From contig JACPNJ010000002.1 of assembly GCA_016185545.1 (NCBI GenBank), positions 51,299 to 115,298 on the forward strand: a stretch of DNA of 64,000 bases, in the 5' to 3' direction. The position numbers were made by a program, and so were the translations under genes. Positions 1 to 64,000 of this stretch are shown piece after piece; positions within the stretch are counted from its first letter, which is position 1; every line of letters begins with the position of its first letter. This DNA comes from Candidatus Yanofskybacteria bacterium (GTDB taxonomy: Bacteria > Patescibacteriota > Minisyncoccia > 2-02-FULL-40-12 > IGHO2-01-FULL-4-A). The notes beneath the pieces are model-generated. The model was given only the letters and a program-made list of their open reading frames with translations. It was not told the origin of the DNA and ran no database searches.

Positions 1-1
1 T

Positions 2-322
2 CGAGGCACACGATTGCATATGTGGGTTCAGGCCAAATTAACTAGTGAAGAATTGGATTATTTGCTCCTTAATAGACTTTGCTTTTTTACAAAAATTGAT
101 GAGGATGGTCATAGACAATATTTTTCTTTTAATGACTTCTCTGATATTTTTAATCAAACAGTAACAAAATTAATACAACATGACGAAAAATTCAGAGAAA
201 AAATGATTCTTGTAAGATTTAAACAATTTATTGAGGAAAAGAAAATAATAGAAGCCGGGGAAAGCAATGGTGAATTAGTATATCTTCCCGTTCATATTCC
301 TACTTATCAAAAATTGCTTTAA
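2..322 (+). CDS. hypothetical protein, probably 5'-truncated at the window edge
   Basis: ORF 14..322 (TTG start) stays open in frame back to the window start; no recognisable motifs. Confidence 0.4.
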   Translation, partial: RGTRLHMWVQAKLTSEELDYLLLNRLCFFTKIDEDGHRQYFSFNDFSDIFNQTVTKLIQHDEKFREKMILVRFKQFIEEKKIIEAGESNGELVYLPVHIPTYQKLL

Positions 323-611
323 CCTTAACAAAATTATCTTTACTATCCGGTACCGTTTTAATCAACTTCTCCGCATCCGCCGCTTGTTCGCCAAGCGGTT
401 TTTCATTTATTTTATCTTTACGCAAAATATTCTCCAAACCAGTAATGTGCGCGATGGGCTCTACATTATCAGTATTAACTTCCTTAAGCTTATCAATATA
501 ACCCAAAATCGCCCTGAGTTCCGAAGCCATTTTTTCTTTCTCTTTCTCGTTCAAGTGTATTCTGGCTAACTCAGCGATGTGCTCTACTTCTTTTTTATTG
601 ATATAGCTCAT
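300..611 (-). CDS. gatC: Asp/Glu-tRNA amidotransferase subunit C
   Basis: 103 aa; sequence typical of GatC (EVEHIAELARIHL...LRAILGYIDKLKEV...DNVEP). Confidence 0.8.
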   Translation of the reverse strand: MSYINKKEVEHIAELARIHLNEKEKEKMASELRAILGYIDKLKEVNTDNVEPIAHITGLENILRKDKINEKPLGEQAADAEKLIKTVPDSKDNFVKVKAIFDK

Positions 612-615
612 GATG

Positions 616-2685
<2,070 letters not shown>

Positions 2686-2723
2686 TCAAAAATTACCACA
2701 TTTTGGGTTAAATTAAAATGCCA

Positions 2724-2757
2724 AGAGGCTCAACCTCTTTAAAGAGGTTGAGCCTCT
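2724..2757. terminator. perfect 17-bp palindrome agaggctcaacctcttt/aaagaggttgagcctct between ligA and the surface-protein gene
   Basis: inverted repeat read directly; sits downstream of the minus-strand gene ending at 2802. Confidence 0.6.
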
Positions 2758-2801
2758 AAGTTGACTACTCCGCGTTTTCCGGCCTTCCACGCTTTTGTGG
2801 T

Positions 2802-5800
2802 TTATTTCGGGCTTACCTCCTCCCAGACAGGAATAGGTTTTTCAATACCAATTGGTTTAGTAAGGGCGCAAACATAACCATCTTTATCAGTTACGGTCTC
2901 GGTAATATTATACGTCCCAGTGGTGGTATAAGTATATGCTGGATTTTGCAAAGTTGAAGAAGGCGTGGGCGCGGGAGCTTTAAACAGCCAACTCCAAGCG
3001 CGCTGGCCTACACCACCGGCATCAAAAAACTGTGTCGTATCAGTAAACTGGACTGATTGGTTGACGGCTGGCTGTAATGGTGACCAAGAAAAATTAACCT
3101 TGGGATAAGCATGCTTTGGAGTTTTCCAGGAAGATGATACAGACCAATTGGAAACGGAATTTTGGGAATCCCAAACCCTTACTCTGGCTTTGAGCGTTTT
3201 ATCAAAGGGCAAGTTATTAGCAAAATATGATGTACCGCCAGATGATACCTTATTTGAATCAAACTCGGGAGAATTAAAAGACGCCAGATCATCAACCTGA
3301 ACCTGAAAAGCAGATTGCGGCTGTCCCTCCGGGTCAGAGTACACCCAACTTACGGTGGCGCCCGGACCGGAAACGCAATAATCTGATTCGGTAACGGTAA
3401 CGGAAGAAGCGGAAGGAGGCGAGGAGCACGCCTGTTGCAGCACCGGACCATAAACATTACTGGGAGTGGATTCATTAGAGCCTTTATAAAAAGTTACTAC
3501 ATAATAAGCGCTTTTACCAACGGCGGCAGGATTGAATATATTAAAATTAACCGGGCCGGTATCTGAGCTGGTAGAATTAACCCAACCGTTATCAACCGGA
3601 GGAACCCACTCGTCAATTTCGTTCCAATGTCCCGGAGTGATATCCTGGAAACCATTGGCAGGCAGGCTTGACAATAAAGTATAAGTGCGCCCGCCATAAT
3701 CCAAAGAAGGCCCGCCACTGGGCATGCCTTGATAGCTTGTCCAGACATGGAAACCATCCTCAATCACGGAATTGTCAAAAAAACTGGCGGGCATGTTAAA
3801 ATTACCGCCCGATGGAATACAGGACGCAGAAACAGAAATCGAAAAACTTGTCGGCCCACCATCCAACACTGTTAAATTAGTGAATCTGAAATCAGTATTA
3901 TTCAGACTATAAGCCACGGCATTGTCAACTGGGCTTTTGGCCTGCGCGCTGACCTGATAGGTTTTGCCAAGTTCGCTGTCCGGAACGCCGGCAGTACTTA
4001 CCGGAACGGAAACGGCATTGGCAGAACTGTTATTGCCGCAAGTCAGAGAAGGAAAGGTTTGCTGGCTGGCGCCGCTCACCAATCCGTTTAGCTTGTAAGT
4101 TAAAGTATAATTATTAAAAACCCAATCTGGGAAATTCGAACAATCCAACCAGACTTTAAATATCGCGGTGTCGCCTTTTTGCGGGGCAAGACTCGGGGGT
4201 GAAATGAAAACTTTAAAATTTGCCGGAATGACTGTTACGGTAATATTACCGAAAACATTACTTCCCGTGCTGCCCGTGGGAGGAAAACAAGCTACACTAA
4301 ATCCGGTGGTTTCGGCTAATGCAAAACTTTTATTCTCTGACCAGGCAAATGCCCCAAACTTTGACCCGTTCCAGTTGGGATTGGGCAAGCCGGTCACTAA
4401 TCCTACAGAACCCATTTTGCATTCAGAGGGAGTTTCTGATCCAATTAACTGATAAGCAACGGTTTCTGTCTGCCCGCTATTCACCGGATTAGGGAAAGCC
4501 TGCATTATAATATTTCCAAGATTAACAGTTTTCTGGCCGCCTTGAAGTATGCAGTTTGTCTTCACGCCAACATTGTCTTTCAAATTTATGATCCACTGCT
4601 GTCCTTCACCACCGACGGGCACTTGCAAAGTAAGGAAGGGCGCCTGCCAATCGGAATAATTGAAAGGTGGTCCGACTGACCAGAAATAAGGCGCTTGCCC
4701 TCCGCTGGCGGTAAAGGTAACTTTTCCTCCAGGCATACTAATACCTGTGGATGGCGAGCAAGTCAGGGTAAGAGGAACAGGAGTGGGGACGGGAGCAGCC
4801 ACCAACCTGACAATTACCGTGTCCGAGGCGCTGCCGCCTGGACCGGTTACGTTGTAGGTAATGGTATAAGTAAAACCGCCGGCGGTAGCACAGGTTGGAG
4901 TGGGAGGAATATTTCCGCCAGTTCCGGTAATCGTCCAATTGTTTGAATTGGTGTTGCCGCAAGGGTCAGGTGATGTTGGGCTAATAGTTAAAGTGGAACT
5001 GCCGGAAGTGGCATTGGCTGATGAGGTCCAAGAGTAACGTACGTTACCACCGGCAGTAATTGTTACATCGTCATCACTTTCGTCGTTAGCCACAAGATCT
5101 GCGGTAATGGTTTTAGGCAAGACGGAGGAAACATTCACTGTGGTAGTTGCTTCAGTAGACACGCCCTGCCTGTCAACAAGCGCATGCACTGTATAAATCC
5201 CGGCGGAAGGGTAATTACAAAGGTCAATTGCCGTATATGGTTCAAGGGCATTCGTGACATCGTGTTCGTATGTTCCATCATTTGTACAATCAAATCTGTA
5301 GCGAATATCGCCGACAGCGCTGCCTTCCACGTCAGCCGTTAAATCAACACCGTTAAGCGGAGCGGTACCGAAGGAAGGATTAGCAGAAAGAGAAACGGAA
5401 AGGGTAGGACATCCTGCCGCAGTATGAGTTACCATAATGCTATCCAAAACATTTGAAGTTCCTCCTTCAAGCAAGTAAAATGTCATGCCGTCGGTTACCT
5501 GATCACCGGAAGTTACTGTATAGTTGCCTGAAACGCCGGATGCAAACAGTTGGCCGATCGTCGGGCTATTTAAACGTATTTCCCAGCCGACATTGGCAAA
5601 ACCGGATAAAGTAGTGACGCCAGTAGTATCAGGCGAGCAGACCTGAATTGGATTGGGATCGGCAGAGATGGTGCCAATAGACGGAATATGGCTCGTGTTC
5701 ATGCCGACCATGGATACATTCGCATCATTTGCCAAAGAAATGCCAACCGCGACAATAACTTGTCCCAAGGGCGCTGTTATTTTACCTCTTATCCAACCGG

Positions 5801-6332
5801 GGAGATAACCTCGTTCGTTACAGGTACCGTCGAATGCGGCGCCCCAACCGGTTCTATTATTGATGTCGTTTAAAGGAGCGTATTCTTGATAATAACACTC
5901 ATCAGGTGGAAAACTGCTATCTCCTGAATGACCGCCGCCGGTTGCAGCGCCCCAGGTCCAACCTGTTGTGTAATGATCCGGTATGGGCTCAACTCTGGGG
6001 CCTGGATTGCCGTCGTCACCACCGCCAGAAGGACAGATAGTAGTTTGATAAAACGATACCGCGGTAAAGTCTACCAATCCGTTAGAATCAACCGGGGCTG
6101 TCCTGATAAATACCGAACAACGGTCGTCATCCGATCCATAAGCAATGGCAGTCAAGCCAAATCCGTCGGGCACGGTCTGAAGACCGCCGGCACTAGCGGG
6201 ATTTGTTCCCGACCACTCAGCATACTGCGTGGGATGGGCCGAAGCTTCCGGAGAAATGACAAAAAAAACAACGGTACCAATAAGAACAGTACAAATAATT
6301 ACTAAAGATTTTATGATAAACTTGCGGTTCAT
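2802..6332 (-). CDS. large secreted cell-surface protein with PKD/Ig-like repeats
   Basis: 1176 aa; N-terminal signal peptide/TM (KSLVIICTVLIGTVVFFVISPEASA); Thr/Ser/Gly-rich beta-repeat architecture; C-terminal PKD-like segment (VNFSWSP...GTYNITETVTDKDG). Confidence 0.7.
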   Translation of the reverse strand: MNRKFIIKSLVIICTVLIGTVVFFVISPEASAHPTQYAEWSGTNPASAGGLQTVPDGFGLTAIAYGSDDDRCSVFIRTAPVDSNGLVDFTAVSFYQTTICPSGGGDDGNPGPRVEPIPDHYTTGWTWGAATGGGHSGDSSFPPDECYYQEYAPLNDINNRTGWGAAFDGTCNERGYLPGWIRGKITAPLGQVIVAVGISLANDANVSMVGMNTSHIPSIGTISADPNPIQVCSPDTTGVTTLSGFANVGWEIRLNSPTIGQLFASGVSGNYTVTSGDQVTDGMTFYLLEGGTSNVLDSIMVTHTAAGCPTLSVSLSANPSFGTAPLNGVDLTADVEGSAVGDIRYRFDCTNDGTYEHDVTNALEPYTAIDLCNYPSAGIYTVHALVDRQGVSTEATTTVNVSSVLPKTITADLVANDESDDDVTITAGGNVRYSWTSSANATSGSSTLTISPTSPDPCGNTNSNNWTITGTGGNIPPTPTCATAGGFTYTITYNVTGPGGSASDTVIVRLVAAPVPTPVPLTLTCSPSTGISMPGGKVTFTASGGQAPYFWSVGPPFNYSDWQAPFLTLQVPVGGEGQQWIINLKDNVGVKTNCILQGGQKTVNLGNIIMQAFPNPVNSGQTETVAYQLIGSETPSECKMGSVGLVTGLPNPNWNGSKFGAFAWSENKSFALAETTGFSVACFPPTGSTGSNVFGNITVTVIPANFKVFISPPSLAPQKGDTAIFKVWLDCSNFPDWVFNNYTLTYKLNGLVSGASQQTFPSLTCGNNSSANAVSVPVSTAGVPDSELGKTYQVSAQAKSPVDNAVAYSLNNTDFRFTNLTVLDGGPTSFSISVSASCIPSGGNFNMPASFFDNSVIEDGFHVWTSYQGMPSGGPSLDYGGRTYTLLSSLPANGFQDITPGHWNEIDEWVPPVDNGWVNSTSSDTGPVNFNIFNPAAVGKSAYYVVTFYKGSNESTPSNVYGPVLQQACSSPPSASSVTVTESDYCVSGPGATVSWVYSDPEGQPQSAFQVQVDDLASFNSPEFDSNKVSSGGTSYFANNLPFDKTLKARVRVWDSQNSVSNWSVSSSWKTPKHAYPKVNFSWSPLQPAVNQSVQFTDTTQFFDAGGVGQRAWSWLFKAPAPTPSSTLQNPAYTYTTTGTYNITETVTDKDGYVCALTKPIGIEKPIPVWEEVSPK

Positions 6333-6335
6333 TTT

Positions 6336-6848
6336 TTAGTTTTGTTTTTTGGCAATAATAATTGTCACTACCGTCTCTTCAGTGCCGGCGTAAATAGTAA
6401 TATTCAGTTTTTCGTCATCGCCCTTGCTTGCAAACAAAGCCATGGAAAGACCGTCTTCTTCTGACTTTACGGTAAAGCCATTGCGCGCCGCATAGTCTTT
6501 CAAAACATCAAAAGTTTCTTTAATATCTTGCCGGGTAACATAAGAGTAAGCGATCAGGTTATAATCGGGATCGGGCGGTTGATTCTGTGAACTCCTGACA
6601 GAGCTTTGCAAGACTCGCACCGGTTTGGGGTCTATGGGCATATCAGATGGGAAACCCTCTGGAAGCTCGTTCCCGAAATTAATCTGATTCTGGGGGTTTA
6701 AAACTTCGACCGGCGGCTTATCCATCAGCACTACTTCATCCGGCTGCCAGCCGATAGGTTTGGATCTAAATTCGGTAATATACAAAAAAACGGCGATTAT
6801 AATCGCAAGAATAATAATCAGGATTAGATTTTTTTTACTTAAAATCAC
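6336..6848 (-). CDS. membrane-anchored hypothetical protein
   Basis: 170 aa; N-terminal TM helix (LILIIILAIIIAVFLYI); no catalytic motifs. Confidence 0.5.
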   Translation of the reverse strand: MILSKKNLILIIILAIIIAVFLYITEFRSKPIGWQPDEVVLMDKPPVEVLNPQNQINFGNELPEGFPSDMPIDPKPVRVLQSSVRSSQNQPPDPDYNLIAYSYVTRQDIKETFDVLKDYAARNGFTVKSEEDGLSMALFASKGDDEKLNITIYAGTEETVVTIIIAKKQN

Positions 6849-6988
6849 TGCTTAAATAATACCACAGTTCATTTATCAATGTTATCCACATAGAAAACAC
6901 ATTTAAATACATGCTATCCGGTTGGTGCAACCCACCTAATACCGAATGCAGTTAAAAAAACCCTGACTCATTAAATCGTTTTACCGAT

Positions 6989-8533
6989 TCAATAAATCAG
7001 GGTATCAATCTCTCCCCTATCCAGGGCAACGTTAATGAGGGAACCGGAAAACTTGGGTATGTCGGGTATTAGGGAACTGGCGAAAAAACCTAAACCGGAA
7101 TCTTTATCTTCCCGGCCTCTGGTGAACATAAGGTTAGCATAAACACCAGGAAAATAATCATCCAGCTGGTTTGAGTGAGGAAGGCCAAGCATGTGACCTA
7201 TTTCATGCGCTGCAGCTTCCACACTACTCGCTATTTTCCAACGAGTAAGACCGCGAATAGTGTCAGCATTGCATGGAAAACAACTTTTGTAATCTTTATT
7301 CCTTAAGTAATCTGCATTAAGGTTTTTAAAGGAATATTCGGGAAAAGTGTTGCTTCTTCCGATTGTAAACATGGCGAAACTATACCCACCAAAAGCGATT
7401 TCTATTCCATTAGTCTGAATAGCAATGAGCAGGTTTCTATTCGGATAAACAGCTGCCAATTCCGCCAGCATCTTGTTGAGGCCATTGCCAGTGGTGGGAT
7501 TGTTAAAATCCGTGTAAACAACTAGATTTTCTTGGCCGTTTACCAGACCCACACTGACTTTCTGGTCAAAATCGCGAGCGAAATCAACCGAAGAAGTGAG
7601 GTCCTGCTGACCGGAGCGTTGAAGTTCTATGTCATACCAGTTGAGAACTTCTTGAGCGAGGAACCGCAGGCCACTAACATAATCGGGATCGGACGCGATG
7701 CCTTTCGGCACGAAGTAAACAGCCTGAATTGAATGCTTGCTAATCTCGGCCATGTCAAGATATCGCGGCGGGAGGGGTGAGGCATTATCCATCAGGAAGG
7801 CGCCGTTCGGTTGCCCTTCAAATTCCAGCGCCAAGACACTGATATTTCGTTCGGCCACCACTTCAACCGTGCCATGAAATTCTTCTCGGCCATTGAGGAA
7901 CTCCGGAAAGAAAGCCGTCCAATCAAGCAGTTCAGCGATGTGGCTTCTGGGCTGGAGCGTAATTCTTTTTTGGGTAACTTTTATGCCACCCTCATCAACC
8001 AGAGTCAAGTCAACGTAACTTGGCTTGTCCTGCGAATTAGCCAAGGCGATACCGGTGTTTCGCCAAAAAGCCGGATGTTTGACGTAATTGGCGAAAATTG
8101 TGAACGCCCTCCGGGTGGGGCTGGGCGGAACCGCGGTCCTGATTCTGAAAGCCGGGTAGTGGTACTCAATCTTTCCGGCAATCCTAACATCGGACTCAAC
8201 TATGGCCAAGCCCTGGGTTGAACCAGTACTTCGGCCAAGTGTTGTTATCGTAATTGCTCCCCCCTTGGGGAGGCCAAATGTTAACGGCGTCATGCCCTTG
8301 TCAGTTTCAACAGCCACTTCGTTGCCAAAGTTATTGTAGAACCGCAGGGTTGCTCTGCCGGCATGGGTCCGCAAAAGGTTTGTAAATTGAAACTTATTGA
8401 ACCACCCATCTCCGTCTGTCCAGTGAGGAAAGTGGAGAGTTGTTTTTAATGGCGATTCTTGATCTTGAGCAAATACTGGCGAAACTACAAAAAATAACAA
8501 AACCGCAAATACAACAGCAAGTAATTTTTTCAT
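6989..8533 (-). CDS. secreted metzincin-like zinc metalloprotease
   Basis: 514 aa; signal peptide (MKKLLAVVFAVLLFFVVSPVFA); HExxHxxGxxH motif (HEIGHMLGLPHS). Confidence 0.7.
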   Translation of the reverse strand: MKKLLAVVFAVLLFFVVSPVFAQDQESPLKTTLHFPHWTDGDGWFNKFQFTNLLRTHAGRATLRFYNNFGNEVAVETDKGMTPLTFGLPKGGAITITTLGRSTGSTQGLAIVESDVRIAGKIEYHYPAFRIRTAVPPSPTRRAFTIFANYVKHPAFWRNTGIALANSQDKPSYVDLTLVDEGGIKVTQKRITLQPRSHIAELLDWTAFFPEFLNGREEFHGTVEVVAERNISVLALEFEGQPNGAFLMDNASPLPPRYLDMAEISKHSIQAVYFVPKGIASDPDYVSGLRFLAQEVLNWYDIELQRSGQQDLTSSVDFARDFDQKVSVGLVNGQENLVVYTDFNNPTTGNGLNKMLAELAAVYPNRNLLIAIQTNGIEIAFGGYSFAMFTIGRSNTFPEYSFKNLNADYLRNKDYKSCFPCNADTIRGLTRWKIASSVEAAAHEIGHMLGLPHSNQLDDYFPGVYANLMFTRGREDKDSGLGFFASSLIPDIPKFSGSLINVALDRGEIDTLIY

Positions 8534-8611
8534 GGTTTTTCTCCTTGTTTTGAAAGTACTTTCCTACATATTCCCATATTAGCACAAAAATAAACAAAGG
8601 TCAAATTAAAG

Positions 8612-8662
8612 AGAAACTTAGAGGCTCAACCTCTCAAGAGAGGTTGAGCCTCTAAGTTTCTA
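8612..8662. terminator. ~23-bp stem hairpin gaaacttagaggctcaacctctc/gagaggttgagcctctaagtttc, same palindromic family as 2724..2757
   Basis: inverted repeat read directly; downstream of the metzincin gene. Confidence 0.6.
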
Positions 8663-8686
8663 AGCCGTAGTTTATAGTTTTATGGT

Positions 8687-9097
8687 TTATATGTTCACCT
8701 CAAATGATCTGGTTACACCCCGGTAAGTACCGGTAGATTTAATCGGGAATGCTGCACAATCGGCCTCTATGAACGGGGCATTGGTAGCGCCATTAATAAA
8801 AGTCGCGCCGTTGCTCATAGTCGGCTGCGCGGTTGAACCGACCCTATTAATGTATAAGCACCATTCAATCCCGCTTTCAGCCGCATATAACGCTCCTACT
8901 GAACTTTTGACATCAGAAGACACTCGTATTTTGGGAATAAAAATCGCTGAGAGCGTAAGGCTGATGGTTAACAAAATATCCATTAAGAGTATGGCAAAAA
9001 TAACGGCTACCCCTTCTTGACCAGGTTTTAGGTTTTGGGTTATCCTCCTTCGCATAAAGCTTCGGATGGACACCGTAGGTTTTAGGTTAAAAATCAT
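8687..9097 (-). CDS. hypothetical small membrane protein at the distal end of the pilus locus
   Basis: 136 aa with one TM segment; predicted N-terminus is encoded by heptamer-repeat DNA, so the true start is probably downstream. Confidence 0.35.
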   Translation of the reverse strand: MIFNLKPTVSIRSFMRRRITQNLKPGQEGVAVIFAILLMDILLTISLTLSAIFIPKIRVSSDVKSSVGALYAAESGIEWCLYINRVGSTAQPTMSNGATFINGATNAPFIEADCAAFPIKSTGTYRGVTRSFEVNI

Positions 9098-9152
9098 AAA
9101 TTGAGCAGGTTATAGGTTATAGCAACCCACTCTATTACCTGTCAGCTTTCAC

Positions 9153-9674
9153 CTAATTTGAAAGAAATCTCTGCGATACTGTAGTCTGTATATCTATTGT
9201 CGCCTGCTGTCTGGTTTTGGCACTTCTAAGACTAGCAATAATGGTAACGTGCGGCTGTCGTTGATCGTCAACACTAATACCGGAAGGACAAAACTCTAAA
9301 CGAGTAAATTCAACAGTATTGGAACTTATAACACTATCGGTGCCATTTACTATCCGATGGACTGCATTTCCTGAAAGCGCATAGGTAATGCTTCCATTAA
9401 CCGGATGGGTAATACTCAAAGTATTTACGGGACAATCGGAAGCCGGACCGACAATTTGGCTCACGCGAATTTCTTTGGTCATAAATTCAAGAATAAAACC
9501 GGCATTTTCTACCGCTTGTTGAAGATTAAACGCCCGTCTTTGCAAATCCAAAGAGCTGATAAAAACTCCACCCATTAAAACTGCCAACACAGAAAACAAG
9601 AAAACAACCAAGATGGTTTCAACCAGGGTAAAACCAGCGTTTAGCGTTGAGTGTTTAGCGTTTAGAAATTTCAA
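9153..9674 (-). CDS. prepilin-type minor pilin/pseudopilin
   Basis: N-terminal cleavage/methylation motif GFTLVE followed by a hydrophobic helix. Confidence 0.7.
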   Translation of the reverse strand: MKFLNAKHSTLNAGFTLVETILVVFLFSVLAVLMGGVFISSLDLQRRAFNLQQAVENAGFILEFMTKEIRVSQIVGPASDCPVNTLSITHPVNGSITYALSGNAVHRIVNGTDSVISSNTVEFTRLEFCPSGISVDDQRQPHVTIIASLRSAKTRQQATIDIQTTVSQRFLSN

Positions 9675-9752
9675 TCAAGCTAGCGTTTAACGTTTAGCAT
9701 TTAGCGTTTAGTAAGTTCGACTATACGCTAGCCGCTAATCGCTAATTGCTCT
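9636..9752. repeat. TAGCGTT heptamer tandem array with a complementary GCTAATC arm (hairpin)
   Basis: tagcgtt units repeated more than 8 times, then gctaatcgctaattgc; overlaps the 5' end of the pilin gene. Confidence 0.7.
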
Positions 9753-10256
9753 TTATTTCCAGTTAAAAAGATGCTCCTCCGCGCTGATTGACTTGGACGC
9801 TCCACCACGTTCAATCCAAACTACATCCACAACAATTTTTTTCTCTACATCAGCAACCACGGTGTCAATTTCAATAGTGCGTTTAAATATCGTATCGCTG
9901 CCCATATCATAACTAAAAATACCGCTACCAGGATCTCTTTTTAAATTCGGATTGCTACCCAAGTCAATTAGTGCTTGTGAATCCCATTGAATCCTGTAGG
10001 TGCCATCGGGTATTGATGAACCAAAAGGACCGCCCAAAAACCAGTCTTGGTCACGCAGGTTTCGCACCACTTCAAACCCCTCTTGCGCAAGACCGCTAGC
10101 AATAAAATTATTTTTGATAGCGGTGGCACTTCTGTTGTTCATTGTCAAAATGAAAGTTGTCGCCGTAGAGGCCAAACCAAAAAGAAAAATAGCAATTAGA
10201 ACCTCAATCAACGTAAACCCATTTTTGATTTTTGATTTTTGATTTTTGATTTTCAT
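9753..10256 (-). CDS. prepilin-type minor pilin
   Basis: N-terminal GFTLIEVLIAIFLFGL motif. Confidence 0.7.
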   Translation of the reverse strand: MKIKNQKSKIKNGFTLIEVLIAIFLFGLASTATTFILTMNNRSATAIKNNFIASGLAQEGFEVVRNLRDQDWFLGGPFGSSIPDGTYRIQWDSQALIDLGSNPNLKRDPGSGIFSYDMGSDTIFKRTIEIDTVVADVEKKIVVDVVWIERGGASKSISAEEHLFNWK

Positions 10257-10822
10257 TTAAGATCTATCTGTCCTGACGTAAAAACATTTATTTCCGTGCA
10301 GGTGTTTTGCGCGCAATTATTCTGGTTTTTAAGCTGAATGGTTAAAGTTGCGGGTGGGATATTCAAAGAAGATTTGTTATTTATATATGTCTTCGGATCC
10401 GGTGGTTCAAAGAATATGTCATTAAATGATGAACGAAATTCCATGTTAGTATTGATTAAAATTTTATTTTCCGTGATCGGGTCGCCCGACTGATAGTTGT
10501 GGGTAGCGACCGAAGAACACGGCCCTGAAACTGGCACTGTTTTGACATAAATAAAATAAGAAGTTGGGTTTACATAATGAAAGCCGTAGCCGCATACCAG
10601 GTTACCCTGATAGCGGCTACCGGATAAAGCAAGGGACTGCGCCCTGCGAATATCCGACAAAACCACGGAGGCCGTTTGGACACGGGCGGTCTTACTTGTG
10701 GGCGATGACCTGAAATTTAAAATTAAAACCACTGAAAAAGTGGCAATAATAGCACTTACAACGAGTAACTCTATTATACTAAACCCGCCGTTCCCTGTAA
10801 TTATACCCCTCTCTTTTTTCAA
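10253..10822 (-). CDS. prepilin-type minor pilin
   Basis: N-terminal GFSIIELLVVSAII motif. Confidence 0.65.
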   Translation of the reverse strand: MKKERGIITGNGGFSIIELLVVSAIIATFSVVLILNFRSSPTSKTARVQTASVVLSDIRRAQSLALSGSRYQGNLVCGYGFHYVNPTSYFIYVKTVPVSGPCSSVATHNYQSGDPITENKILINTNMEFRSSFNDIFFEPPDPKTYINNKSSLNIPPATLTIQLKNQNNCAQNTCTEINVFTSGQIDLK

Positions 10823-10825
10823 CGA

Positions 10826-10905
10826 AGGTGTCAGGTGTCAGGTGTCAGGTGTCAGGTTTAATTTTCTGTAACCTGAAACCTGTAACCTGCAACCTAAAAC
10901 CTAAT
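10826..10905. repeat. GTCAGGT x4 heptamer array plus complementary ACCTGAA/ACCTGTA arm (hairpin)
   Basis: ggtgtcaggtgtcaggtgtcaggtgtcagg ... aacctgaaacctgtaacctgcaacct. Confidence 0.7.
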
Positions 10906-11309
10906 TATTCGTATTTTACCTCAATCAAATCTCCGGTTTTAATTTTAATTTTATTTATATCTGCCGTATTGACCGATTTTTTATTCAAATAAAAATTCCA
11001 AGTCAGGTTTCCAGGGTTAGTTGTACCATCTATTTTGGTCAGAACCACGCCGCTATTTTCCTGAATTGTGTACCTTAATTCAAAATCGCCGCCCAATGAA
11101 GAAGAATACAGGGCTTCAAGAATACTCATGTCGGCCATTACGGGACCCTTGAATTTTCTGCTCTTGCCGTTTTCAAAATTTATCACCATCTGCGCTTCGG
11201 CGCTTGCCTCAGGCAAGTTAAACTTAAAATAGAAAAAAACTCCGCCCAAAACTAAAATAGCAACTCCCGCGATCAAACTATTTCTTAATATTTTGTTAAT
11301 CTTACCCAT
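10905..11309 (-). CDS. hypothetical membrane-anchored protein
   Basis: 134 aa; N-terminal TM; 1-nt start/stop overlap with pilD. Confidence 0.45.
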   Translation of the reverse strand: MGKINKILRNSLIAGVAILVLGGVFFYFKFNLPEASAEAQMVINFENGKSRKFKGPVMADMSILEALYSSSLGGDFELRYTIQENSGVVLTKIDGTTNPGNLTWNFYLNKKSVNTADINKIKIKTGDLIEVKYE

Positions 11310-12109
11310 TACTTCAAAATAAATGGTACCGAAAAGAATAATGGCTTTATTTTTTCCAAAATCCCCTGGCCTAAGAAAATATAAGCGGTTGCAGAAAAAC
11401 TAATAAATGTTCCCAGTGGCAGCTTTGTTTTTAGGTTTGCCCGATAACTTGCTAACAAAACCAGCCCCGCCACCGTTCCCGCTATTATCGCGCCGTAAAT
11501 TATAATCAACCCGCCCCAAAGCCCAAAAATCAATCCAATCAGACCGGCCAATTTGGCGTCACCCAGTCCAAGCCAAGTTCCTCTTGATAAAAACCAAAGA
11601 AGAAAAAACGCTGAAAATAAAACGGCCGCACCGATAAAATTGTTAAAAGAAAAAATATTAAACCCGTAACCGCTAAATACCTGTTCAAAAATTCCATACC
11701 ACAAGACACCAAAAATCATTACGATCATTATTGAATCCGGCAGAATAAAATTTTTAAGATCAATCAGGGCGAGTATGAATAAAGATTCTAAAATAAAAAC
11801 CGTAAATAACCAATCAACAACTCCGGCCCGGTTAGTGAAGTAGAAAGACAGTAAAAAAATAGTTCCGGAATACAACTCAACCGCCGGGTACAGCCAAGAA
11901 ATCGGCTGGCGGCATTGCCGACATTGAGCTTTCAGCAAGAAAAAACTAACAACCGGGATTAAATCATGCCACGATATTTTTTTACGGCAGTTCGGACAAG
12001 CAGACCGTCCCCAAAAAATCCCCCACCCGCGCGGAACTCTGTAAATAACAACATTAGCAAAACTACCGACAACCAGACCAAGGAGGAAGATATAAATGAA
12101 CAGCAACAA
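11309..12109 (-). CDS. pilD: prepilin peptidase (A24 family)
   Basis: N-terminal CxxC...CxxC zinc-binding region (CPNCRKK...CRQCRQ); polytopic membrane protein of typical length. Confidence 0.85.
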   Translation of the reverse strand: MLLFIYIFLLGLVVGSFANVVIYRVPRGWGIFWGRSACPNCRKKISWHDLIPVVSFFLLKAQCRQCRQPISWLYPAVELYSGTIFLLSFYFTNRAGVVDWLFTVFILESLFILALIDLKNFILPDSIMIVMIFGVLWYGIFEQVFSGYGFNIFSFNNFIGAAVLFSAFFLLWFLSRGTWLGLGDAKLAGLIGLIFGLWGGLIIIYGAIIAGTVAGLVLLASYRANLKTKLPLGTFISFSATAYIFLGQGILEKIKPLFFSVPFILK

Positions 12110-12215
12110 AGTTTATAAAGTTCATCAAGTTCATAAAGTTTATCAAGCAAAAAACAACATTACTTTATTACTTTATAAACTTTTAACTTCAGGAACTTTT
12201 AACTAGCGCTTCGCG

Positions 12216-12782
12216 CTAATTCTGTCCTGCATCGTATATGCAATCATTTACAGCTGTCGTACATGTTTCAGTGATGCCAGGTGTGTCTGCCCCCCCCGAC
12301 GGAATCCCCCAGCCAACAACAGGTATGTCCCCGTCACTTTGAAGAGCGTTTCTGTTGTTTTGCTCTAACTCTGCCGAAACCCGCATCTTGGTTGGAGTGG
12401 TAGCTGGATCGGCAGTATATTCATAACACCTTACAGAAGCAGTTACGGCTCCGCTAAGCGTATTCGTGCAACCAACGGCCAACGGGTCTCGTGGAATATT
12501 TGTTAAGTAGGTCGGTGTGAGAGGGGTCATATCGGTCGTAACCATGTATTTACCTAGGTCATCAAAATAAAGCTCCAATGCCGAACGGATCTGATTAACA
12601 TCAGCAATACGCTTGGCATCTCTGGCCTTGGCGCGCGCCACGCCTAATTGCAACAATAACAAAGTTGCCAAAATTGAAATAATGGCAATAACAACCAACA
12701 ATTCGACCAGAGTGAAACCACGCATATCCTTTCTGCCCAGGTTAGGACTCTTAAAACCCAAAAAACTTAAAAGATTCGACAC
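12216..12782 (-). CDS. pilA: type IV pilin, probable major pilin
   Basis: RGFTLVELLVVIAIISILA class III signal/pilin N-terminus. Confidence 0.8.
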   Translation of the reverse strand: MSNLLSFLGFKSPNLGRKDMRGFTLVELLVVIAIISILATLLLLQLGVARAKARDAKRIADVNQIRSALELYFDDLGKYMVTTDMTPLTPTYLTNIPRDPLAVGCTNTLSGAVTASVRCYEYTADPATTPTKMRVSAELEQNNRNALQSDGDIPVVGWGIPSGGADTPGITETCTTAVNDCIYDAGQN

Positions 12783-12985
12783 TTTTTGACTAGCGACAGC
12801 GATTAGCGATTAGCGATTAGCAAAATACCAGACGCTAATTACAGCAAGCTATGCGCTTAATTAATAAAAAGATAATTAATAAAAAGACCTTTAATGAATT
12901 ATAAATCGCTTGAAAATTAAGGGCAAATGGAGTTATGCACAATGGGGCAGGGCTTAAGGTTTAGAAAATTTTACTATACCCTAGT

Positions 12986-14194
12986 TCAGGCGCCTCCAAC
13001 CAAACTATAAATCGGCAACAAAACTGCTGAAACCAAAAGGCCGACGCCTAGCCCCAAAATTAATATCAATACCGGTTCTATCAATTGTGAAAGATTCTGG
13101 ACGCTGTTTTCCGATTCTGCTTTATAGAAATTAAAAATATTTTCAAGCATAAAGTCGGTTCGGCCGGTTTTTTCGCCAATGGCCAGCATAGAAACAACCA
13201 GCGGCGGAATTTCTTTGTATTTCTCAAAGACTTCGGAAATTGTGCCCCCTCCTTGGACATTTTCCTTTGCCCTAAGCAAGATGTCTTGGTATGTGGCGTT
13301 TCCTACCACATCTGAAGTAATACTGATCCCATCTAGAATCGGCACGCCTGATTTTATTAGGACGGAAAGTGTCTCGGCAATGCGCGCCAGATAAAAACTT
13401 CTGATCGTTTTGCCAAATTGCGGCATTCTTAGTTTAAAATTATCAAACTGGCTGTGACCACGCGGCGTTTTAATGTAATAAAAAAGTAAAATTATTGCGC
13501 CAATTATCAAAATCAGCAAAAAAACAAAGTATTGGTTGATAAAACTGGTTACAGCAATTAAAACTTTGGTGGTAAATGGAAGATCCTGAACCCCGGCGTC
13601 CTCAACGATTGAAAGCAGTTTAGGCAAAACAGTGGTTATTAAAATTATCGTGACTACGACCATTGCAAAAAGAATAAAAATCGGATACGCCAGCGCTCCT
13701 TTGATTTTTGAATTCAGAGACGCGCTTCTTTCCAAGTAATCGGCAAGATAAGACAGCGTAGTCTGTAATTTACCCGCCGCCTCGCCAGCCCTTACCAAGC
13801 TGATGTAAAAACGGCCAAAAATTTTCTGGTGCTCGTTCAGGGCCAATGACAACGAGGCGCCACCCTCAATTGAGGAAATGATGATTAAGACAACTTTGCG
13901 GAACGCTTCTTTCTCTATCTGTCTGACCAACGCATGCAAACCCTCAACCAAAGGGACATCGGCTTCAACCAATGTCGCCATTTGCCTGGTGAATAACACA
14001 ATGTCTTTCTGCGACGGCCTGCTGAACGCTGTTGTCAAATCTTGAAGCATTAAGCCCTTTCTAGTTTCCTCCAAGCTTAAAATTGCCAAATTTTTTTGGT
14101 GTAAAACGTTAACTGCCTGGTCTTCAGAGGGTGCTTCAACCTTGCCAGTTATCAGCTCGCCGGTTTGAGTTTTAGCCTGATATAGAAATTCCAA
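12986..14194 (-). CDS. pilC: type IV pilus platform protein (GspF family)
   Basis: 402 aa polytopic protein with duplicated GspF-like domains. Confidence 0.85.
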   Translation of the reverse strand: MEFLYQAKTQTGELITGKVEAPSEDQAVNVLHQKNLAILSLEETRKGLMLQDLTTAFSRPSQKDIVLFTRQMATLVEADVPLVEGLHALVRQIEKEAFRKVVLIIISSIEGGASLSLALNEHQKIFGRFYISLVRAGEAAGKLQTTLSYLADYLERSASLNSKIKGALAYPIFILFAMVVVTIILITTVLPKLLSIVEDAGVQDLPFTTKVLIAVTSFINQYFVFLLILIIGAIILLFYYIKTPRGHSQFDNFKLRMPQFGKTIRSFYLARIAETLSVLIKSGVPILDGISITSDVVGNATYQDILLRAKENVQGGGTISEVFEKYKEIPPLVVSMLAIGEKTGRTDFMLENIFNFYKAESENSVQNLSQLIEPVLILILGLGVGLLVSAVLLPIYSLVGGA

Positions 14195-14195
14195 A

Positions 14196-14276
14196 ACTAG
14201 GTTCTAGGTTCTAGGTTCTAGGTTCTAGGTTCTAGTTAAATTCAAACTAGAAACTAACAACCAGAAACTAGCAACT
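14196..14276. repeat. AGGTTCT x5 heptamer array plus complementary AGAAACT arm
   Basis: taggttctaggttctaggttctaggttctaggttctag ... aactagaaactaacaaccagaaactagcaact. Confidence 0.7.
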
Positions 14277-15444
14277 ATTTGAGGAGGGTTCTTAATTCCG
14301 CCGGATGCAATGAATAAAACTCGGCTTGTTCATATGAAATTTCGCCGCGGCGCACCAAATCAGCCAAGGAACGATTCAGTGAAATCATACCTGAATCAGA
14401 ACCGGTTTCTATGGCCAAATTTAATTGTTGGGTCTTGTTTTCGCGAATAATATTCCGTACGGCTGGAGTGGCAATCATTACTTCAATTGCCGGTATTAGT
14501 CCGCCTTTAATTCGTGGAATTAATCTTATGGAAACAACACCTGAGATGGTACTGGCTAATTGGGAAATAATCTGCCCTTGCTGTCCCGGCGGAAAAATAT
14601 TAATAATTCTTTCTATGCTTTGGGCGGCGTTATTGGTGTGGAGAGAAGCAAAAACAAGATGTCCGGTTTCAGCCGCCGTCACGGCTGTGCTGATAGTGTC
14701 ATAGTCGCGCATCTCCCCCACCATTATTACATTTACATTCTCGCGAAAAGTCGAACGCAAGGCTTTATTGAAAGAAACTGTGTCAAAGTAAACCTCGCGT
14801 TGGTCAATTATACTTTTATCTGAAGTAAAAATGTATTCTATGGGATCTTCTATGGTTATTATTTTTTCAGCCCTTTCATGATTAATCAAATCGATCACGG
14901 CCGCCATGGTCGTGGACTTGCCGTGGCCATTGGGTCCTACCACGAGCACAAAGCCCTGTGATAACTTGGCAAATATTTTTAAAATGGGCGGCAAATTAAG
15001 TTCTTCTATCGATTTAATATCTTCGGGAATAAGACGGAAAGCGGCGGCAAAACTGCCCCTAGTTTGATAAACATTAACCCGAAAACGAAGCTTACTGCTT
15101 ATTTCATAAGCGAAATCAAGCTCTTTTTCGATCAGAAATTTTTCTTTCGGCCCATCGGTCAGCAATGATAAAACCATATTATTAAGCAATTGCTTATCCA
15201 AAATTTTATGGTCAATCAGCGGTATTAACCGCCAGTCTACGCGAATAGCCGGATAATAACCGGGCGATAAATGCAAATCGGAACCGCCTTTCTGCGCGGT
15301 AACGTTCAGGAGCTCGTCCAACTGCTTTTTGTAATCTTGCAAATCAGCGGCATGTGAAACTGGCTGCGGGACAATGATCGGCTGCGGAGTTGCAACATTT
15401 TTAGCCATCGCTTCCTGTATTTTTTGTGATGTATCGTCGCTCAT
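14275..15444 (-). CDS. pilT: type IV pilus retraction ATPase
   Basis: 389 aa; Walker A GPNGHGKST; PilT-like length and motifs. Confidence 0.8.
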   Translation of the reverse strand: MSDDTSQKIQEAMAKNVATPQPIIVPQPVSHAADLQDYKKQLDELLNVTAQKGGSDLHLSPGYYPAIRVDWRLIPLIDHKILDKQLLNNMVLSLLTDGPKEKFLIEKELDFAYEISSKLRFRVNVYQTRGSFAAAFRLIPEDIKSIEELNLPPILKIFAKLSQGFVLVVGPNGHGKSTTMAAVIDLINHERAEKIITIEDPIEYIFTSDKSIIDQREVYFDTVSFNKALRSTFRENVNVIMVGEMRDYDTISTAVTAAETGHLVFASLHTNNAAQSIERIINIFPPGQQGQIISQLASTISGVVSIRLIPRIKGGLIPAIEVMIATPAVRNIIRENKTQQLNLAIETGSDSGMISLNRSLADLVRRGEISYEQAEFYSLHPAELRTLLK

Positions 15445-15524
15445 AGCGATAAGTTAAAAGTTTATAAAGTTAAAAAGATAATCACCCTCACTTTAAAAAC
15501 TTTATGAACTTGATAAACTTTTAA

Positions 15525-17279
15525 CTAATTCTCTTCGGCTTCCTGCGCCACCGTCAGCAACTCTTCCAGTGAGGTTACGCCGTTTAATACTTTTATTATA
15601 CCGTCCTGGAACATGGTTATCATGCCCTGGCGTTTTGCTTCCGCGCGCAGTTCTTCCTCGGAAATATTAGTCAGTATTATTTTTTCAAGCTCATCGGTCA
15701 TCGCTAATGTTTCAAATACACCGACTCGTCCTTTATAGGCACGGCCACCGCATTCTTTACAACCCTCGGAGCCTGGCTTATAAATCTCAAAATTGCCGTT
15801 GGGAAGATCCTTTTTGGTCACGGAAGGCATTTTTTCAATGGCTTGGCGAATCATAAACTCTTCGCCCTGATTGGCTCTTTCCTTAACCTTGCAAACCTGA
15901 CAAAGACGCCTTGCCAGTCTTTGAGCTACGACAAGATTGAGGGTTGGGGCAAGGAGGTATTTTTCAACATTCATATCTATCAATCGCGGAATTGCACCAA
16001 TAGTATCATTTGTATGAAGCGTTGAAAGAACGACATGGCCAGTTAAAGCCGCCTGTGTTGCTAAACCGGCAGTTTCACTGTCGCGTATTTCTCCGACCAT
16101 GATAATATCCGGGTCCTGCCGCAAAATATGTCTTAAACCGTTTGCAAAAGTATACCCGATTTCTTCATGAGTTTGCGATTGATTAACTCCGTCCACAAAA
16201 TATTCAATCGGGTCTTCTAGAGTAACTATGTTTACTTCTTCATCGTTAATTTCACGTAATACCGCCGCTAGTGTGGTTGATTTGCCGGAACCGGTAGGTC
16301 CGGTAATCAGAATTTCGCCAAATGGTTTAACCATATTCTCACGAATCAGTTCCAATGATCTTCCCTCAAGCCCCAATTCAGTCAGTTTAATGTCGCCAAC
16401 CAATGGATCTAAAATTCTTAATACAACCTTTTCCCCGTTTCTGGTAGGAAAGGTAGAAACTCTGAAATCAACCCGTCTTTCCCCCACCTTAGTGGAAAAT
16501 CTGCCGTCCTGTGCCAGACGGGTTTCGTCAATTTTCAAATCCGAAAGTATTTTAATTCTTGTCACTATTGCTGAAAGCAATCTGATGGGCAAAGAAAGGA
16601 CTGTCCGCAATACGCCGTCAATGCGAAATCTCAACCGGATCTTGTCTTCAAACGGTTCAATATGAATATCTGAGGCGCGGGTCTCAACTGCATGTTTGAC
16701 AACAATGGCAACAATGCGGGTTACTGGGGCTTCGGCGGTTATTTCTTCCAAGCCACCGGTTTTTTCGCTGATTTTGAGTTCTTTTTGGGTCGCTTCTTCA
16801 GTCAGTTGTTCCAGCGCCCGACCCACTTCGGATGTCAACGTACGCACGTTTTTGCTCAAATTATCAAAATCCTTGTAACTTATGAGGTATTTTTCAAGAT
16901 TAAGGCCGCGATCAAAAGCGATAAACTTAACAGCCTCAAGAGCGTTAATATTTTCAGGATCTATGATGCCGACTTTCAATACTGAGTTATCTCTGGCAAA
17001 GGGTAAAATTTTATAATAACTGATTATATTTTCCGGAATATCCTTAACCACCTCTCTGTCAATTTCAACGCCTGAAATATCAGTAACCGGAAGCTGATAA
17101 ATCCTGGATTTGATTTTTAAAAGTTCGGGGTCGCTAATTAAATTCTTTTTAATCAAAATTTCTCCGAAATCTTTCTGATTTTCGGCTGCCTCTTTTTCAG
17201 CATCATTAACAACTTCGGGACTTAAAAGTTTCTGCCTTTGTAGTTCCTCTATTAATAATTGTGGGAGTTGATAAGCCAA
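15525..17279 (-). CDS. pilB: type IV pilus assembly ATPase (GspE family)
   Basis: 584 aa; Walker A GPTGSGKST; C-terminal tetracysteine motif (CQVC...CKEC). Confidence 0.9.
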   Translation of the reverse strand: MAYQLPQLLIEELQRQKLLSPEVVNDAEKEAAENQKDFGEILIKKNLISDPELLKIKSRIYQLPVTDISGVEIDREVVKDIPENIISYYKILPFARDNSVLKVGIIDPENINALEAVKFIAFDRGLNLEKYLISYKDFDNLSKNVRTLTSEVGRALEQLTEEATQKELKISEKTGGLEEITAEAPVTRIVAIVVKHAVETRASDIHIEPFEDKIRLRFRIDGVLRTVLSLPIRLLSAIVTRIKILSDLKIDETRLAQDGRFSTKVGERRVDFRVSTFPTRNGEKVVLRILDPLVGDIKLTELGLEGRSLELIRENMVKPFGEILITGPTGSGKSTTLAAVLREINDEEVNIVTLEDPIEYFVDGVNQSQTHEEIGYTFANGLRHILRQDPDIIMVGEIRDSETAGLATQAALTGHVVLSTLHTNDTIGAIPRLIDMNVEKYLLAPTLNLVVAQRLARRLCQVCKVKERANQGEEFMIRQAIEKMPSVTKKDLPNGNFEIYKPGSEGCKECGGRAYKGRVGVFETLAMTDELEKIILTNISEEELRAEAKRQGMITMFQDGIIKVLNGVTSLEELLTVAQEAEEN

Positions 17280-17356
17280 AGAACTGAGGTTTAGAGTTCA
17301 GAGTTTAGAGTTTAGAAAATAAACTACACTCTATATCCTGCGCCCTATACCCCGTC

Positions 17357-17644
17357 TTAGAATGGCGCAAAGGGATCAGCGCGCCCCGTTGAACCGGGTT
17401 GAACCGGAGATTCCCCAAAAATCCGCAAAGCCTTAAAAGCCAAGCCGTCCAATACGGAAAAATCAAGCTTTAAGTCTTTAAATTTGGCGAGTCCGTCATC
17501 GGCAGAAATATCAATTGGTGAAATTGGAATAACCTGATCTTGCAATGCCTGGCTGTAATAAAAATAACCAACAATAAGACCAAACAGGGCTATTGCAACT
17601 AATATTAATAAACTAGTTGTGTTTCTGGTTGGAGCAATCGGCAT
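17357..17644 (-). CDS. small membrane protein, pilus-locus associated (PilP-like?)
   Basis: 95 aa; single TM; position between pilO and pilB. Confidence 0.35.
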   Translation of the reverse strand: MPIAPTRNTTSLLILVAIALFGLIVGYFYYSQALQDQVIPISPIDISADDGLAKFKDLKLDFSVLDGLAFKALRIFGESPVQPGSTGRADPFAPF

Positions 17645-17714
17645 TAACTAAGTTGTGGGTTACAGGTTATAGGTTATAGAAAACTTACTATCACCCATCA
17701 CCCGATTCCTATTC

Positions 17715-18236
17715 CTACTTCAAATAATATGCATTCATCTTAATCCCAAAATTAATATTACCCAAAGAGATAGTGGAAGACACGGCAGTGATGTCAAAAA
17801 TGTCATAAAGCCGAAGGCTTTGCTCCGCTAACTTAAGAAAATTAATAAAGGCCGGATAGGTACCGACAATATCTGCGCCGATAAAAATCTTTTTATATTC
17901 CGATTCTCCCACAAACAGCGCCTCCGAAGTGGTCAAACCTGATAATTGCATACCAGATTGCTCCATAATTTTATGGATACTTGATACTAACTCGTCAATC
18001 TGTTTACGTTCCGGCAGGAACGCCTTGATTTTACTGATATCCGCCTGGCGCAAACCGGCTTGACGATCTAATTCAAAAATATTATCTAAAAGCGCCGTTT
18101 TCCCATTTAAAAACAGCTGTCTGGAATTAACTGCCTCTTTGGCAGCTTTAATCGCGTCGTACTGAGGCAAAACCAAAACAAAAACCAAAAAAAGCGCGAA
18201 AGCAAAAATAATTGCGGCAAGGGTGTTCTTCTGCAT
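17715..18236 (-). CDS. pilO: PilO-like pilus biogenesis protein
   Basis: 173 aa; N-terminal TM plus coiled region; synteny with pilM/pilN. Confidence 0.55.
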   Translation of the reverse strand: MQKNTLAAIIFAFALFLVFVLVLPQYDAIKAAKEAVNSRQLFLNGKTALLDNIFELDRQAGLRQADISKIKAFLPERKQIDELVSSIHKIMEQSGMQLSGLTTSEALFVGESEYKKIFIGADIVGTYPAFINFLKLAEQSLRLYDIFDITAVSSTISLGNINFGIKMNAYYLK

Positions 18237-18331
18237 CGCTTATGCTTAGCAACGCCAATATGCGAATTGCGTATCCTGTTTGCAAAGCAATCTAGGAACA
18301 TCTTAATTCGCGCATTTGCGTCAGGTTTTAT

Positions 18332-18880
18332 TTATTTCTTCATCAAAAACTTATTCGAATCAAAAAACAATTGCATTGTTAATTCCACTTGCCCCGTGGG
18401 TTGGCTTTGAACTTTGTTTAAGATTATGTCTGTTAGGGAATCAACGGTATAAAACGACGCAATCTGTCTGGCAATTACGGTATAGTTGGCGGCTACAGCG
18501 TTAATTATCATCTTCTTGCCTAAAGCATCGGCGCTCACCGATGTGAATTGCACTTGCGGCTGTACCAAACTTTGAATCTTGATAAAAGCTTCGGACCAGA
18601 AGAAATGTGAACTTATGAGTGGATTCACCACGGTTAACTGTTTATTTAAACCCAAAAGCCGTGTCTCCAATTCTTTATTTCTGGATTTTTCCAAATCTAC
18701 CAGCTGGTCATCTATAGAAGAAAGGGTAGAAAACAATGACTGCCTATATGTCAATAAGATAAAATAAAGACCCAGTGTCAGCGCTAAAATAATAAAACTA
18801 AAAACCAGGAATCTGTTTTGTCCCGGCAATTTTACTTCTATTTTCTTCCTAGTTTCCGGAAGAAGTTGTAATCCTCCCAC
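18332..18880 (-). CDS. pilN: PilN-like fimbrial assembly protein
   Basis: 182 aa; N-terminal TM; synteny after pilM. Confidence 0.6.
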   Translation of the reverse strand: MGGLQLLPETRKKIEVKLPGQNRFLVFSFIILALTLGLYFILLTYRQSLFSTLSSIDDQLVDLEKSRNKELETRLLGLNKQLTVVNPLISSHFFWSEAFIKIQSLVQPQVQFTSVSADALGKKMIINAVAANYTVIARQIASFYTVDSLTDIILNKVQSQPTGQVELTMQLFFDSNKFLMKK

Positions 18881-18881
18881 A

Positions 18882-19068
18882 TCAGGCAGAGTTAGGTTAT
18901 AGGTTATAGGTTATAGGTTTTAGGTTTTAATTATCCGAAAACCAAAAAGACTAACAACCCTCCTTTTATTATAAACTAAGGCGTTGATTTTGTTATGCAC
19001 ATATGCGCCTAGGGTTAGATTTTAGATTTGATTATCTAACACCTATCACCTATAACCTAACACCTAGT
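18882..19068. repeat. AGGTTAT/AGGTTTT heptamer array plus complementary CACCTAT/AACCTAA arm between pilN and pilM
   Basis: ggttataggttataggttataggttttaggtttt ... cacctatcacctataacctaacacctag. Confidence 0.7.
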
Positions 19069-19069
19069 T

Positions 19070-20191
19070 TCAGATTTCTCTCATTGCAAGTCCGATGGCT
19101 AAGGTAAGAGTAGTATTAAGTTCCGACTGTATTTTTTCTAATTCCTTGGGTACAATGAGCCGGGCTGAAGGATTGCCAATGGCCAACGGGAGTCCAAGTT
19201 TGGTTCCAAAATAATTCGCAAAATTAGGCATATTGGCAAGACCGCCAACTAAAATCACTCTGCTAATTTTGATATTTTTAAGTTCTTCGTAACTATGGAT
19301 TGTTTTTTTGGTCTCAAAGGCCATCATATCAATAAGAGAACTCATGGCCTGTTGGATCACATTATTATTCGCGTCTTTAATCCCGAGGCTTCTTTTCAAT
19401 TCTTCGGCCCGCTTTAAACTAATATTCAAGGAGTTGGATATCGTTTTCGTTATTTCGAATCCCCCGATTTCGTAGTTGTGGCCTATTCTCTCATAGCCCC
19501 CATCTACAATCAGGATTGAAGTGCTACGTCCGCCGATATTGATTATGGCAGCCGGACTTAAATCATTGCCCAAAAGCGCTCTTATTAAAGCTGAATTTTC
19601 TAATTCTAAAGCTCGGAGATTCAAACCGGCTAGTTTCATGATATCCCTGTAGCGCTCCGTCTCCTGTTTCGGTACCGCGACAAGAAAAACTTCCACAACT
19701 GGCGGCTTGGCACCGCCGGATATCGGAGGTACGAGATTAGAAGTTGAAATTGATTGATTTAACTTCTGATTTGCTATATTAATTATTGACCAGTCAAGAA
19801 CCACATCATTGATCGGCAGAGGGATATATTTGCGGGCTTCAAACGGGATACTCTTGGCCATGTCTTTTTCTGAAAGGTACGGCATAGTTATTATAGTGGA
19901 AAATGTTGAAAAAGAGGGAATAGATGCTACAGCGTCGCGAGTTTTGATTTTACTGCGCTTAAGAACCTCGCGCATTCCCCATGCTAAGTCCTGACTGGAT
20001 AATTGCGCCGCCCCGCCTGCGGAACGGTTTGCCGCATTTAACGCCTCGTCGACTGATTCAAGCTCAAAAAGGCCGTAATTTTCCAGCTTGAAACGTCCCG
20101 CCTCTTTCGATAATTCTACTATCTTAATAGAAGCCGTACCGATATCTATGCCAAGTTTACTTTTGGGTTTGCCAAAGTCGAAAAAAGACAA
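19070..20191 (-). CDS. pilM: type IV pilus assembly protein, actin-like ATPase fold
   Basis: 373 aa; LGIDIGTASIKIVEL N-terminus. Confidence 0.85.
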   Translation of the reverse strand: MSFFDFGKPKSKLGIDIGTASIKIVELSKEAGRFKLENYGLFELESVDEALNAANRSAGGAAQLSSQDLAWGMREVLKRSKIKTRDAVASIPSFSTFSTIITMPYLSEKDMAKSIPFEARKYIPLPINDVVLDWSIINIANQKLNQSISTSNLVPPISGGAKPPVVEVFLVAVPKQETERYRDIMKLAGLNLRALELENSALIRALLGNDLSPAAIINIGGRSTSILIVDGGYERIGHNYEIGGFEITKTISNSLNISLKRAEELKRSLGIKDANNNVIQQAMSSLIDMMAFETKKTIHSYEELKNIKISRVILVGGLANMPNFANYFGTKLGLPLAIGNPSARLIVPKELEKIQSELNTTLTLAIGLAMREI

Positions 20192-20195
20192 AAAA

Positions 20196-20268
20196 GGTGT
20201 CAGGTGTCAGGTGTCAGGTGTCAGGTTTTTTATGTAACCTGAAACCTATGACCTGTAACCTATTTCAA
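20196..20268. repeat. GTCAGGT heptamer array plus complementary arm, in the divergent pilM/comF intergenic region
   Basis: ggtgtcaggtgtcaggtgtcaggtgtcaggtttttt atgtaacctgaaacctatgacctgtaacct. Confidence 0.7.
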
Positions 20269-20296
20269 CTATTGTCATTATACCACTAAAGGTTTT

Positions 20297-21112
20297 ATGG
20301 TTTATGCACATCCCGTACAAACAAGTTCGTTGGGGAATACTTCATTCGGGGCACATATGTCATCTTTCAAAGAACAATTTTTGGATATCCTTTTCCCGCG
20401 GCACTGTTTGGGCTGTGATGTTTTATTGGGAAAAGAAGCGGTTTCTTATGTTTGCCGGCGCTGTTTAAAGACCATCCCTTTCACTGAAAGTTTTGCTTGC
20501 ACGTTTTGCAAATCGCCGGTTAAAAACGGCAAAACTTGTCCGTATTGCATTAAAAATCATTTTCTGGACGAACTGTTTGTTACAACTTCTTATGAAAATC
20601 CGCTGGCAGAAAAAATGCTGAAAACCATGAAATACCGATTCGTCGCATCACTGGCAAACGATATTGCCGATCTAATGATCGGGTATCTTAAAAAGAGGGC
20701 AGTAATCGGACTAGGACCTTACTCAACGCCTTCCTTAGTTGTGCCGGTACCGCTGCATTTTAAAAGATTGAATTGGCGCGGATTCAATCAGGCCGAGATT
20801 ATCGGCCGGCAAATCAGCAATTATTTAGAATTGGATTTTGCCGCAGACGCACTCAAACGCGTCAAGAATAAAAAGCCGCAAGCCGATATGCCGAACCGAT
20901 TTTTACGCATTAAAAACGCTCAAAATGTTTTTAAACTTAATTCAATTCATATACATCATAAGACAATAGATGACACATTAACTGGCAAAATAGTGCTCCT
21001 TGTGGATGATATCTCAACTACCGGTTCAACGTTAGACGATTGCGCCCGCGCCTTAAAAGGCGCGGGCGCGAAAAAAGTGATCGGTTTCGTCTTTGCAAGA
21101 AATAAAATCTAA
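20297..21112 (+). CDS. comFC: ComF-family competence phosphoribosyltransferase
   Basis: N-terminal Cys4 zinc finger (CLGC...CRRC...CTFC...CPYC); C-terminal PRTase motif VLLVDDISTTGST. Confidence 0.8.
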   Translation: MVYAHPVQTSSLGNTSFGAHMSSFKEQFLDILFPRHCLGCDVLLGKEAVSYVCRRCLKTIPFTESFACTFCKSPVKNGKTCPYCIKNHFLDELFVTTSYENPLAEKMLKTMKYRFVASLANDIADLMIGYLKKRAVIGLGPYSTPSLVVPVPLHFKRLNWRGFNQAEIIGRQISNYLELDFAADALKRVKNKKPQADMPNRFLRIKNAQNVFKLNSIHIHHKTIDDTLTGKIVLLVDDISTTGSTLDDCARALKGAGAKKVIGFVFARNKI

Positions 21113-21987
21113 TCTAAAATGGTTTTGGCAATTTTATTCAATTCTTCGAGTGTAGAAAACTTAATAACAATATTGCCGCCGTTGATGCCGGTTCTGATGA
21201 AAACCGCCGCGCCGAGATTTTTGGACAGATTCTGCTGAAGTTCTTCAAACTTGGACCCCGCTGTTTGCGGCATTTCCCTTCCGGCTGATTTGTGCGCCTT
21301 TGCCGCTCCCTCAAGATCCCGCACCACGATATTGCCGGTAAGGATTTGCTTATACATCTCTCGCTGTTTACTCTCGTCCTTGAAAGCCAAAAGCGTTCGC
21401 GCGTGAGTTCGGCTGATTTTACCCACTCGCAATGCCGCTTTAATATCAGCCGGCAAATCAAGCAGCCTTATGGCATTGGCGACAACTTCGCGGCTTTTGC
21501 CGACTTTATTTGCAATATCTTTCTGGGTCAGCTTAAACTCGCTGGCTAACCTGGCATAAGCCTCGGCTTCTTCAAGCGGATTAAGGTCTTCGCGCTGAAT
21601 ATTTTCAACCAACGCCACCTCTAATTTAAGCCGGCTTTCGTCAAAATTATCTTTCACGATAACCGGCACATGCGGCAATCCAGCCATTTTTGCCGCGCGC
21701 CATCGGCGCTCCCCCGCCAGCAGTTCGTAACTGACATCCAGCCCCCTTTCGGTTTCCTCCTCCATCTTTGTAACAAGCAATGGCTGCAAGATACCGTATT
21801 TCTTGATTGAAGCCGCAAGTTCCTTGAGCCCGTCTTTATCAAAATCACGCCTCGGCTGATTAGCGTTGGGCTTAATTTTATTTATCTCAATATAAAAGAC
21901 GTTGTCCTGAATTTTTGGCGTAACCTTATTTGTCTTAGCCGGTATCAGCGACTCAAGGCCGCGACCCAGACCGAATAACTTCTTCAA
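21109..21987 (-). CDS. parB: chromosome partitioning protein ParB
   Basis: GERRWRAAKMAGL ParB box; HTH; 292 aa. Confidence 0.9.
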   Translation of the reverse strand: MKKLFGLGRGLESLIPAKTNKVTPKIQDNVFYIEINKIKPNANQPRRDFDKDGLKELAASIKKYGILQPLLVTKMEEETERGLDVSYELLAGERRWRAAKMAGLPHVPVIVKDNFDESRLKLEVALVENIQREDLNPLEEAEAYARLASEFKLTQKDIANKVGKSREVVANAIRLLDLPADIKAALRVGKISRTHARTLLAFKDESKQREMYKQILTGNIVVRDLEGAAKAHKSAGREMPQTAGSKFEELQQNLSKNLGAAVFIRTGINGGNIVIKFSTLEELNKIAKTILD

Positions 21988-22056
21988 ATTAGGTTTTAGG
22001 TTTTAGGTTTTAGGTTTTAGGAGTTTATCTAACACCTAAAAACTAACACCTAACAC
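21988..22056. repeat. AGGTTTT x4 heptamer array plus complementary AACACCT arm between parB and parA
   Basis: aggttttaggttttaggttttaggttttagg ... aacacctaaaaactaacacctaacacctagg. Confidence 0.7.
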
Positions 22057-22818
22057 CTAGGCAAGCCGAAGTATTTCTTCGGCGAGCTCTTTGTATGCTT
22101 GCGCGCCTTTGGACTTTTCGTCAAATTGCAAAATGGTTTTGCCGAATCCAGGGGCTTCGGCAAGAGAAACCGAACGCGGGATTATTGTTTCAAAAACATG
22201 GCCGGGAAAATTCTTTTTTACTTCGGCCACAATCTCATTGGCCAGTTTGTTTCTCTTATCATACATTGTAAGCAAAACGCCCAAAATCTGCAATCGCGGA
22301 TTAAGCGAGGTACGCACCAAATCAATGGTTTTAAACAGTTGGGTCAAACCTTCAAGCGCGTAATACTCGCACTGAACCGGTATAATTACCTGCTCCGCCA
22401 CCGCAAGACCGTTAATGGTAAGTAAACCCAGCGATGGCGGACTGTCTATTAAAATATAATCATAATTGGTGCGAATTTTGTTGAGGGCGTTTTTTAATTT
22501 AAACTCCCGCTCTTCCATATCAACTAGCTCAACGGTGGCGCCGGCAAGGCTTGCCGCCGAAGGTAAAATATCAAAACCGAAAATTCCGCTTTTTCTTATG
22601 ATTGCCTCCGGTTCTTCGCCGGCAACCAGCGTGTGGTACAGATTGACATGATCGTCTTCCAGTTTGACGCCAAGCCCCGATGTCGCATTTGCCTGCGGAT
22701 CCAAGTCCACCAGCAAAACATACTTGCCCATCGCCGCAAGATAACTCCCTATTGAGCAACTTGTAGTTGTTTTCCCAACGCCCCCTTTCTGATTGAAGAT
22801 TGAAATTATACGGGCCAT
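22057..22818 (-). CDS. parA: ParA/Soj partitioning ATPase
   Basis: deviant Walker A KGGVGKTTT; 253 aa. Confidence 0.9.
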   Translation of the reverse strand: MARIISIFNQKGGVGKTTTSCSIGSYLAAMGKYVLLVDLDPQANATSGLGVKLEDDHVNLYHTLVAGEEPEAIIRKSGIFGFDILPSAASLAGATVELVDMEEREFKLKNALNKIRTNYDYILIDSPPSLGLLTINGLAVAEQVIIPVQCEYYALEGLTQLFKTIDLVRTSLNPRLQILGVLLTMYDKRNKLANEIVAEVKKNFPGHVFETIIPRSVSLAEAPGFGKTILQFDEKSKGAQAYKELAEEILRLA

Positions 22819-22907
22819 AGATAAACTAATCTTATTATATTTTCATTTGAAAAGCCAGCACAAAAATGTTAAAATAGATTATTCGTAATGTAATACCACC
22901 AGCTGGT

Positions 22908-22992
22908 GCCCGAGTGGCGGAATTGGTTTTACGCGCACGACTCAAAATCGTGTGGTCTCACGACCATGTGGGTTCGACTCCCACCTCGGGCA
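22908..22992 (+). tRNA. tRNA-Leu (anticodon CAA), long variable arm, CCA not encoded
   Basis: manual fold: acceptor GCCCGAG/CTCGGGC; anticodon stem CACGA/TCGTG with loop CTCAAAA; T-arm GTGGG-TTCGACT-CCCAC. Confidence 0.75.
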
Positions 22993-23310
22993 CAATGTCT
23001 TATTATAGAGTTCCCAAATTAAATCTGGCAAAGGATGTTGAAAATATTATTATCTCACTAGGTTTTACGCCGCACAAATATCGCATATTCAAAAAGATCA
23101 GTGCGCCGTTCAAGTACCATGTACGTATATCAAAAGATACTCAAAGATTTATAGATCTCATAAAACTCAATAAAAGTTAATAACTCCACACAATACCAGC
23201 CATATCGGCCCGGACTGCATTTTAATTTTGGGAAAAGAAAAATTTTAATCATAAGATTTAAGAGTGAAAAATGGCCTGAAATAGGGCTGTTTTTTTATTT
23301 GTCCATATGC

Positions 23311-23339
23311 TTGACGCCTGTTAAATACTATGCTATATT
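23311..23339 (+). promoter_or_regulatory. sigma70-like promoter (TTGACG, 17 nt, TATATT) for the GC-rich ORF
   Basis: hexamers read directly; AGGAG RBS 8 nt before the ATG at 23388. Confidence 0.4.
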
Positions 23340-23387
23340 AGCCAAAGGTACCGAAAGGAAACCTAAACCACAGAAAGGAGATTAGCC

Positions 23388-23906
23388 ATGCTAAACGAGT
23401 TCTTTCAGAAGTTGTTCAGGCAGCCGTCAGTTCAGGCAAGCCGTGGAGAAGTACAGGAACCACGACGGAGACCCTACGAGTTCATGCAGACGTTCTCTGA
23501 CGAAACGAGCCAGGAGTACACTATTCTCGGTCTCCAGAGAACATCTGGTATTCTCGATGAGTACCACTTCTTCAGTCGTGAAGATAATAAGGAGATAGTT
23601 ACTCAACTCGCTGTCGAGGAGAATGGCCAGCAACGAGAGCTGACATTCCCTGGCGCGATTCCGGAATCGTACTTTCCGCAACTCCTGCGACAACGGGTCA
23701 AGCTCTCGATCAAAGAGAGTGCCTCCTACGATCGGGGGGTCGGCTTCCTGAGCGGTTGTGAGTGGCGCTGTACTCAAGACCATACTCTCGACGTACTCAC
23801 CGGTGAATTAACCGGTCAGAAGTTCAAGGGTCACAAGTACTGGCTCGACGACTACCCGCTCGTAGTGGTGCGAGTGAAGAATCAGCCCAAACAGGTCACT
23901 GTCTAA
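23388..23906 (+). CDS. hypothetical protein, compositionally foreign (~52% GC)
   Basis: 172-aa ORF whose GC content and codon usage (CTC, GAG, CGG) are clearly atypical for this AT-rich window; lies next to tRNA-Leu; followed by a terminator. Confidence 0.6.
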   Translation: MLNEFFQKLFRQPSVQASRGEVQEPRRRPYEFMQTFSDETSQEYTILGLQRTSGILDEYHFFSREDNKEIVTQLAVEENGQQRELTFPGAIPESYFPQLLRQRVKLSIKESASYDRGVGFLSGCEWRCTQDHTLDVLTGELTGQKFKGHKYWLDDYPLVVVRVKNQPKQVTV

Positions 23907-23926
23907 CGCCAGAATTTCTGGCACAA

Positions 23927-23960
23927 GCCCCAAAAACGAAAGTTGGAGGGGCTTTTATTT
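23927..23960 (+). terminator. intrinsic terminator (GCCCC ... GGGGC + TTTTATTT)
   Basis: GC stem followed by a T-run directly after the stop of the GC-rich ORF. Confidence 0.5.
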
Positions 23961-24126
23961 TTAACAATTTGGAAGAACAAATAATTTGTCGCCACTTCTT
24001 CGCTAAAGCTTCGGAAGTGCGAAGCAAAGCCAGTAAATTTTTCAATCATTTTTACTCTTGAAAATATAACTAAAAAGTCTTAACTTTACTTTGTAAGGTT
24101 CGCACTTTAACAAAAAGGGGTAGTTA

Positions 24127-26421
24127 GTGAAAATACCCGCAAATAAGAATTTTTGGAAGGTTTTTATAAAAAATCGGCTTAAAAAAGATTACTGGGTCAT
24201 AATGATTAAACGGCGACCGTGGCTTAAAAGAATCTTGCTCTCGCTTATACTCACGCCTGCGGTAATCATAATCATGCTATTTTGTTTTATGTATTTTTAC
24301 GGGAACCTCAAAGATTCCCAGGGCAAACCCATTGACTGGAATAAAATTAAAAACAATGATTTTAAAAAAACATCTTATGTTCTGGCATCAAATGATGAGA
24401 TTATTGACAGATTTTTTATTGAGAACCGTGACCCCTTAAAAGAAAATGAGATTCCGGAATTGCTTGCCGATGGTTTTGTGGCCGCCGAAGACGAGAATTT
24501 CTGGATGCACCCGGGCATTGACCCGATTGCTATAGCCAGAGCCGGCGCCGGATATTTATTGCGTTGGTGCGGAATTGAACTTTGGCCTCCATCGGGCGGC
24601 AGCACAATCACCCAGCAGGAAGCACGACTCATGTATACCGATGGCATTCCCGAGTTCAAAACTCGTGAACATTCTCTTAAAAGAAAATTCAAAGAGGCGC
24701 ATTTCGCGATTCAATTAACCAGAAGATATTCCAAAAAACAACTGTTGACGGCGTTTCTAAATACTCCCTATCTTGGTCACGGCGCTAATGGTGTCGCCGA
24801 AGCTTGGTATATTTATTTTGGAGAAGATATACGCAACAGCAAAGCACTGAAAAAAAACAGGATAGAATTCATACAAAAAATAGCTGTGGTTGTCGCTCTT
24901 AATAAATCGGCAGAGAGATACTGCCCGATTTTTCACGAACCGGCAAAGTCCGTAATAACTCCGGAAATGGCCGGAAAACAAATCACTGAACTGGAAAGAA
25001 AATATAAAAACTCTCTTGACAAAGAAAAATTCCGCGTCCGCGACGCTAGGAAAAGAGCCAACTGGGTTCTTTACCAAATGTTTGAAGAAGGTTATATAAG
25101 CAAGAAAGAATACCAAGCGGCATTGTTTGATGAAGAACAAAATTTAACCACCCTTGATATTTTAAAAATCACTCCATTGAAAAATTCCAGTTTCGGTTAT
25201 AGCGGCCGCATGGCAAAAGAAATGTTATTCGGCATCGGATTGAAAGACGAGGAAATAACTCATTACGGCGGCTTCAAGGTAAAAACCTGCATTAACGCCG
25301 GAATTCAAAAAATCATTAATGAAGAGCTCAGCCAGCATCTGGCAAAACTCAATGAAGAAGTGGAAGATAGAACCAACCCTAATGACGGCTCGGCGGTGAT
25401 GATTGAGGTCAAAACCGGCTGTATTGTCGCTTTGACCGGCGGACATGACTATGCCGAAACACCATACGACCGCGCTATGGCCTTGCGTTCAGGCGGATCG
25501 CTTTTTAAGCCGTTCGTCTATGCCACGGCGTTTGAGGAGGGTAAGACATTTAATGATTATATTAACAATCGTCCTTTCAGTATGCGCGGGGCTAATGGAA
25601 AAATTTGGTCTCCGCAAAATTTCAGAGAAGACCACCCGGTACCGGACGGTCTGATTCCGCTTTATGTCGGTCAAATAAGATCAGTTAACAGACCAACTTT
25701 GCTTCTTGCCAATGAAATAGGGATGGGAAAAATAGCAACCCTTGCCCATCGCATGGGTTTGTGGGGTATCCGGGGAATAATAAAAGACGCTCACGGCAAA
25801 ATTATATTCCGAATGCCCGGGGTAAAAGATACCGGCGACGGCATTGTTCCCCTGCTCCCCACCGCTATCGGCGCTTCCGACATTAATCTGCTGGAATTAG
25901 CCAACGCGTATGCCATATTTTTCAGAAAAGGGTTGTATCTGCCGCCAAAACTCGTTTTGGAAGTTAGAGACCAGGACGGCAAAGTACGGTATAAAGCGCC
26001 TGAACTTGAACCATTCCGGTCCGTTTCCGAAGAAACCGCGCTTAAAGAATTAATCATGATGCGGGCCACGACTAAAATCGGCACCGCCAAGATATCAATG
26101 CACGGCATTGAACAGCAAGTTGCTTGTAAAACCGGCACCTCTAACGGGCCTACCGATCTTGGGATAGCTTGCGGCAATCCTGACTTTGTTTTGATTATAA
26201 GAATAGGCCACGATATTCCAAAACCAATTGAACTGCCCCAATATATGAAAAAGGTTAGCGGCCGCGCCAATATGCAAGTATCCGGCGGCTGGGTAACCGG
26301 CCCGCTATCACGAAGGATTTGGGATCGTATCTATGCCGAAAAGCCAAAAGTAAAATTTTCCCAAAAAGTTGAAGCCGGTTTACAAGAACTGCTGTCTGTT
26401 TATCCGGATAAATACAAATAA
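24127..26421 (+). CDS. class A penicillin-binding protein (transglycosylase + transpeptidase)
   Basis: GT51 motif EDENFWMHPGID; transpeptidase SxxK (SLFKPF) and KTG(T/S); real start may be the ATG near 24202 (MIKRRPWLKR, TM helix). Confidence 0.85.
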   Translation: MKIPANKNFWKVFIKNRLKKDYWVIMIKRRPWLKRILLSLILTPAVIIIMLFCFMYFYGNLKDSQGKPIDWNKIKNNDFKKTSYVLASNDEIIDRFFIENRDPLKENEIPELLADGFVAAEDENFWMHPGIDPIAIARAGAGYLLRWCGIELWPPSGGSTITQQEARLMYTDGIPEFKTREHSLKRKFKEAHFAIQLTRRYSKKQLLTAFLNTPYLGHGANGVAEAWYIYFGEDIRNSKALKKNRIEFIQKIAVVVALNKSAERYCPIFHEPAKSVITPEMAGKQITELERKYKNSLDKEKFRVRDARKRANWVLYQMFEEGYISKKEYQAALFDEEQNLTTLDILKITPLKNSSFGYSGRMAKEMLFGIGLKDEEITHYGGFKVKTCINAGIQKIINEELSQHLAKLNEEVEDRTNPNDGSAVMIEVKTGCIVALTGGHDYAETPYDRAMALRSGGSLFKPFVYATAFEEGKTFNDYINNRPFSMRGANGKIWSPQNFREDHPVPDGLIPLYVGQIRSVNRPTLLLANEIGMGKIATLAHRMGLWGIRGIIKDAHGKIIFRMPGVKDTGDGIVPLLPTAIGASDINLLELANAYAIFFRKGLYLPPKLVLEVRDQDGKVRYKAPELEPFRSVSEETALKELIMMRATTKIGTAKISMHGIEQQVACKTGTSNGPTDLGIACGNPDFVLIIRIGHDIPKPIELPQYMKKVSGRANMQVSGGWVTGPLSRRIWDRIYAEKPKVKFSQKVEAGLQELLSVYPDKYK

Positions 26422-26480
26422 CCTACCGGGCTTAGCTCGGTTTTTATTATTTTCCAACTTGCACATAGGTTCTGTATCTC

Positions 26481-27566
26481 TTGCGTTGGGTAAGATCTTT
26501 TATGTATAATAGAGGCATGGCTAAGTTGAGTAATAAATTTAAGGGGAATAAGCGAGTTGTGTTTTCGCACGGTAAGCAGAAAGAGTTTTTAGAAAAAACA
26601 CGATTTTCTTTAGGACTAAACAATGATAATTTCGCTAGATTAATAGGGGTTAGTCCAAGAACTCTAAATGACTGGAAAAGGGAAAAGTTTTATTTGCCTT
26701 TAAATAGCTTAAAAAAATTATGTGACAAGTCGGGTATATCTATGCCGAAGTATCTAGAAACAAAAGACCCATTTTGGTACACTTCACTGGGCGCGCATAA
26801 AGGAGGCATCGCATCTTTTAAAAAATACGGACACATAGGAGGAGATCCCGAATATCGCAAGAAAAAATGGCATGAATGGTGGCAAAGTAGCGGTAGATTC
26901 AGAAAAGATATGATAACTTTTCCTATTAAAGTTATAAAACCGTCCAAATCTAAAGAGCTAGCAGAGTTTGTCGGTATTTTACTAGGAGATGGAGCAATCA
27001 CTAAAAAACAGATTACTATAACTCTTCATAAAGTCGACGATAGGGATTTCACCGATTATATCTGCTACTTGATTGAAAAACTTTTTCATTTAAAACCAGC
27101 TCTTTACGAACGAGAAAGTGTCAATAACATAGTTATTTCCAGAACAGAATTAGTTAGATATTTTGTAAAAAATTTAGGCTTACATATTGGCAGTAAAATC
27201 CGACAACAAGTAGATGTTCCGATGTGGATTAAAAAGTCGGGGATATTTTCTAGGGCATGCTCGAAAGGATTGTTTGATACAGATGGATGTTTTTATATTG
27301 ATAAGCATAAATATAACAACAAAACTTATCTAAATTGTGGTATGAATTTTACAAATCGAGCCCTACCACTCCTTTCTTTTTTTAAAGAAACCTTACAAAA
27401 ATACAATCTCTCCCCTACTCAAAAAACTCATTACAGTATCTTTTTAAGAAGGGAGGAAGATATAATAAAATACTTTGATAAAATAGGGTCGTCTAATCCG
27501 AAACATTATAATAAATTCAATAATTTTTTAATAAATAAACACGGTGAGGTACCGAAGTGGTCATAA
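26481..27566 (+). CDS. HTH (XRE-like) + double-motif LAGLIDADG homing-endonuclease-like protein
   Basis: N-terminal HTH (LGLNNDNFARLIGVSPRTLNDW); two LAGLIDADG-type motifs (LAEFVGILLGDGAI and SKGLFDTDGCFYID); 3' end overlaps tRNA-Ser by 24 nt. Confidence 0.75.
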   Translation: MRWVRSFMYNRGMAKLSNKFKGNKRVVFSHGKQKEFLEKTRFSLGLNNDNFARLIGVSPRTLNDWKREKFYLPLNSLKKLCDKSGISMPKYLETKDPFWYTSLGAHKGGIASFKKYGHIGGDPEYRKKKWHEWWQSSGRFRKDMITFPIKVIKPSKSKELAEFVGILLGDGAITKKQITITLHKVDDRDFTDYICYLIEKLFHLKPALYERESVNNIVISRTELVRYFVKNLGLHIGSKIRQQVDVPMWIKKSGIFSRACSKGLFDTDGCFYIDKHKYNNKTYLNCGMNFTNRALPLLSFFKETLQKYNLSPTQKTHYSIFLRREEDIIKYFDKIGSSNPKHYNKFNNFLINKHGEVPKWS

Positions 27567-27633
27567 CGGGGACGCCTCGAAAGCGTCTTGCTCCGAAAGG
27601 GGCCCGTGGGTTCGAATCCCACCCTCACCGCCA
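27543..27633 (+). tRNA. tRNA-Ser (anticodon CGA), long variable arm, CCA encoded
   Basis: acceptor GGTGAGG/CCTCACC with discriminator G and CCA; anticodon stem GACGC/GCGTC with loop CTCGAAA; T-arm GTGGG-TTCGAAT-CCCAC. Confidence 0.8.
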
Positions 27634-27657
27634 GATGTCCAAGTTAGAACCTAATTT

Positions 27658-28353
27658 ATGCTAGTACAAAAATTCGATAAATTTCTACAATCAGTTGACC
27701 TCAAATCCTATCGTGATCAGTATAGGCCTATTAAAATTGTAGAAATGGATATGCCCAAAGAGGTTCAAGCTATCAATATGCTTTACAAAGTATATTGGGA
27801 CCAAAAGAAATTCTTGTCTTTTGAAGATTTTTACAAAGAGTACTTAAATTCTCTAAAAACAGAAATTGAATCCTTCAGACAAAGAACAACGATGTGTAAA
27901 GATTGTTTTTATCGAGGATTGCCCGCAAGAATTTATCGTACTTGGGCAAGTATTATCACTCAAATCCACGCTGGTTATGTAGCTGAGTCGGTTTTTGGCG
28001 AAGGTACAATTGCGATGTCAGGTGAGCTTGATCATCAAGGAGCTGATTTTCAAGTTAAATATAGAGGGAAGATTTTAAACTACCAAGTTAAAAAGAAATC
28101 ATTTAGTGGAGAAGTGAGGCGTGGTAAGGGTGGAGTTAAAAACAAAATCGATGGAGAATTTATTGATATTAACTATGAAGTTCCAAGTGGTGATTATTTC
28201 GAAAATCCAAAGAAAAAAGATGGCACTGATAAATTACCATACGCCAGGTTTATGGCAAATAAAGAATTAGAAAGATTCCCGAATGGTTTTGTGGTTTTTA
28301 CCCCTTATCCTTTTGAACAAAAGAAAAGAGAGATAGATAACTCTCTAAAATAA
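27658..28353 (+). CDS. hypothetical protein; candidate nuclease partner of the adjacent methyltransferase
   Basis: 231 aa; convergent with the MTase gene with a 9-nt 3' overlap; weak PD-(D/E)xK-like segment ELD...DFQVK; function unverified. Confidence 0.35.
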   Translation: MLVQKFDKFLQSVDLKSYRDQYRPIKIVEMDMPKEVQAINMLYKVYWDQKKFLSFEDFYKEYLNSLKTEIESFRQRTTMCKDCFYRGLPARIYRTWASIITQIHAGYVAESVFGEGTIAMSGELDHQGADFQVKYRGKILNYQVKKKSFSGEVRRGKGGVKNKIDGEFIDINYEVPSGDYFENPKKKDGTDKLPYARFMANKELERFPNGFVVFTPYPFEQKKREIDNSLK

Positions 28354-29868
28354 TTTAGCAACGGACTTTTTATCACCTACCATTTTTTCTGCCAGCCTTA
28401 CATAATCAGGATTAATCTCAAAGCCAATATAAGATTGACCTAATTCTTTGGCCGCCGCGCACTCCGAGCCGGTGCCAACGAAAGGCACTAACACAACACC
28501 ATCTTTTTTCGGCATAGCAGATTTTATCAATTTTTTAGATAATTCAAATGGTTTTTGTGTTGGATGCTTCATTATTTCATGTCCATCATGATTTTTTAGT
28601 TGTCGTGGCTCACATACAGAGTCGCAGGTTTTACACAAAAACCATCTTTCATTCATTCCAGCTCCACCGGCGAGGGCAGGAACTTTGATAACATCTCTTG
28701 GTAAAGCTCCACCCTCGTGGGCTTTATAAACGGTTTCCAAACCGCTACTACTGAATCTCCCCAGTGTTCCTTTTCTTACCTTTCCAGCGGCTCCATTTAG
28801 AAATCCCTCTGTATATGGTTCTCTAACATCATCTCTGTTGAAAACAGGTTTATCTTTCCAAGCGCAAATGATAGCTTCATGGCTTCTTTGCCAAAAATTT
28901 AGAGAGGCAACATTTTTATTAGTGTAATGCCATATAAGCCATCTTTTTTGTATAGGAATTTCAACAGAGAGATACGCTAGAATTTCACTAAAACCATAAA
29001 TAAAAATTGTTCCGTTTGGTTTTAGTGTTCTTATGCTTTCGTTTATCCAACTTTTACACCACTCAACATATTCTCCAAGTTCTCGTTTATCTATATTATT
29101 CCCAAAATCCTTTCCGATATTATAAGGTGGATCAATTATGATAACATCACAACTTTCGTCAGGAAGTTTTCTTAATTCTTGAATTGCGTCTCCCAAAATT
29201 ATTTGATTGAGAGATAATTTCTTATCCTTCTTTATTTCTTTTGTTATCGTTATTTCTTCCGCCTGTAATTCCTCTTCGTTTTTAATAACATCAATAACAA
29301 TTCCTTGAATTTTTATGTCTCGATCCCTCCTTATTATAATTGGCTCAAAAGTTTTATTTGCGGGTTGTAGCCGAATATGTCCTCGTTCTTTATAAAATCT
29401 CTTTAGTGTTGCCTCGTGATTGTCTATTAATGCAACAACTCGCTCGCCGTTTTCTGCAACATCTTGCTGTTTTACCAAAACAACATCTCCATCTTGAATA
29501 TTCTCGTCAATCATACTGTTGCCCATTACGCGCAAAGCGTAAAGATTGCCAGCGCTAGGCAATATATTTTTAGGAACAGCAATAAATTCGTCTTGACGAA
29601 TTGCCTCTATTGGCTCCCCAGCGGCGATAGTTCCTAAAAACGGAATTTTGACCATTGGTTTCTTAGAAGCAATGCTGATGGCACGGGCTTTATTTTCTAT
29701 ATTCCCCAAATAACCACCTTCTTTAAGTTTTGAGATATGAAAATGAACAGTTGAAACAGAGGCGAGTTTAAGTCGTTTTCTAATTTCCTCAAATGAAGGA
29801 GAATACCCCTTCTTTTGTGAGTAACTTTCTATGAAGTCGAGGACTTCTTTTTGGCGCTTTGTGAGCAT
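28345..29868 (-). CDS. LexA (HTH + S24 peptidase) fused to an N4/N6 DNA methyltransferase
   Basis: residues ~1-200 are LexA-like (winged HTH; RVMGNSM Ser; ATLKRF Lys); residues ~210-507 are MTase (motif IV DPPY, motif I FVGTGS); single uninterrupted 507-aa ORF. Confidence 0.75.
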   Translation of the reverse strand: MLTKRQKEVLDFIESYSQKKGYSPSFEEIRKRLKLASVSTVHFHISKLKEGGYLGNIENKARAISIASKKPMVKIPFLGTIAAGEPIEAIRQDEFIAVPKNILPSAGNLYALRVMGNSMIDENIQDGDVVLVKQQDVAENGERVVALIDNHEATLKRFYKERGHIRLQPANKTFEPIIIRRDRDIKIQGIVIDVIKNEEELQAEEITITKEIKKDKKLSLNQIILGDAIQELRKLPDESCDVIIIDPPYNIGKDFGNNIDKRELGEYVEWCKSWINESIRTLKPNGTIFIYGFSEILAYLSVEIPIQKRWLIWHYTNKNVASLNFWQRSHEAIICAWKDKPVFNRDDVREPYTEGFLNGAAGKVRKGTLGRFSSSGLETVYKAHEGGALPRDVIKVPALAGGAGMNERWFLCKTCDSVCEPRQLKNHDGHEIMKHPTQKPFELSKKLIKSAMPKKDGVVLVPFVGTGSECAAAKELGQSYIGFEINPDYVRLAEKMVGDKKSVAKLF

Positions 29869-29894
29869 ATAGATTTGACTTGTTTACTATGCAT

Positions 29895-29935
29895 CTATTA
29901 TAATAGAACAAAAATAGAAAATCAAAGCTACTTAT
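29895..29935 (-). promoter_or_regulatory. promoter (-35 TTGATT, 16 nt, -10 TATAAT); the -10 lies inside the 12-nt perfect palindrome CTATTATAATAG, a candidate operator
   Basis: read on the minus strand ~30 nt upstream of the lexA-MTase start; palindrome at 29895..29906. Confidence 0.35.
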
Positions 29936-29954
29936 CCACACCTTAAATAAGACC

Positions 29955-30833
29955 ATGGAAGACTCCAATATAGAAATTTCATTTGAACTCTCGGTTTGCC
30001 TTCATTTAGATAAAGAGGCGGTGTTTTTACTTAAAATCAACGAGCGAGATGTAGAGATAAAAACAAACGATGTCATATATGAAAATACTAGATTTGGTCG
30101 GGCACAAAATACAGAAATCTACAGTGATACAGATTCTGGTTTTCGTTACACCAAAATTACAATTTCATTTAAAGATACCAACCCAAAGATACCCCTTGAT
30201 AATTTAATTTTGGCATATAAAGATTTAATACTTGAAAGTGTTAATAAATTTATAGATGCATATCGATTTATTACTGGACGAGTAGCAATTTCCAATATTG
30301 CCTCAATATCAGATTTGTTCGGATTATCGTGTTTTAGACGAAATGCCAAAGGCGGCGGAACTGGAATGATAACTATAAATTTTGGAGGAGTAGGAATTGC
30401 TGGAAAGCAGGTTGCTATGGGACAATTTAAAACAGATCTAGATATTAAAGATAACGAAAAGATGCAGAACCTATTAAAGACAGGAGGGATTCCCCTGGAA
30501 GATCTTTTTATAATGGATGCAAAAAGACATCTTCAAATCGGACATAAAATTCAAGCATTGATTAGCGCAGTTATAGCCACTGAAATTGTTGTTAGATCAA
30601 AAAATAATTGGTTTGTAAGATTTTTGTATAAAGGAAAATTACTAGAATTTAATTTAATAAAAGAACTAAAGTATAAACTTCCGAAAGAAAGTCTATCTAT
30701 AATAATTGGAGGTATAAAAGAAAGAAATCGAGTAATTCATGACGGCAAGAGAGATTTGACGATTGATATTTCTAAGTACATAAAGGAAACAGAAAAAGCA
30801 ATAAATAAATTGAGAACTCCCGTTATTATTTAA
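29955..30833 (+). CDS. hypothetical protein (very AT-rich orphan)
   Basis: 292-aa ORF with no recognisable motifs; sits between the MTase locus and the DGR-like cassette. Confidence 0.5.
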   Translation: MEDSNIEISFELSVCLHLDKEAVFLLKINERDVEIKTNDVIYENTRFGRAQNTEIYSDTDSGFRYTKITISFKDTNPKIPLDNLILAYKDLILESVNKFIDAYRFITGRVAISNIASISDLFGLSCFRRNAKGGGTGMITINFGGVGIAGKQVAMGQFKTDLDIKDNEKMQNLLKTGGIPLEDLFIMDAKRHLQIGHKIQALISAVIATEIVVRSKNNWFVRFLYKGKLLEFNLIKELKYKLPKESLSIIIGGIKERNRVIHDGKRDLTIDISKYIKETEKAINKLRTPVII

Positions 30834-30991
30834 CAGAATAATCGACTGCGTTTTTGCCCTTATCTGACTTCGGCTTTGGTACCTCAAACCACTCGGGATG
30901 CACTTTGTAGATAGCCCTCAATTCTTGTATACTCCTATCAATATCCTTGAATTTAAACCACGTTTTCGGTTCTAACTTGCGGACATCGTCC

Positions 30992-31069
30992 CCGCCAAGT
31001 CGAGATAGGTTATCCCGCTGGAGGAGCGTCGATAACATAAAACCATCTAACGGTGGTTTTATGTTATCG
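30992..31069. repeat. boundary motif M1 (ccgccaagtcgagataggttatcccgctggagga) plus 16-bp perfect-stem hairpin (cgataacataaaacca/tggttttatgttatcg)
   Basis: a second copy of the motif sits at 38787..38820 with a different hairpin. Confidence 0.5.
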
Positions 31070-31122
31070 TTTGTAGTAATAGATTAACCAAATATTTTCT
31101 GATACTATAAAAATAACAACTT

Positions 31123-31222
31123 AGCCTAAACCTGCTTAACGGCTGGCATGGCACCAAACCACCTGCATACCAAACTTGTCGTTTGGCTTCCACACATGTG
31201 GTTATAGAGGAAACTCTATAAG
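31123..31222 (+). repeat. boundary element R1 (agcctaaacct ... ggcatggcac ... cacctgcat-hairpin-cacatgtggt), imperfect direct repeat of R2
   Basis: shared blocks with 38205..38313 read directly; possible structured ncRNA or att-like site. Confidence 0.45.
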
Positions 31223-31695
31223 AGAGCTTCTGCTCTCAGCCAGACGACTTTTTTATTGCTTGTTTAATCGAAAAAAGATCTGATTTTCAAGATCTTGCTG
31301 AAGAATAAAAGAATTACTATGACTTAAGATCCCCATATAGGAATGGATGGTATGGTCAAGTGACTCATAAGACAACGACCCTTGGTTTAAAAGATTCTCC
31401 CCCGAATTTTACCTGGTAGCAGTCCTTTAGTTTTCTCGGGACATCTACGCTGAAATAAAACACGTAGTTTCGTAGTTTTTACTACTTTCCGGCCACGCCA
31501 CTTCTTATAGCCAGGGCCATAAGAACTCCGGTGGATATCAAAAAGAGGAGGTTCGTAAGATTAAACCAGCCTGAGCCGGGCCCAATCTCTATTAACAAAA
31601 CTCCATGACATTATCACATAAAATACCCAGCCATAAAAGGTCTGGTAAAATTCTTCTTTAGGCTGTATATTTATATGTAAAAGTCCAATCTCACT

Positions 31696-32523
31696 ATGCC
31701 GTTCGAAGCCTATAAAATCTACGAAGAATACGAGCCGGACAAATTTAAAACATCAACCCAGAAAAAGGTTGAGCAGGCTTTAGATACCGCTAAAAAAGAA
31801 GGGCTGGTACCGGAGGGCAAAGAGATTAACATCGAGTTCGACGAGGCAAGAGAGATATTCGGCAAAGATTTTCTAGGTCCGGAAGCTATCAAGACCACAT
31901 ACGGAATAGAACTTACCCCGGATGAATTGCAAGAAATTGAGAATATACCATTTACCAGAGAAGAATTAGAACAAGCCAAACAACTGGGCATGATGTTAGT
32001 TCTTCGAGTGCCAAATATAGGCGAGGGCAAGGAAGCCAAACCTCTAACCATTGATCGAATCCGTGAGAAGTTTTCTGGCGGTGATACTTTTGGCGATCCC
32101 AAGAAAAAGAAGAAGAAAATGTTTTATCGAAGCAAAGGTGATGGGTGGTTTGATAAGGAAAAGTTTGCTCTCGAAGGAACTCCCAAGCTTGGCTGGGGCC
32201 TAGTAATGAAATCTGTCTTGCCTGACTCACTGAGCAAGAATTGGGATCAACAAGAGGAAGTACTAAAAAACTGGGCTAAGCAAAATAATATTGATCCGGC
32301 GTTAGTTAAACGCAGGACTCCTGTAGAAATTGCCTATGATACATTTCTCTACTATGGAGAGAATAAAGAAACTCTCTTAGAAGATAAGTGGGACTGGTCA
32401 GGCGTGCAGTCTTCCGGCGGCTACTTCGTCTTCGTTGGCGGCTTCGACTCGGGCGGTCTCTTCGTCAGCTACGATTCCCGCGACAATGCGGGTTCGAATC
32501 TCGGTGTCTGCCCCTCTCGGTAG
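31696..32523 (+). CDS. cassette paralog P1 (275 aa) with a hypervariable GC-rich C-terminal region
   Basis: first ~110 nt identical in all three paralogs; conserved end LGVCPSR; variable region at 32413..32502. Confidence 0.7.
   Translation: MPFEAYKIYEEYEPDKFKTSTQKKVEQALDTAKKEGLVPEGKEINIEFDEAREIFGKDFLGPEAIKTTYGIELTPDELQEIENIPFTREELEQAKQLGMMLVLRVPNIGEGKEAKPLTIDRIREKFSGGDTFGDPKKKKKKMFYRSKGDGWFDKEKFALEGTPKLGWGLVMKSVLPDSLSKNWDQQEEVLKNWAKQNNIDPALVKRRTPVEIAYDTFLYYGENKETLLEDKWDWSGVQSSGGYFVFVGGFDSGGLFVSYDSRDNAGSNLGVCPSR
32413..32502 (+). other. candidate DGR variable region (VR1)
   Basis: A-depleted, GC-rich 90-nt block; differs from VR2/VR3 only at codon positions 1-2 of NNC/NNT codons. Confidence 0.55.
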
Positions 32524-32590
32524 TTTCGCCTTGGGCGCTTGGATGCCTTGATCCTTATTGATCCCTTGGGGTATTCGAAAAAAAATTTAA
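32503..32590 (+). repeat. conserved post-VR element (IMH-like): ggtgtctgcccctctcggtag tttcgccttggg.gcttggat.ccttgat.cttattg
   Basis: about 80% identical after all three paralogs, including the non-coding part. Confidence 0.5.
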
Positions 32591-32629
32591 GACTGGTAAA
32601 ATCTTTATATAACTTGTAACATTTATTAT

Positions 32630-34315
32630 ATGTCTAACTCAAAAGAATCACTTCCCCCAATGCCAAATATGCCCACTACTCCTGAACGAATCATCGAGGA
32701 GAAGGGCATCGATAAAACAAAGAAGAAGGAAAAACTTTCTCCAGAGCAGCTTGAAGCTAGAGTCCAAGAACTTATGGACTTATCGGCCGCTCGAGCCGAA
32801 GCTTCTAAGCATATTCGTGAGTCTTGGGGCGGTTTGACCAAAAGCGAGCGAGAAGAACTGGCAGAGAAGGGAGATGATGCCACAGCAGCTCAATTCGACG
32901 CACTCAAAGTTGATCCGGAGCTGGCAGAATTTTCTGAAAATGTCCTTGCTGAATACGATAAGCGTATTCAAGAGCTTGGCAGCAACCCCAAGGTCATGGA
33001 GGCCTATAATGAACGCTTTGAAGGAATGAAAGACGCCTTAGCTAAAGTTCTCGAGTACGAACATCTCCATAAAGAGCTTGATGCAATCATCAGCAGTGAA
33101 CAGAAACTTTGTCTGATGTATGAAAAGGTCGGACGTTCGCCTGGGCCGATTGAGCGAACCAAACTGACTGATCTGGTAAAACGTAAAGAAGAATTACAAA
33201 AAGAAATAAACGGTTTTAAATTGGATTCGGCATCGATCAATATGCTTCGACGCCGAGAGGTTCGGGGTATGCAGCGAGATTTGGAGCGTTACAACTTTGC
33301 TGAAACTGAATCCCGCACCGAACTCATACGAGAAGTCTTGCCTGACTTGCTTCATGGCGCACCGATTCTGTTTCAAGGCGAGACTGGCTCTGGTAAAACC
33401 CAGTTGGCTAAATATATTTCTCATAGATTCCTTGGCCATGAAGTTTCGCCGATTTCTATCTCTGAACAAATAAAAGAGTCCCAAATCATGGGTCGGGTCA
33501 CCTTGAAAGAAGGTGCCACCGATTTTTTGTATTCTGAATTAGTCAAAAGCATGAAGGAGGGTCGCCCAGTAATTATGGATGAAATCAATTTAATGCCCCA
33601 TGAATTTCAGGGCATTCTCAACGAGATTTTCCAACTACGAATTGGCAGCACTTGGAAACACCCATCCACTGGCGAATCAATTAAGATTGCTCCCGGTTTT
33701 GTGATCTTTGCTACCGCCAACCTTAAGTCAGAGCGCTACAAACAACGTTACGAACTTGATGTTGCTACTCTTCGTCGTTTCATCGGTGGTGCCGGTGCGC
33801 GTGAAATCCACTACTTAGATTTAGGCAAGAAAAGCAAAGAGGGAGAATATATCGCACCCGAGACTCTTAAGATTCTAGCCTCGGTATTGGCAGATCGAAA
33901 CGGCAATATTACTTGGAGCGAACAAGAATCGCCTCAAAAACTTGATGAGCTAAAGAGATTTGTGGGTGCTTGCCGTAAAATCCAAGAAGACTTTACCTTG
34001 AGCGTCCGAGAAGGTTCTGAAGACTCATTGGCTCGAGGCGACAAGCTGGCTTTCAAAGAACTGGTCATCACCCTCAAGGATCAGATTGAGATTATGAAAG
34101 CATGGAAAGCGTCTGGTTTTGTCGAACCGCTAGAAAGTATTGTTCTGCGAGAATTCTTCAGAAAAGCTGAAATCAGCGGTCGAGCCGCCAAAGACCGAGA
34201 AAATATGGTCAAAGTATTTATGGCCAATAAGTTTTTCCAAGATACTAAACCTGAAGATTTTAATATCCAAGGCCTATCGGCTAAAACAGTTCGCCAATGG
34301 CAAGGAAAAGAATAA
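32630..34315 (+). CDS. MoxR-like AAA+ ATPase with an N-terminal coiled-coil extension
   Basis: Walker A GETGSGKT; Walker B VIMDEIN; sensor FATANL; ATLRRF. Confidence 0.8.
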   Translation: MSNSKESLPPMPNMPTTPERIIEEKGIDKTKKKEKLSPEQLEARVQELMDLSAARAEASKHIRESWGGLTKSEREELAEKGDDATAAQFDALKVDPELAEFSENVLAEYDKRIQELGSNPKVMEAYNERFEGMKDALAKVLEYEHLHKELDAIISSEQKLCLMYEKVGRSPGPIERTKLTDLVKRKEELQKEINGFKLDSASINMLRRREVRGMQRDLERYNFAETESRTELIREVLPDLLHGAPILFQGETGSGKTQLAKYISHRFLGHEVSPISISEQIKESQIMGRVTLKEGATDFLYSELVKSMKEGRPVIMDEINLMPHEFQGILNEIFQLRIGSTWKHPSTGESIKIAPGFVIFATANLKSERYKQRYELDVATLRRFIGGAGAREIHYLDLGKKSKEGEYIAPETLKILASVLADRNGNITWSEQESPQKLDELKRFVGACRKIQEDFTLSVREGSEDSLARGDKLAFKELVITLKDQIEIMKAWKASGFVEPLESIVLREFFRKAEISGRAAKDRENMVKVFMANKFFQDTKPEDFNIQGLSAKTVRQWQGKE

Positions 34316-35134
34316 ATGCCATTTGAAGCCTACAAAATCTACGAAGAATACGAACCGGATAAATTCAAGACCTCAACCCAGAAAAAGGTTGAGCAAGCTC
34401 TCGATACCGCTAAAAAAGAAGGACTAGTTCCGGAGGCAAAAGAGGCCCATGTTGAATTTGAAGAAGCCCAAGAAATATTTGGGCTAGATTTTCTTGGTCC
34501 CGAATCTGTTGGGACAACTTTTGGTGTTGAGTTTTCCCAAGAAGAGCAAAATCAGATAGAAAACATCCCATTTACTCGTGAAGAATTAGAAAAAGCCAAA
34601 GAGCTTGGAATGATGCTGGTTTTGCGAGTGCCACGAGTTGGCAAGGACAAGACTGCTAAGCCCCTTACGATCAAGCAAATGCGAGGTGCATTCAAAGGAG
34701 AAGATAAACTTGGCGATCCTAAAAAGAAAAAATCCCAAATCTTCTTCGATCAGGATTGGTATAACAAGGAAGAATTCGCCACCAAAGACACTCCATCCCT
34801 TGGTTGGGGTCTTGTTACGAAGAAAATACTAGAAGAATCAAGAAGTAAAAACTGGGATCAGCAACAGGAAGTACTTAAAAAGTGGGCAGAAGAAAATGGC
34901 ATTGACCCCACTTCAATTAAACGCCGAACTCCAGTTGAGATAGCTTACGATACACTTCTTTATTATGGCTCGAACAAGGAGTCATTGTTAACAGATACCT
35001 GGGACTGGTCCGGCGTGCAGTCATCCGACGGCGGCTTCGTCGGCGTTGGCTACTTCGACTCGGTCGGTCTCAGCGTCTACGACAATTCCCGCGGCAATGC
35101 GGATTCGGATCTCGGTGTCTGCCCCTCCCGGTAG
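34316..35134 (+). CDS. cassette paralog P2 (272 aa) with a hypervariable C-terminal region
   Basis: start abuts the MoxR stop; same N-terminus and LGVCPSR end as P1 and P3. Confidence 0.7.
   Translation: MPFEAYKIYEEYEPDKFKTSTQKKVEQALDTAKKEGLVPEAKEAHVEFEEAQEIFGLDFLGPESVGTTFGVEFSQEEQNQIENIPFTREELEKAKELGMMLVLRVPRVGKDKTAKPLTIKQMRGAFKGEDKLGDPKKKKSQIFFDQDWYNKEEFATKDTPSLGWGLVTKKILEESRSKNWDQQQEVLKKWAEENGIDPTSIKRRTPVEIAYDTLLYYGSNKESLLTDTWDWSGVQSSDGGFVGVGYFDSVGLSVYDNSRGNADSDLGVCPSR
35034..35123 (+). other. candidate DGR variable region (VR2)
   Basis: see VR1. Confidence 0.55.
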
Positions 35135-35214
35135 TTTCGCCTTGGGAGCTTGGATCCCTTGATTCTTATTGGTTCCATTGGGTATTCGAAAAATTTTTAT
35201 ATAACTACACCTAA

Positions 35215-37209
35215 ATGCCAGAATCATTTCCCATAAATAGAATAGAAACTCCTCAAGACGAACCTAAACCAGAGGTTCCAAAGCAGGAAAGCGAAATTGA
35301 TGCTCAAGCAGTTGAGGAATTTTTAAATAAGGAAACTGAAATACTAGGAGCTTACGGGTTACGAGGTGATATTACACTGGAACGAGGGAATGGCGGTTGG
35401 GCATTTGATTTTCAGAATCGAAAGTTAATTTACGATCCAAAGTTCTTCATAGAACGTGGCTATAGCCTCCAGGAAACTCTCTTTGCCACCACTCACGAAC
35501 TCATGGCTCACTACGGTGAGCTTATGCGTGATCCGGAGCTTGTCTTAAAGGAAGCTAAGAGATATAGCGCAAAAGGTCACCTCCATCTTTTATACAATAT
35601 CTTTGAAGATGTGTTGGGCAACAGACGTATTGTTGCCGAATTGCCGTTCTTAGAAGAAACTCGCGAATCGCTTTATCGAGAAAAGATGTTTCCACCGACT
35701 GACTACACTGATAAATCTTCTCATGTTCAGTTTACTTATGGTTTTATTCGCCAGATGATGGTGCCTGGAGAGGCAGTACAACTTGGGCCGGAGGCGCAGG
35801 CCGCTTTGGATAAGCTGAGAAGCTTTGGTTCAGATAAAATAGATATCCTTGATCTAGTTACTACACCAACCATTGACCCCAAAGATCGCTTTCAAATAAT
35901 GCGAACAATTGTTGAACCTATTTACCGAGAACTCTATGAAAAGGATTTAGAAGAAGAAAAGAAAAGCGGCAAAAGCAAGGATCAGGGCGAAGGGTCACCC
36001 ACGGATACTCAAGTTTCTGATAAACCTCAACAAGGCCAAGGTTCTGGCCAAGATAAGAAAAAATGGTGGCAAAGAAAAAAGGAAACACCCCAAGAAGGAA
36101 AAGGTAAAGAGGAACAACCTGGCAAAGGTGGGGATAAAAAATCCAGTGAACGAGCCGCTAGAGAAGCGGCTGAAAAGAAATTTAAGAAAGAATATAAAAC
36201 CTATCACGACGGTCATCCGGAACCCATAACTCATGCCGAAGAAAAGGAGATCAAGAAGTTGATGGAAGAAATAGTTGCTAAAAAGGGCGGACAACCTACT
36301 CTAGAGCAAAATATTCTTGAGGAATGGGCTCGTGAGCATGGAGTCAGCGCCGAGGATGTTCTTGGCTATCGCAAAGAGTATGAAGAGATCGCTCCCCTAG
36401 TAGCTGAGCTAAGGGAAGTTTTTAAGAAGATCATTGCCAGGAGATTAAAAGAACGATGGCAGTTTTCGCCTCAGCTCAAAACAGAAGGCGAAGAACTAGC
36501 CGAAGATACGCTAGTCGACTCTTCAATTGAATCTCGAGCCGGAGGCCAGCCAAGGGCATTTAGAGAGATTGAGAGACATAAACGAGAGCAGGAGGGCTAC
36601 GGCATGCTTGATATGTCTTTGGTTAATGATTTATCCGGTTCTATGAATGACGGGGATGGCAGTAAGCTTGAGATGGACCGCAAGAGCAAACTCCTATTCT
36701 TGGAATCTCTGGCCGATTTTCAAAAAGAAATAGAAGAAGCCGAATTTGAAAGTGGTGTTTCGTTGGGTCTTCAAGTTAGAACCGAAACCAGAGCTTTTGG
36801 CGATTTTGGAGATGTAGAATTAAAGTCGTTATCACCTGATCTTTCTGAAAAAGATAGAATTGGGATTTGGAAAAAAATGCATAAAGCTGGTGGCGGTACG
36901 CCGGATTATCTTTCTCTTGAAGAAGTTTTAAACTCAATTACTCCTGAACAAGAAAAGGAGTTAAGAGAGAAATTAAGAAGAAAAGTTATCGTCGTACTTT
37001 CTGATGGTGAAAGCCAAGATTCAGGGAAAGTTCAGGCTGTTTTACTCCAGTTAAGGAATAAGGGGGTTATTTGTTTAGGATTGGGCATGACTGAATCAGG
37101 TCAAGCTGTTAAAGAAACATATAAACCGGATGCCGAAGTAATAACAGATATCAAGGCGTTGCCTCAAGCGGTTCAAAAAGTTATTCTAAAATATACCCAA
37201 GATTTGTAA
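35215..37209 (+). CDS. zincin-like (HExxH) + low-complexity linker + von Willebrand factor A domain protein
   Basis: HELMAH motif near residue 95; Lys/Glu/Gly-rich linker; MIDAS DxSGS (DLSGSMND) and VVLSDGES. Confidence 0.75.
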   Translation: MPESFPINRIETPQDEPKPEVPKQESEIDAQAVEEFLNKETEILGAYGLRGDITLERGNGGWAFDFQNRKLIYDPKFFIERGYSLQETLFATTHELMAHYGELMRDPELVLKEAKRYSAKGHLHLLYNIFEDVLGNRRIVAELPFLEETRESLYREKMFPPTDYTDKSSHVQFTYGFIRQMMVPGEAVQLGPEAQAALDKLRSFGSDKIDILDLVTTPTIDPKDRFQIMRTIVEPIYRELYEKDLEEEKKSGKSKDQGEGSPTDTQVSDKPQQGQGSGQDKKKWWQRKKETPQEGKGKEEQPGKGGDKKSSERAAREAAEKKFKKEYKTYHDGHPEPITHAEEKEIKKLMEEIVAKKGGQPTLEQNILEEWAREHGVSAEDVLGYRKEYEEIAPLVAELREVFKKIIARRLKERWQFSPQLKTEGEELAEDTLVDSSIESRAGGQPRAFREIERHKREQEGYGMLDMSLVNDLSGSMNDGDGSKLEMDRKSKLLFLESLADFQKEIEEAEFESGVSLGLQVRTETRAFGDFGDVELKSLSPDLSEKDRIGIWKKMHKAGGGTPDYLSLEEVLNSITPEQEKELREKLRRKVIVVLSDGESQDSGKVQAVLLQLRNKGVICLGLGMTESGQAVKETYKPDAEVITDIKALPQAVQKVILKYTQDL

Positions 37210-37210
37210 T

Positions 37211-38038
37211 ATGCCATTTGAAGCCTACAAAATATACGAAGAATACGAACCAGATAAATACAAAACCTCAACCCAGAAAAAGGTTGAGCAGGCCTTGGAT
37301 ACTGCTAAAAAAGAGGGCCTGATACCCGAAGCCAAAGAAGTTAATATCGAATTCGACGAAGCCAAAGAAATATTTGGCAAAGACTTTCTCGGCCCCGAAG
37401 CAATTCAAACTACTTTCGGCGTAGAATTAACACCAGACGAGCTCAAAGAAGTAGAAGACGTTCCCTTTACCAGAGAAGAACTTGAGCAAGCAAAACAACT
37501 CGGCATGATGCTCGTTTTAAGAGTACCTAGACTTGGCGAAGGCAAAACAGAGCGTCCTCTAACAATTGATTCTGCCAGAGAACTATTTACCAAGGGCGAT
37601 TCCTTGGGTGATCCTAAGAAAAAGAAACAAAAAGTATTCTATAGTAAAAAGGGCGAGAGTTGGTACAACAATGAAAAGTTTGTGACCCAAGACACTCCTA
37701 AACTCGGCTGGGGTCTAGTCATGAAATCGGTATTACCAGATTCGCTAAGCAAGAATTGGGACCAGCAGGAAGAAGTTCTCAAGAAGTGGGCAAAGGATAA
37801 TAACATAGACCCTGCCCTAGTTAAAAGAAGAACTCCTGTAGAAATTGCCTACGATACCCTTATATATTACGGCGAGAATAAAGAATCATTGCTAAAGAAT
37901 AGATACGACTGGTCTGGCGTGCAGTCTTCCGGCGGCGACTTCGTCTTCGTTGGCCACTTCGACTCGGACGGTCTCCTCGTCAGCCACGATTCCCGCGGCA
38001 TTGCGCATTCGTATCTCGGTGTCTGCCCCTCTCGGTAG
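37211..38038 (+). CDS. cassette paralog P3 (275 aa) with a hypervariable C-terminal region
   Basis: ATG 2 nt after the vWA stop; same architecture as P1 and P2. Confidence 0.7.
   Translation: MPFEAYKIYEEYEPDKYKTSTQKKVEQALDTAKKEGLIPEAKEVNIEFDEAKEIFGKDFLGPEAIQTTFGVELTPDELKEVEDVPFTREELEQAKQLGMMLVLRVPRLGEGKTERPLTIDSARELFTKGDSLGDPKKKKQKVFYSKKGESWYNNEKFVTQDTPKLGWGLVMKSVLPDSLSKNWDQQEEVLKKWAKDNNIDPALVKRRTPVEIAYDTLIYYGENKESLLKNRYDWSGVQSSGGDFVFVGHFDSDGLLVSHDSRGIAHSYLGVCPSR
37928..38017 (+). other. candidate DGR variable region (VR3)
   Basis: see VR1. Confidence 0.55.
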
Positions 38039-38204
38039 TTTTGTAGGGTGCTTGGGAGCTTGGACCCCTTGATTCTTATTGGTTCTCTTGGGTATTCGAA
38101 AAAATTTTAAGATTCTCTAGTTGGTATCTCATTTTACTAATTAATTGACCTAAGCTAAGGTTGGACGCAATGGTCGTTTTTTGCTATTATTCTCTTAACA
38201 ATTA

Positions 38205-38313
38205 AGCCTAAACCTAGAGATTATTCTATAGGCATGGCACTAAATATACCCACCTGCATTCTGAACCCGTCGTTCAGCTCCATGCAGGTGGTCTATATCC
38301 GAAAGGGTATAGG
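38205..38313 (+). repeat. boundary element R2: nested hairpin CCACCTGCAT[tCTGAACccgtcGTTCAGctc]CATGCAGGTGG, followed by GNRA-tetraloop hairpins
   Basis: imperfect direct repeat of R1; inverted repeats read directly. Confidence 0.45.
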
Positions 38314-38388
38314 AAGGCGAAAGCCTTCGGCTAGCGGCGGGCTTTGAGTTTAAAGAAGCCCCCCGTTGGTTAAGAAATCCACCTGCGT

Positions 38389-38646
38389 ATGAAAAACATT
38401 AAAAAAATTGTTCTTTTCGGTTTTGGAGCATTTGTTCTCCTGGTCGTTGTAATCCTAATAGTTCCTTCTTCTGATAAAAAAGAAGGTGTACAAACAGTAC
38501 AAAATTTACCAAGTGTAAGTCCTAGCGTAAGTGCAAGCCCTGTTGTTAGTAATAAGGCGACTGTAAAAGCAACTCAGAAACCCCAAGCGTCTGGAGAATA
38601 TGCAGTCGTTAAAGTTGTTGACGGTGATACTGTTGATTTAAATTGA
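38389..38646 (+). pseudogene. N-terminal fragment of a secreted thermonuclease (SNase)-like protein
   Basis: signal/TM then YAVVKVVDGDTVDL (SNase N-terminal motif), then a stop after 85 aa; the rest of the domain is absent. Confidence 0.4.
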
Positions 38647-38786
38647 AAAATTCACTGAATTGAGTTATACCTAACTTAATTAAAAACTTGAAATTGTTAA
38701 TGTTCACGCTGGAGCCGCTCGGATTTCTGCCCGCCACCCACGCCGCCTTCGGCGGCGAAATGCGTTCGAGCTAATTCAAGAATACA

Positions 38787-38870
38787 CCGCCAGGTTGAGA
38801 TAGGCTATCACGCCGGAGGAAGATCGAATAAAACGCGCAATTAAAAACGGCTTCAGCCGTTTTTAATTGC
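38787..38870. repeat. boundary motif M2 (ccgccaggttgagataggctatcacgccggagga) plus terminator hairpin gcaattaaaaacggc-ttca-gccgtttttaattgc
   Basis: direct repeat of M1; a GC-rich UUCG-loop hairpin (gccgccttcggcggc) lies just upstream at ~38742. Confidence 0.5.
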
Positions 38871-38902
38871 TAAAAAACCAAAAAAATGATAAAATTTTCC
38901 TC

Positions 38903-40459
38903 ATGTTTGCAAAACAAACAACTAGAAACCAGCAACTAGAAACTAGCAATTACGCCCCTCGTCCTCCCATTGTGGTTGTTTTAGGTCATGTTGACCATGG
39001 CAAAACAACGATATTGGACAAAATCAAGCAAACAAAAGTAGCCGAAAAAGAAGCGGGTGGAATTACTCAGCATATCGGAGCTTACCAGGTCAGCCATAAT
39101 GAAAAAAAAATAACTTTTCTTGATACGCCCGGACATGAGGCATTTAGCGCGATTCGTTCGCGCGGAGCCAAGGTCGCCGATATCGCCATCCTTGTGGTCG
39201 CAGCCGATGAGGGTGTCAAACCGCAAACCAAAGAAGCGATACAAATAATCAAAGAAGCTGATATTCCCTTTGTGGTAGCAATAAATAAAATGGATAAAGA
39301 AGGGGCAAACGCAGACAAAACAAGGCAGGAATTGGCGGAATCGGAAGTACAAGTTGAAGATTATGGCGGTACCGTACCGGTTGTTGAACTTTCGGCTCAA
39401 AAAAACGAAGGCATAAGGGAACTTTTGGAAATGATTCTGCTCGTAGCCGAAATGGAAGAATTTAGCGCGCCTACGGAAGGATTGGCTAAAGGCGTGGTAA
39501 TAGAATCTCATATGGATGCCAAACGAGGTTTAGTTGCTACGCTTATAGTGCATGAAAGAGAATTAAAAACTGGCGATTGGATTGCCGCTGGCTCCGCGTA
39601 CGGCCGGGTAAAATTGCTTGAAAATTTTTTGGGCGAATCAATAAAAATCGCTACGGCTTCACAGCCATGTGTAGTGTTTGGCTGGGAAAGCGCGCCCGGC
39701 GTCGGATGTGAATTCCAAGCCGTATCTTCCAGACAGGAAGCGGAAAAAAACGCCGCTTTAAAAGCAGAATTGGGACCGCCAACTTTATTCGCCAAAGAAA
39801 CCGGAAGCGAAGAACAAAAAACAAATAAAAGAATTGCCAATTTAACCATTAAGGCCGATGTTCAAAGCTCACTTGAAGCGATAGACCAGACACTTAAAAC
39901 CATACATTCCGATGAGGTTGAGTATAGCGTTATTAATTTTGGAGTCGGCAATATCGGCGATAACGATATAAAAAACGCACGAGCCACCGGATCAACGGTA
40001 TTGGGTTTCCATGTTGGCATAGATGGCTCTGCCAAACAGTTGGCAGAAAGGGATCAGGTTAAAACTCAAACCTTTGATATAATATATGAGCTGGTTGAAG
40101 CAGTGCGTTCAATTATGTCAGACCTCCTTGATCCTGAAATTAAACGGATTCCTCTGGGTAAATTAAAAGTTTTGGCCACATTTAAGAACATGCCTAAATC
40201 ACAGATTGTCGGCGGTAAAGTAACACAGGGCAAGATTGAACGCGGCGCTCTGATTGATGTGATTAGAAACGGCGCCTTGCTTATAACTGGCAGACTCGGC
40301 CAACTCCAACACAACAAAGCAGATGTTGCCGAAGTAAGCGAAGGACTCGAAACCGGAATTAGATTTGATTCCTCCGCACAACTAACATTGCAACAATTAA
40401 TAAAAGAAGGTGATATGCTAGAAGTTTATCAGGAAGAAAAAATTAAACGAACCATTTAA
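38903..40459 (+). CDS. infB: translation initiation factor IF-2 (short form)
   Basis: G-domain [22 protein letters not shown]. The ORF track starts at 38867 inside the terminator hairpin, so the more likely start is the ATG at 38903. The 5' coding region contains a heptamer-repeat copy at 38918..38947. Confidence 0.9.
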
Positions 40460-40803
40460 TGTCAGAACGGATAAAAAAATTAAACGATCTTCTCCGCGAT
40501 GAAGTCGCCAAAATACTTTTAGCCGGACTAGAAAAAGATGATAGCATTTTAGTAACTGTAACCGGCGCCGATGTCTCCTCCACCCTGGAACACGCTACAA
40601 TAAAAATATCTGTATATCCAGATAGTAAGGCAAGGCAGATTCTCAAAAAAATCAACCAAAAAATTTATAATGTCCAGCAGTTGCTGAATAAACGGCTGGC
40701 TATGCGGCCGATACCCAAAATCAGATTTGAAATTGACCAAAGAGAAGAACAAGCCAGTAAAATTAATGAGTTATTTAAAAAACATGGCCACGTGGCGAAG
40801 TAG
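40459..40803 (+). CDS. rbfA: ribosome-binding factor A
   Basis: 114 aa; typical RbfA sequence; 3' end overlaps tRNA-Cys by 18 nt. Confidence 0.8.
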   Translation: MSERIKKLNDLLRDEVAKILLAGLEKDDSILVTVTGADVSSTLEHATIKISVYPDSKARQILKKINQKIYNVQQLLNKRLAMRPIPKIRFEIDQREEQASKINELFKKHGHVAK

Positions 40804-40858
40804 CAAACGCATCGGTCTGCAAAACCGACATTCATGGGTGCAAATCCCATCGTGGCCT
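40786..40858 (+). tRNA. tRNA-Cys (anticodon GCA)
   Basis: acceptor GGCCACG/CGTGGCC; anticodon stem TCGGT/ACCGA with loop CTGCAAA; T-arm with GCAAATCC. Confidence 0.75.
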
Positions 40859-40859
40859 C

Positions 40860-41573
40860 ATGATTAAAGGAATAATTCTTGCCGGGGGCAAGGGTACACG
40901 GCTTTTGCCATTGACTAAAATTACTAATAAGCATTTACTACCGATATTTAATCGAGTAATGATTGAGTACCCGCTTCAGACATTGCTGAAAGCTGGCATT
41001 AAAGAAATCCTGATTGTTTCCGGCCGCGAGCACGCCGGCGATTTTGTTGAATATCTTGGTTCAGGCAAAGATTATGGGGCTAATTTTACATATAAGGTAC
41101 AGGACGAAGCCGGCGGCATCGCCCAAGCGCTTCTTTTAGCTGAAGATTTCGCCGATGGAAAAAAGGTTATGGTGATATTGGGTGATAATATTTTTGAAGA
41201 TAATATTTCACGGGCAGTAAAAAATTTCCGCAGTGGTGCAAGGATTTTTTTAAAAAAAGTATCTGACCCAGAACGTTTTGGGGTAGCTGTACTGGAAGGC
41301 AAGCGGGTAGTAAAGATTCTGGAAAAACCGGAAAAATCGCCAAGTCCTTACGCCGTTACCGGTTTATATCAATACGACAAAAATGTTTTCAAAACAATTA
41401 AACGTCTCAAACCATCAGCCCGTGGCGAACTTGAAATAACAGATGTGAATAACGCTTACATAAAGCGCGAGGCCATGAAAGCAGAATTCATCCGCGGTTT
41501 TTGGTCGGATGCCGGCACTTTTGATTCTCTCGCCCGCTCGGTCAGTTGGGCATTGAAAAAATCAAAAAAATAA
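40860..41573 (+). CDS. sugar-phosphate nucleotidyltransferase (RmlA/glucose-1-phosphate thymidylyltransferase-like)
   Basis: N-terminal GIILAGGKGTRLLPLT motif; 237 aa. Confidence 0.75.
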   Translation: MIKGIILAGGKGTRLLPLTKITNKHLLPIFNRVMIEYPLQTLLKAGIKEILIVSGREHAGDFVEYLGSGKDYGANFTYKVQDEAGGIAQALLLAEDFADGKKVMVILGDNIFEDNISRAVKNFRSGARIFLKKVSDPERFGVAVLEGKRVVKILEKPEKSPSPYAVTGLYQYDKNVFKTIKRLKPSARGELEITDVNNAYIKREAMKAEFIRGFWSDAGTFDSLARSVSWALKKSKK

Positions 41574-41587
41574 CCTAGAATTTTGTT

Positions 41588-41675
41588 GCGCCGCCGTGGT
41601 GGAACTTGGTATACACGATCGACTTAAAATCGATTGCCGAAAGGCATGTCGGTTCAAATCCGACCGGCGGCACCA
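41588..41675 (+). tRNA. tRNA-Leu (anticodon TAA), long variable arm, CCA encoded
   Basis: acceptor GCCGCCG/CGGCGGC with discriminator A and CCA; anticodon stem ATCGA/TCGAT with loop CTTAAAA; T-arm GTCGG-TTCAAAT-CCGAC. Confidence 0.8.
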
Positions 41676-41689
41676 AAACTAAAAAATTT

Positions 41690-42526
41690 ATGTCAAAAGA
41701 AATTCCAGAGTGGAAAAAACAACTTTTAGAAAAAGAGCCGCAAGAAGAACATCCGTCTTTAGATACCGAGGCGTTGGCGCCATACAAAGAAAAAATAAAA
41801 ATTTTAGAAAGAGACTTGGCGGCACTGGATAATTTTTTGAACTTGCATTTTGACGCTAAAACCAAACCGCAAAAATATGACTTTGTAGAAGTTTACAAAA
41901 ATATCAATGTTTTAGCTCCGCCTCAAATTGATCCAACCGCTACTGCCTTATCCGACGATATCCTGGAAAGAATTTTGGTTTATATGGCCAATCGTCTGCG
42001 ATATCCGCCGCTAGTTATGGAAGAAATTTTAAATGAATTGGGGGACAAGGAAGATGACAAACCGTTAAAACAAGTTTTTGAATACGTCAAAACGCTTTAC
42101 TTGGGCATGGTTGAAAACAAAAAGAAAGTTCTGTGGCAATTGACAGAACATGTTGGAATAAAAAAATCGGCGGCAATTTTTGAAGAACAAGATTTAATAA
42201 AAGAACGGGCTTATCCTGATTTTTTGGATTATTTGGATCAAAATTTAAAACCTGAGGATAAAAAATGGCTGGGAAAAGGAAGCCCGGAAGCAGTTGAAAC
42301 TGCACGGTCAGTGTTTAATGATTGGTATGAAAACAATAAAAACAAGTTCTTCTTAGGCCATGAAAAAATCCGAGGCGAAATTGTGAATATTGCCGGAAAA
42401 TTAGATGATAAAACCGCTTATAAAATAATTGAAAAGCATTTATTTACCAACCCCAGAGAAATTTTTGAACTTTTTGAAAGCCAAGCAGAGTTAAGCCCGT
42501 TAAAAAGGGCGTTCAAAATAAATTGA
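41690..42526 (+). CDS. hypothetical protein
   Basis: ORF track 41606..42526 begins inside tRNA-Leu; the in-frame ATG at 41690 (MSKEIPEWKK) is the plausible start. Confidence 0.5.
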   Translation: MSKEIPEWKKQLLEKEPQEEHPSLDTEALAPYKEKIKILERDLAALDNFLNLHFDAKTKPQKYDFVEVYKNINVLAPPQIDPTATALSDDILERILVYMANRLRYPPLVMEEILNELGDKEDDKPLKQVFEYVKTLYLGMVENKKKVLWQLTEHVGIKKSAAIFEEQDLIKERAYPDFLDYLDQNLKPEDKKWLGKGSPEAVETARSVFNDWYENNKNKFFLGHEKIRGEIVNIAGKLDDKTAYKIIEKHLFTNPREIFELFESQAELSPLKRAFKIN

Positions 42527-42588
42527 CGCTCAAAAACAATAGGAGTATAACAAAAGAGTTATCTTCAGAACCTTAACAAAAATATGGG

Positions 42589-44241
42589 GTGGGTAAAATG
42601 AGAGGAAGCAGGAAGACATTTTCTGTTTTTTTGTGTTGGATCATTTTATGGGGCCAAACCGCAAACATTTGCGCAAATCAGATAAATGAGGACAATCCCC
42701 ATCCGCCATCTCTTGACGAAATTATAAAATTTTCATCTTGGAAAATCAGGGAAATTGCCGAAAAACACGATTTTGTCAAAGACAAAATTGACAAAAAAAA
42801 GAAAGAAATTGAAAAAGCGGGTAAAGCCGAAGAAAAAAATGCTAAAAAAATTGAAAAAGACGCGAAAGCAAGAATTAAAACTAATGAGGACAAACTAAAG
42901 GATATACCGCAATCCGTTACTGACCCCAAAGCAGTTGCCGCTCGCCAAAGCCTGAAATGTGATATCGTAGCCCTCAAAAAAGAGGCCACGAAACAAATTG
43001 TTGCTTCCAACAATAAGCAAATCGCCTACGACGTTTCGGATTCTAAACTTACACTTTTAAGAGACTGGAAAGACACCGCAACAGAGATTGATAAAAAAAT
43101 AAAAGATGGAACGATTTCCCAAAGAACCCTTGGCGATTCTAAGACCCAGGTCGGCAATGTCCTTGATATAGGATCGCGCAGTTCCGAATCGCCGTTTAAT
43201 GGGCAGGAAAAAGATATACAATTGGGTGCCGATGATCTAAAAAGGTTAAAAATGTCGGGACAATTCCCCAAAGAAGTGATAGATCCGGTAATCACGGAAT
43301 ACGTGAATCGTTTGGCGCAGAATATCGCAAGAAATAGCGACCTCACAGTACCGCTTAGTGTGACAGTTGTGAGCGAAACTGAGAAATGGAACGGCCGTTC
43401 TGTTTTGGATAAGAATGGCCGGGAGCAACAAATAGTGAACGCTTTCGCTGAACCAGGCGGGTTTCTTGTGGTTTATGCCGGTCTTATTTTGGAATCGGAA
43501 AGCGAATCAGAATTTGCCGGCGCTTTGGCTCATGAAATTGCCCATGCGGCCGCTCGCCATGGCCATCGTATTCTGAGCCGGGCCACCAAGTTCAACATTT
43601 TAAAAACAGCCGGGCAATTATTTACCCTATTTTTTCCTATGGCTTATTGGATATATCTTTTGGCCCAATACGGCTTTAGCGGTTTAGATATTTTTCTAAA
43701 CTTAAACCTCCTGGGCATATCAAGGGATTTCGAACTGGAAGCTGACCAGCTTGGAATGCAATATGTTTGGCATGCCGGTTACGATCCGGCGGGTTTCACA
43801 ACATTGTTTGACCGCATGGCTTCGGAATTCGGTTATGCTAGCCATACCTCATTTTTCAGAACCCATCCGGCTTTTGGAGACAGAATACTTGTAGCCAGCA
43901 AAGAAGAAAAGGCGCTTCGCTCGGTTGATCCGTATAGAGAATATACCGCCAATAGTTCCGAATTTGACGGAATCCGAGAGCGTGTGCGCGAGCTTGTTGA
44001 TATTAATTACAGGGAAGAAGCGAGAAATCAGAATGAATATACGCCTTCTCTTTACGCAAAAGAGCGTAAGGAAGAAGAGGCGTGCAAAGATATTTTGCCA
44101 ATGGCACCACCATTATCTTCGGTAAGATCTGTACCCAATACGCCCCCAGTTACTTCTATTCCAAAACCGGATGAGACCGTACAACCAGAAGCGGAACCGG
44201 ATGAAAAAGATAAGCCGCCAGTACTGAAAAGAAAAGAGTAG
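42589..44241 (+). CDS. secreted M48-family zinc metalloprotease with an N-terminal coiled-coil region
   Basis: signal peptide; HExxH (ALAHEIAHAAARHG) and a downstream ELEADQLG glutamate motif. Confidence 0.75.
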   Translation: MGKMRGSRKTFSVFLCWIILWGQTANICANQINEDNPHPPSLDEIIKFSSWKIREIAEKHDFVKDKIDKKKKEIEKAGKAEEKNAKKIEKDAKARIKTNEDKLKDIPQSVTDPKAVAARQSLKCDIVALKKEATKQIVASNNKQIAYDVSDSKLTLLRDWKDTATEIDKKIKDGTISQRTLGDSKTQVGNVLDIGSRSSESPFNGQEKDIQLGADDLKRLKMSGQFPKEVIDPVITEYVNRLAQNIARNSDLTVPLSVTVVSETEKWNGRSVLDKNGREQQIVNAFAEPGGFLVVYAGLILESESESEFAGALAHEIAHAAARHGHRILSRATKFNILKTAGQLFTLFFPMAYWIYLLAQYGFSGLDIFLNLNLLGISRDFELEADQLGMQYVWHAGYDPAGFTTLFDRMASEFGYASHTSFFRTHPAFGDRILVASKEEKALRSVDPYREYTANSSEFDGIRERVRELVDINYREEARNQNEYTPSLYAKERKEEEACKDILPMAPPLSSVRSVPNTPPVTSIPKPDETVQPEAEPDEKDKPPVLKRKE

Positions 44242-44250
44242 TTTAAACCC

Positions 44251-45240
44251 TCAATTAAGGGTTTTTTTATATAAGGATAATAAATTTTTCAAAACCGCGG
44301 CAATGACGATCGGCCCGACTCCGCCAATGTGTGGAGTTATTAGACCAGTTTTTTTTGAGACCGTTTCAAAATCAACGTCTTGGCCAAAATCTATAACAGT
44401 TGCCCCTTCTTTTACCATATCAGCAGTAATAATGGGTTTGCTCGTCCCGTTAGAAGTAGCCACGCCGCGGTCCTCCGGACTCGTCCCGTTAGAGAGAGCT
44501 AGTGGTCCAAGTTTATTATAAATACTGGTAATGCTATCTTGTCTGGACTCTCTAACGGGACCAACGCCGGATATTATAATATCGGCTTGGTGCGACAGCT
44601 CGGCTGGATTTGGCGTAAATTCATTAATTATGCTAACCGTTGCGCCCTGACTAGCCAGCCAGTGGCTTATCGGTTTGCCAATCAGCAAACCATAACCGAA
44701 AACAACGCAATTTTTGCCTTTTGGATTAGTGCCATATTTTTCAAAAATTATTTTTACCGCCTCAACTGCCGGAGGTAGAATTGCCGAGCGACCGACCCCC
44801 AAAAGCTTCGCCTCGGGGCGAGCAAAAAATGACCCCTGTGACTTTTCAGACAAAACATCAACATCTTTTTCCGATAGAATCGCATTTAATATGTATTGGG
44901 TATTGATATGCGCCGGCAGAGGCAGTTCAATCAGTACCCCCTGGTTAACCCCCGCCTTAGCGATGCTAACAATTTCTTTGCGCAATTTTTGAGTTGTAAT
45001 CTCTGCCTGAAATTCGTACAAGCGAAAATCAATGCCTACTTTCTCAGCGGCTTTTTTCTTTAGCTCCAAAAACTTGCGCAACCCGCTTAGAGGTTGAGCC
45101 TCCAATGAATCCCGAGGCTCAACATCTGGATTTGAACCAACCAAAACCGCCACCAATCGCGGTTGTTTTGGAAGTTTTTTTACTTCTTTGCTCACTTCCA
45201 TCAATATTTCTTCCGCTATTTTTTTTCCGTCAATTATCAT
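44251..45240 (-). CDS. folD: methylene-THF dehydrogenase/cyclohydrolase with two in-frame repeat insertions
   Basis: FolD N-terminus MIIDGKKIAEEI; 329 aa versus a typical ~285; insertions at 44440..44562 and 45086..45128. Confidence 0.85.
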   Translation of the reverse strand: MIIDGKKIAEEILMEVSKEVKKLPKQPRLVAVLVGSNPDVEPRDSLEAQPLSGLRKFLELKKKAAEKVGIDFRLYEFQAEITTQKLRKEIVSIAKAGVNQGVLIELPLPAHINTQYILNAILSEKDVDVLSEKSQGSFFARPEAKLLGVGRSAILPPAVEAVKIIFEKYGTNPKGKNCVVFGYGLLIGKPISHWLASQGATVSIINEFTPNPAELSHQADIIISGVGPVRESRQDSITSIYNKLGPLALSNGTSPEDRGVATSNGTSKPIITADMVKEGATVIDFGQDVDFETVSKKTGLITPHIGGVGPIVIAAVLKNLLSLYKKTLN

Positions 45241-45245
45241 TGTCT

Positions 45246-46418
45246 CTATTTTAACAAAATTTTTTTAATTTTCCTTGCGATTTTAACCATTTCCTTTTCT
45301 TTCATGCATTGAGTAGTCACGGCAGGGGTGCCAAGGCGGATGCCGGATGGGTCCCAAGGTTTGCGAGTGTCGTAGGGTATCATATTCTTGTTGACAATGA
45401 TGCCTGCGCGTTCTAATCGCTCCCCTGCTTGTTTGCCGGTCAAACCAAGCGGAGTTACATCCATCAACATCAGGTGGTTATCCGTACCGCCGGTAATAAT
45501 TTTAAAACCCAGCCGTTTTAATTCTGTCGCCAATTCTTTGGCGTTAGCCACAATCTGTTTGGCATATTTTTTGAAATTTGGCCGCAACGCTTCTTCAAGA
45601 CAAACCCCAATTGCCGCAATCGTATGCATCTGCGGCCCGCCCTGCAATCCCGGAAACACAGTTTTATCAATTTGATCGGTAAGATTAATTACCTGGCCCC
45701 TGTCACCTGAAACCTGTAACTTGGATATTATGATTGCTCCGCGAGGACCTCGGAGAGTTTTTTGAGTTGTGGTGGTAATTATATCGGCATAAGAAAAAGG
45801 ACTGGGGTGCACTCTTACAACTACAAGACCGGCAATATGCGAAATGTCGGCCATGAGCAATGCCCCGACGGAATTGGCAATTTTGCGGAACTTTTTGAAA
45901 TCAAGTTTGCGCGGATAGGCGGTGGCACCGCAAACAATTAGTTGGGGTTTGAAATCGCACGCACTGCGTGCGACTTCATTATAATCAATCAGACCATCGC
46001 GTCCCACCCCGTAATGCTTAAACTTAAACAGTTTGCCGGTCATACTGACATCGTGCCCATGCGTTAAGTGGCCACCGTGCTCCAGTGACATAGCTAGTAT
46101 CCGCCCGCCAATTCCAACAGAACCAACGTATGAAGCCAGATTTGCGATACTGCCAGAATAAGACTGAACATTCACGCCATATTTTTTCGGTGAAATTTTA
46201 AAAACTTCATAAACTAACCGCTTGACCTCATCTTCTAGCCGGTCAACGACTTCATTGCCAAAATAATATCTCCGGTGCGATCTGCCCTCTGCGTATTTAT
46301 TAGTTAACGGCGACCCCAAAGCCGCCAGGACATTCTTAGATACATAGTTTTCCGAAGGAATCAGATTTATCACCTTTTTTTGACGTATAATCTCTTTTTT
46401 GATGAGTCTTTTTATCAT
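45246..46418 (-). CDS. glyA: serine hydroxymethyltransferase
   Basis: PLP-site motif TTTTQKTLRGPRG and HLTHGH; in-frame heptamer-repeat insertion at 45691..45724. Confidence 0.9.
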   Translation of the reverse strand: MIKRLIKKEIIRQKKVINLIPSENYVSKNVLAALGSPLTNKYAEGRSHRRYYFGNEVVDRLEDEVKRLVYEVFKISPKKYGVNVQSYSGSIANLASYVGSVGIGGRILAMSLEHGGHLTHGHDVSMTGKLFKFKHYGVGRDGLIDYNEVARSACDFKPQLIVCGATAYPRKLDFKKFRKIANSVGALLMADISHIAGLVVVRVHPSPFSYADIITTTTQKTLRGPRGAIIISKLQVSGDRGQVINLTDQIDKTVFPGLQGGPQMHTIAAIGVCLEEALRPNFKKYAKQIVANAKELATELKRLGFKIITGGTDNHLMLMDVTPLGLTGKQAGERLERAGIIVNKNMIPYDTRKPWDPSGIRLGTPAVTTQCMKEKEMVKIARKIKKILLK

Positions 46419-47064
46419 ATCCCCAACAACTTCATTAATTGTTCCGGCTTAGACGGTCCTACCCGCAAAATTTTTGGTTTTATGGTTGAGAGGTCCAAAA
46501 TGGCCGATGGCAATGATGGCGGCAAAATCCCGGCATCTAAAATCAAATCGGGTTTCCAAATTTTCCTTCTGAAAGATTCTACAATCTTATTGATGTCGCC
46601 CGAAACTTCCTTTCCGGTTATATTAGCGGATACAGCCGTCAAAGGATAACCGAATTTCCCAAGAAGTTTATCAACCAAAAGAAAATCAGGAATCCTGACG
46701 GCGACAGTGTTCACACCGGCAGTTACAATGCACGGGATAACGCTCTTTTTTGGTAAAATACAGATGTGGTGCTAGGCCAGATATTCTCCAGCACGCTTTC
46801 CAGTTTGGGCGGAACAAAAGCCAGTTCCTTTACCCATTTTATATTGCGCACAATTATCGGCAGAGGTCTAACCAACGGCCGTTTTTTTATTTTAAAAACC
46901 AGTTCCACGGCGTGTTTATCGCAAGCATTTGCGCCAAAACAATAAACCGTGTCAGTCGGATAAACGATAATTCCGCCCGTTTGCAAAATTTTAACCGTCT
47001 CTGATAAAGCACCTGTATAGTTTTTATTTAAATCGATTGGAATAATTTTCATCCCGGGATTCAT
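46415..47064 (-). pseudogene. tsaC: threonylcarbamoyl-AMP synthase split by a -1 frameshift near 46772
   Basis: N-part (46723..47064: TVYCFGANA, ENIWP) and C-part (46415..46771 frame: LPKKSVIPCIVTAGVNTVAVRIPD, SANITG) are both YrdC-like but in different frames. Confidence 0.6.
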
Positions 47065-47118
47065 AAGTAATTAAAATGCCGCCAGAGCGGCAAAATAACC
47101 AACAATAAGCATTTAGTC

Positions 47119-48066
47119 TTAGTTTAGTAACGATATCAGTATCTTGGCCAGCTTCTTTTTCGGATTATGGCGCACAAAATTACCAATGTCAAGCAAATTA
47201 GCCGAGATGAATTTGGGTTTTCTGCCGTTATCGCGCAAACCTGATATTTCTACAAAGTGTGAATTCTCTTTAAGATAGCGTTTCAAAACTGAAGCTGACG
47301 GTTTCTTGTTATTGAAAACTGCGTAATCTAGGATACCCCTGCTAAGATATTTCTCAACTGTATTTACAAAATCTTGGGCCTTAAAGCCGTGGGTCTCGCC
47401 AAATTTTGTCATCAGGTTGCAAATATAAACTTTCCGGGCTTTTGAATTTTTAATCGCCGCTGCCATTCCTTCAACCAATAAATTGGGAATAATGCTCGTA
47501 TAGAGATCGCCCGGACCGATGACTATCATATCTGCCGCCAATATCGCTTTTATTGCTTCAGAATTAATATGGGCCGGCGGATCAAGCCAAACCTTTTTGA
47601 TAGGAACAGTCGGATCATGTTTTGGGATGTCTATATTGGTCTCCCCCCGAACCACTGCGTCGCTGGCAAGTTGAGCATGCAACGTGGTGTTATCCAAAGT
47701 AACCGGAATAACACTGCCTTTGATATTTAAAATCTCCGAACCAAGCTTAACGGCATCGCCGAAATTACCTGTTATTTTTTCCAGCGCGCTTAAAAAAATA
47801 TTCCCGAAATTATGACCGCGCAAATCCCCAGAAGAAAACCGGTAATTAAAAAGGCTGCGAAGGGTTTGGCTCGTATCAGATAGGGCAACTAGCGCCCGGC
47901 GTATGTCGCCGGGCGGCAATACGCCGTACTGATCCCGCAATCTACCCGTTGAACCGCCATTATCGGCCATAGAAACAACTGCGCTAAGTTCAACCGAGTA
48001 GTCGCGCAGTGCCGTAAGTACAACAAAAGTCCCCGTACCTCCACCTATAACCACAACTTTTTTCAT
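47119..48066 (-). CDS. YvcK/CofD-family (gluconeogenesis factor / UPF0052) protein
   Basis: N-terminal VVVIGGGTG and IGPGDLYTSIIPNLLV. Confidence 0.75.
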   Translation of the reverse strand: MKKVVVIGGGTGTFVVLTALRDYSVELSAVVSMADNGGSTGRLRDQYGVLPPGDIRRALVALSDTSQTLRSLFNYRFSSGDLRGHNFGNIFLSALEKITGNFGDAVKLGSEILNIKGSVIPVTLDNTTLHAQLASDAVVRGETNIDIPKHDPTVPIKKVWLDPPAHINSEAIKAILAADMIVIGPGDLYTSIIPNLLVEGMAAAIKNSKARKVYICNLMTKFGETHGFKAQDFVNTVEKYLSRGILDYAVFNNKKPSASVLKRYLKENSHFVEISGLRDNGRKPKFISANLLDIGNFVRHNPKKKLAKILISLLN

Positions 48067-48153
48067 TTATATGAATACCCGATCAGAGTTTTTATGTCTT
48101 CAAAATGGCCAATTGGCAATCAGAAATAGATATAATACAGCGCAATTGGTATC

Positions 48154-48546
48154 CTAGGCTATTTTAATAAAAGAGGAACCCAAATCACGGCGCAACTTGT
48201 TGGCTCTAAGAAGAAAAGCCAAAATACCAAGCGCTAAAAGTATATAAAGAGCGGCTGGAGAGAGGAAGAATTTATATACTCCGATTATTAAATTACCCAA
48301 TGGCAACGATGAGGCGGAAAAATAATCACCGCGGACAAACATCCATATTTCACGTACGGCAAGCGGGGTCATAGACAACACAACAGCCGCAAAATACCCC
48401 ATCCAGCGTCGGTGTCTCTCCAGTACTTTAATACCGTTCATTACACGACGGGTAAAATCAACCGACGGCTCTATAAAGTATCTCGGTTTGAGTCCGGCAA
48501 CTTTTGATTTTATTAAATTGTCCAGTTCAGTTTCCTGCTTAGTCAT
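48154..48546 (-). CDS. small membrane protein, putative anti-sigma factor
   Basis: 130 aa with two TM helices; 8-nt overlap with the upstream ECF sigma gene. Confidence 0.4.
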   Translation of the reverse strand: MTKQETELDNLIKSKVAGLKPRYFIEPSVDFTRRVMNGIKVLERHRRWMGYFAAVVLSMTPLAVREIWMFVRGDYFSASSLPLGNLIIGVYKFFLSPAALYILLALGILAFLLRANKLRRDLGSSFIKIA

Positions 48547-49084
48547 ATTCCAATACGATGTCCTTAAGGGCGGGGCTTGTTTCTATTGAAGCAAGCAGTA
48601 TTTTTCTTGCCCTGTGGAGACGGCTTTTTAACGTATTCTGATTAATATGCAAAAGTTCACCTATCTCTTTATATGAAAAACCTTCATAATAAAGCAGTTT
48701 TATTATCGCCCTATCCTCTTTTACTAGTTGGTCAATGCAATGCTCCAGCTCTTTGGAAACCTCCATATTGGCAACTCGCTCTTGATAATCAACGGCTGCA
48801 GTTTCAGGAATATTCTCCAGAATCGCGCTATCCAGCGCAAACGGCTTATTCTTGTTTTTCCTAAAAAAATCTATAACCGTATTGCGCGCAATCTGGAAAA
48901 GCCAGCTTTTTAATTTGTCCGGTTCTTTGAGCGTACTGAATTTCTTATAAACCTTAATGAACGTTTCCTGCGCTAGATCTTCCGCCTCATAACGATTGCC
49001 CACAAAACGGTAATGAAAATTCACCAAATCCCGCTGGTACTGATTGACAATCTCCTCAAATTTTCTTAGTTCATTTGGCTGCAT
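48539..49084 (-). CDS. ECF-type RNA polymerase sigma factor
   Basis: region 2 (AEDLAQETFIKVYKK) and region 4 (IGELLHINQNTLKSRLHRARK) signatures. Confidence 0.8.
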   Translation of the reverse strand: MQPNELRKFEEIVNQYQRDLVNFHYRFVGNRYEAEDLAQETFIKVYKKFSTLKEPDKLKSWLFQIARNTVIDFFRKNKNKPFALDSAILENIPETAAVDYQERVANMEVSKELEHCIDQLVKEDRAIIKLLYYEGFSYKEIGELLHINQNTLKSRLHRARKILLASIETSPALKDIVLEYD

Positions 49085-49355
49085 GTCCCTTAAAACATAC
49101 TAGCAAGAAACCATCGTAATTACCAGCTAATAAGACGCTGGCCATTAAAATTTGGTTGCGTACGCAACCCCAGTTTAAAACAAGCGTCATATCTAGCAAT
49201 GGTTATCCAATATATCCACTATATTCACCCCAAAAGAAGCTTCGCTTCCAACGGGGCAAGCAATCGCGGCCCTCCGGTTTACGGAGAGATACCGTTGAAA
49301 CACTTCCTTTTTTAAATAAACGCACAGCCGATAGGTTATGCGTTTATTATTTTAG

Positions 49356-51962
49356 TCAAATTATAAAATTAATCAAGCGGTTTTTGACGAAAATAATTTT
49401 TTTGATTTCCGTACCGGCGATGTGCTTTTTTATATTTTCTGACCCCAATGCTACCTCGCGGGCGGCAGTTTCATCAAGACCCGCCATCACCTCTATTACA
49501 TCTCTCGCCTTACCGTTGACTTGTACTACTAGTTTAATCGTTTCTTCAACTATAAGTTTAGGGTCATATTCCGGCCATTTTTCCAAATGAATTGATTTTT
49601 TATTACCCAGAGTATTCATCCATAATTCTTCTGTTAAGTGAGGGACAAATGGAGCGAGAAGTCTTAGAAACGTCTCAAGCTGTGGCTTAGAGATGCCCCT
49701 TGTTTTAGTGTGGGTAACCTTAAAACCCCCCGGACTAATGTCTGTCGTTTCCTCTTGTATTGAATTGAGTAATATCATTAGGGCGGAAACTGCGGTATTA
49801 AAACTTAATTTTTCGATATCTTCTGAAACTTTTTTTATTGTCTTGTGAAAAATATTAGATAAATCTATATTTCCTTCAGCGCTTTCATAAAATCTTAGGC
49901 TTTCTTTTTTGGATTTTATATTGTTTACGCTTGTATCTTCTCTGTAATTTTTTGACCAGGTATCAGCTAGCTTAACTATTCGATTCAATAGATTGCGCAC
50001 CCGTTCCATAAATCGACTGATTCCAATTATTCCTCCGGGGTTCCATGGTCCACCTTGTTCATACGGCCCCATAAAAGCCAAATACATTCTTACGGCGTCG
50101 GCGCCGTATTTTTTAACCAAATCGTCTGGGTTTATTACATTACCACGCGATTTAGACATTTTCTGGTTATCGGGTCCAAGGATTATGCCGTGATTTCTAC
50201 GTACAACAAACGGCTCGTTGAATTCAAGCAATCCAAGGTCATACATCGCCTTGGTAAAAAATCTCGAGTAAAGCAAATGCATGGTGTTGTGCTCCGCTCC
50301 CCCGACATAGAGATCAACCGGTAGCCAGTTTTTCATTTTGTCGGAATCTGCAAATGCCTTTTTATTGTGCGGATCAGCATAACGCAAGAAATACCATGAG
50401 GAATCCACAAATGTATCCATCGTATCCGTTTCCCGCTCTGCCTTACCGCCGCAATTTGGACATTTTACTTTCAGCCACTCCTTTGCTTTAGCTAATGGCG
50501 AACGGCCATCAGTTGACGGTTTGTAATCATCCAGTTTGGGTAGTTTAACCGGTAAATCTTTTTCGGGTACCGGCTTGTACCCGCATTTCGGACAGTTAAT
50601 CATCGGAATCGGCGTTCCCCAATATCGCTGGCGCGATAAAACCCAATCATGCAGTTTATAATTTGTCTTCCTTTCCGCCAAACCTTTTTTAGCCAACTTT
50701 TCAACAATTTCTTCACGGGCATCTTCTGACTTAAAACCAGTAAATTCTCTGGAATCTACCAAAACTCCATCTCCTTCATATGCCGAATCTCCGGACACCG
50801 AATGTTCAGAAGGTACATTCGATGTCCCCATATTGGACAACTCTTTAATTACCTGTTTCATCGGCAATTTGAACTTTTTCGCAAACTCAAAATCCCGTTC
50901 ATCGTGCGCCGGCACCGCCATCACCGCTCCGGTGCCGTACCAGCCAATCACATAATCGGCAACCCAAATTGGTATTTTTTCATTGTTAATCGGATTGACG
51001 GCATAAGCGCCGGTAAAAACACCTGTCTTTCCTTGCCCTTCCGTAGCTTTATGCGAAGGAGGGTCTTTTTCTAAACCCAAACGTTCAAGCTCTGATTTTT
51101 TCTTCGTTGTCTCAAGATATCTGCTGACCGAATCAAGGTACTGGTCTTTAGTAAGTTTTGTAATCAATGAATGTTCAGGAGCAAGCACTATATAAGTCGC
51201 GCCATATAGCGTATCGGCTCTTGTAGTAAAAACCTTAATGGTTTCGGTGGAATTTGGCAAAAGGAAATGGATTTCGGCGCCGCGCGAACGGCCTATCCAG
51301 TTACGCTGGGCAGTTTTAGTTACCTTCGGCCAATCAACTTTTTCTAAGTCATCTATCAGCTTATCAGCATAATCAGTAATTTTGTACATCCATTGGAACA
51401 TCTCTTTTTGCACTACTTCCGTACCACAACGATCGCAACAACCGTTAATTACCTGCTCATTTGCCAGCACCGTCTTGTCTTTTGGGCACCAATTAACAAA
51501 AGTTTTAGCCCGATAAGCCAAGCCCTTTTTATAAAACTGCAGGAAAATCCATTGTGTCCATTTATAATAATCTAGATCCATGGTTGATACCGCGCGTGAC
51601 CAGTCAAAAGCTGCCCCCATGCTTTTGAGCTGTTTGGTCATATAAGCAATATTTTTGCGGGTCCAATCTTCCGGCTGGAGATTGTTTTTTATTGCGGCGT
51701 TTTCTGCCGGCAAACCGAAAGCGTCAAAACCAATCGGATACATCACATTCTTGCCCTTCATCCGCCAGTATCGCACGGCGATGTCCGGCACTGAAAACGC
51801 GTACCAATGTCCGATATGCAAGTCACCCGACGGATACGGAAACTCTACAAGAAAATAAAGGTTTTCTTTTTTGGTGGCTTTATCCTTAACAGCATAAAAC
51901 TTCTTGGCTTCCCAGTATTTTTGCCACTTTTTTTCTATTTTTGAGGAATTATATTTAATCAT
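49356..51962 (-). CDS. leuS: leucyl-tRNA synthetase
   Basis: HIGH-type motif (GDLHIGHWYAF); KMSKS (QKMSKSRGN); 868 aa. Confidence 0.95.
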   Translation of the reverse strand: MIKYNSSKIEKKWQKYWEAKKFYAVKDKATKKENLYFLVEFPYPSGDLHIGHWYAFSVPDIAVRYWRMKGKNVMYPIGFDAFGLPAENAAIKNNLQPEDWTRKNIAYMTKQLKSMGAAFDWSRAVSTMDLDYYKWTQWIFLQFYKKGLAYRAKTFVNWCPKDKTVLANEQVINGCCDRCGTEVVQKEMFQWMYKITDYADKLIDDLEKVDWPKVTKTAQRNWIGRSRGAEIHFLLPNSTETIKVFTTRADTLYGATYIVLAPEHSLITKLTKDQYLDSVSRYLETTKKKSELERLGLEKDPPSHKATEGQGKTGVFTGAYAVNPINNEKIPIWVADYVIGWYGTGAVMAVPAHDERDFEFAKKFKLPMKQVIKELSNMGTSNVPSEHSVSGDSAYEGDGVLVDSREFTGFKSEDAREEIVEKLAKKGLAERKTNYKLHDWVLSRQRYWGTPIPMINCPKCGYKPVPEKDLPVKLPKLDDYKPSTDGRSPLAKAKEWLKVKCPNCGGKAERETDTMDTFVDSSWYFLRYADPHNKKAFADSDKMKNWLPVDLYVGGAEHNTMHLLYSRFFTKAMYDLGLLEFNEPFVVRRNHGIILGPDNQKMSKSRGNVINPDDLVKKYGADAVRMYLAFMGPYEQGGPWNPGGIIGISRFMERVRNLLNRIVKLADTWSKNYREDTSVNNIKSKKESLRFYESAEGNIDLSNIFHKTIKKVSEDIEKLSFNTAVSALMILLNSIQEETTDISPGGFKVTHTKTRGISKPQLETFLRLLAPFVPHLTEELWMNTLGNKKSIHLEKWPEYDPKLIVEETIKLVVQVNGKARDVIEVMAGLDETAAREVALGSENIKKHIAGTEIKKIIFVKNRLINFII

Positions 51963-52716
51963 TTAAACCAAAAAGTTTTAGAGTATTTTTTGTGGTTTGT
52001 TCTGTTACTTCTTCAACGGGGATATTTTTCAGTTCAGCAATTTTTTTGGCGACTTCTATAACATAGGATGGCTCATTGCGCTTGCCACGATAAGGTTCGG
52101 GGGTCAGATAAGGCGCGTCTGTTTCAATAAGGGTTCTGGTTAATGGCGTATTGATTACCGCTTCATTGTATTGATCAGTAAAAGTTATTATACCATTGAA
52201 ACCGATAAAGAATCCTTTAGCTAAAAATTTTTCTGCCGTTTTAAAGTCGGAAGTAAATGAATGAATAACACCGGAAATTTTAGAATTTCCAATGATTTTA
52301 AGCAGGTCATCATAGGCTTCTCTGCAATGAATTATCAACGGTTTCTTGTTTGACATGGCAAGGTCAAGAAATTCTATAAACATTTCTTTCTGTTTGTTTT
52401 GCAAGATCTTGTCTTTGATTCTATAATAGTCAAGCCCAACTTCTCCAACCGCAACAACCTTGTTGTGTTTAATAAATTTCTCATAAGCAGCTCTTGTTGG
52501 TTCCTGGACTTCCGATACTTCAGTAGGGTGCAATCCGGCGCTTGCCCATATGCTGTCGTATTTTTCTGACAACTCAACCGCCTTTTGGGACATCTCCAAA
52601 TCCGTTCCAACACAAATCATGTGGACATTGGTATCCAGCGCGCGTTTAATTACTTCTTCTCTGTCTTGGTCGTATTGAGAAAATTGCGGATGACAATGTG
52701 AATCAATAATCGTCAT
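51955..52716 (-). CDS. tatD: TatD-family metal-dependent hydrolase
   Basis: IDSHCHPQF N-terminus; 253 aa. Confidence 0.85.
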   Translation of the reverse strand: MTIIDSHCHPQFSQYDQDREEVIKRALDTNVHMICVGTDLEMSQKAVELSEKYDSIWASAGLHPTEVSEVQEPTRAAYEKFIKHNKVVAVGEVGLDYYRIKDKILQNKQKEMFIEFLDLAMSNKKPLIIHCREAYDDLLKIIGNSKISGVIHSFTSDFKTAEKFLAKGFFIGFNGIITFTDQYNEAVINTPLTRTLIETDAPYLTPEPYRGKRNEPSYVIEVAKKIAELKNIPVEEVTEQTTKNTLKLFGLND

Positions 52717-54206
52717 TTTAATCTGGGAAACAGTGGTTCAATTTTTGTAACCGCAAACTTTTTACCAGCTAATTTCTGGTCTTGCGATGACCAGATATTT
52801 GAACCAAAGGTTTTATAAATTTTGTCTGCGGTTTCGGGCAGGAATGGCTTGATAAACCAAGCGGCATTCAGAATAATGCCAAGCGTGGTGGTCAAAGTTT
52901 TTAATAAATGACTGGGGTCGTCATCTTTTGCCCAGGGCTTATGAAAATCAATAAAAGAGTTGGCATAGCCAAGCAAATCCCAAACCGCAGTCAACGCTTC
53001 GTGCAAACGAAACTCATCAATAGCTTTTTTATATTTTTCTGCCGTTTCTTCAATCTTTTGGCGCGATTCGCTGTCAAAAAATTTATCATCAAAATTTAAC
53101 TCGCCGTTAAGTTTTGTTTCAATCAGTTTTGCCACTCGGCTCACTAGATTGCCGAGGTTATTGGCGAGGTCGCCATTATATCTGTCCTCCAGTTTTTTAT
53201 ATGAAAAATCACCATCTTCGGTTGAAGGTATTTCACGCAAGAGATAATAGCGGACCGGATCAACGCCGTATTTTTTGACGGCTTCTTCAGGCGAAATAAC
53301 ATTGCCTAGCGATTTACTAATTTTTTCACCATCAATTGAAACATAACCATGGATATAGATTAACTTGGGCAATAGTAAACCAGCAGCAAGAAGCATAGCC
53401 GGCCAGTAGATCGCGTGAAAGCGCAAAATTCCCTTACCGATAGCATGGACATCTGCCGGCCACCACTTTTTAAAATTTTCCTCGTCTCGGCCATATCCAA
53501 TAGCGGTAATATAGTTGGCTAACGCGTCAAACCAAACATATTGCACCTGCGTCGGGTCGTCCGGCACGGGTATTCCCCAGCTTAGCTTTTCTATCGGACG
53601 TGAAACGCTGAAATCTTCCGCGTCTTCAAGTAAGTTTAGCACTTCATTGCCGCGGTTTTCAGGTACAATTTTAAGTTCACCCGACTCAACTAACTTTTTA
53701 ATTTCCTTCTTGTATTTTGTCAGTTTAAAAAAGTAGTTTTTTTCCTTGACTACTTCGGGTTTGCTATGATGTTCCGGGCACTCGCCATCAATCAGATCTT
53801 TTTTGTTCACGAATGCCTCACAGCCAACACAATACAGGCCCTCGTATTCTTTAAGGTAAATATCCCTGGAACAGGCGCGCCAAAGTTTTTGCGCTCCCGG
53901 CCAATGCCGTACCCTGTCGCTTGTCCTGATAAAATCATCATATGAAATATTGAGAACCTTTTTGAGCTTGGCAAATTCAGCAGAATTACGGTCAACATAT
54001 TCTTGGAAGCCGATTCCCTCCTCTTGGGCACTTCTATATACCTTAAGGCCGTGTTCATCCACGCCAGTCAAAAACCATACATCATTACCCAGAGCACGAT
54101 GATAACGAGCCAAAACATCCGCTTGCACAATCTCCAAGCCAAAACCAATGTGCGGCTTGCCATTCGGGTAAGGAATCGCGGTTGTAATATAATATTTACT
54201 AATAAT
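52713..54206 (-). CDS. metG: methionyl-tRNA synthetase, start upstream of the tracked ORF and non-ATG
   Basis: KMSKS-type motif GEKISKSLGN. The in-frame extension upstream of the tracked TTG start encodes the conserved YITTAIPYPNGKPHIGF HIGH-region. No ATG/GTG/TTG lies between the stop at 54225 and this region. Confidence 0.8.
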   Translation of the reverse strand: MISKYYITTAIPYPNGKPHIGFGLEIVQADVLARYHRALGNDVWFLTGVDEHGLKVYRSAQEEGIGFQEYVDRNSAEFAKLKKVLNISYDDFIRTSDRVRHWPGAQKLWRACSRDIYLKEYEGLYCVGCEAFVNKKDLIDGECPEHHSKPEVVKEKNYFFKLTKYKKEIKKLVESGELKIVPENRGNEVLNLLEDAEDFSVSRPIEKLSWGIPVPDDPTQVQYVWFDALANYITAIGYGRDEENFKKWWPADVHAIGKGILRFHAIYWPAMLLAAGLLLPKLIYIHGYVSIDGEKISKSLGNVISPEEAVKKYGVDPVRYYLLREIPSTEDGDFSYKKLEDRYNGDLANNLGNLVSRVAKLIETKLNGELNFDDKFFDSESRQKIEETAEKYKKAIDEFRLHEALTAVWDLLGYANSFIDFHKPWAKDDDPSHLLKTLTTTLGIILNAAWFIKPFLPETADKIYKTFGSNIWSSQDQKLAGKKFAVTKIEPLFPRLK

Positions 54207-54209
54207 ATA

Positions 54210-54234
54210 AAAGTAGCCCGCGGGCTACTTTTAT
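54210..54234. terminator. perfect palindrome aaaagtagcccg/cgggctactttt
   Basis: sits between the AI-2E transporter stop and the metG start region. Confidence 0.55.
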
Positions 54235-54265
54235 ATTATACAAAAAGTTAAGAAAAATCCATTTT

Positions 54266-55318
54266 TTACTCCACCACAACCGCCTTGCGGCTTTCTTTGT
54301 GTTTGGCAATATCATCGAGAATTTCCACAATGATTACTGCCACTGGCACGGCTAATATTATACCCAAAATTCCGGCAATTTTACCGCCAACAAGCAGGGC
54401 AATAATTACTGTCACCGGATTGAGACCAAGCGTTTTGCCGAGTATTAGCGGCGCGAAAATATGGCTTTCAATTTGCTGGACCGCAACATAGAAAACTACT
54501 ACCCACATACCCAAAGCTGGCGATTGAGTAAAAGCAAAAATAACTCCCGGGATAGCTGATATTACCGGCCCAACAACCGGAACAATTTCCAAAATCATAG
54601 CCAACACGCCAAGCAATAAGGCATATTTAACATGAAACAAGGAGAGACCCACGAAAACTATAAGTCCCACCGAAAGAGCCATCAAAAGCTGTCCCTGCAA
54701 CCAGCGTCCCACTTTATATTCCGCTCTCTTCCAAAGACTTATGACATAATCCTCGTATTTCTCCGGTAATATCGAGCCAATAAATCCGATTATACCGCGA
54801 CGCATTACCGAAAGATAAAAAGAAATGATGATAATAGCGACAAAAGATAGGACGCCGCCAAAAATATTAACCACTAAATTAATCGCCGATTGGGAATAAG
54901 CCTGCAAAAGTTGGGAAAAACTATCCAGTAAATTCTGGATTTCACTAAAAAAGTCAAAATAACGGCTTGAGGTAGTCTGCTGAGCCTTTTCAAGAGCTCC
55001 TGAAAGACTGGAAACAAATTTGGGTAGAGCTTGGGTTAGCTGGCCTATTTCAGATGCTAAAAATGGCACTACCAGCGAGAGCAGGAAAATCACCAGTCCG
55101 AAAAACGCCAGATATAAAAACAATACTCCCAAAAGGCGAGGAATTTTTTTCTCTTCAAGCCAGTTGGCGAAAGGTCCAACAGCGGAAGCGATAATTATCG
55201 CCAAAAACAAAATAACAATCACGTCCCTGACCAGATACAGAAAAACCAAACCCAGGAGGACAAATACCACCTTGAAAATTGCGGATGTATGGATGTCAAT
55301 GGTTTGATGCTCGTTCAA
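54266..55318 (-). CDS. AI-2E family transporter (PerM/TqsA-like)
   Basis: 350-aa polytopic membrane protein with a characteristic AI-2E profile. Confidence 0.75.
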   Translation of the reverse strand: MNEHQTIDIHTSAIFKVVFVLLGLVFLYLVRDVIVILFLAIIIASAVGPFANWLEEKKIPRLLGVLFLYLAFFGLVIFLLSLVVPFLASEIGQLTQALPKFVSSLSGALEKAQQTTSSRYFDFFSEIQNLLDSFSQLLQAYSQSAINLVVNIFGGVLSFVAIIIISFYLSVMRRGIIGFIGSILPEKYEDYVISLWKRAEYKVGRWLQGQLLMALSVGLIVFVGLSLFHVKYALLLGVLAMILEIVPVVGPVISAIPGVIFAFTQSPALGMWVVVFYVAVQQIESHIFAPLILGKTLGLNPVTVIIALLVGGKIAGILGIILAVPVAVIIVEILDDIAKHKESRKAVVVE

Positions 55319-55395
55319 TCAGGTTACAGGTTACAGGTTACAGGTTACAGGTTTTTACTGGCACCTGAACCCTGACACCTGAAACCTAGTTTATA
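55319..55395. repeat. AGGTTAC x4 heptamer array plus complementary CCTGAAC/CCTGACA arm
   Basis: caggttacaggttacaggttacaggttacagg ... cacctgaaccctgacacctgaaacctag. Confidence 0.7.
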
Positions 55396-56727
55396 CTACC
55401 ACGAATTCAAAATATTTTTAATCTCCGGCTGTTCGCCCTCCAGTGGCCCGATGATGGCAAGATTTAATTTTTCCGGTTTGAAAACATCGCGAGCGACCTC
55501 CAAAATATCCTCGCGCGTTACCGCTGTTATTTTTGCCAGCCGCTGCTCGGGTGTCTCAATTTTATGTTCCAATAACTCCTGCTCACCGTAGAAAGACGCC
55601 ATATCGTCCGACTGTTCAAGACCGATTACGAATGATCCCTGAATTTGATCTTTTACTCTTTTTAGTTCTTTTTCGCTTACCGGTTCTTTTGTCAGTTTTT
55701 TATGTTCAGCTAAAATCACTCTTAATCCTTCGAGTAAGTTAGCATTATTGAGGCCGGCATAAGTTACAAGGTTGCCGGTTTCATTGTAAGCAGTTACGCC
55801 GGTGCGAACCCTATAAGCCAAACCGAGTTTTTCTCTGACTTCCACAAAAAGCCGCGAGCTCATTCCTCCGCCGAGTATTATTGCTAATATTTCCAACGCT
55901 TCGTATTTAGGATGAAAGCGGCTATAAGAACGGAAGCCGATGTTTATATGGGTCTGGTCTGTCTTTTTGTATTCAACTATCAGCCGCGGTTCTTTTTGAT
56001 CTTCGCTTACTATCAGCGGCTCGGTTCGTTTGCCTTTGCGGATGTTATCAAAATATTTGTTAATTTTTTTCTTTATCTCATCAGTATTTATATTACCGGC
56101 AACGGCGATAACAGTATTATTATCAAAATAGTGAGTTTTAAAATAATCAAGCAGGTCTTGGTGGCGCATTTTGTCTATATTTCCCTTGGTACCACCGACA
56201 TCCCAGCCCAATGGCTGGTCACCATACATAAGAGTTTCAAAAATCTCGGCAACCCGTCGCGACGGATTATCCATGTACATATTGAGTTCCTCTTTTATCG
56301 GCCCTCGTTCCTTATCCATCTCTTTTCCGTCAAATTTTGAATTCAAGAAAATATCCGAAATAACATCCAGGGCGGTATCAATTTTATCAGCGGCGCATTT
56401 TACATAATAACCGGTATATTCTTTGGAGGTAAAAGCGTTATATTCGGCGCCTAAAGAATCTAATTCCTGCGAAATATCCAGAGTCCCCGGGCGTTTTGTC
56501 GTACCTTTGAACGTCATATGTTCAAGGAAATGAGAAATGCCGTTTACTTCTTTGGTCTCATAACGCGAGCCGGTTGCAACCATTACCAAAACCGTCACAC
56601 TCTTGGTATACTCCATCGGCACAGTTACCAATCTTAACCCATTGGGGTAGGTGTGGAGATTGAAATGGTTATGAGAACTTAGAGAAATCATTGACCATAT
56701 TTTAGCATAGCCACAATGTTTTGACAA
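55396..56727 (-). CDS. M16-family (insulinase-like) zinc peptidase
   Basis: inverted zincin motif HxxEH (HFLEHMTFKGT). Confidence 0.85.
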   Translation of the reverse strand: MSKHCGYAKIWSMISLSSHNHFNLHTYPNGLRLVTVPMEYTKSVTVLVMVATGSRYETKEVNGISHFLEHMTFKGTTKRPGTLDISQELDSLGAEYNAFTSKEYTGYYVKCAADKIDTALDVISDIFLNSKFDGKEMDKERGPIKEELNMYMDNPSRRVAEIFETLMYGDQPLGWDVGGTKGNIDKMRHQDLLDYFKTHYFDNNTVIAVAGNINTDEIKKKINKYFDNIRKGKRTEPLIVSEDQKEPRLIVEYKKTDQTHINIGFRSYSRFHPKYEALEILAIILGGGMSSRLFVEVREKLGLAYRVRTGVTAYNETGNLVTYAGLNNANLLEGLRVILAEHKKLTKEPVSEKELKRVKDQIQGSFVIGLEQSDDMASFYGEQELLEHKIETPEQRLAKITAVTREDILEVARDVFKPEKLNLAIIGPLEGEQPEIKNILNSW

Positions 56728-56797
56728 ATAAATTCGGGATGTTATACTAAAAAAAGTTGTGATATTTTGCCAATGAAATTTTTTGGAGGCATAAAAA

Positions 56798-57118
56798 ATG
56801 ATTGGAAATCAGCAACAACAGATCATTGACATTATTCAACGTGCCACAAGAAAACCACAAGGCCAAGAGTGTTGGCAATTAAGAAAATCTGGGGGATGTC
56901 TTGAATGTGGTGGGTTTGCCACCAAGACTGTCCTAGGATGTCATGATTACCATTGCCCACAGACCGATCATAGAAGCTGTGGGGAAACAAGTATTACTTG
57001 CCCCCACTGTGCCGGAACGGGTCTGGGCGTTGTGGCGCTTTTCCAATTACTTCACGATATAGGGCAAATTGTCGGCATTAAAGTTAATATTCCAACAAGA
57101 CAAGACCTTCGCGGATAG
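56798..57118 (+). CDS. small Cys-rich protein with DnaJ-type CxxCxGxG zinc-finger motifs
   Basis: CLECGG and CPHCAGTG motifs; 106 aa. Confidence 0.45.
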   Translation: MIGNQQQQIIDIIQRATRKPQGQECWQLRKSGGCLECGGFATKTVLGCHDYHCPQTDHRSCGETSITCPHCAGTGLGVVALFQLLHDIGQIVGIKVNIPTRQDLRG

Positions 57119-57163
57119 ATAATAGATTTACGTATAACTGTGCCCATGTTAAAACTGGGCTTT

Positions 57164-58558
57164 TTAATTATTTAACTTTTCAGTTAAGTGGTCTGGTAGC
57201 TGGTCAACTTCTACTCTCTCCTGTTTCATTGTATCGCGGTCGCGGACGGTAACCTTACCATCCTTTGGGGAGTCAAAATCAAAAGTTACGCAAAATGGCG
57301 TGCCGATTTCGTCTTGGCGGCGATAGCGCTTACCGATAGATGCCGTCTCGTCGTATTGGCACATGAAATGTTTTTGCAAGTCACGGTAAATTTCATAAGC
57401 TGGCTTGGTCAGTTCCTCTTTACGCGATAATGGCAAAACCGCGATTTTTATCGGCGCAAGCATCTTCGGCAATCGCAGAACTACTTCTTTTCCATGCACC
57501 GCCTCTTCGTCGCCGCTTCTTGGTTCAACTTCGTCATAACTATTGATCAATACTGCCAGCATTAACCTTTCCAAACCAGTTGTCGGCTCCACTACATAAG
57601 GCAAAAATTCTTCGCCAGTTTCCGGATCTTTATATTTCAAATTCTGACCCGATAACTTTTCGTGGTTTTTTAAGTCAAAATCGGTCCTTGAAGCCAAACC
57701 GGTCAACTCGCCCCAACCGAAAGGAAACTCGTATTCCAAATCCACGGTACCTTTTGAGTAATGCGCCAGTTTTTCTTTAGGATGTTCATATCTTCTGACT
57801 TTATTTTTGACCAATCTCAAATCATCAATTAAAAATTTCTCAAGAAGTTTATCCCAGTTTTTATAATGCTCGTCTTCAGTGCCGGGTTTAACAAAATATT
57901 CCAGTTCGGCAATAGTAAATTCCTTGGTGCGAAAAATAAAGTTACCGGTGGTAATCTCGTTACGGAATGCTTTGCCGATCTGTGCTATGCCGAATGGCAA
58001 CCGCTTGCGCGTTGTTTCAAGAACCGTCTTAAAATCGGTAAACATTGTCTGGGCCAGTTCCCCTCGTAAATAAGCAACATGCTGCTGGTCCTCTACCGGA
58101 CCGATATAGGTTTTGAAAAGCAAATTAAAATTCTTAGGTTCTGTCCAGATGTCGCTACCCCGAGGTTGAACCTCTTTACTTAGAGGCTTACTTAGAGGCT
58201 CAGCCTCTAAGTGATTTTGGGCGTGTTCTTTTAGTTCATCCTCCTTATCGGAACGGAACCTCTCATGGCAAATTTTGCATTCTACCAATGGGTCGGTGAA
58301 ACTCTGCAAGTGACCTGACGCTTCCCAAACTTTAGGATTCATAATGACCGGGCCACGCAAGCCGACCATATCATCGCGTTCCTGAACAAATTTTCTCCAC
58401 CATAAGCTTGCGATATTATTGAACAGCTCATTGCCAAGATGTCCGAGATCCCAGCTATTGGCCAGCCCGCCGTATATCTCGCTTCCAGGAAAAACAAAAC
58501 CACGCCGCTTGCTTAGCGAAACGACTTTTTCCAGTAAATTTTCTTTTTCTTTAACCAT
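57164..58558 (-). CDS. glyS: glycyl-tRNA synthetase (alpha2, archaeal/eukaryotic type)
   Basis: N-terminal RRGFVFPGSEIYGGLANSWDLGHLG; class II motifs; in-frame palindromic-repeat insertion at 58161..58207. Confidence 0.9.
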   Translation of the reverse strand: MVKEKENLLEKVVSLSKRRGFVFPGSEIYGGLANSWDLGHLGNELFNNIASLWWRKFVQERDDMVGLRGPVIMNPKVWEASGHLQSFTDPLVECKICHERFRSDKEDELKEHAQNHLEAEPLSKPLSKEVQPRGSDIWTEPKNFNLLFKTYIGPVEDQQHVAYLRGELAQTMFTDFKTVLETTRKRLPFGIAQIGKAFRNEITTGNFIFRTKEFTIAELEYFVKPGTEDEHYKNWDKLLEKFLIDDLRLVKNKVRRYEHPKEKLAHYSKGTVDLEYEFPFGWGELTGLASRTDFDLKNHEKLSGQNLKYKDPETGEEFLPYVVEPTTGLERLMLAVLINSYDEVEPRSGDEEAVHGKEVVLRLPKMLAPIKIAVLPLSRKEELTKPAYEIYRDLQKHFMCQYDETASIGKRYRRQDEIGTPFCVTFDFDSPKDGKVTVRDRDTMKQERVEVDQLPDHLTEKLNN

Positions 58559-58560
58559 AA

Positions 58561-60399
58561 CTATTGCTGTATTGTTCCGCTTTCGTTGCTATCGCTCACA
58601 TTATTCGTGTCTATATCCGGTAGCGTACGTAAAATTTTCTCTTTGGTAAAGGTGTCCACGCCTTCAAATTTTATGTTTTTCAAAAGGGGCGCCGATTGGC
58701 CGACTTGATTAACCGAGGGAGTAAACGATATCTGGAAATATGATTCGTACTTAGAAAAATTGACACCGATGCCAGCCGGCAGAGTGCCTAAATCCCAGCT
58801 AACCATATTAAGCCGGCTATCATAAGTCGGTTCAATGCCCGTACCATTTGACCTCTTTCGATTTTCCCAGCTGACTCCTGGTGCCAAAGTCGCCATAACC
58901 TTGGCCTTTGACAAATCATTTGAAGGATTAACCAATCCCCAGCTAACAGTAAATGCGCTTTTCCGATTAACCTTTGGCGGGAATTGCCCGCTTGAACCAA
59001 AAACGGAATCATTTACTAAAAGTTTTTGATCAAAGGTTGGCGCCGTTGATATGCGGGTTACCAATTCGCTGTTTGCGGTTAATTTATCAAGGTCAAGTTC
59101 GGACGGAACATTCGGCGTTTCCAAATGCGCGGTTATCTTAACAAAAGAGTCGCGCGCGCCAGTACCGCCGGAAAAACTGTCTTTGAGCCGAACTTCAAAC
59201 TCAACGGTTCCGGATTGATTTCTCGGCAAAAGATTAAGCATTGGCAGAGCAGAAGCATTCCAAAATATTGTATTCGAGCGACCGTCAAAAAATCCATCGG
59301 ATTTTACGGTGGCAAAATCATACATGCCACCTTCTAGACGCGCCGATAAACTCAAACCGGTTATATCAACGCCATTGTTATTTTGAAAACGAATTTTATA
59401 CCTTAATGTATCGCCAATATGAGCCACGTAATCGGACAAGCCATTGATCTTCAGGTCAAGAGATAAGAGAGGAGTTGAAATTACCGATGATGCTTCCGAT
59501 TTTTCAAAATCAAGATAAACATCACCGTCGGGCGTGGTTATTTTTTTCTGAAGAATCACCGAAATTGTCTTGGTCTCACGCTCATTTCCGTTAAGCACAC
59601 CCTCAATCGTAATTCTTGAACCGTCGCCCAGTTTGAGTTTAGCAACATCCCATAAATCTTGCCCGGAATTGCGCACACTGGGTTGTGGCGAAAATTTAAC
59701 TGACACAAAGCCGGCCGGATACTTTACCACAAAACGGAGATTTTCCAGGTCTTGATTAGATTGATTGCGGTAATCTATAAGATAGCTGGTGTTTTGGCCG
59801 CTTATTACGGTAGGGGTAGCAACCAACGTAATCGGTACGGCAAGCGAAGTGATAGTGGCCGCAAGGGCCGCTTCTTTTTGAAAAACAGAACTAAGATTGC
59901 CGGCTTTATATGTAAGGGCGGCTTTGAGAGTTTTAATATTCCCCCTGTCGCCCACAAGATAAACAGTTAATTCTTTTTCACCCATTTCGTTACTGCCAAT
60001 TGTTCCAATATCAAAATTTTCGGTTGTTAAATCGGAAATATTACCGTCTTTCGCAACAATTGAATCAATCGGGTATAATATGTTCAATTTAACATCCGAT
60101 AATGAAACGGCATTGCTGTTTTTATATGTCAATTTGTAAGTTACCAGCTCGCCACCGGTTATCTCGCTTGGGCCTTCAATTTTCAACTCAACATCATTCT
60201 CACGAAACGACCCGCGCCCCAGAAAAAACGAAACCAATGCCACTACCAAAATCAACGCCAGGCCCCAGATGACATATTTGATGCCTATTTTCTTAATCAA
60301 ATCCAAAACCGACCGTTTCGGCGATGGTGTTGGCAGTTGCATCGGCGGCTGCGGCTCAACGATATTCGGATTTTGCAGGGGCTCTATTTGGAAATCCAT
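58561..60399 (-). CDS. large membrane-anchored beta-rich surface protein
   Basis: 612 aa; TM after ~40 residues; repetitive beta-strand-rich domains. Confidence 0.5.
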   Translation of the reverse strand: MDFQIEPLQNPNIVEPQPPMQLPTPSPKRSVLDLIKKIGIKYVIWGLALILVVALVSFFLGRGSFRENDVELKIEGPSEITGGELVTYKLTYKNSNAVSLSDVKLNILYPIDSIVAKDGNISDLTTENFDIGTIGSNEMGEKELTVYLVGDRGNIKTLKAALTYKAGNLSSVFQKEAALAATITSLAVPITLVATPTVISGQNTSYLIDYRNQSNQDLENLRFVVKYPAGFVSVKFSPQPSVRNSGQDLWDVAKLKLGDGSRITIEGVLNGNERETKTISVILQKKITTPDGDVYLDFEKSEASSVISTPLLSLDLKINGLSDYVAHIGDTLRYKIRFQNNNGVDITGLSLSARLEGGMYDFATVKSDGFFDGRSNTIFWNASALPMLNLLPRNQSGTVEFEVRLKDSFSGGTGARDSFVKITAHLETPNVPSELDLDKLTANSELVTRISTAPTFDQKLLVNDSVFGSSGQFPPKVNRKSAFTVSWGLVNPSNDLSKAKVMATLAPGVSWENRKRSNGTGIEPTYDSRLNMVSWDLGTLPAGIGVNFSKYESYFQISFTPSVNQVGQSAPLLKNIKFEGVDTFTKEKILRTLPDIDTNNVSDSNESGTIQQ

Positions 60400-61163
60400 T
60401 ATTTAATAACTTCCCACCCATCCGGCACATCACAAGGTGTGGGAAAATCCCTAGCTTCTCCGGTTTGCGGATTCCTCGCCGGGGTAATCACTTGGATACA
60501 AACTTTATCTTCTTTTAAAGTTGGCTCAATGAATTTAAGAGTGGACAGGATTTGGTTATAAACCTCTACATATTTACCTTCAGGATTTTCTGGCAAATCG
60601 AGTTCTATACCAAATAATCTCTTATCTTTTTCGAATGTTGTAATCACATAAGAAGTTTTATTCCCTTTTGTATAAATGCGCTGTTGCGCTTCAGTGGTTC
60701 CAAAACGGCGTGTTACAATTTCCTCTTTCCAATCAAAGGGCAAACCGTGGCCACCTGTGCCAAGTATAATATAGTAGCTCTGGCCAATGGGATTTTGAAC
60801 TCTCACTGCTTCACCGATGCCTAAACTTTCGGTGTAAATCCCGACATATTCCCACGACTGCGGATATTTTACCTCAAACCCATATTCTTCATTCCAGTAG
60901 GTTTTCCAGCCCGCGGTAGCCAAAGAGTCGTCAATTCTTCTTTGCTTCAATTCTTCTTCCTGCTTTTTGCCCTCCGCGGCCAGTCTGGAGACTTCATTAA
61001 AATTCTTTTTGGCTAGATATGTGGCATAACCGTAAACAATACCTCCGATAATAAAAATCCCCAAAATAACTGCAATAAATTTAGGGGTGAAATTCCTCTT
61101 GATGAAAGAGTTTTCCGGCTGAACTGGTGATTGTTGATTTTGCATTAAATTAGGTTCTTCCAT
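60399..61163 (-). CDS. membrane-anchored hypothetical protein
   Basis: 254 aa; N-terminal TM. Confidence 0.5.
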   Translation of the reverse strand: MEEPNLMQNQQSPVQPENSFIKRNFTPKFIAVILGIFIIGGIVYGYATYLAKKNFNEVSRLAAEGKKQEEELKQRRIDDSLATAGWKTYWNEEYGFEVKYPQSWEYVGIYTESLGIGEAVRVQNPIGQSYYIILGTGGHGLPFDWKEEIVTRRFGTTEAQQRIYTKGNKTSYVITTFEKDKRLFGIELDLPENPEGKYVEVYNQILSTLKFIEPTLKEDKVCIQVITPARNPQTGEARDFPTPCDVPDGWEVIK

Positions 61164-61168
61164 TTTAT

Positions 61169-61747
61169 TTATTTTATCACTTGTCGAGCAAATTGTAACG
61201 AGCGAAATTGTGAATTAGCGAGATGCTCAATCGGCATGCTTGAGTCATAACCTAGAATTTTAAGCAATTCCTGACGTGAATCGGCTATTACAAGAGCCGT
61301 CCTTGTAGATTCAAGCGGCGTGTCATAATAATGAAGTTTGGAAATCAAAAAATTCCAAAGTTTGGAATCAGGTTCGCCTTCAAAAATCAATTTGTCAAAA
61401 CATTCAAGCAAAAAAAATGCCGCGGCCATGGCGGAAAGCGATGATTTGAGTCGCGGGAACGCCTCAAGACAATAGGCGCTGGTTATAATGGGGTGCGAGT
61501 TTTTGCTTTGCCCCGAGGCAAAGCTTTTCGGGGTGACCAGTGAAAAATCAACCAGATTCAATATATCCAAATGTCCCGCCTGTTTGGATGTCGGCAACAG
61601 TACGCTCTTGACCTGATAAACCTGCTTCCCCGCGTCTTTGGTATAACAAATCACCAGTTCATCATATTCCCGTATCGGAATTTTTTTGAGAACCACCGCT
61701 TGCATTTTTTTGAGAGGGGCCTGACTAGCAATACCTCCTATCACCAT
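61169..61747 (-). CDS. recO: RecO-like DNA repair protein (N-terminal OB-fold region)
   Basis: MQAVVLKKIPIREYDELVICYTKDAGK resembles the RecO N-terminus; weak. Confidence 0.45.
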   Translation of the reverse strand: MVIGGIASQAPLKKMQAVVLKKIPIREYDELVICYTKDAGKQVYQVKSVLLPTSKQAGHLDILNLVDFSLVTPKSFASGQSKNSHPIITSAYCLEAFPRLKSSLSAMAAAFFLLECFDKLIFEGEPDSKLWNFLISKLHYYDTPLESTRTALVIADSRQELLKILGYDSSMPIEHLANSQFRSLQFARQVIK

Positions 61748-61866
61748 TTGTCCGCCCAGCGAGCGGACTGCATTCCGTCAAAAGCGTGGATTTTGCTCGC
61801 AGTGATGAATATTATACTGCTCGCAAACCGTGCAATCCACTCTTTTGACGGTGCTATGAGGCATTA

Positions 61867-62361
61867 CTAGTCAGACCCCAGCAACTCTTTTGTAATTTTA
61901 CTAACTATTCCGCCATCTGCTCTACCTTTGAGTTTTGCCATAACCGCGCCGATTACTTTACCCATATCTTTGACTCCGGCGGCACCGACTTCGGCTATGG
62001 TTTTTTGCACTTCAGCGCGGACCTCGCTTTCACCAAGCTGTTCTGGCAGATAAGACAGCAAAATATCCATTTCCGATTTTTCTTTCTGCGCCAATTCATC
62101 CCGTCCGCCGGTTTTAAACTGCTCCATCGCCTCTTTGCGCTTCTTAACCTCTCCGGCAATTACTTCAATAACCTCTTCGTCCGTCAACTGGCTCTGCTTT
62201 TCCAACTGCACGACTTGCGATGTCGTACGGCTTAATTGAACACGTTTTGTCAACTCTTTATTCTTAACCGCCGTCATCACCATACCCAAAACCAACCGCT
62301 TGAGTTGGTCACCCGATTTCAACGACTCATTAAGGTCTTTTTGTAGTTTTTCTTTTAACAT
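61867..62361 (-). CDS. GatB/YqeY-domain protein
   Basis: 164 aa; YqeY-family sequence. Confidence 0.75.
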   Translation of the reverse strand: MLKEKLQKDLNESLKSGDQLKRLVLGMVMTAVKNKELTKRVQLSRTTSQVVQLEKQSQLTDEEVIEVIAGEVKKRKEAMEQFKTGGRDELAQKEKSEMDILLSYLPEQLGESEVRAEVQKTIAEVGAAGVKDMGKVIGAVMAKLKGRADGGIVSKITKELLGSD

Positions 62362-62399
62362 TGACTCAGTTAGTAATTTTGTTAGGATGATTCTGCCTT

Positions 62400-62466
62400 G
62401 GGGCTGGTCTGGGACGAGCCCAATCTTGACAGTTGGGTCTCGGGGGTTCGATTCCCCTCGGCTCCA
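62400..62466 (+). ncRNA. tRNA-like / tmRNA tRNA-like-domain-like element (no D or anticodon arm)
   Basis: 5' GGGGCUG pairs with 3' CGGCUCC including a G3·U70 wobble; discriminator A; canonical T-arm GGGGG-TTCGATT-CCCCT; D-loop analogue GUCUGGGACGAG resembles the tmRNA 5' region; only a short hairpin replaces the anticodon arm / helix 2. Confidence 0.4.
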
Positions 62467-62577
62467 AGGCTGAAAGAAATATCAACAGGTATTATTATTG
62501 ACTTTTGAAATAGGCCTTGCTACAATTACATTAACTGTCAAGATTGGGCTTCAGAGTTCCAGATGAGACTCGCCATT

Positions 62578-62598
62578 ACCCGCATCAGCGGGTTTTTG
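62578..62598 (+). terminator. intrinsic terminator acccgc-atca-gcgggt + TTTTT
   Basis: ~110 nt downstream of the tRNA-like element, same strand. Confidence 0.55.
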
Positions 62599-62828
62599 GT
62601 TATTCGGGATAAAAACTTTATCTTTAGCTGTAAAAACCCTTATTTTTAGGCATTTTTGAGCATTTTCCCTACAAAATCTTTTACCATCCTACCACTCAAA
62701 CAAAAATTGATTTGAAATCTCAAAAATTACAATTACTGGAAGCCACGCCCTTTTTGCAAAAAGGGCGGGGTGATTTTTATCACTCCGATCCAGCCGTTCT
62801 CTATCAACAAAAGTTGTGCTACGCCGAG

Positions 62829-62983
62829 CTAGGGGGATGATCCTCTGGGGACTTCTGGGGTTGCCGCCAGCATGGTTTTGTCAATGACCGAACGAAGTGA
62901 GTGTCTTGACAAATGGCGGCAATCACAAAAGATGAAAAAATCTCGCTGGGATTTTTGAAGTTCACCAGAGGGTCATCCCCTAG
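62829..62983. repeat. 155-nt element bounded by 19-20-nt inverted repeats (ctagggggatgatcctctgg ... ccagagggtcatcccctag) with nested internal inverted repeats
   Basis: inverted repeats read directly (internal TTGCCGCCA/TGGCGGCAA and TTGTCAA/TTGACAA); lies immediately 3' of rpsU. Confidence 0.4.
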
Positions 62984-62989
62984 CGAGGC

Positions 62990-63253
62990 CTATAGCCCGA
63001 GCTTTTGTTTAACTTTTTTCTTTTCATCTTCAAACGTCTCCTCATCATATTGCCCCAGCCGTTCCAGCCGTTTTCTCAATCCACGCAATTCCTCACGCAT
63101 AATCGCGCGGTTCTTCTCAACGCGCTCAGTCGGTTTCTTGCGAAAATACCTGGCAGATTTGGCGCGAACCAAAAGACGGCTCTGTTGAACCAGCCGGCTG
63201 AATCGCCTCATCAGCGACCCGATACTCTCATTTGGTTTTCGTTTAACCTCCAT
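62990..63253 (-). CDS. rpsU: 30S ribosomal protein S21
   Basis: SIGSLMRRFSRLVQQSRLLVRAKSARYFRKKPTERVEKNRAIM matches the S21 family. Confidence 0.85.
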   Translation of the reverse strand: MEVKRKPNESIGSLMRRFSRLVQQSRLLVRAKSARYFRKKPTERVEKNRAIMREELRGLRKRLERLGQYDEETFEDEKKKVKQKLGL

Positions 63254-63327
63254 AGATTAACCTCCCTCCAAATTTGTCCAAAAGGACAAGCGTAATCGCG
63301 CAGTCCGATTGGTTAACAAATTTAGGA

Positions 63328-63367
63328 CCCCGCCCTCTATGCACCCTTAATAGCTTAGAGGGCGGGG
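63328..63367. terminator. hairpin ccccgccctct ... agagggcgggg
   Basis: 11-bp inverted repeat between the HIT gene and rpsU. Confidence 0.5.
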
Positions 63368-63416
63368 TTAATTTCGTTAACCGATGCTCGCTTCGTTACA
63401 CTTGCTGCGCTCGGAC

Positions 63417-63764
63417 TCAATTAACAATTTTAGCTCCCAGCCGCTTCCCTCCCAATAAATGTATGTGCAAATGCGGAACCAGCTGGCCACCGTGTTCACC
63501 ATGATTTATTATCAAGCGGAATCCTTTTTCTTCCAGGCCGAGTTTTTTGGCGACTTTACTCGTAGCCATCAATAGTTCGCCCAATAATTTTACATCGTCT
63601 TGCGTGGTGGCGCAGATATCCGTCAGGTGTTTTTTGGAAATAATCAAAATGTGTACCGGCGCTTGCGGATGAATATCGTTGATTGCCAGCCAATCGTCAT
63701 CTTCCGCTACCACATCAGCCGGCAGTTCTTTGTTTAAAATTTTGCAGAAAACATCTTGAATCAA
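63417..63764 (-). CDS. HIT-family (histidine triad) hydrolase
   Basis: HLHIHLLGG histidine triad. Confidence 0.85.
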   Translation of the reverse strand: MIQDVFCKILNKELPADVVAEDDDWLAINDIHPQAPVHILIISKKHLTDICATTQDDVKLLGELLMATSKVAKKLGLEEKGFRLIINHGEHGGQLVPHLHIHLLGGKRLGAKIVN

Positions 63765-63765
63765 G

Positions 63766-63836
63766 GTTACAGGTTACAGGTTACAGGTTACAGGGAAATT
63801 TTTCTTACCTGGCCCCTGAAACCTGACACCTGAAAC
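63766..63836. repeat. AGGTTAC x4 heptamer array plus complementary arm (acctggcccctgaaacctgacacctgaaacct)
   Basis: read directly; the 3' arm shares acctggcccctg with the glyA intragenic insertion. Confidence 0.7.
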
Positions 63837-64000
63837 CTAGTTTTTTAGTCGTTGTTTTACCATTTCTAAAATTTTATCCTGCAGTACGGTTTCCTGCACC
63901 CCTGAATTCATCTCACGTAATATAACCGTACCATCTAACGCTTCTTTCTGACCCATAATTAAAGTATATTTAATCCCAAGGCGATTAGCGATTCTTAATT
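63837..64000 (-). CDS. C-terminal anticodon-binding domain of a class II aminoacyl-tRNA synthetase (His/Pro/Thr-type), partial at the window edge
   Basis: translated C-terminus ...GIKYTLIMGQKEALDGTVILREMNSGVQETVLQDKILEMVKQRLKN* resembles the HisRS/ProRS anticodon-binding domain. Confidence 0.45.
   Translation of the reverse strand, partial: LRIANRLGIKYTLIMGQKEALDGTVILREMNSGVQETVLQDKILEMVKQRLKN

What the first reader, a model, noticed from the sequence alone, without database searches (positions are those of the whole stretch)
32413..38017. Three tandem paralogs carry C-terminal variable regions with the signature of diversity-generating retroelement (DGR) mutagenesis
The three cassette paralogs are nearly identical over their first ~110 nt and over their last 7 codons plus 3' flank. 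Between those, a ~90-nt C-terminal block is strongly GC-rich and almost adenine-free in an AT-rich genome. A codon-wise, ungapped alignment of the three blocks (32413..32502, 35034..35123, 37928..38017) shows 13 variable codons, every one of the form NNC or NNT. Examples are tac/gac/ggc, ggc/cac/tac, ttc/ctc/agc, aat/tat/gat and ggt/cat/gat. Variation occurs only at codon positions 1 and 2, never at position 3. All intervening codons are invariant (tcc, ttc, gtc, gtt, ggc, ttc gac tcg, ggt ctc, tcc cgc, gcg, tcg, ctc). This is what DGR homing produces when AAC/AAT codons in a template repeat are copied with adenine-specific misincorporation into a variable region at the extreme C-terminus of a target protein, classically a C-type-lectin-fold ligand-binding domain. 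The A-depletion, the GC-rich conserved segment immediately 3' of each block (ggtgtctgcccctctcggtag..., IMH-like) and the placement 7 codons before the stop all fit that pattern. No reverse transcriptase or template repeat is present in this 64-kb window. The system would therefore be either trans-acting from elsewhere in the genome or a relic. Three targets in a row, interleaved with MoxR and vWA genes, is an unusual architecture.
Basis: partly seen in the sequence, partly recalled or inferred. Interest (0 to 1): 0.9.

Follow-up and report, generated by a model that had tools for sequence, protein, structure and literature searches.

The report
Orphaned DGR target array, diversifier deleted
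Three sister genes in a tiny groundwater bacterium (Candidatus Yanofskybacteria) carry tips that were rewritten by a known retroelement-based hypermutation system, but a 1.5-kb deletion has removed that system's enzyme and template next door, so the three variable tips now appear frozen.

Summary
Three paralogs (31696-32523, 34316-35134, 37211-38038) share a C-terminal block with 13 variable codons. These change only at codon positions 1 and 2. None of 30 third positions vary there, against 72% in the gene bodies (P~2e-17).

New here: the window holds a 44-codon remnant of the RT 3' end (31259-31390, minus strand). Compared with at least four intact relatives, about 1,507 bp is missing at 31387/31389: RT residues 1-306, avd and the TR. 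The remnant still shows dN/dS ~0.01, so the loss is recent. Three other assemblies carry the same deletion and identical VRs.

This is a recently orphaned member of the known CPR DGR clade, linked to a MoxR/MIDAS-VWA pair. Rescue in trans from elsewhere in the genome cannot be excluded. Interest is modest.

The parts
31256..31390 (-). Remnant of the DGR reverse transcriptase gene: the last 44 codons plus the stop codon.
   Evidence: tblastn with the L001 RT matches residues 306-350 (E 2.6e-12). 43 of 44 residues are identical to the intact RT of L016, and 44 of 44 to P0369. Against L016 there are 16 synonymous differences and 1 amino-acid difference; dN 0.015, dS 1.49.
31387..31389 (.). Deletion junction. 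About 1,507 bp is missing relative to L016 (positions 1332-2838): RT residues 1-306, avd, the TR and 50 nt beyond it.
   Evidence: Homology to L016, L020 and L022 stops at window 31387 and resumes at 31389. L021 covers only the left side, and L010, L013 and L014 only the right side, with the same ends. A GATTAT repeat is seen at the left breakpoint in L016 and L022 and at the right breakpoint in six relatives. The junction is present in three Logan assemblies.
31389..31695 (+). Conserved non-coding spacer that lies between the TR and the first downstream gene in intact relatives. It probably holds divergent promoter and leader sequences.
   Evidence: It is about 90% or more identical to the L010, L013, L014 and L016 spacers, and a core is conserved even in L001 and L012. 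RNAalifold gives no convincing covariation.
31696..32523 (+). DGR target protein T1 (275 aa): a disordered N-terminal tail followed by an FGE/C-type-lectin fold.
32404..32526 (+). VR1, the TR-homologous stretch. The variable block is 32413-32502; the GC-rich 3' end (GGTGTCTGCCCCTCTCGGTAGTTT) is IMH-like.
   Evidence: 13 of 13 mismatches to the L010/L013 TR fall on TR adenines. Codon table.
32524..32585 (+). Conserved 3' element after the T1 stop: five YTTGR motifs spaced 8-10 nt apart, then TTCGAAAAAA.
   Evidence: It is conserved after every target in the window and in L001, L009, L010 and L012, but is absent after the TRs. No hairpin is predicted (z +0.3 to +1.3).
32630..34315 (+). MoxR-type AAA+ ATPase (561 aa). 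Its stop codon abuts the T2 start codon.
   Evidence: Pfam AAA_5, E 6.5e-20. It sits at the same position in L001, L012 and L019.
34316..35134 (+). DGR target protein T2 (272 aa).
35015..35137 (+). VR2.
   Evidence: 12 of 15 mismatches to the L010/L013 TR fall on TR adenines. The three others are two near the edges and one G>A at TR position 70.
35135..35193 (+). Conserved 3' element after the T2 stop.
35215..37209 (+). VWA/MIDAS protein (664 aa). A conserved N-terminal domain carries an invariant H94-E95...H99 motif, and the VWA domain is C-terminal. T3 starts 1 nt after its stop codon.
37211..38038 (+). DGR target protein T3 (275 aa).
37919..38041 (+). VR3. The variable block is 37928-38017.
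   Evidence: 13 of 13 mismatches to the L010/L013 TR fall on TR adenines.
38039..38105 (+). Conserved 3' element after the T3 stop, present even though no gene follows.
31123..31237 (+). LOOT RNA (RF03000), left copy, just beyond the stop codon of the RT remnant.
   Evidence: Rfam 49.9 bits against a gathering score of 46.4. The orthologue in L016 scores 44.5 bits.
38205..38328 (+). LOOT RNA (RF03000), right copy, about 170 nt after the T3 stop.
   Evidence: Rfam 79.8 bits. LOOT sits at the same position in L012 and L009. Aligned with the other copies.

Best explanation
**What it is.** This is the target operon of a diversity-generating retroelement (DGR) in a Candidatus Yanofskybacteria (Patescibacteria/CPR) genome. 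It encodes three paralogous cytoplasmic C-type-lectin-fold proteins, interleaved with a MoxR-type AAA+ ATPase and a MIDAS/VWA protein.

**How the VRs were made (shown in relatives, inferred for this lineage).**
- An RT-Avd complex encoded directly upstream copied a 123-nt template repeat into cDNA.
- During copying, TR adenines were randomised. The TR holds 9 AAY and 5 GAY codons, which allows about 15^9 x 4^5, or ~4e13, protein variants per VR.
- The cDNA then replaced the 3' end of each of the three genes.
- This explains three features: the VRs are identical at every non-adenine position, they have dS = 0, and they differ only at codon positions 1 and 2.

**What happened here.** A deletion of about 1.5 kb removed RT residues 1-306, avd and the TR. 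Intact relatives carry a short GATTAT repeat at both breakpoints, which may have mediated it. The deletion left a 44-codon RT stub. It is recent: the stub still shows the substitution pattern of a selected gene, and VR1 and VR3 carry no non-adenine change.

**Consequence (inferred).** Unless another DGR elsewhere in the genome supplies RT and TR in trans, the three VRs are now frozen alleles. The operon continues as a fixed-specificity binding module. The CLec proteins probably act as ligand sensors or adaptors for the MoxR/MIDAS-VWA remodelling pair.
For: **DGR origin of the VRs**
- The codon-position pattern and its statistics.
- The same scaffold with hypervariable positions appears in more than 100 homologues.
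- Intact RT (Pfam RVT_1), bAvd and an inverted TR lie upstream of the same cassette in L001/L008, L010, L012, L013, L014, L016, L019, L020 and L022.
- The L010/L013 TR differs from the window's VRs at 38 of 41 mismatches on TR adenines over the 123-nt stretch. The binomial P~6e-24 was computed on the earlier 111-nt stretch, where 39 of 41 fell on the 24 TR adenines.
- The target has a CLec/FGE fold.

**Deletion**
- The RT remnant.
- The same two homology end-points, 31387 and 31389, against L016, L020 and L022; L021 shows the left end only, and L010, L013 and L014 the right end only.
- No TR, Avd or RT anywhere else in the 64 kb.
- The same junction in three separate Logan assemblies.

**Recency**
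- The remnant has dN 0.015 and dS 1.49.
- VR1 and VR3 have zero non-A differences from the TR.

**Stasis**
- The only near-identical strain variant (L003, with 2 SNPs in the T2 body) has identical VRs.

**Target genes still under selection**
- Body dN/dS is 0.014 against L010, and the window's VWA protein is 98% identical to that of L010.

**MoxR/VWA partner pair**
-. The literature on MoxR-vWA systems with DGR-diversified CLec domains is PMC7159879 and PMC10907252.
Against: - Only 64 kb of a 124.7-kb contig from an incomplete MAG could be inspected. A second DGR with a compatible TR elsewhere is not excluded. Multiple DGR loci per genome are reported for CPR (PMC10907252, citing Paul 2017).
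- No intact allele more than 93% identical to the window was found, so the date of the deletion rests on the substitution pattern of only 43 codons.
- The junction sequence (CCTTGGTTTAAAAG) is not the exact product expected from recombination between the GATTAT repeats seen in relatives.
- The evidence for VR stasis comes from consensus assemblies of runs with neighbouring accession numbers, not from read-level data.
- The functional link between the targets and MoxR/VWA is inferred from conserved gene order only.
Confidence: 0.8

Rival explanations
1. The array is still being diversified. A second DGR (RT, Avd and a compatible TR) elsewhere in the genome acts in trans on these three VRs, so the local deletion has no functional consequence.
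For: - The VRs, their IMH-like ends and the conserved 3' elements are all intact.
- VR1 and VR3 carry no non-adenine change.
- Remote targets are known for some DGRs (PMC5758913).
- CPR genomes can hold several DGR loci (PMC10907252).
- Only about half of the source contig was visible.
Against: - In every related locus examined the TR and RT are in cis, directly upstream.
- In Wu et al., remote targets more than 100 kb away were found only in Lineage 4 and its neighbours on the RT tree (PMC5758913).
- The VRs are identical in three other assemblies, including one strain variant with SNPs elsewhere.
- No TR, Avd or RT lies within 31 kb upstream or 26 kb downstream.
Confidence: 0.15
2. The missing RT-avd-TR is an assembly artefact. 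It would be a misjoin caused by the TR/VR repeats, and the real genome would carry an intact DGR.
For: The TR is a 123-nt inverted repeat of the three VRs. Such repeats commonly break or tangle short-read assemblies, and several related contigs end at or near the cassette.
Against: - The junction is not at a TR/VR repeat boundary. It lies 50 nt outside the TR on one side and inside the RT gene on the other.
- The same junction was assembled independently from three sequencing runs, as well as in the MAG.
Confidence: 0.03
3. There was no retroelement. The pattern would be ordinary paralog divergence, with gene conversion homogenising the 3' ends and positive selection acting on binding residues.
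For: Gene conversion could give dS = 0 over a short tract.
Against: - It does not explain why 38 of 41 differences from an independent template in other genomes fall on adenines.
- It does not explain why all variable codons are NNY.
- An RT remnant and complete RT-Avd-TR modules flank the same cassette in relatives.
Confidence: 0.01

Closest known systems
CPR/Patescibacteria DGRs (DGR clade 2 of Roux et al. 2021, PMC8144416; the 'CPR set' of Wu et al. 2018, PMC5758913; Paul et al. 2017)
   Same: - The host lineage is the same: Yanofskybacteria from groundwater metagenomes.
- The RT family is the same, with about 7,900 relatives at E<=1e-30, and a bAvd accessory gene is present.
- Mutagenesis is adenine-specific.
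- The targets are small, with no Pfam domain, no signal peptide and no transmembrane segment, as reported for clade 2.
   Different: - This locus has lost RT, avd and TR, so RT-centred DGR finders would not report it.
- It has three targets, whereas CPR DGRs are said to tend to have one (PMC5758913).
- In the intact relatives, avd lies antisense between the TR and the RT.
Treponema denticola TvpA, Bordetella phage Mtd and Thermus TaqVP (structurally solved DGR variable proteins)
   Different: - There is no detectable sequence similarity.
- The protein is cytoplasmic and small.
- The VR ends in LGVCPSR.
- The conserved element downstream of the VR is a periodic YTTGR array, not a hairpin or cruciform. 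That the Bordetella phage BPP-1 DGR uses a hairpin/cruciform there is from my own knowledge (Guo et al. 2011, PMC3240598); I did not read the paper here.
MoxR-vWA 'ternary' conflict systems with DGR-diversified FGS/CLec domains (Kaur et al. 2020, PMC7159879; Dore et al. 2024, PMC10907252)
   Same: A MoxR-class AAA+ ATPase and a vWA protein are encoded together with DGR-diversified CLec domains. The proposed logic is that the hypervariable CLec domain acts as a ligand sensor coupled to an NTPase.
   Different: - No VMAP component or recognised effector domain was found.
- The CLec domains are three stand-alone proteins, not fusions to the vWA protein.
- The host is a CPR bacterium, a group not scored in that survey's multicellularity statistics.
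NorQ/NorD and midasin (Rea1) AAA+/MIDAS pairs
   Different: The clients are unknown. The 460-residue region N-terminal to the VWA domain has no assigned fold here.

Membership tests
Diversity-generating retroelement (DGR) system | VR/TR pair whose differences fall on TR adenines | tested here: met
   Tested against TRs of related loci (L010 and L013). VR1 has 13 of 13, VR3 13 of 13 and VR2 12 of 15 mismatches on TR adenines over 123 nt. P~6e-24 was computed on the 111-nt stretch.
Diversity-generating retroelement (DGR) system | A template repeat present in the same genome | tested here: not met
   Absent from the 64-kb window. The position where relatives carry it is deleted. The rest of the genome could not be searched.
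Diversity-generating retroelement (DGR) system | An intact DGR-type reverse transcriptase | tested here: not met
   Only a 44-codon C-terminal remnant remains. No ORF of 150 aa or more in the window carries a Y-x-DD motif. An intact 350-aa RT (Pfam RVT_1) is present in relatives.
Diversity-generating retroelement (DGR) system | Accessory variability determinant (Avd) | tested here: not met
   tblastn with Avd from L001 and L010 finds nothing in the window. A bAvd gene is present in relatives.
Diversity-generating retroelement (DGR) system | VR at the C-terminus of a C-type-lectin-fold (or Ig-fold) target protein | tested here: met
Diversity-generating retroelement (DGR) system | GC-rich 3' boundary (IMH) where VR/TR homology ends | tested here: met
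   Homology ends at GGTGTCTGCCCCTCTCGGTAGTTT. In L014 and L016 the 3' end of the TR differs from the VR at 2 positions, which resembles an IMH*. Function was not tested.
Diversity-generating retroelement (DGR) system | Ongoing diversification of the VRs | tested here: inconclusive
   The VRs are identical in three other assemblies and in one strain variant. No read-level data were available.
MoxR-vWA ternary conflict system (Kaur et al. 2020) | MoxR-class AAA+ ATPase | tested here: met
   Pfam AAA_5, E 6.5e-20.
MoxR-vWA ternary conflict system (Kaur et al. 2020) | A vWA-domain component | tested here: met
MoxR-vWA ternary conflict system (Kaur et al. 2020) | A VMAP third component and/or a recognisable effector domain | tested here: not met
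   No such Pfam, NCBIfam or PADLOC hit in the operon. The conserved H-E...H motif in the N-terminal domain of the VWA protein remains unassigned.
LOOT RNA (Rfam RF03000) | Covariance-model score above the gathering threshold over the full model | tested here: met
   79.8 and 49.9 bits against 46.4, both over model positions 1-121.

The most novel reading that the evidence does not exclude
The operon would be a CPR version of a DGR-programmed sensor machine. Three hypervariable cytoplasmic CLec proteins share a strongly conserved acidic N-terminal tail. That tail would dock them onto a MoxR/MIDAS-VWA remodelling pair. The whole cassette would sit on a module bracketed by LOOT RNA genes and a 34-nt direct repeat, a module that moves between genomic sites. 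The natural RT-avd-TR deletion strain would then be a frozen-repertoire variant of an otherwise continuously reprogrammed recognition system, and LOOT RNA would gain its first functional context.
Probability: 0.2. Interest if true: 0.55.

Novelty: new member of a known kind. Interest (0 to 1): 0.35.

Why it matters
- It shows that the sequence signature alone (NNY-only variable codons, dS = 0, A-depletion) correctly flags DGR targets even where the retroelement is gone. RT-centred surveys miss such orphan arrays.
- It documents a dated, natural loss of the diversifier. This is useful for asking how long DGR repertoires persist and whether frozen variants are selected.
- It adds a CPR example of CLec targets linked to a MoxR/MIDAS-VWA pair, extending an association described mainly in cyanobacteria and other multicellular bacteria.
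- None of this changes the known mechanism of DGRs.

Tried and rejected
- **RT or TR elsewhere in the window.** blastn-short, a degenerate pattern with 3 mismatches, a Y-x-DD motif scan, and tblastn with RT and Avd found only the three VRs and the RT stub.
- **Extending the view beyond the window.** Look-ups of the end genes failed or returned 1-kb contigs, so the trans hypothesis stays open.
- **The source genome in the GTDB representatives.** It is not there. The pattern scan found only relatives.
- **An intact allele of the same strain.** The best intact relatives are only 91-93% identical in the flanks. One RT (P0369) has a C-terminus identical to the remnant, but its contig is also only 91% identical.
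- **Sequence-level family assignment of the target.** Pfam, NCBIfam, PADLOC and PDB sequence searches gave nothing. Only the fold comparison worked.
- **A hairpin or cruciform downstream of the VRs.** None is predicted.
- **A conserved RNA structure in the spacer between the TR and the first target.** There is no convincing covariation.
- **Paul et al. 2017.** The paper could not be read, so its content is cited only second-hand.

Full report
**1. The observation**

The region holds an operon-like row on the + strand:
- T1, 31696-32523
- an AAA_5/MoxR ATPase, 32630-34315
- T2, 34316-35134
- a VWA protein, 35215-37209
- T3, 37211-38038

T1, T2 and T3 are 71-80% identical proteins. With 35024-35113 the ungapped codon alignment gives exactly what was described: 13 of 30 codons vary, always at position 1 and/or 2, and all are NNC or NNT.

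The contrast with the rest of the genes is decisive:
- Third positions vary in 72% of 235 body codons but in 0 of 30 VR codons (P~2e-17).
- dS between VRs is 0 while dN is 0.18-0.30. dS between the gene bodies is saturated.
- The VR blocks are 61-62% GC and 11-13% A. The bodies are 42-43% GC and 35-37% A.

Two statements need softening. The first ~110 nt are 86-90% identical in DNA and near-identical only as protein. The blocks are A-depleted, not A-free.

**2. What made the VRs**

The proteins have more than 120 homologues, all from Patescibacteria and many named Yanofskybacteria. They share the scaffold WDWSGVQSSxGxFVxVGxFxSxGLxVxxxxRxxxxSxLGVCPSR, with hypervariable x positions. An exact look-up identifies the source as a Candidatus Yanofskybacteria MAG (HYX20_01155, 01165, 01170 and 01175; contig 124,717 nt).

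In related loci the same cassette is preceded by three elements: a 350-aa RT (Pfam RVT_1, minus strand), a 124-aa bAvd (plus strand), and a TR on the minus strand. These loci are:
- L001/L008, Patescibacteria isolate REEB140 (JAGWJP010000001, L008) and GCA_028868355.1 (L001)
- L010, Yanofskybacteria RIFCSPLOWO2_01_FULL_42_49
- L012, L013, L014, L016, L020 and L022
- L019, a contig from IMG/VR

The TR of L010 and L013 is TCC GAC GGC AAC TTC GTC AAC GTT GGC AAC TTC GAC TCG GAC GGT CTC AAC GTC AAC AAC GAT TCC CGC GAC AAT GCG AAT TCG AAT CTC GGT GTC TGC CCC TCT CGG TAG. Over the 123-nt homologous stretch it differs from VR1 at 13 positions, VR3 at 13 and VR2 at 15. Of these, 13, 13 and 12 fall on TR adenines. 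The binomial P~6e-24 comes from the earlier 111-nt comparison.

Its four errors put A at the first position of GAY codons.

With 9 AAY and 5 GAY codons the TR can encode about 15^9 x 4^5, or ~4e13, variants per VR (my arithmetic). Thirteen of the 14 adenine-bearing codons differ among the window's three VRs.

**3. The fold**

- the Legionella Lcl C-terminal domain, and dozens of animal CTLDs

 No sequence-level family or PDB match exists.

**4. Where the RT and TR went**

No TR, Avd or intact RT is in the 64 kb. However, tblastn with a relative's RT hits window 31393-31259 on the minus strand, matching RT residues 306-350 (E 2.6e-12).

L016 is a 3.9-kb metagenome contig found with a TR-specific pattern. 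It shows the intact layout: tRNA-Ser, a short repeat, a hairpin, LOOT RNA, RT, Avd, TR, spacer, target. The window aligns to it up to 31387 and again from 31389. L016 positions 1332-2838 (1,507 bp) are absent. That stretch holds RT residues 1-306, all of avd, the TR, and 50 nt beyond the TR.

The same two end-points recur against L020 and L022. L021 shows the left one only, and L010, L013 and L014 the right one only. Intact relatives have GATTAT at both breakpoints. This suggests a slippage or microhomology deletion, although the window's junction is not the exact expected product.

The junction is not at a TR/VR repeat edge, and it is present in three Logan assemblies from different runs. An assembly artefact is therefore unlikely.

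**5. When it happened**

The 44-codon stub is 43 of 44 identical to L016's RT and 44 of 44 identical to another intact RT, P0369. Against L016 it carries 16 synonymous differences and one amino-acid difference (dN 0.015, dS 1.49). This matches the pattern in the functional target body (dN 0.019, dS 1.37 against L010). Nearly all divergence therefore accrued while the RT was under selection, and the loss is recent on that scale.

Consistent with this, VR1 and VR3 have no non-adenine difference from the TR. VR2 has three: two near the edges of the stretch and one internal G>A.

**6. Is the array still being diversified?**

This could not be settled. In favour of 'frozen':
- The only near-identical strain variant on record (L003/P0141, with two SNPs in the T2 body) has identical VRs.
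- VR1 is identical in all three Logan contigs.

All homologues with different VRs also differ by 3% or more in the body. The rest of the contig and genome was not retrievable, so a trans-acting second DGR remains possible. I put that at about 0.15. In every relative examined the module is in cis. In Wu et al., targets more than 100 kb from the RT were seen only in Lineage 4 and its neighbours on the RT tree (PMC5758913).

**7. Context and likely function**

The cassette's gene order is conserved but plastic:
- L001: RT-Avd-TR-T-MoxR-T-VWA-T
- L012: lacks the first target
- L010: lacks MoxR and one target
- the window: lacks RT-Avd-TR

T2 and T3 start 0-1 nt after the stops of the MoxR and VWA genes, which suggests translational coupling.

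MoxR-vWA systems with DGR-diversified CLec/FGS domains have been described as candidate conflict or antigen-sensor systems, mainly in cyanobacteria and other multicellular bacteria (PMC7159879, PMC10907252). CPR DGR targets are reported as small proteins without recognisable domains (PMC8144416). Here no VMAP or effector domain was found, so I do not file the operon as a ternary system.

**8. Comparison and novelty**

This is a member of the known CPR DGR clade. Intact orthologues come from Rifle and GW2011 Yanofskybacteria genomes, and groundwater CPR genomes are what the published CPR DGR sets were drawn from (PMC5758913). I could not check whether these particular loci are listed there.

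What is specific to this window:
- the diversifier was cleanly and recently deleted, leaving a three-VR orphan array
- the VR-only sequence signature sufficed to detect it

I rate it a new member of a known kind, with interest about 0.35.

**9. Side observations**

- Two LOOT RNAs (RF03000) and a 34-nt direct repeat bracket the cassette.
- LOOT also follows the last target in L012 and L009.
- A periodic YTTGR element follows every VR but no TR.
- A TaqI-like restriction enzyme and a LexA-methylase fusion sit between tRNA-Ser and the cassette, where L016 has nothing.
- Large serine recombinases and differing neighbours in relatives suggest that the cassette moves between sites.

Noticed in passing
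window 31123-31237 (+) and 38205-38328 (+); L012 10994-11116; L009 3814-3940 (-); L016 1066-1180: Two LOOT RNA (Rfam RF03000) genes bracket the DGR cassette in direct orientation. One lies just beyond the RT stub and the other about 170 nt after the last target. LOOT sits at the same place after the last target in two relatives, and next to the intact RT in L016 (44.5 bits, just below threshold). I know of no assigned function for LOOT (not checked here), so a link to DGR cassettes would be new. Its background frequency in these genomes is unknown.
   Followed up: partly
window 30992-31025 and 38787-38820 (+): A 34-nt direct repeat, 85% identical, with core GAGATAGGNTATCNCGCNGGAGGA. It occurs only twice in 64 kb (0 expected by chance). 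Each copy is followed by a long hairpin, and together they bracket the whole cassette including both LOOT genes. In L016 the left copy directly follows a tRNA-Ser gene and overlaps its CCGCCA 3' end. It may be an att-like scar of a mobile module.
   Followed up: partly
window 32524-32585, 35135-35193, 38039-38105 (+); same position in L001, L009, L010, L012: A conserved ~60-nt element follows the stop codon of every target: five YTTGR motifs at 8-10-nt spacing, ending in TTCGAAAAAA. It is absent downstream of the TRs and does not fold into a hairpin. It may be the target-side recognition element for homing, taking the place of the hairpin/cruciform of other DGRs, or it may be a protein-binding array.
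   Followed up: partly
window 31389-31695; L010, L013, L014, L016, L001, L012 equivalents: A non-coding spacer lies between the TR and the first downstream gene. It is more conserved than the neighbouring coding sequence and is kept even in L012, where the first target is missing. No clear covariation was found. It is probably a divergent promoter and leader region.
   Followed up: partly
window 27543-30991: Between tRNA-Ser(cga) (27543-27633) and the left repeat lies a 3.4-kb block that L016 does not have. It holds a TaqI-like restriction endonuclease (27658-28353), a LexA-DNA-binding/S24 peptidase fused to an N6/N4 DNA methylase (28345-29868, minus strand), and an unassigned 292-aa ORF. This looks like a restriction-modification cassette inserted next to the tRNA gene. 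The LexA-methylase fusion is unusual.
   Followed up: partly
L001 2590-4166; L016 1203-2788; L010 6460-7998: In the intact relatives, avd is on the opposite strand to the TR and RT, and lies between them. Its start codon overlaps the RT start by about 15 nt. A TR-to-RT transcript would therefore run antisense through avd.
   Followed up: no
L001 10952-12292; L012 2026-3228; L011; L010 437-2251: The cassette has different neighbours in different genomes: infB here, ybeY-ftsA in L010 and L011, and a large serine recombinase in L001 and L012. N6/N4 methylases and HTH_Tnp_1_2 genes are often nearby, and one copy is on an IMG/VR contig (L019). This suggests that the DGR cassette is carried on a mobile island.
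   Followed up: partly
window 35215-37209 (VWA protein residues 50-250): The N-terminal domain of the VWA protein is confidently modelled (pLDDT 70-94) and has an invariant H94-E95-x3-H99 motif plus many invariant acidic and aromatic residues across 32 homologues. This might be a metal site or a peptidase-like site. No family could be assigned.
   Followed up: partly
window 38389-38646 (+): An 85-aa ORF with an N-terminal hydrophobic segment ends in YAVVKVVDGDTVDLN. This resembles the start of a staphylococcal-nuclease domain (resemblance judged by eye), so the ORF is probably a truncated gene. A full SNase-domain gene lies upstream of the RT in L019.
   Followed up: no

What the first reader, a model, noticed from the sequence alone, without database searches (positions are those of the whole stretch)
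31696..38038. P1–MoxR–P2–zincin/vWA–P3 cassette: candidate NTP-dependent conflict or surface-variation system
Five co-directional genes are packed start-to-stop: MoxR stop/P2 ATG adjacent, vWA stop/P3 ATG 2 nt apart. They are a 275-aa protein (P1), a MoxR-like AAA+ ATPase (Walker A GETGSGKT, Walker B VIMDEIN, ATLRRF) with a long N-terminal coiled-coil extension, a second paralog (P2), a protein combining an N-terminal HExxH zincin-like motif (HELMAH), a Lys/Glu/Gly-rich linker and a C-terminal vWA domain with an intact MIDAS (DLSGSMND), and a third paralog (P3). MoxR+vWA pairs act as chaperone/activation modules and are recurrent cores of ternary, NTP-dependent biological-conflict systems. Here the third component is triplicated and carries hypervariable C-termini (previous finding). 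That suggests a diversified ligand- or target-recognition component serviced by an AAA+/vWA/peptidase machine. The 5' ends of the paralogs are nucleotide-identical, which implies ongoing gene conversion or very recent duplication. I am not aware of this exact gene arrangement being described.
Basis: partly seen in the sequence, partly recalled or inferred. Interest (0 to 1): 0.8.

Follow-up and report, generated by a model that had tools for sequence, protein, structure and literature searches.

The report
Orphaned DGR target array with MoxR–vWA
The three "paralogs" are variable binding proteins written by a diversity-generating retroelement, interleaved with an ATPase and a metal-site partner protein. 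In this genome a 1.5-kb deletion has removed the reverse transcriptase and template, so their variable ends are now frozen.

Summary
The five genes are real: P1, an AAA_5/MoxR ATPase, P2, a vWA protein and P3. The last ~123 nt of each paralog is a DGR variable region (VR). In 15 related loci (14 with VRs in range), nearly all from CPR bacteria, a reverse transcriptase, bAvd and a template repeat (TR) sit directly upstream of the P genes or the full cassette. There, 482 of 510 TR-to-VR mismatches fall on TR adenines. The closest TR (L013/L040) matches all 102 invariant window VR positions and has A at 18 of the 21 variable sites. P1 models as an FGE/C-type-lectin fold, like the DGR proteins TvpA, Mtd and TaqVP.

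This window has no TR or avd, only the last ~45 codons of the RT. Compared with L040, a 1,510-bp deletion removed the engine. The ATPase resembles midasin, NorQ and CobS; the vWA domain resembles midasin-MIDAS and NorD. "HELMAH" is HExxxH, not HExxH; zincin identity is only weakly supported. The 5' ends are 86–89% identical, not identical.

Likely function (inferred): cytoplasmic diversified binders coupled to an ATP-driven MIDAS remodeller. This is a new variant of known DGR–MoxR–vWA systems.

The parts
31259..31393 (-). Remnant of the DGR reverse-transcriptase gene: the last ~45 codons, ending in a stop. The rest of the RT is missing.
   Evidence: tblastn of the L005 RT gives 58% identity over RT residues 306-350, E 8e-10. 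The frame reads ...GSLSYESLDHTIHSYMGILSHSNSFILQQDLENQIFFRLNKQ*, nearly identical to the C-terminus of the intact L040 RT.
31385..31388 (.). Deletion junction. Relative to L040, 1,510 bp are missing here: RT residues 1 to ~334, avd and the TR.
   Evidence: L040 933-1328 aligns to window 30992-31384, and L040 2839-3194 aligns to window 31389-31743. L040 1329-2838 has no counterpart in the window. GATTAT occurs at both L040 breakpoints. The independent Logan contig L001 has the same junction and is 100% identical over this region.
31696..32523 (+). P1: a DGR variable protein. It has a disordered N-terminal tail carrying a conserved peptide motif, then a helical region, then an FGE/C-type-lectin-fold domain.
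32404..32526 (+). VR1: 123-nt variable-region core of P1. It includes the stop codon plus 3 nt.
   Evidence: All of its differences from the L013/L040 TR fall at TR adenines.
32630..34315 (+). AAA_5 (MoxR/midasin/NorQ/CobS-class) ATPase. The AAA domain spans residues ~244-385 and follows a ~230-aa N-terminal extension.
   Evidence: Pfam AAA_5 6.5e-20. PDB sequence hits: midasin 2e-40, NorQ 3e-8. PHROG 249, CobS-like 'porphyrin biosynthesis', 5e-19.
34316..35134 (+). P2: the second DGR variable protein.
35015..35137 (+). VR2: variable-region core of P2. It carries 3 substitutions at non-adenine TR positions.
35215..37209 (+). Three-part protein: N-terminal HExxxH domain (residues ~28-254, possibly zincin-like), disordered K/E/G linker, helical middle region, and a C-terminal vWA domain with an intact MIDAS.
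37211..38038 (+). P3: the third DGR variable protein.
37919..38041 (+). VR3: variable-region core of P3.
   Evidence: All of its differences from the L013/L040 TR fall at TR adenines.
32527..32560 (+). Conserved ~35-nt element just 3' of VR1. Equivalent copies lie at about 35138-35171 and 38048-38081. It is absent from the TRs of relatives and may be a target-site element. No stable hairpin is predicted.
   Evidence: Conservation. DNA folding gives z-scores of 0.0 to 0.7.

Best explanation
Shown:
- P1, P2 and P3 are the variable (target) proteins of a diversity-generating retroelement of the kind common in CPR/Patescibacteria.
- Each ends in an FGE/C-type-lectin-fold domain. Its last ~40 codons are a VR copied from a template repeat whose AAY/GAY codons are randomised at adenines.
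- The ancestral TR encodes VQSSDGNFVNVGNFDSDGLNVNNDSRDNANSNLGVCPSR. It has 15 mutable codons, no reachable stop codon, and about 1.6e14 possible variants per VR.
- In relatives, the RT, bAvd and TR lie directly upstream of the cassette.
- In this genome a 1,510-bp deletion removed RT residues 1 to ~334, avd and the TR. The three VRs are therefore a frozen repertoire, unless a second compatible DGR elsewhere in the genome acts in trans.

Inferred:
- The binders work with the two interleaved genes, an AAA_5 ring ATPase and a vWA/MIDAS protein. These resemble midasin, NorQ-NorD and CobS-CobT pairs.
- In those known systems a MIDAS site grips an acidic residue of a client and the AAA ring remodels it.
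- By analogy, the conserved N-terminal part of the variable proteins docks them on the MIDAS/ATPase machine. Candidate docking elements are the MPFEAYK.Y.EYEPDKYKTSTQKK tail and the invariant E50/D58 motif.
- The diversified lectin-fold face binds a variable cytoplasmic ligand, most plausibly a phage, mobile-element or host-derived protein.
- ATP hydrolysis then couples binding to remodelling. The HExxxH domain of the vWA protein possibly adds cleavage.
- Overall this would be a sensor-transducer-effector conflict module.
For: DGR identity:
- RVT_1 RT, bAvd and a TR are adjacent to the same cassette in L003, L005-L009, L012-L017, L019, L021, L022, L033 and L040.
- TR-to-VR mismatches at TR adenines: 35/36 in L005 and 40/41 in L003; 482/510 across the 15 TR-bearing loci examined (14 with VRs in range).
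- The L013 TR is 120/123 identical to the window VR consensus. It matches all 102 invariant positions and has A at 18 of the 21 variable sites.
- The three non-A variable sites are all private to P2.
- P1 has the CLec/FGE fold with DGR proteins among the top hits.
- AAY codon design and repertoire size were computed.

Loss of the engine:
- No TR is found by word-7 blastn and no YxDD motif in long ORFs.
- Only an RT C-terminal remnant is present.
- The breakpoints are mapped against L005/L003 and against L040, which shares the window's flanks.
- L001 shows the same junction. L001, L002 and the window have identical VRs and differ only by 2 SNPs elsewhere.

The ATPase/MIDAS machine:
- AAA_5, with sequence hits to midasin and NorQ and a CobS-like PHROG.
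- The vWA domain is closest to midasin MIDAS-UBL complexes and NorD.
- MIDAS residues are invariant.
- ATPase, vWA and P genes co-occur in permuted orders across lineages.
- More distant relatives have AAA-CLec fusion proteins (L030, L031).

Localisation and context:
- No hydrophobic segment in any of the five proteins.
- Non-syntenic island context with recombinases and R-M genes.
Against: - No experiment or interaction prediction links the variable proteins physically to the ATPase or the vWA protein. Adjacency is the only evidence.
- L013 keeps RT-Avd-TR-P-vWA-P but lacks the ATPase, so the ATPase is dispensable at least transiently.
- No PADLOC model matches the paralogs or the vWA protein, and no VMAP component is present.
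- The HExxxH spacing may not bind zinc, and the fold of that domain could not be resolved.
- A trans-acting DGR elsewhere in the genome cannot be excluded, because only 64 kb is available.
- The ligand is unknown.
Confidence: 0.6

Rival explanations
1. Surface or host-attachment variation. The variable proteins would be exported adhesins with which the episymbiotic CPR cell binds changing host surfaces, and the ATPase/vWA pair would help assemble or export them.
For: - CPR and DPANN DGRs have been proposed to mediate host interactions (PMC10907252, citing Paul et al. 2017).
- vWA domains are common in adhesins.
- A small membrane protein is encoded just downstream at 38389-38646.
Against: - None of P1-P3, the ATPase or the vWA protein has a signal peptide or TM-like hydrophobic segment. 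The maximum 19-residue hydropathy is 1.1 or less, and the N-termini are highly charged.
- Roux et al. note that CPR clade-2 targets typically lack TM or other recognisable domains (PMC8144416).
- The vWA domain is closest to intracellular AAA-partner MIDAS domains, not to adhesin vWA domains.
Confidence: 0.15
2. Housekeeping metal-insertion or chaperone system. A CobS/CobT-, NorQ/NorD- or CbbQ/CbbO-type pair would mature a defined enzyme, with the paralogs as clients or assembly factors. The DGR link would be incidental.
For: - The ATPase's best phage-family hit is CobS-like.
- One vWA homolog hits Pfam CobT and the L008 version hits CobT_C.
- NorQ and NorD are among the closest solved relatives.
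- A distant N-domain-vWA + AAA_5 pair occurs without any DGR (L042).
Against: - No CobN, NOR, Rubisco, gas-vesicle or CO-dehydrogenase genes lie nearby.
- In the CPR subfamily the pair is almost always embedded in a DGR target array.
- The cassette sits in a different genomic context in every relative, often next to serine recombinases.
- Cassette composition is unstable between lineages.
Confidence: 0.1
3. Decaying relic. With the RT, avd and TR deleted, the whole cassette in this genome is non-functional DNA on its way to loss, and no current function should be sought.
For: - The 1.5-kb deletion of the engine.
- P2's VR has 3 non-adenine substitutions.
- Relatives show other partial losses: L013 lacks the ATPase and L012 lacks the first P gene.
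Against: - All five ORFs are intact and full length.
- The 5' regions show 10-13 synonymous against 0-1 non-synonymous codon changes, indicating purifying selection.
- MIDAS, Walker and H/E/H residues are intact.
- The RT remnant is still nearly identical in protein sequence to L040, so the deletion looks recent.
- A fixed repertoire can remain useful.
Confidence: 0.1
4. Phage- or mobile-element-borne tropism switch. As with Bordetella phage Mtd, the variable proteins would be receptor-binding proteins of a prophage.
For: - Serine recombinases, methylases and a nuclease flank many copies.
- A small terminase lies ~7 kb from the L008 copy.
- One copy is catalogued as a viral contig in IMG/VR.
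Against: - That viral contig is identical to the Yanofskybacteria contig L005.
- Only 2 matches were found among 2.9 million viral contigs.
- No PHROG hit for the paralogs or the vWA protein.
- No structural phage genes were recognised next to the cassette in the window.
Confidence: 0.05

Closest known systems
DGR variable proteins with a C-type-lectin/FGE fold (Bordetella phage Mtd, Treponema TvpA, Thermus TaqVP)
   Same: - AAY-rich TR and adenine-specific TR-to-VR differences in orthologous loci.
- RT and bAvd adjacent in relatives.
   Different: - The proteins are small (275 aa) and soluble, with a conserved disordered N-terminal peptide.
- There are two or three copies per locus, interleaved with an ATPase and a vWA gene.
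- In relatives the TR and RT are on the opposite strand to avd and the targets.
- In this window the RT, avd and TR are deleted.
DGR-associated MoxR-vWA 'VMAP-ternary' conflict systems (Kaur et al. 2020, PMC7159879) and MoxR-linked DGR targets in multicellular bacteria (PNAS 2024, PMC10907252)
   Same: A MoxR-class ATPase, a vWA/MIDAS protein and a DGR-diversified FGS/CLec domain occur in one neighbourhood. In those systems the diversified domain is proposed to act as sensor or effector, with the ATPase as switch.
   Different: - No VMAP protein is present, and no trypsin, caspase, TIR or adaptor domains.
- The CLec domain is on separate small proteins rather than fused to the vWA protein.
- The vWA protein carries an N-terminal HExxxH domain.
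- The host is a CPR bacterium, not a multicellular cyanobacterium or proteobacterium. CPR were left out of the multicellularity statistics in PMC7159879, and no mention of this cassette was found there.
CPR DGR targets in which a CLec domain is fused to an AAA ATPase (Paul et al. 2017, as summarised in PMC10907252)
   Same: Same phylum-level host group. An AAA ATPase is functionally tied to the diversified CLec domain. Fused relatives were seen here in L030 and L031.
   Different: Here the ATPase is a separate AAA_5 protein, and a vWA/MIDAS partner is added. The original paper could not be read, so whether this split arrangement is shown there is unknown.
AAA_5 ring plus MIDAS/vWA remodellers: midasin (Rea1/MDN1) with UBL clients, NorQ-NorD, CbbQ-CbbO, CobS-CobT
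   Same: - ATPase sequence hits to midasin (2e-40) and NorQ (3e-8).
- vWA fold closest to MDN1/Rea1 MIDAS and NorD.
- MIDAS motif intact.
- CobS/CobT-like family hits.
   Different: - No known client genes lie nearby.
- The presumed clients are DGR-diversified lectin-fold proteins.
- The vWA protein has an extra HExxxH domain and a long charged linker.
Uncharacterised 'putative metallopeptidase + VWA-like' proteins (Pfam DUF2201_N / DUF2201)
   Same: An N-terminal HExxH-type domain is followed by a vWA-type domain. Two of 20 N-domain homologs touch DUF2201_N, best E 0.0044.
   Different: The hits are below Pfam's threshold, and the window protein itself does not hit. The window subfamily has HExxxH spacing.

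Membership tests
Diversity-generating retroelement (target array) | The variable region sits at the C-terminus of the target protein on a CLec/FGE fold. | tested here: met
   [not shown]
Diversity-generating retroelement (target array) | A TR/VR pair whose differences fall at TR adenines. | tested here: met
   Met through orthologous TRs. The L013/L040 TR matches all 102 invariant window VR positions and has A at 18 of 21 variable sites. Across the 15 TR-bearing loci examined (14 with VRs in range), 482 of 510 mismatches are at A. No TR exists inside the window itself.
Diversity-generating retroelement (complete, autonomous element) | An intact DGR-type reverse transcriptase in the locus. | tested here: not met
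   Only RT residues ~306-350 remain, at 31259-31393 on the minus strand. No YxDD motif occurs in any long ORF.
Diversity-generating retroelement (complete, autonomous element) | An accessory protein (Avd) and a TR in the locus. | tested here: not met
   tblastn with Avd finds nothing in the window. The TR is absent. Both lie within the 1,510 bp that the window lacks relative to L040.
Diversity-generating retroelement (target array) | An IMH and a hairpin/cruciform at the 3' end of the VR. | tested here: inconclusive
   A GC-rich VR end (GGTGTCTGCCCCTC) and a conserved ~35-nt element specific to VR flanks are present. No stable hairpin is predicted, with z-scores of 0.0 to 0.7.
VMAP-ternary conflict system (Kaur et al. 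2020) | A MoxR-like AAA+ ATPase. | tested here: met
   Pfam AAA_5 6.5e-20. Sequence hits to midasin and NorQ.
VMAP-ternary conflict system (Kaur et al. 2020) | A vWA protein with a MIDAS site. | tested here: met
   [not shown]
VMAP-ternary conflict system (Kaur et al. 2020) | A VMAP (vWA-MoxR-associated protein) third component. | tested here: not met
   No VMAP or other known family was detected in any of the five proteins with Pfam, NCBIfam or PADLOC. The third component is a CLec-fold DGR target instead.
VMAP-ternary conflict system (Kaur et al. 2020) | The effector or FGS domain is fused to the vWA component. | tested here: not met
   The CLec domain is on separate 272-275-aa proteins. The vWA protein carries an N-terminal HExxxH domain instead.
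Housekeeping MoxR chaperone (CbbQ/NorQ/CobS/GvpN type) | Adjacency to a defined client operon, with conserved synteny in relatives. | tested here: not met
   Neighbours in the window are R-M genes, IF-2 and RbfA. Flanks differ in every relative, and recombinases are frequent.
Zincin metallopeptidase (N-domain of the vWA protein) | An HExxH motif on the active-site helix. | tested here: not met
   The window has H94-E-L-M-A-H99, which is HExxxH. In the wider family 72 of 114 members have HExxH at the same position.
Zincin metallopeptidase (N-domain of the vWA protein) | The zincin fold (mixed beta-sheet, active-site helix, then a helix carrying a third ligand) with a third metal ligand. | tested here: inconclusive
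   - The model shows three short strands followed by the motif helix.
- D132 is 97% and N128 96% conserved.
- The profile hit to the minigluzincin proabylysin has E 0.71, and DUF2201_N is hit by 2 of 20 members.

The most novel reading that the evidence does not exclude
CPR bacteria may carry a cytoplasmic, DGR-programmable capture-and-remodel device. Two or three hypervariable lectin-fold binders would act as interchangeable adaptors that deliver whatever they bind to a midasin-like AAA_5/MIDAS unfoldase with a built-in zincin-like protease. The targets could be phage, mobile-element or host proteins. This would be a prokaryotic analogue of antibody-guided target destruction, distinct from abortive-infection VMAP systems. 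Lineages like this window would then have 'locked in' a useful repertoire by deleting the mutator.
Probability: 0.15. Interest if true: 0.8.

Novelty: new variant of a known kind. Interest (0 to 1): 0.5.

Why it matters
- CPR bacteria are significantly enriched in DGRs, yet their target proteins usually have no recognisable domains and no known role (PMC8144416).
- This family ties such targets to a specific machine: an AAA_5 ATPase and a MIDAS/vWA protein with a possible peptidase domain. All components are predicted to be cytoplasmic.
- That gives a concrete, testable hypothesis: the binders are adaptors or sensors for an ATP-driven remodeller.
- It also extends the DGR–MoxR–vWA theme from multicellular bacteria to ultra-small symbionts.
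- The window is a natural knock-out of the mutator, with a close relative (L040, and L013) that keeps it. Comparing VR variation between the two populations would measure DGR activity in situ.
- For annotation, these 'hypothetical paralogs' and the RT fragment can now be named.

Tried and rejected
- TR in the window: word-7 blastn with each VR found only the three VRs. Pattern searches allowing 3 mismatches gave the same result.
- RT in the window: no YxDD motif in ORFs of 150 codons or more. tblastn found only the C-terminal remnant.
- Gene conversion of the 5' ends: rejected. Identity is 86-89% and the differences are synonymous. The peptide is conserved family-wide.
- Defence-system libraries: PADLOC gave only generic AAA hits.
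- NCBIfam: nothing meaningful.
- PHROGs: only the CobS-like ATPase hit.
- PDB sequence search for the P family: no hit.
- Hairpin or cruciform 3' of the VRs: not supported.
- Promoter and terminator scan: promoter-like sites were near the shuffle expectation; terminator-like sites were about twice it (18 vs 9.5), but none was informative for the cassette.
- Phage origin: the viral-contig scan gave one duplicate of L005 and one distant hit.
- Metagenome scan for a second cognate TR: it found only the TRs of L013 (as L039) and L040, not a trans copy from this population.
- Paul et al. 2017 could not be opened. Statements about it rest on PMC10907252.

Full report
**1. The observation**

ORF listing confirms five co-directional genes at the stated coordinates:
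- P1, 31696-32523, 275 aa
- ATPase, 32630-34315, 561 aa
- P2, 34316-35134, 272 aa
- vWA protein, 35215-37209, 664 aa
- P3, 37211-38038, 275 aa

The ATPase matches Pfam AAA_5 at 6.5e-20, and the fourth protein matches Pfam VWA in its C-terminal part. The MIDAS residues are invariant in 21 homologs.

Packing is tight only at two junctions. The ATPase-to-P2 gap is 0 nt and the vWA-to-P3 gap is 1 nt. The other two gaps are 106 and 80 nt.

Two details are wrong:
- 'HELMAH' is HExxxH, not HExxH.
- The paralogs' first 111 nt are 86.5-89.2% identical, with 10-13 synonymous and 0-1 non-synonymous codon differences. That is purifying selection on a peptide, not nucleotide identity. The same peptide, MPFEAYK.Y.EYEPDKYKTSTQKK, is kept in family members only ~35% identical overall.

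**2. What makes the C-termini variable**

In the DNA alignment, the last ~130 nt of the three genes are much more alike than the gene bodies. The similarity continues ~35 nt past the stop codon.

Within a 123-nt core, 102 positions are identical in all three copies and 21 vary. Of the 21, 19 lie at codon positions 1 or 2, mostly in NNC/NNT codons, and 2 at position 3. The cores are at 32404-32526, 35015-35137 and 37919-38041. This pattern is the signature of adenine mutagenesis by a diversity-generating retroelement (DGR).

The window holds no fourth copy and no RT motif in any long ORF.

**3. Related loci supply the missing parts**

The paralog family is small: 130 hits among 5.8 billion clustered proteins, almost all from Patescibacteria/CPR.

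Neighbourhoods of homologs show an RVT_1 reverse transcriptase (~350 aa, minus strand), a bAvd gene (124 aa, plus strand) and a fourth, inverted copy of the repeat (the TR). All three lie directly upstream of the same cassette.

TR-to-VR mismatches fall at TR adenines in 35 of 36 cases in L005 and 40 of 41 in L003. Across the 15 TR-bearing loci examined (14 with VRs in range) the count is 482 of 510, or 94.5%.

The TR of the closest relative is 120/123 identical to the consensus of the window's three VRs. This is L013, Candidatus Yanofskybacteria RIFCSPLOWO2_01_FULL_42_49.
- It matches every invariant position.
- It has A at 18 of the 21 variable sites.
- The other three variable sites are substitutions private to P2.

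That TR encodes VQSSDGNFVNVGNFDSDGLNVNNDSRDNANSNLGVCPSR. It has 25 adenines and 15 mutable codons, nine of them AAY. No stop codon is reachable, and about 1.6e14 protein variants are possible per VR.

**4. The fold**

An AlphaFold2 model of P1 built from 38 homologs is confident (pLDDT 85, pTM 0.80). The N-terminal ~43 residues are disordered.

- PvdO 8.9, CarF 8.7, SUMF2 8.2
- the solved DGR variable proteins TvpA 8.6, Mtd 7.0 and TaqVP 6.1
- many C-type lectins

P1-P3 are therefore DGR variable proteins.

**5. The engine is deleted in this genome**

tblastn with the L005 RT finds only residues 306-350, at window 31259-31393 on the minus strand (58% identity, E 8e-10). Avd finds nothing.

The metagenome contig L040 shares both flanks with the window:
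- L040 933-1328 aligns to window 30992-31384.
- L040 2839-3194 aligns to window 31389-31743.

Between those two blocks L040 carries an intact RT, avd and TR. The window lacks L040 1329-2838, which is 1,510 bp. GATTAT is present at both breakpoints.

The independent Logan contig L001 is identical across the junction. L001, L002 and the window have identical VRs and differ only at two positions inside P2, outside its VR.

The three VRs are thus a frozen repertoire, unless a compatible DGR elsewhere in the genome acts in trans. That could not be tested with 64 kb.

Partial losses occur in other lineages too. L013 lacks the ATPase, and L012, L019, L022 and L033 lack the first P gene.

**6. The two interleaved genes**

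ATPase:
- Its closest solved relatives by sequence are midasin AAA_5 modules (2e-40) and NorQ (3e-8).
- Its best phage-family match is the CobS-like PHROG 249.

vWA protein, C-terminal domain:
- Some homologs hit Pfam CobT or CobT_C.

vWA protein, N-terminal domain (residues ~28-254):
- It has no Pfam family.
- It defines a family of at least 285 cluster representatives. The 10 members scanned against Pfam have the same N-terminal placement, and 7 of them show a recognisable C-terminal vWA domain.
- In 114 members, H94, E95 and H99 are 99%, 99% and 97% conserved. D132 is 97% and N128 96% conserved.
- 72 of the 114 members lack the extra residue and so carry a canonical HExxH. The window's subfamily is a one-residue insertion variant.
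- A profile of this domain aligns its strand region and motif helix to the minigluzincin proabylysin, but at E 0.71. Two of 20 members touch Pfam DUF2201_N, 'putative metallopeptidase'.
- The fold could not be resolved, because vWA hits filled both fold-search lists.

Zincin identity is therefore plausible for the family but unproven. The altered spacing here may change or abolish metal binding (inference).

One distant member of this family sits next to an AAA_5 gene with no DGR nearby (L042). The ATPase/vWA pair is therefore probably an older module that recruited DGR targets in CPR. This rests on a single locus.

**7. Context**

None of the five proteins has a TM-like hydrophobic segment or a signal-peptide-like N-terminus.

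The window's upstream neighbours include a TaqI-type restriction enzyme, a LexA-DNA-methylase fusion and a LAGLIDADG/HTH protein. IF-2 and RbfA follow downstream.

In relatives the cassette lies in unrelated contexts, often beside serine recombinases, methylases and a nuclease. It behaves as a mobile or variable island.

Only two matches were found among 2.9 million viral contigs, and one of them is the L005 contig itself.

**8. Mechanism**

Shown:
- P1-P3 are DGR targets with a CLec fold.
- The RT, Avd and TR are present in orthologous loci and deleted here.
- An AAA_5 ATPase and a MIDAS-vWA protein are consistently interleaved with the targets, in permuted orders.
- AAA-CLec fusion proteins occur in more distant relatives (L030, L031).

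Inferred from what is established for midasin-UBL, NorQ-NorD, CbbQ-CbbO and CobS-CobT:
- In those systems a MIDAS site binds an acidic residue of a client and the AAA ring remodels it.
- By analogy, the variable proteins dock through their conserved N-terminal part. Candidates are the tail motif and the invariant E50/D58 motif.
- Their diversified face binds a variable cytoplasmic ligand.
- ATP hydrolysis couples binding to remodelling, possibly with cleavage by the HExxxH domain.

This parallels the sensor-transducer model proposed for DGR-MoxR systems in PMC10907252.

My confidence that these are DGR targets with a lost engine is about 0.95. My confidence in the coupling model is about 0.35.

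**9. Comparison with known systems and novelty**

- DGR-diversified FGS/CLec domains joined to MoxR and vWA are described as VMAP-ternary systems (PMC7159879). [quoted passage not shown]
- PMC10907252 describes MoxR-adjacent DGR targets. It states that in CPR the commonest target architecture is CLec fused to an AAA ATPase.
- Roux et al. report that CPR clade-2 targets typically lack recognisable domains.

The present cassette fails the VMAP membership test: there is no VMAP component and no vWA-FGS fusion. It is best filed as a new variant of a known kind, with these features:
- a split arrangement with two or three small CLec targets
- a midasin/NorQ/CobS-like ATPase
- an HEx(x)xH-vWA protein
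- confinement to CPR
- here, loss of the mutator

The Rifle Yanofskybacteria genomes that carry it may have been among the CPR genomes surveyed in earlier DGR studies (my assumption; untested). The DGRs themselves may therefore already be catalogued. I could not read Paul et al. 2017 to check.

**10. Verdict**

The finding is real, and it is explained largely by known biology: a DGR target array. It adds a specific, testable link between CPR DGR targets and an AAA_5/MIDAS machine, and it offers a natural mutator-deletion variant. Interest 0.5.

Noticed in passing
window 28345-29868 (-) and 27658-28353 (+): A 507-aa protein fuses a complete LexA (DNA-binding domain plus S24 peptidase; TIGR00498 3.4e-58) to an N6/N4 DNA methyltransferase. 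It converges on a TaqI-type restriction endonuclease gene and overlaps it by 9 nt. This may be an SOS-linked restriction-modification system.
   Followed up: partly
L005 8081-9659; L003 2590-4166; L008 3207-4797: In the intact relatives the DGR core has an unusual layout. RT and TR are on the minus strand. avd is on the plus strand between them, and its 5' end overlaps the RT 5' end by ~15 nt. A TR-to-RT transcript would therefore run antisense through avd. The targets are on the strand opposite to the TR.
   Followed up: partly
L013 7085-10825; L012 5426-10825; L008 5190-10915; L030 8077-10929; L031 3772-6612: Cassette composition is fluid between lineages. L013 has P-vWA-P with no ATPase. 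L012 has ATPase-P-vWA-P. L008 has vWA(CobT_C)-P-ATPase-P. L030 and L031 have ~950-aa proteins that hit both the ATPase and the P profiles, which look like AAA-CLec fusions.
   Followed up: partly
window 31030-31069: A perfect 18-bp-stem hairpin followed by a T-run lies between the 70-aa ORF (30826-31038, minus strand) and the RT remnant. It is probably a bidirectional terminator. The sequence is 100% conserved in L040 over its first part.
   Followed up: no
window 29955-30833 (+) and 30826-31038 (-): Two ORFs of 292 aa and 70 aa lie between the methylase fusion and the RT remnant. Neither has a match in Pfam, NCBIfam, PADLOC or PHROGs.
   Followed up: partly
window 38389-38646 (+): An 85-aa protein with one strongly hydrophobic N-terminal segment (hydropathy 3.3) is encoded ~350 nt downstream of P3. 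It is also present on contig L001. Whether it relates to the cassette is unknown.
   Followed up: no
window 26481-27566 (+): A 361-aa protein combines an N-terminal Cro/C1-type HTH with LAGLIDADG endonuclease motifs, next to the restriction-modification genes.
   Followed up: no
window 32527-32560, about 35138-35171 and 38048-38081: A ~35-nt sequence just 3' of each VR (CTTGGGAGCTTGGATCCCTTGATTC...) is conserved among the VR copies and in relatives, but is absent from the TRs. No stable secondary structure is predicted, and its role in target recognition is unexplained.
   Followed up: partly
L042 8001-15331: A distant member of the HExxH-domain + vWA family (777 aa) is followed by an 835-aa AAA_5 protein and two unknown proteins (430 and 333 aa; the latter has hydrophobic segments). 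No RT, Avd or CLec target is nearby. The pair therefore also exists outside DGR contexts.
   Followed up: partly

What the first reader, a model, noticed from the sequence alone, without database searches (positions are those of the whole stretch)
32503..38100. Conserved GC-rich element immediately 3' of each variable region (IMH/hairpin-like), extending into non-coding DNA
After each of the three stop codons, ~60-70 nt are conserved at about 80% identity: tttcgccttggg(a/c)gcttggat(c/g)ccttgat(t/c)cttattg(g/a)t(t/c)cc.ttgggtattcgaaaaa. Non-coding conservation this strong, directly abutting the hypervariable blocks, is what DGR targets need: an IMH (initiation of mutagenic homing) plus a downstream structured element to prime cDNA integration. 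It would also fit recombination sites used for cassette shuffling. The copy after P3 contains an extra 13-nt insertion (gtagggtgcttgg).
Basis: seen in the sequence. Interest (0 to 1): 0.6.

Follow-up and report, generated by a model that had tools for sequence, protein, structure and literature searches.

The report
TTG-repeat signal beside retroelement-diversified gene ends
Each of three hypervariable genes ends with a strongly conserved 60-base run of short TTG repeats that marks the sites rewritten by a diversity-generating retroelement, although this genome has deleted the retroelement's own enzyme and template.

Summary
Three about 59-nt copies lie at 32530-32588, 35141-35199 and 38051-38109, 81-93% identical, with 0 expected by chance.

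They follow the variable regions (VRs) of three paralogous DGR target genes in a Patescibacteria genome. Orthologous loci carry RT, avd and a template repeat (TR). TR-VR identity stops 3-9 nt after the stop codon. So the true IMH is the last ~25 coding nt plus about 6 nt, and the element is VR-specific flank.

It is not a hairpin. It is an array of five TTG cores (CTTGG/CTTGA) spaced 8-10 nt apart, 49-51 nt long, ending in TTCGAAAAATTTT.

Synonymous sites between orthologues are saturated (39% identity), yet the array is 83% identical between orthologues and 92% between paralogues. Identity falls to 25% beyond +60.

All 21 matches to the array pattern in public collections abut a VR end. At least 4 TTG occur in 52/56 VR flanks and 0/16 TR flanks. 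Related RTs with unrelated targets show the same arrays.

Best reading: a direct-repeat recipient-site marker for mutagenic homing, analogous in role to the BPP-1 stem-loop. This is inferred, not shown.

In this window a 1.5-kb deletion removed RT, avd and TR, so the copies are relics.

The parts
32530..32588 (+). Array copy E1: CTTGGGCGCTTGGATGCCTTGATCCTTATTGATCCCTTGGGGTATTCGAAAAAAAATTT. TTG cores lie at +2, 10, 19, 29 and 37. The tail overlaps a promoter-like site (TCGAAA-16-TGnTAAAAT, 32575-32602) upstream of the AAA_5 gene.
35141..35199 (+). Array copy E2, 3' of P2. TTG cores lie at +2, 10, 19, 29 and 38.
38051..38109 (+). Array copy E3, 3' of P3. It is preceded by the 12-nt linker TTTTGTAGGGTG (38039-38050).
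32499..32529 (+). IMH of VR1: an invariant, GC-rich, TR-identical segment that includes the TAG stop (32521-32523) and TTTCGC.
35110..35140 (+). IMH of VR2 (stop at 35132-35134).
38014..38044 (+). IMH of VR3 (stop at 38036-38038). Its TTTTGT matches the TR-type (IMH*) variant of relatives.
32404..32498 (+). Mutable part of VR1 (adenine-templated positions) at the 3' end of target gene P1 (31696-32523).
35015..35109 (+). Mutable part of VR2 in target gene P2 (34316-35134).
37919..38013 (+). Mutable part of VR3 in target gene P3 (37211-38038).
31259..31393 (-). Remnant of the DGR reverse transcriptase (last 45 codons only). The deletion junction lies at about 31388. Relative to L013, 1506 bp carrying RT codons 1-305, avd and TR are missing.
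32630..34315 (+). AAA_5 (MoxR-like) ATPase gene between targets 1 and 2. This position is conserved in orthologous cassettes.
35215..37209 (+). VWA-domain protein gene between targets 2 and 3. This position is conserved in orthologous cassettes.

Best explanation
The element is the target-side (recipient) cis signal of a Patescibacteria-type diversity-generating retroelement.

Anatomy:
- The VR ends in a GC-rich IMH that is identical, or nearly so, to the end of the TR.
- Directly after it the target DNA, but never the TR, carries an array of four to seven (C)TTG(G/A) cores at a lineage-specific spacing.
- In the window's family there are five cores spaced 8, 9, 10 and 8-9 nt apart. The array runs 49-51 nt from CTTGGG to TTCGAAA and closes with an A/T tract.

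Proposed mechanism (inferred):
- The array distinguishes recipient VR from donor TR.
- It raises the efficiency of integrating the adenine-mutagenised cDNA at the IMH. This is the role played in phage BPP-1 by the GC-rich stem-loop.
- It acts through a repeated sequence motif, probably read by a multimeric factor or acting on the exposed sense strand, rather than through a hairpin.

Shown here: position, VR-specificity, selection, and generality across the RT clade.

Not shown: any effect on homing, or the identity of a binding partner.

In this window the DGR core has been deleted, so the three copies are recent relics.
For: - TR-VR identity ends 3-9 nt after the stop codon. After that, every VR carries the array and every TR carries a strong hairpin followed by antisense avd. 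This holds for 37 distinct VR flanks and 6 TR flanks in the window's family, for the distant subfamily, and for five further DGRs.
- In L009 the IMH and IMH* are identical through TAGTTTCGCCT, so only downstream sequence can tell VR from TR. Wu et al. anticipated this situation (PMC5758913).
- Selection: 4-fold degenerate sites are 0.39 identical between orthologues and 0.37 between paralogues. The array is 0.83 and 0.92 identical respectively. The next 60 nt are 0.40 identical between paralogues.
- The conserved block is sharply bounded and one-sided. Paralogue identity is 0.68 just 5' of the VR, 0.95 in the IMH, 0.86-0.94 in the array, and 0.25 from +60.
- All 21 public matches to an array-only pattern abut a VR end.
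- The array occurs with unrelated target proteins, which give no significant BLAST hit to P1. It also occurs where no co-directional gene follows: L050, L051 VR1, L053 and L056.
- At least 4 TTG in the first 60 nt: 52 of 56 VR flanks, 0 of 16 TR flanks, 3.5% of random windows. Of 371 long ORFs in the loci, 44 have at least 5 TTG after the stop, and only 3 of those 44 are not DGR targets.
- BPP-1 has the GAAA hairpin and no TTG in the corresponding 60 nt.
Against: - There is no experiment and no identified binding partner.
- No complementarity of 10 nt or more was found between the array and the RT/avd/TR region.
- The stop-to-array linker varies from 6 to about 58 nt in the window's family. 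Any mechanism must tolerate that.
- The tail of the element overlaps promoter-like signals for the next gene after targets 1 and 2, so part of the conservation could be regulatory.
- Higher identity within a genome than between genomes could partly reflect gene conversion.
- The VR flanks counted are not phylogenetically independent. About seven deep lineages carry the signal.
- Paul et al. 2017 on CPR DGRs could not be read, so prior description cannot be excluded.
Confidence: 0.58

Rival explanations
1. It is an expression signal of the target operon: an internal promoter or UP-like element for the next gene, or a binding platform on the mRNA for an RNA-binding protein. On this view it is conserved for regulation and unrelated to homing.
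For: - A promoter-like site (TCGAAA-16-TGnTAAAAT) overlaps the tail of E1.
- After target 2, TTGG.. followed by 16-17 nt and TATAAC recurs in relatives (read).
- The element lies within the operon transcript, upstream of real terminators after target 3.
Against: - The same array follows the last target, where no conserved gene follows.
- It follows VRs that face a convergent gene or the TR/avd: L050, L051 VR1, L053 and L056.
- Four of the five TTG cores lie upstream of any -35 position.
- It tracks VRs across unrelated target families.
- It is specific to DGR targets among 371 ORF 3' flanks.
Confidence: 0.17
2. It is only the 3' part of the duplicated gene unit, kept similar by gene conversion seeded in the TR-homogenised VRs, with no function of its own.
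For: - Paralogous copies within a genome are more alike (0.92) than orthologues (0.83).
- L009 and L010 show that recombination between the copies happens.
Against: - Orthologues keep 83% identity while synonymous sites are saturated at 39%.
- Array length is fixed at 49-51 nt in 32 copies.
- Homogenisation does not extend 5' of the VR (0.68) and stops abruptly at +60.
- Analogous arrays of different sequence occur in distant DGR lineages with single targets.
Confidence: 0.08
3. The copies are site-specific recombination sites used to shuffle or mobilise the target cassettes, for example by the large serine recombinases encoded nearby.
For: - Serine recombinase genes lie near several loci.
- The DGR module sits between two LOOT RNA copies in the window and in L013.
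Against: - Gene order target-AAA_5-target-VWA-target is the same in all complete cassettes.
- The array has no inverted-repeat core.
- It also occurs in DGRs with a single target and no recombinase within the flanks shown in the gene tables.
Confidence: 0.03
4. It is a structured RNA or DNA element (hairpin or cruciform, terminator, or an sRNA).
For: - Some relatives carry GC hairpins with GAA, GGA or AGA triloops next to the array: L011 VR3, L022-L025, L052 and L053.
- These resemble the GRA-loop hairpins of nanoarchaeal DGRs (PMC4372165).
Against: - The three window copies fold no better than shuffles on either strand.
- There is no consensus structure or covariation.
- No terminator-like site lies within the array; one weak 5-pair match (38023-38038) spans the IMH and stop codon of P3 just upstream.
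- No Rfam match at E<=1.
Confidence: 0.04

Closest known systems
IMH plus GC-rich inverted repeat (stem-loop/cruciform) downstream of VR in the Bordetella phage BPP-1 DGR (Guo et al. 2011, PMC3240598)
   Same: Position immediately 3' of the VR/IMH. Present at the recipient VR and absent at the donor TR. Variable distance to the VR (4-34 bp in Guo et al.; 6-58 nt here). Presumed role in target recognition.
   Different: BPP-1 has an 8-bp GC stem with a GAAA loop and no TTG repeats. The window element has no inverted repeat. It is a direct-repeat array with fixed internal spacing and an A/T tract. Function is proven for BPP-1 and only inferred here.
GRA-triloop hairpins of nanoarchaeal (DUSEL4) DGRs (Paul et al. 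2015, PMC4372165)
   Same: Some relatives of this cassette carry GC hairpins with GAA, GGA or AGA loops beside the VR.
   Different: The three window copies have no such hairpin. In relatives the hairpin is an optional extra before or after the TTG array. It is not the conserved feature.
DGRs whose IMH and IMH* are identical (Wu et al. 2018, PMC5758913)
   Same: That survey notes that in such DGRs recognition 'would have to extend downstream'. L009 is such a case.
   Different: No downstream motif was defined there. Only 34% of DGRs had inverted repeats.
Arrays of short direct repeats bound by multimeric proteins (iterons, transposase end-binding repeats)
   Same: Several copies of a short core at fixed spacing, with conserved cores and variable spacers.
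   Different: This is a resemblance in form only. No binding protein is known, and the 7-10 nt period is shorter than a helical turn.

Membership tests
DGR variable region (target side) | Differs from a template repeat almost only at template adenines | tested here: met
   No TR lies in the window. Against the TR of close relative L010, 13 of 16, 12 of 18 and 13 of 15 mismatches are at TR adenines (25 A in 128 nt); for VR1 and VR3 the remainder lie at the 5' edge or in the IMH/IMH* tail, while VR2 also has three internal non-adenine differences. Orthologous loci have TR-VR pairs.
DGR (complete element in this window) | DGR-type reverse transcriptase, accessory Avd and TR encoded with the target | tested here: not met
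   Only the last 45 RT codons remain (31259-31393, minus strand). A 1506-bp deletion relative to L013 removed the rest of RT, avd and TR. Orthologues L004, L006, L010, L011 and L013 have all three. A trans-acting DGR elsewhere in the genome cannot be excluded.
IMH (initiation of mutagenic homing) | GC-rich, non-mutated segment at the 3' end of the VR that is repeated, with few differences, at the end of the TR (IMH*) | tested here: met
   This applies to 32499-32529, 35110-35140 and 38014-38044, not to the array itself. IMH versus IMH* reads TTTCGC versus TTTTGT (L004, L006, L010) and TAGTTTCG versus CAGTATCG (L011, L013).
IMH (as a label for the 60-nt element) | Homology to the 3' end of the TR | tested here: not met
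   From CTTGGG onward there is no similarity to any TR flank.
DGR hairpin/cruciform | 7-10 bp GC-rich inverted repeat with a 4-nt GRNA (or 3-nt GRA) loop within about 34 bp of the VR | tested here: not met
   Folds of the three copies on both strands give z +0.05 to +0.96. There is no conserved pairing within the array. Such hairpins are present only in some relatives.
Intrinsic terminator | GC-rich stem-loop followed by a T run | tested here: not met
   No terminator-like site lies within the three arrays; the only nearby match is a weak 5-pair site at 38023-38038 in the IMH/stop of P3. Real terminators lie further downstream after target 3 in relatives.
Any Rfam RNA family | Covariance-model match | tested here: not met
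   No match on the arrays at gathering score or at E<=1.
Functional homing signal | Deletion or mutation lowers retrohoming | not testable with these tools
   This needs a reconstituted DGR and a reporter assay.

The most novel reading that the evidence does not exclude
DGRs of the large Patescibacteria RT clade (avd divergent from RT, TR followed by antisense avd) recognise their targets through a sequence- and spacing-specific array of TTG repeats, not through a hairpin. If true, the array alone would predict remote targets and could be transplanted to retarget these DGRs.
Probability: 0.35. Interest if true: 0.75.

Novelty: new variant of a known kind. Interest (0 to 1): 0.58.

Why it matters
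How the mutagenised cDNA finds and enters its target is still described as incompletely understood (PMC12875486). The only defined target-side elements are the IMH and a GC stem-loop, and the stem-loop is missing from about two thirds of DGRs (PMC5758913).

A second, structurally different target-side signal is therefore useful. Here it is strongly selected, strictly VR-specific, and shared across a very large and little-studied DGR clade. It gives a concrete, testable handle on target recognition. It offers a simple marker for finding remote or orphan targets in CPR genomes. It is also a candidate part for retargeting DGR-based mutagenesis tools.

For this window specifically, the cassette turns out to be a fossil: frozen variable regions whose writer has been deleted.

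Tried and rejected
- **TR in the window.** BLAST of each VR plus flank against the window finds only the three copies.
- **RNA-guided pairing.** No shared or complementary k-mers of 10 nt or more link the array to the RT/avd/TR region consistently across genomes. The CCAAG in antisense avd (Avd motif MLGGW) is not conserved where arrays are (read).
- **Coding extension by TAG read-through.** The frame after TAG is open in the three window copies. However, linkers of 9, 10, 11 and 14 nt and an in-frame TAG in relatives break it, and substitutions are not biased to third positions (read).
- **Hairpin, cruciform or sRNA.** Rejected.
- **TaqI/TCGA link.** The TTCGAA in the tail is TCCGAA in several relatives.
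- **Literature.** Paul et al. 2017 is not held. LOOT is not described in the main text of Weinberg et al. 2017.
- **L055.** The contig ends before any VR.
Full report
**What is in the window**

The region holds three paralogous genes: P1 (31696-32523), P2 (34316-35134) and P3 (37211-38038). They encode proteins of 272-275 aa. An AAA_5 ATPase gene (32630-34315) and a VWA-domain gene (35215-37209) sit between them.

Homologues are confined to Patescibacteria: Yanofskybacteria, Parcubacteria and relatives.

The last ~120 nt of each gene differ in the NNC pattern typical of DGR variable regions. After each stop codon a conserved block follows.

- The repeat finder reports three copies at 32530-32588, 35141-35199 and 38051-38109, 81-93% identical.
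- A degenerate pattern of the block, allowing three mismatches, matches only there in the window, with 0 expected from shuffles.
- The block is T-rich rather than GC-rich (42-48% GC).
- The 'insertion' after P3 is a 6-nt longer linker, and that longer form is the usual one in close relatives.

**Where the template is**

The window has no fourth copy of the VR.

Orthologous cassettes do have one. L004 (GCA_028868355), L006 (GCA_001795735), L010, L011 and L013 carry an RVT_1 reverse transcriptase, a bAvd gene overlapping it divergently, and a TR, all directly upstream of target 1. L009 carries the same avd and TR; its RT is found only by tblastn and target 1 is missing.

In the window only the last 45 RT codons remain (31259-31393, minus strand). 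Alignment with L013 shows two collinear blocks:

- window 31145-31387 = L013 2413-2656 (91% identity);
- window 31389-31674 = L013 4163-4448 (91% identity).

A clean 1506-bp deletion therefore removed RT codons 1-305, avd and TR. Contigs from three sequencing runs carry the same RT remnant upstream of P1. The longest (7.8 kb) differs from the window by 2 nt, neither in a VR.

Against the TR of L010, 13 of 16, 12 of 18 and 13 of 15 VR mismatches fall on TR adenines. So the VRs were written by a DGR and are now frozen, unless a trans-acting element exists elsewhere in the genome.

**IMH versus the element**

TR and VR stay identical through TCTCGGTGTCTGCCCCTCYCGGTAG and 3-9 nt beyond. There are small IMH/IMH* differences:

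- TTTCGC versus TTTTGT in L004, L006 and L010;
- TAGTTTCG versus CAGTATCG in L011 and L013;
- none in L009.

After that the two sides diverge completely. Every VR continues into the conserved block. Every TR continues into a strong hairpin (AGGCCTTC..GAAGGCCT) and then the antisense of avd.

The IMH in the classical sense is therefore the ~31 nt at 32499-32529, 35110-35140 and 38014-38044.

**Anatomy of the element**

- In 32 distinct copies from about 13 genomes, the distance from the first CTTGGG to TTCGAAA is 49-51 nt.
- The consensus is CTTGGG..CTTGG...CCTTGAT.CTT.TTG.T..CTTGG...TTCGAAA(A)nTTTT. Information is concentrated on the TTG cores.
- In the window the cores lie at +2, 10, 19, 29 and 37/38, giving spacings of 8, 9, 10 and 8-9. 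Five TTG are found where about 1.6-1.9 are expected from composition (P 0.004-0.011).
- The linker between stop and array varies: 6, 9-12, 14, 30 and about 58 nt. The long linkers are GC hairpins.
- No stable or conserved secondary structure exists. No terminator-like site lies within the array (one weak 5-pair match sits in the IMH of P3), and there is no Rfam match.

**Selection**

| Sites compared | Orthologues | Paralogues in one genome |
|---|---|---|
| 4-fold degenerate sites (non-VR part of the genes) | 0.39 | 0.37 |
| Array | 0.83 | 0.92 |
| Next 60 nt | 0.60 | 0.40 |

Synonymous sites are saturated, so the array is under purifying selection.

Along the paralogue alignment, identity is:

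- 0.68 just 5' of the VR;
- 0.77-0.88 in the VR;
- 0.95 in the IMH;
- 0.86-0.94 over the array;
- 0.25 from +60 onward.

The block is sharply bounded and one-sided. That argues against simple gene conversion spreading out from the VR. The excess similarity within genomes is compatible with conversion or with co-evolution with a genome-specific reader.

**Specificity and generality**

- An array-only pattern found 1 viral and 15 metagenomic loci with 21 occurrences. All lie directly 3' of a VR end. Two of them (the same sequence) are separated from the VR end by a 58-nt hairpin insert.
- A distant subfamily (L022-L027; target ~27-33% (tblastn) and RT 43-48% identical) has a different array: four (C)TTTGA units with TTG at exactly +5, +12, +19 and +27 in 12 of 12 flanks. 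It is often followed by a CCGCCGAAGGCGG hairpin and an A/T tract. Again it is absent from the TR side.
- Five further DGRs were chosen only by RT similarity (52-56% identity). Their targets give no significant match to P1 (L050, L051, L052) or only a remote one (L053); the L056 target was not compared. All carry CTTG(R) arrays 3' of the VR and none 3' of the TR. Several face a convergent gene.
- Overall, at least 4 TTG occur in the first 60 nt of 52 of 56 VR flanks, 0 of 16 TR flanks and 3.5% of random windows.
- Of 371 long ORFs in the loci, 44 have at least 5 TTG after the stop. Only 3 of those are not DGR targets.
- BPP-1, read as a control, has its GAAA stem-loop and no TTG.

**Interpretation**

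The best-supported reading is that the array is the recipient-site signal of this DGR clade. It would do the job of the BPP-1 stem-loop: marking VR against TR and promoting cDNA integration at the IMH.

The logic is strongest where IMH equals IMH* (L009). Wu et al. noted that recognition must extend downstream in such cases.

How it acts is unknown. I found no RNA complementarity. A multimeric protein reader, or an effect on the exposed sense strand during replication, is conjecture. The second idea is prompted by the replication dependence reported in PMC12875486.

The main rival is a regulatory role. The tail overlaps promoter-like signals. But the arrays follow terminal targets and targets with a convergent neighbour, and they track VRs across unrelated operons.

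**Novelty**

The papers I could read describe only the IMH and inverted repeats. I found no description of a direct-repeat array. The key CPR survey (Paul et al. 2017) was not available.

I class it as a new variant of a known kind of element. In this particular window it is a relic of a deleted DGR.

Noticed in passing
window 31123-31237 and 38205-38328 (+); L013 2389-2505 and 11005-11125; L009 10994-11116; L016 11524-11645; L006 5843-5964: Two LOOT RNA (RF03000) copies in direct orientation bracket the whole DGR module in the window and in L013. The upstream copy scores near the threshold (50-51 bits) and the downstream copy 80-84 bits. Single copies lie next to related cassettes. This may mark an island inserted at a LOOT gene, or a functional link between LOOT and these DGRs.
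   Followed up: partly
window ~30990-31070 and ~38775-38870 (+): A second repeated non-coding motif (CCGCCArGTyGAGATAGGyTATCmCGCyGGAGGA...) is followed each time by a strong terminator hairpin. There is no Rfam match at E<=1. It looks like the 3' end of an undescribed small RNA.
   Followed up: partly
window 2108-2147, 10820-10859, 14197-14236, 18892-18931, 20189-20228, 21975-22028, 55319-55358, 63762-63801 and others: Short tandem arrays of 7-nt units (AGGTTAT, AGGTTTT, AGGTTAC or GGTGTCA, 4-5 units) recur in many intergenic gaps across the window, on both strands (families D4-D6).
   Followed up: no
window 27658-28353 (+) and 28345-29868 (-): A TaqI-type restriction endonuclease gene sits next to an unusual fusion protein: LexA DNA-binding domain + S24 peptidase + N6/N4 DNA methylase. 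Methylase genes also neighbour the related DGR loci.
   Followed up: no
L010 7097-10828; L009 4582-10828: Cassette variants exist. L010 has a target-1-like gene joined to the target-2 flank, and the AAA_5 gene is lost. L009 lacks target 1. Both look like deletions by recombination between the repeated VR+array copies.
   Followed up: partly
L006 8081-9659 and all related loci (L050-L056): The core architecture is conserved. avd overlaps the RT start divergently. The TR lies beyond the avd stop on the RT strand. The DGR RNA between TR and RT is therefore antisense avd, and the hairpin after the TR sits just past the avd stop.
   Followed up: partly
L009 3544-4596 (-): tblastn finds a full-length RT (83% identity to L006), yet no gene was called there and two small ORFs were called on the opposite strand. 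Whether this RT is intact was not checked.
   Followed up: no
window 31696-38038 and orthologues: The three diversified proteins are always interleaved with a MoxR-like AAA_5 ATPase and a VWA protein. This suggests the variable proteins work with an ATPase/VWA pair. The target model is confident (pLDDT 84) but has only weak FGE/C-type-lectin-like structural matches.
   Followed up: partly
L019 8036 and 10693: In a relative with a truncated RT (only residues 1-203 detectable), the two arrays differ in length and one has lost the TTCGAAAA tail. This is a single case, consistent with decay after loss of the DGR. The window's own three arrays are the least alike among the genomes compared (0.82-0.94).
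   Followed up: partly
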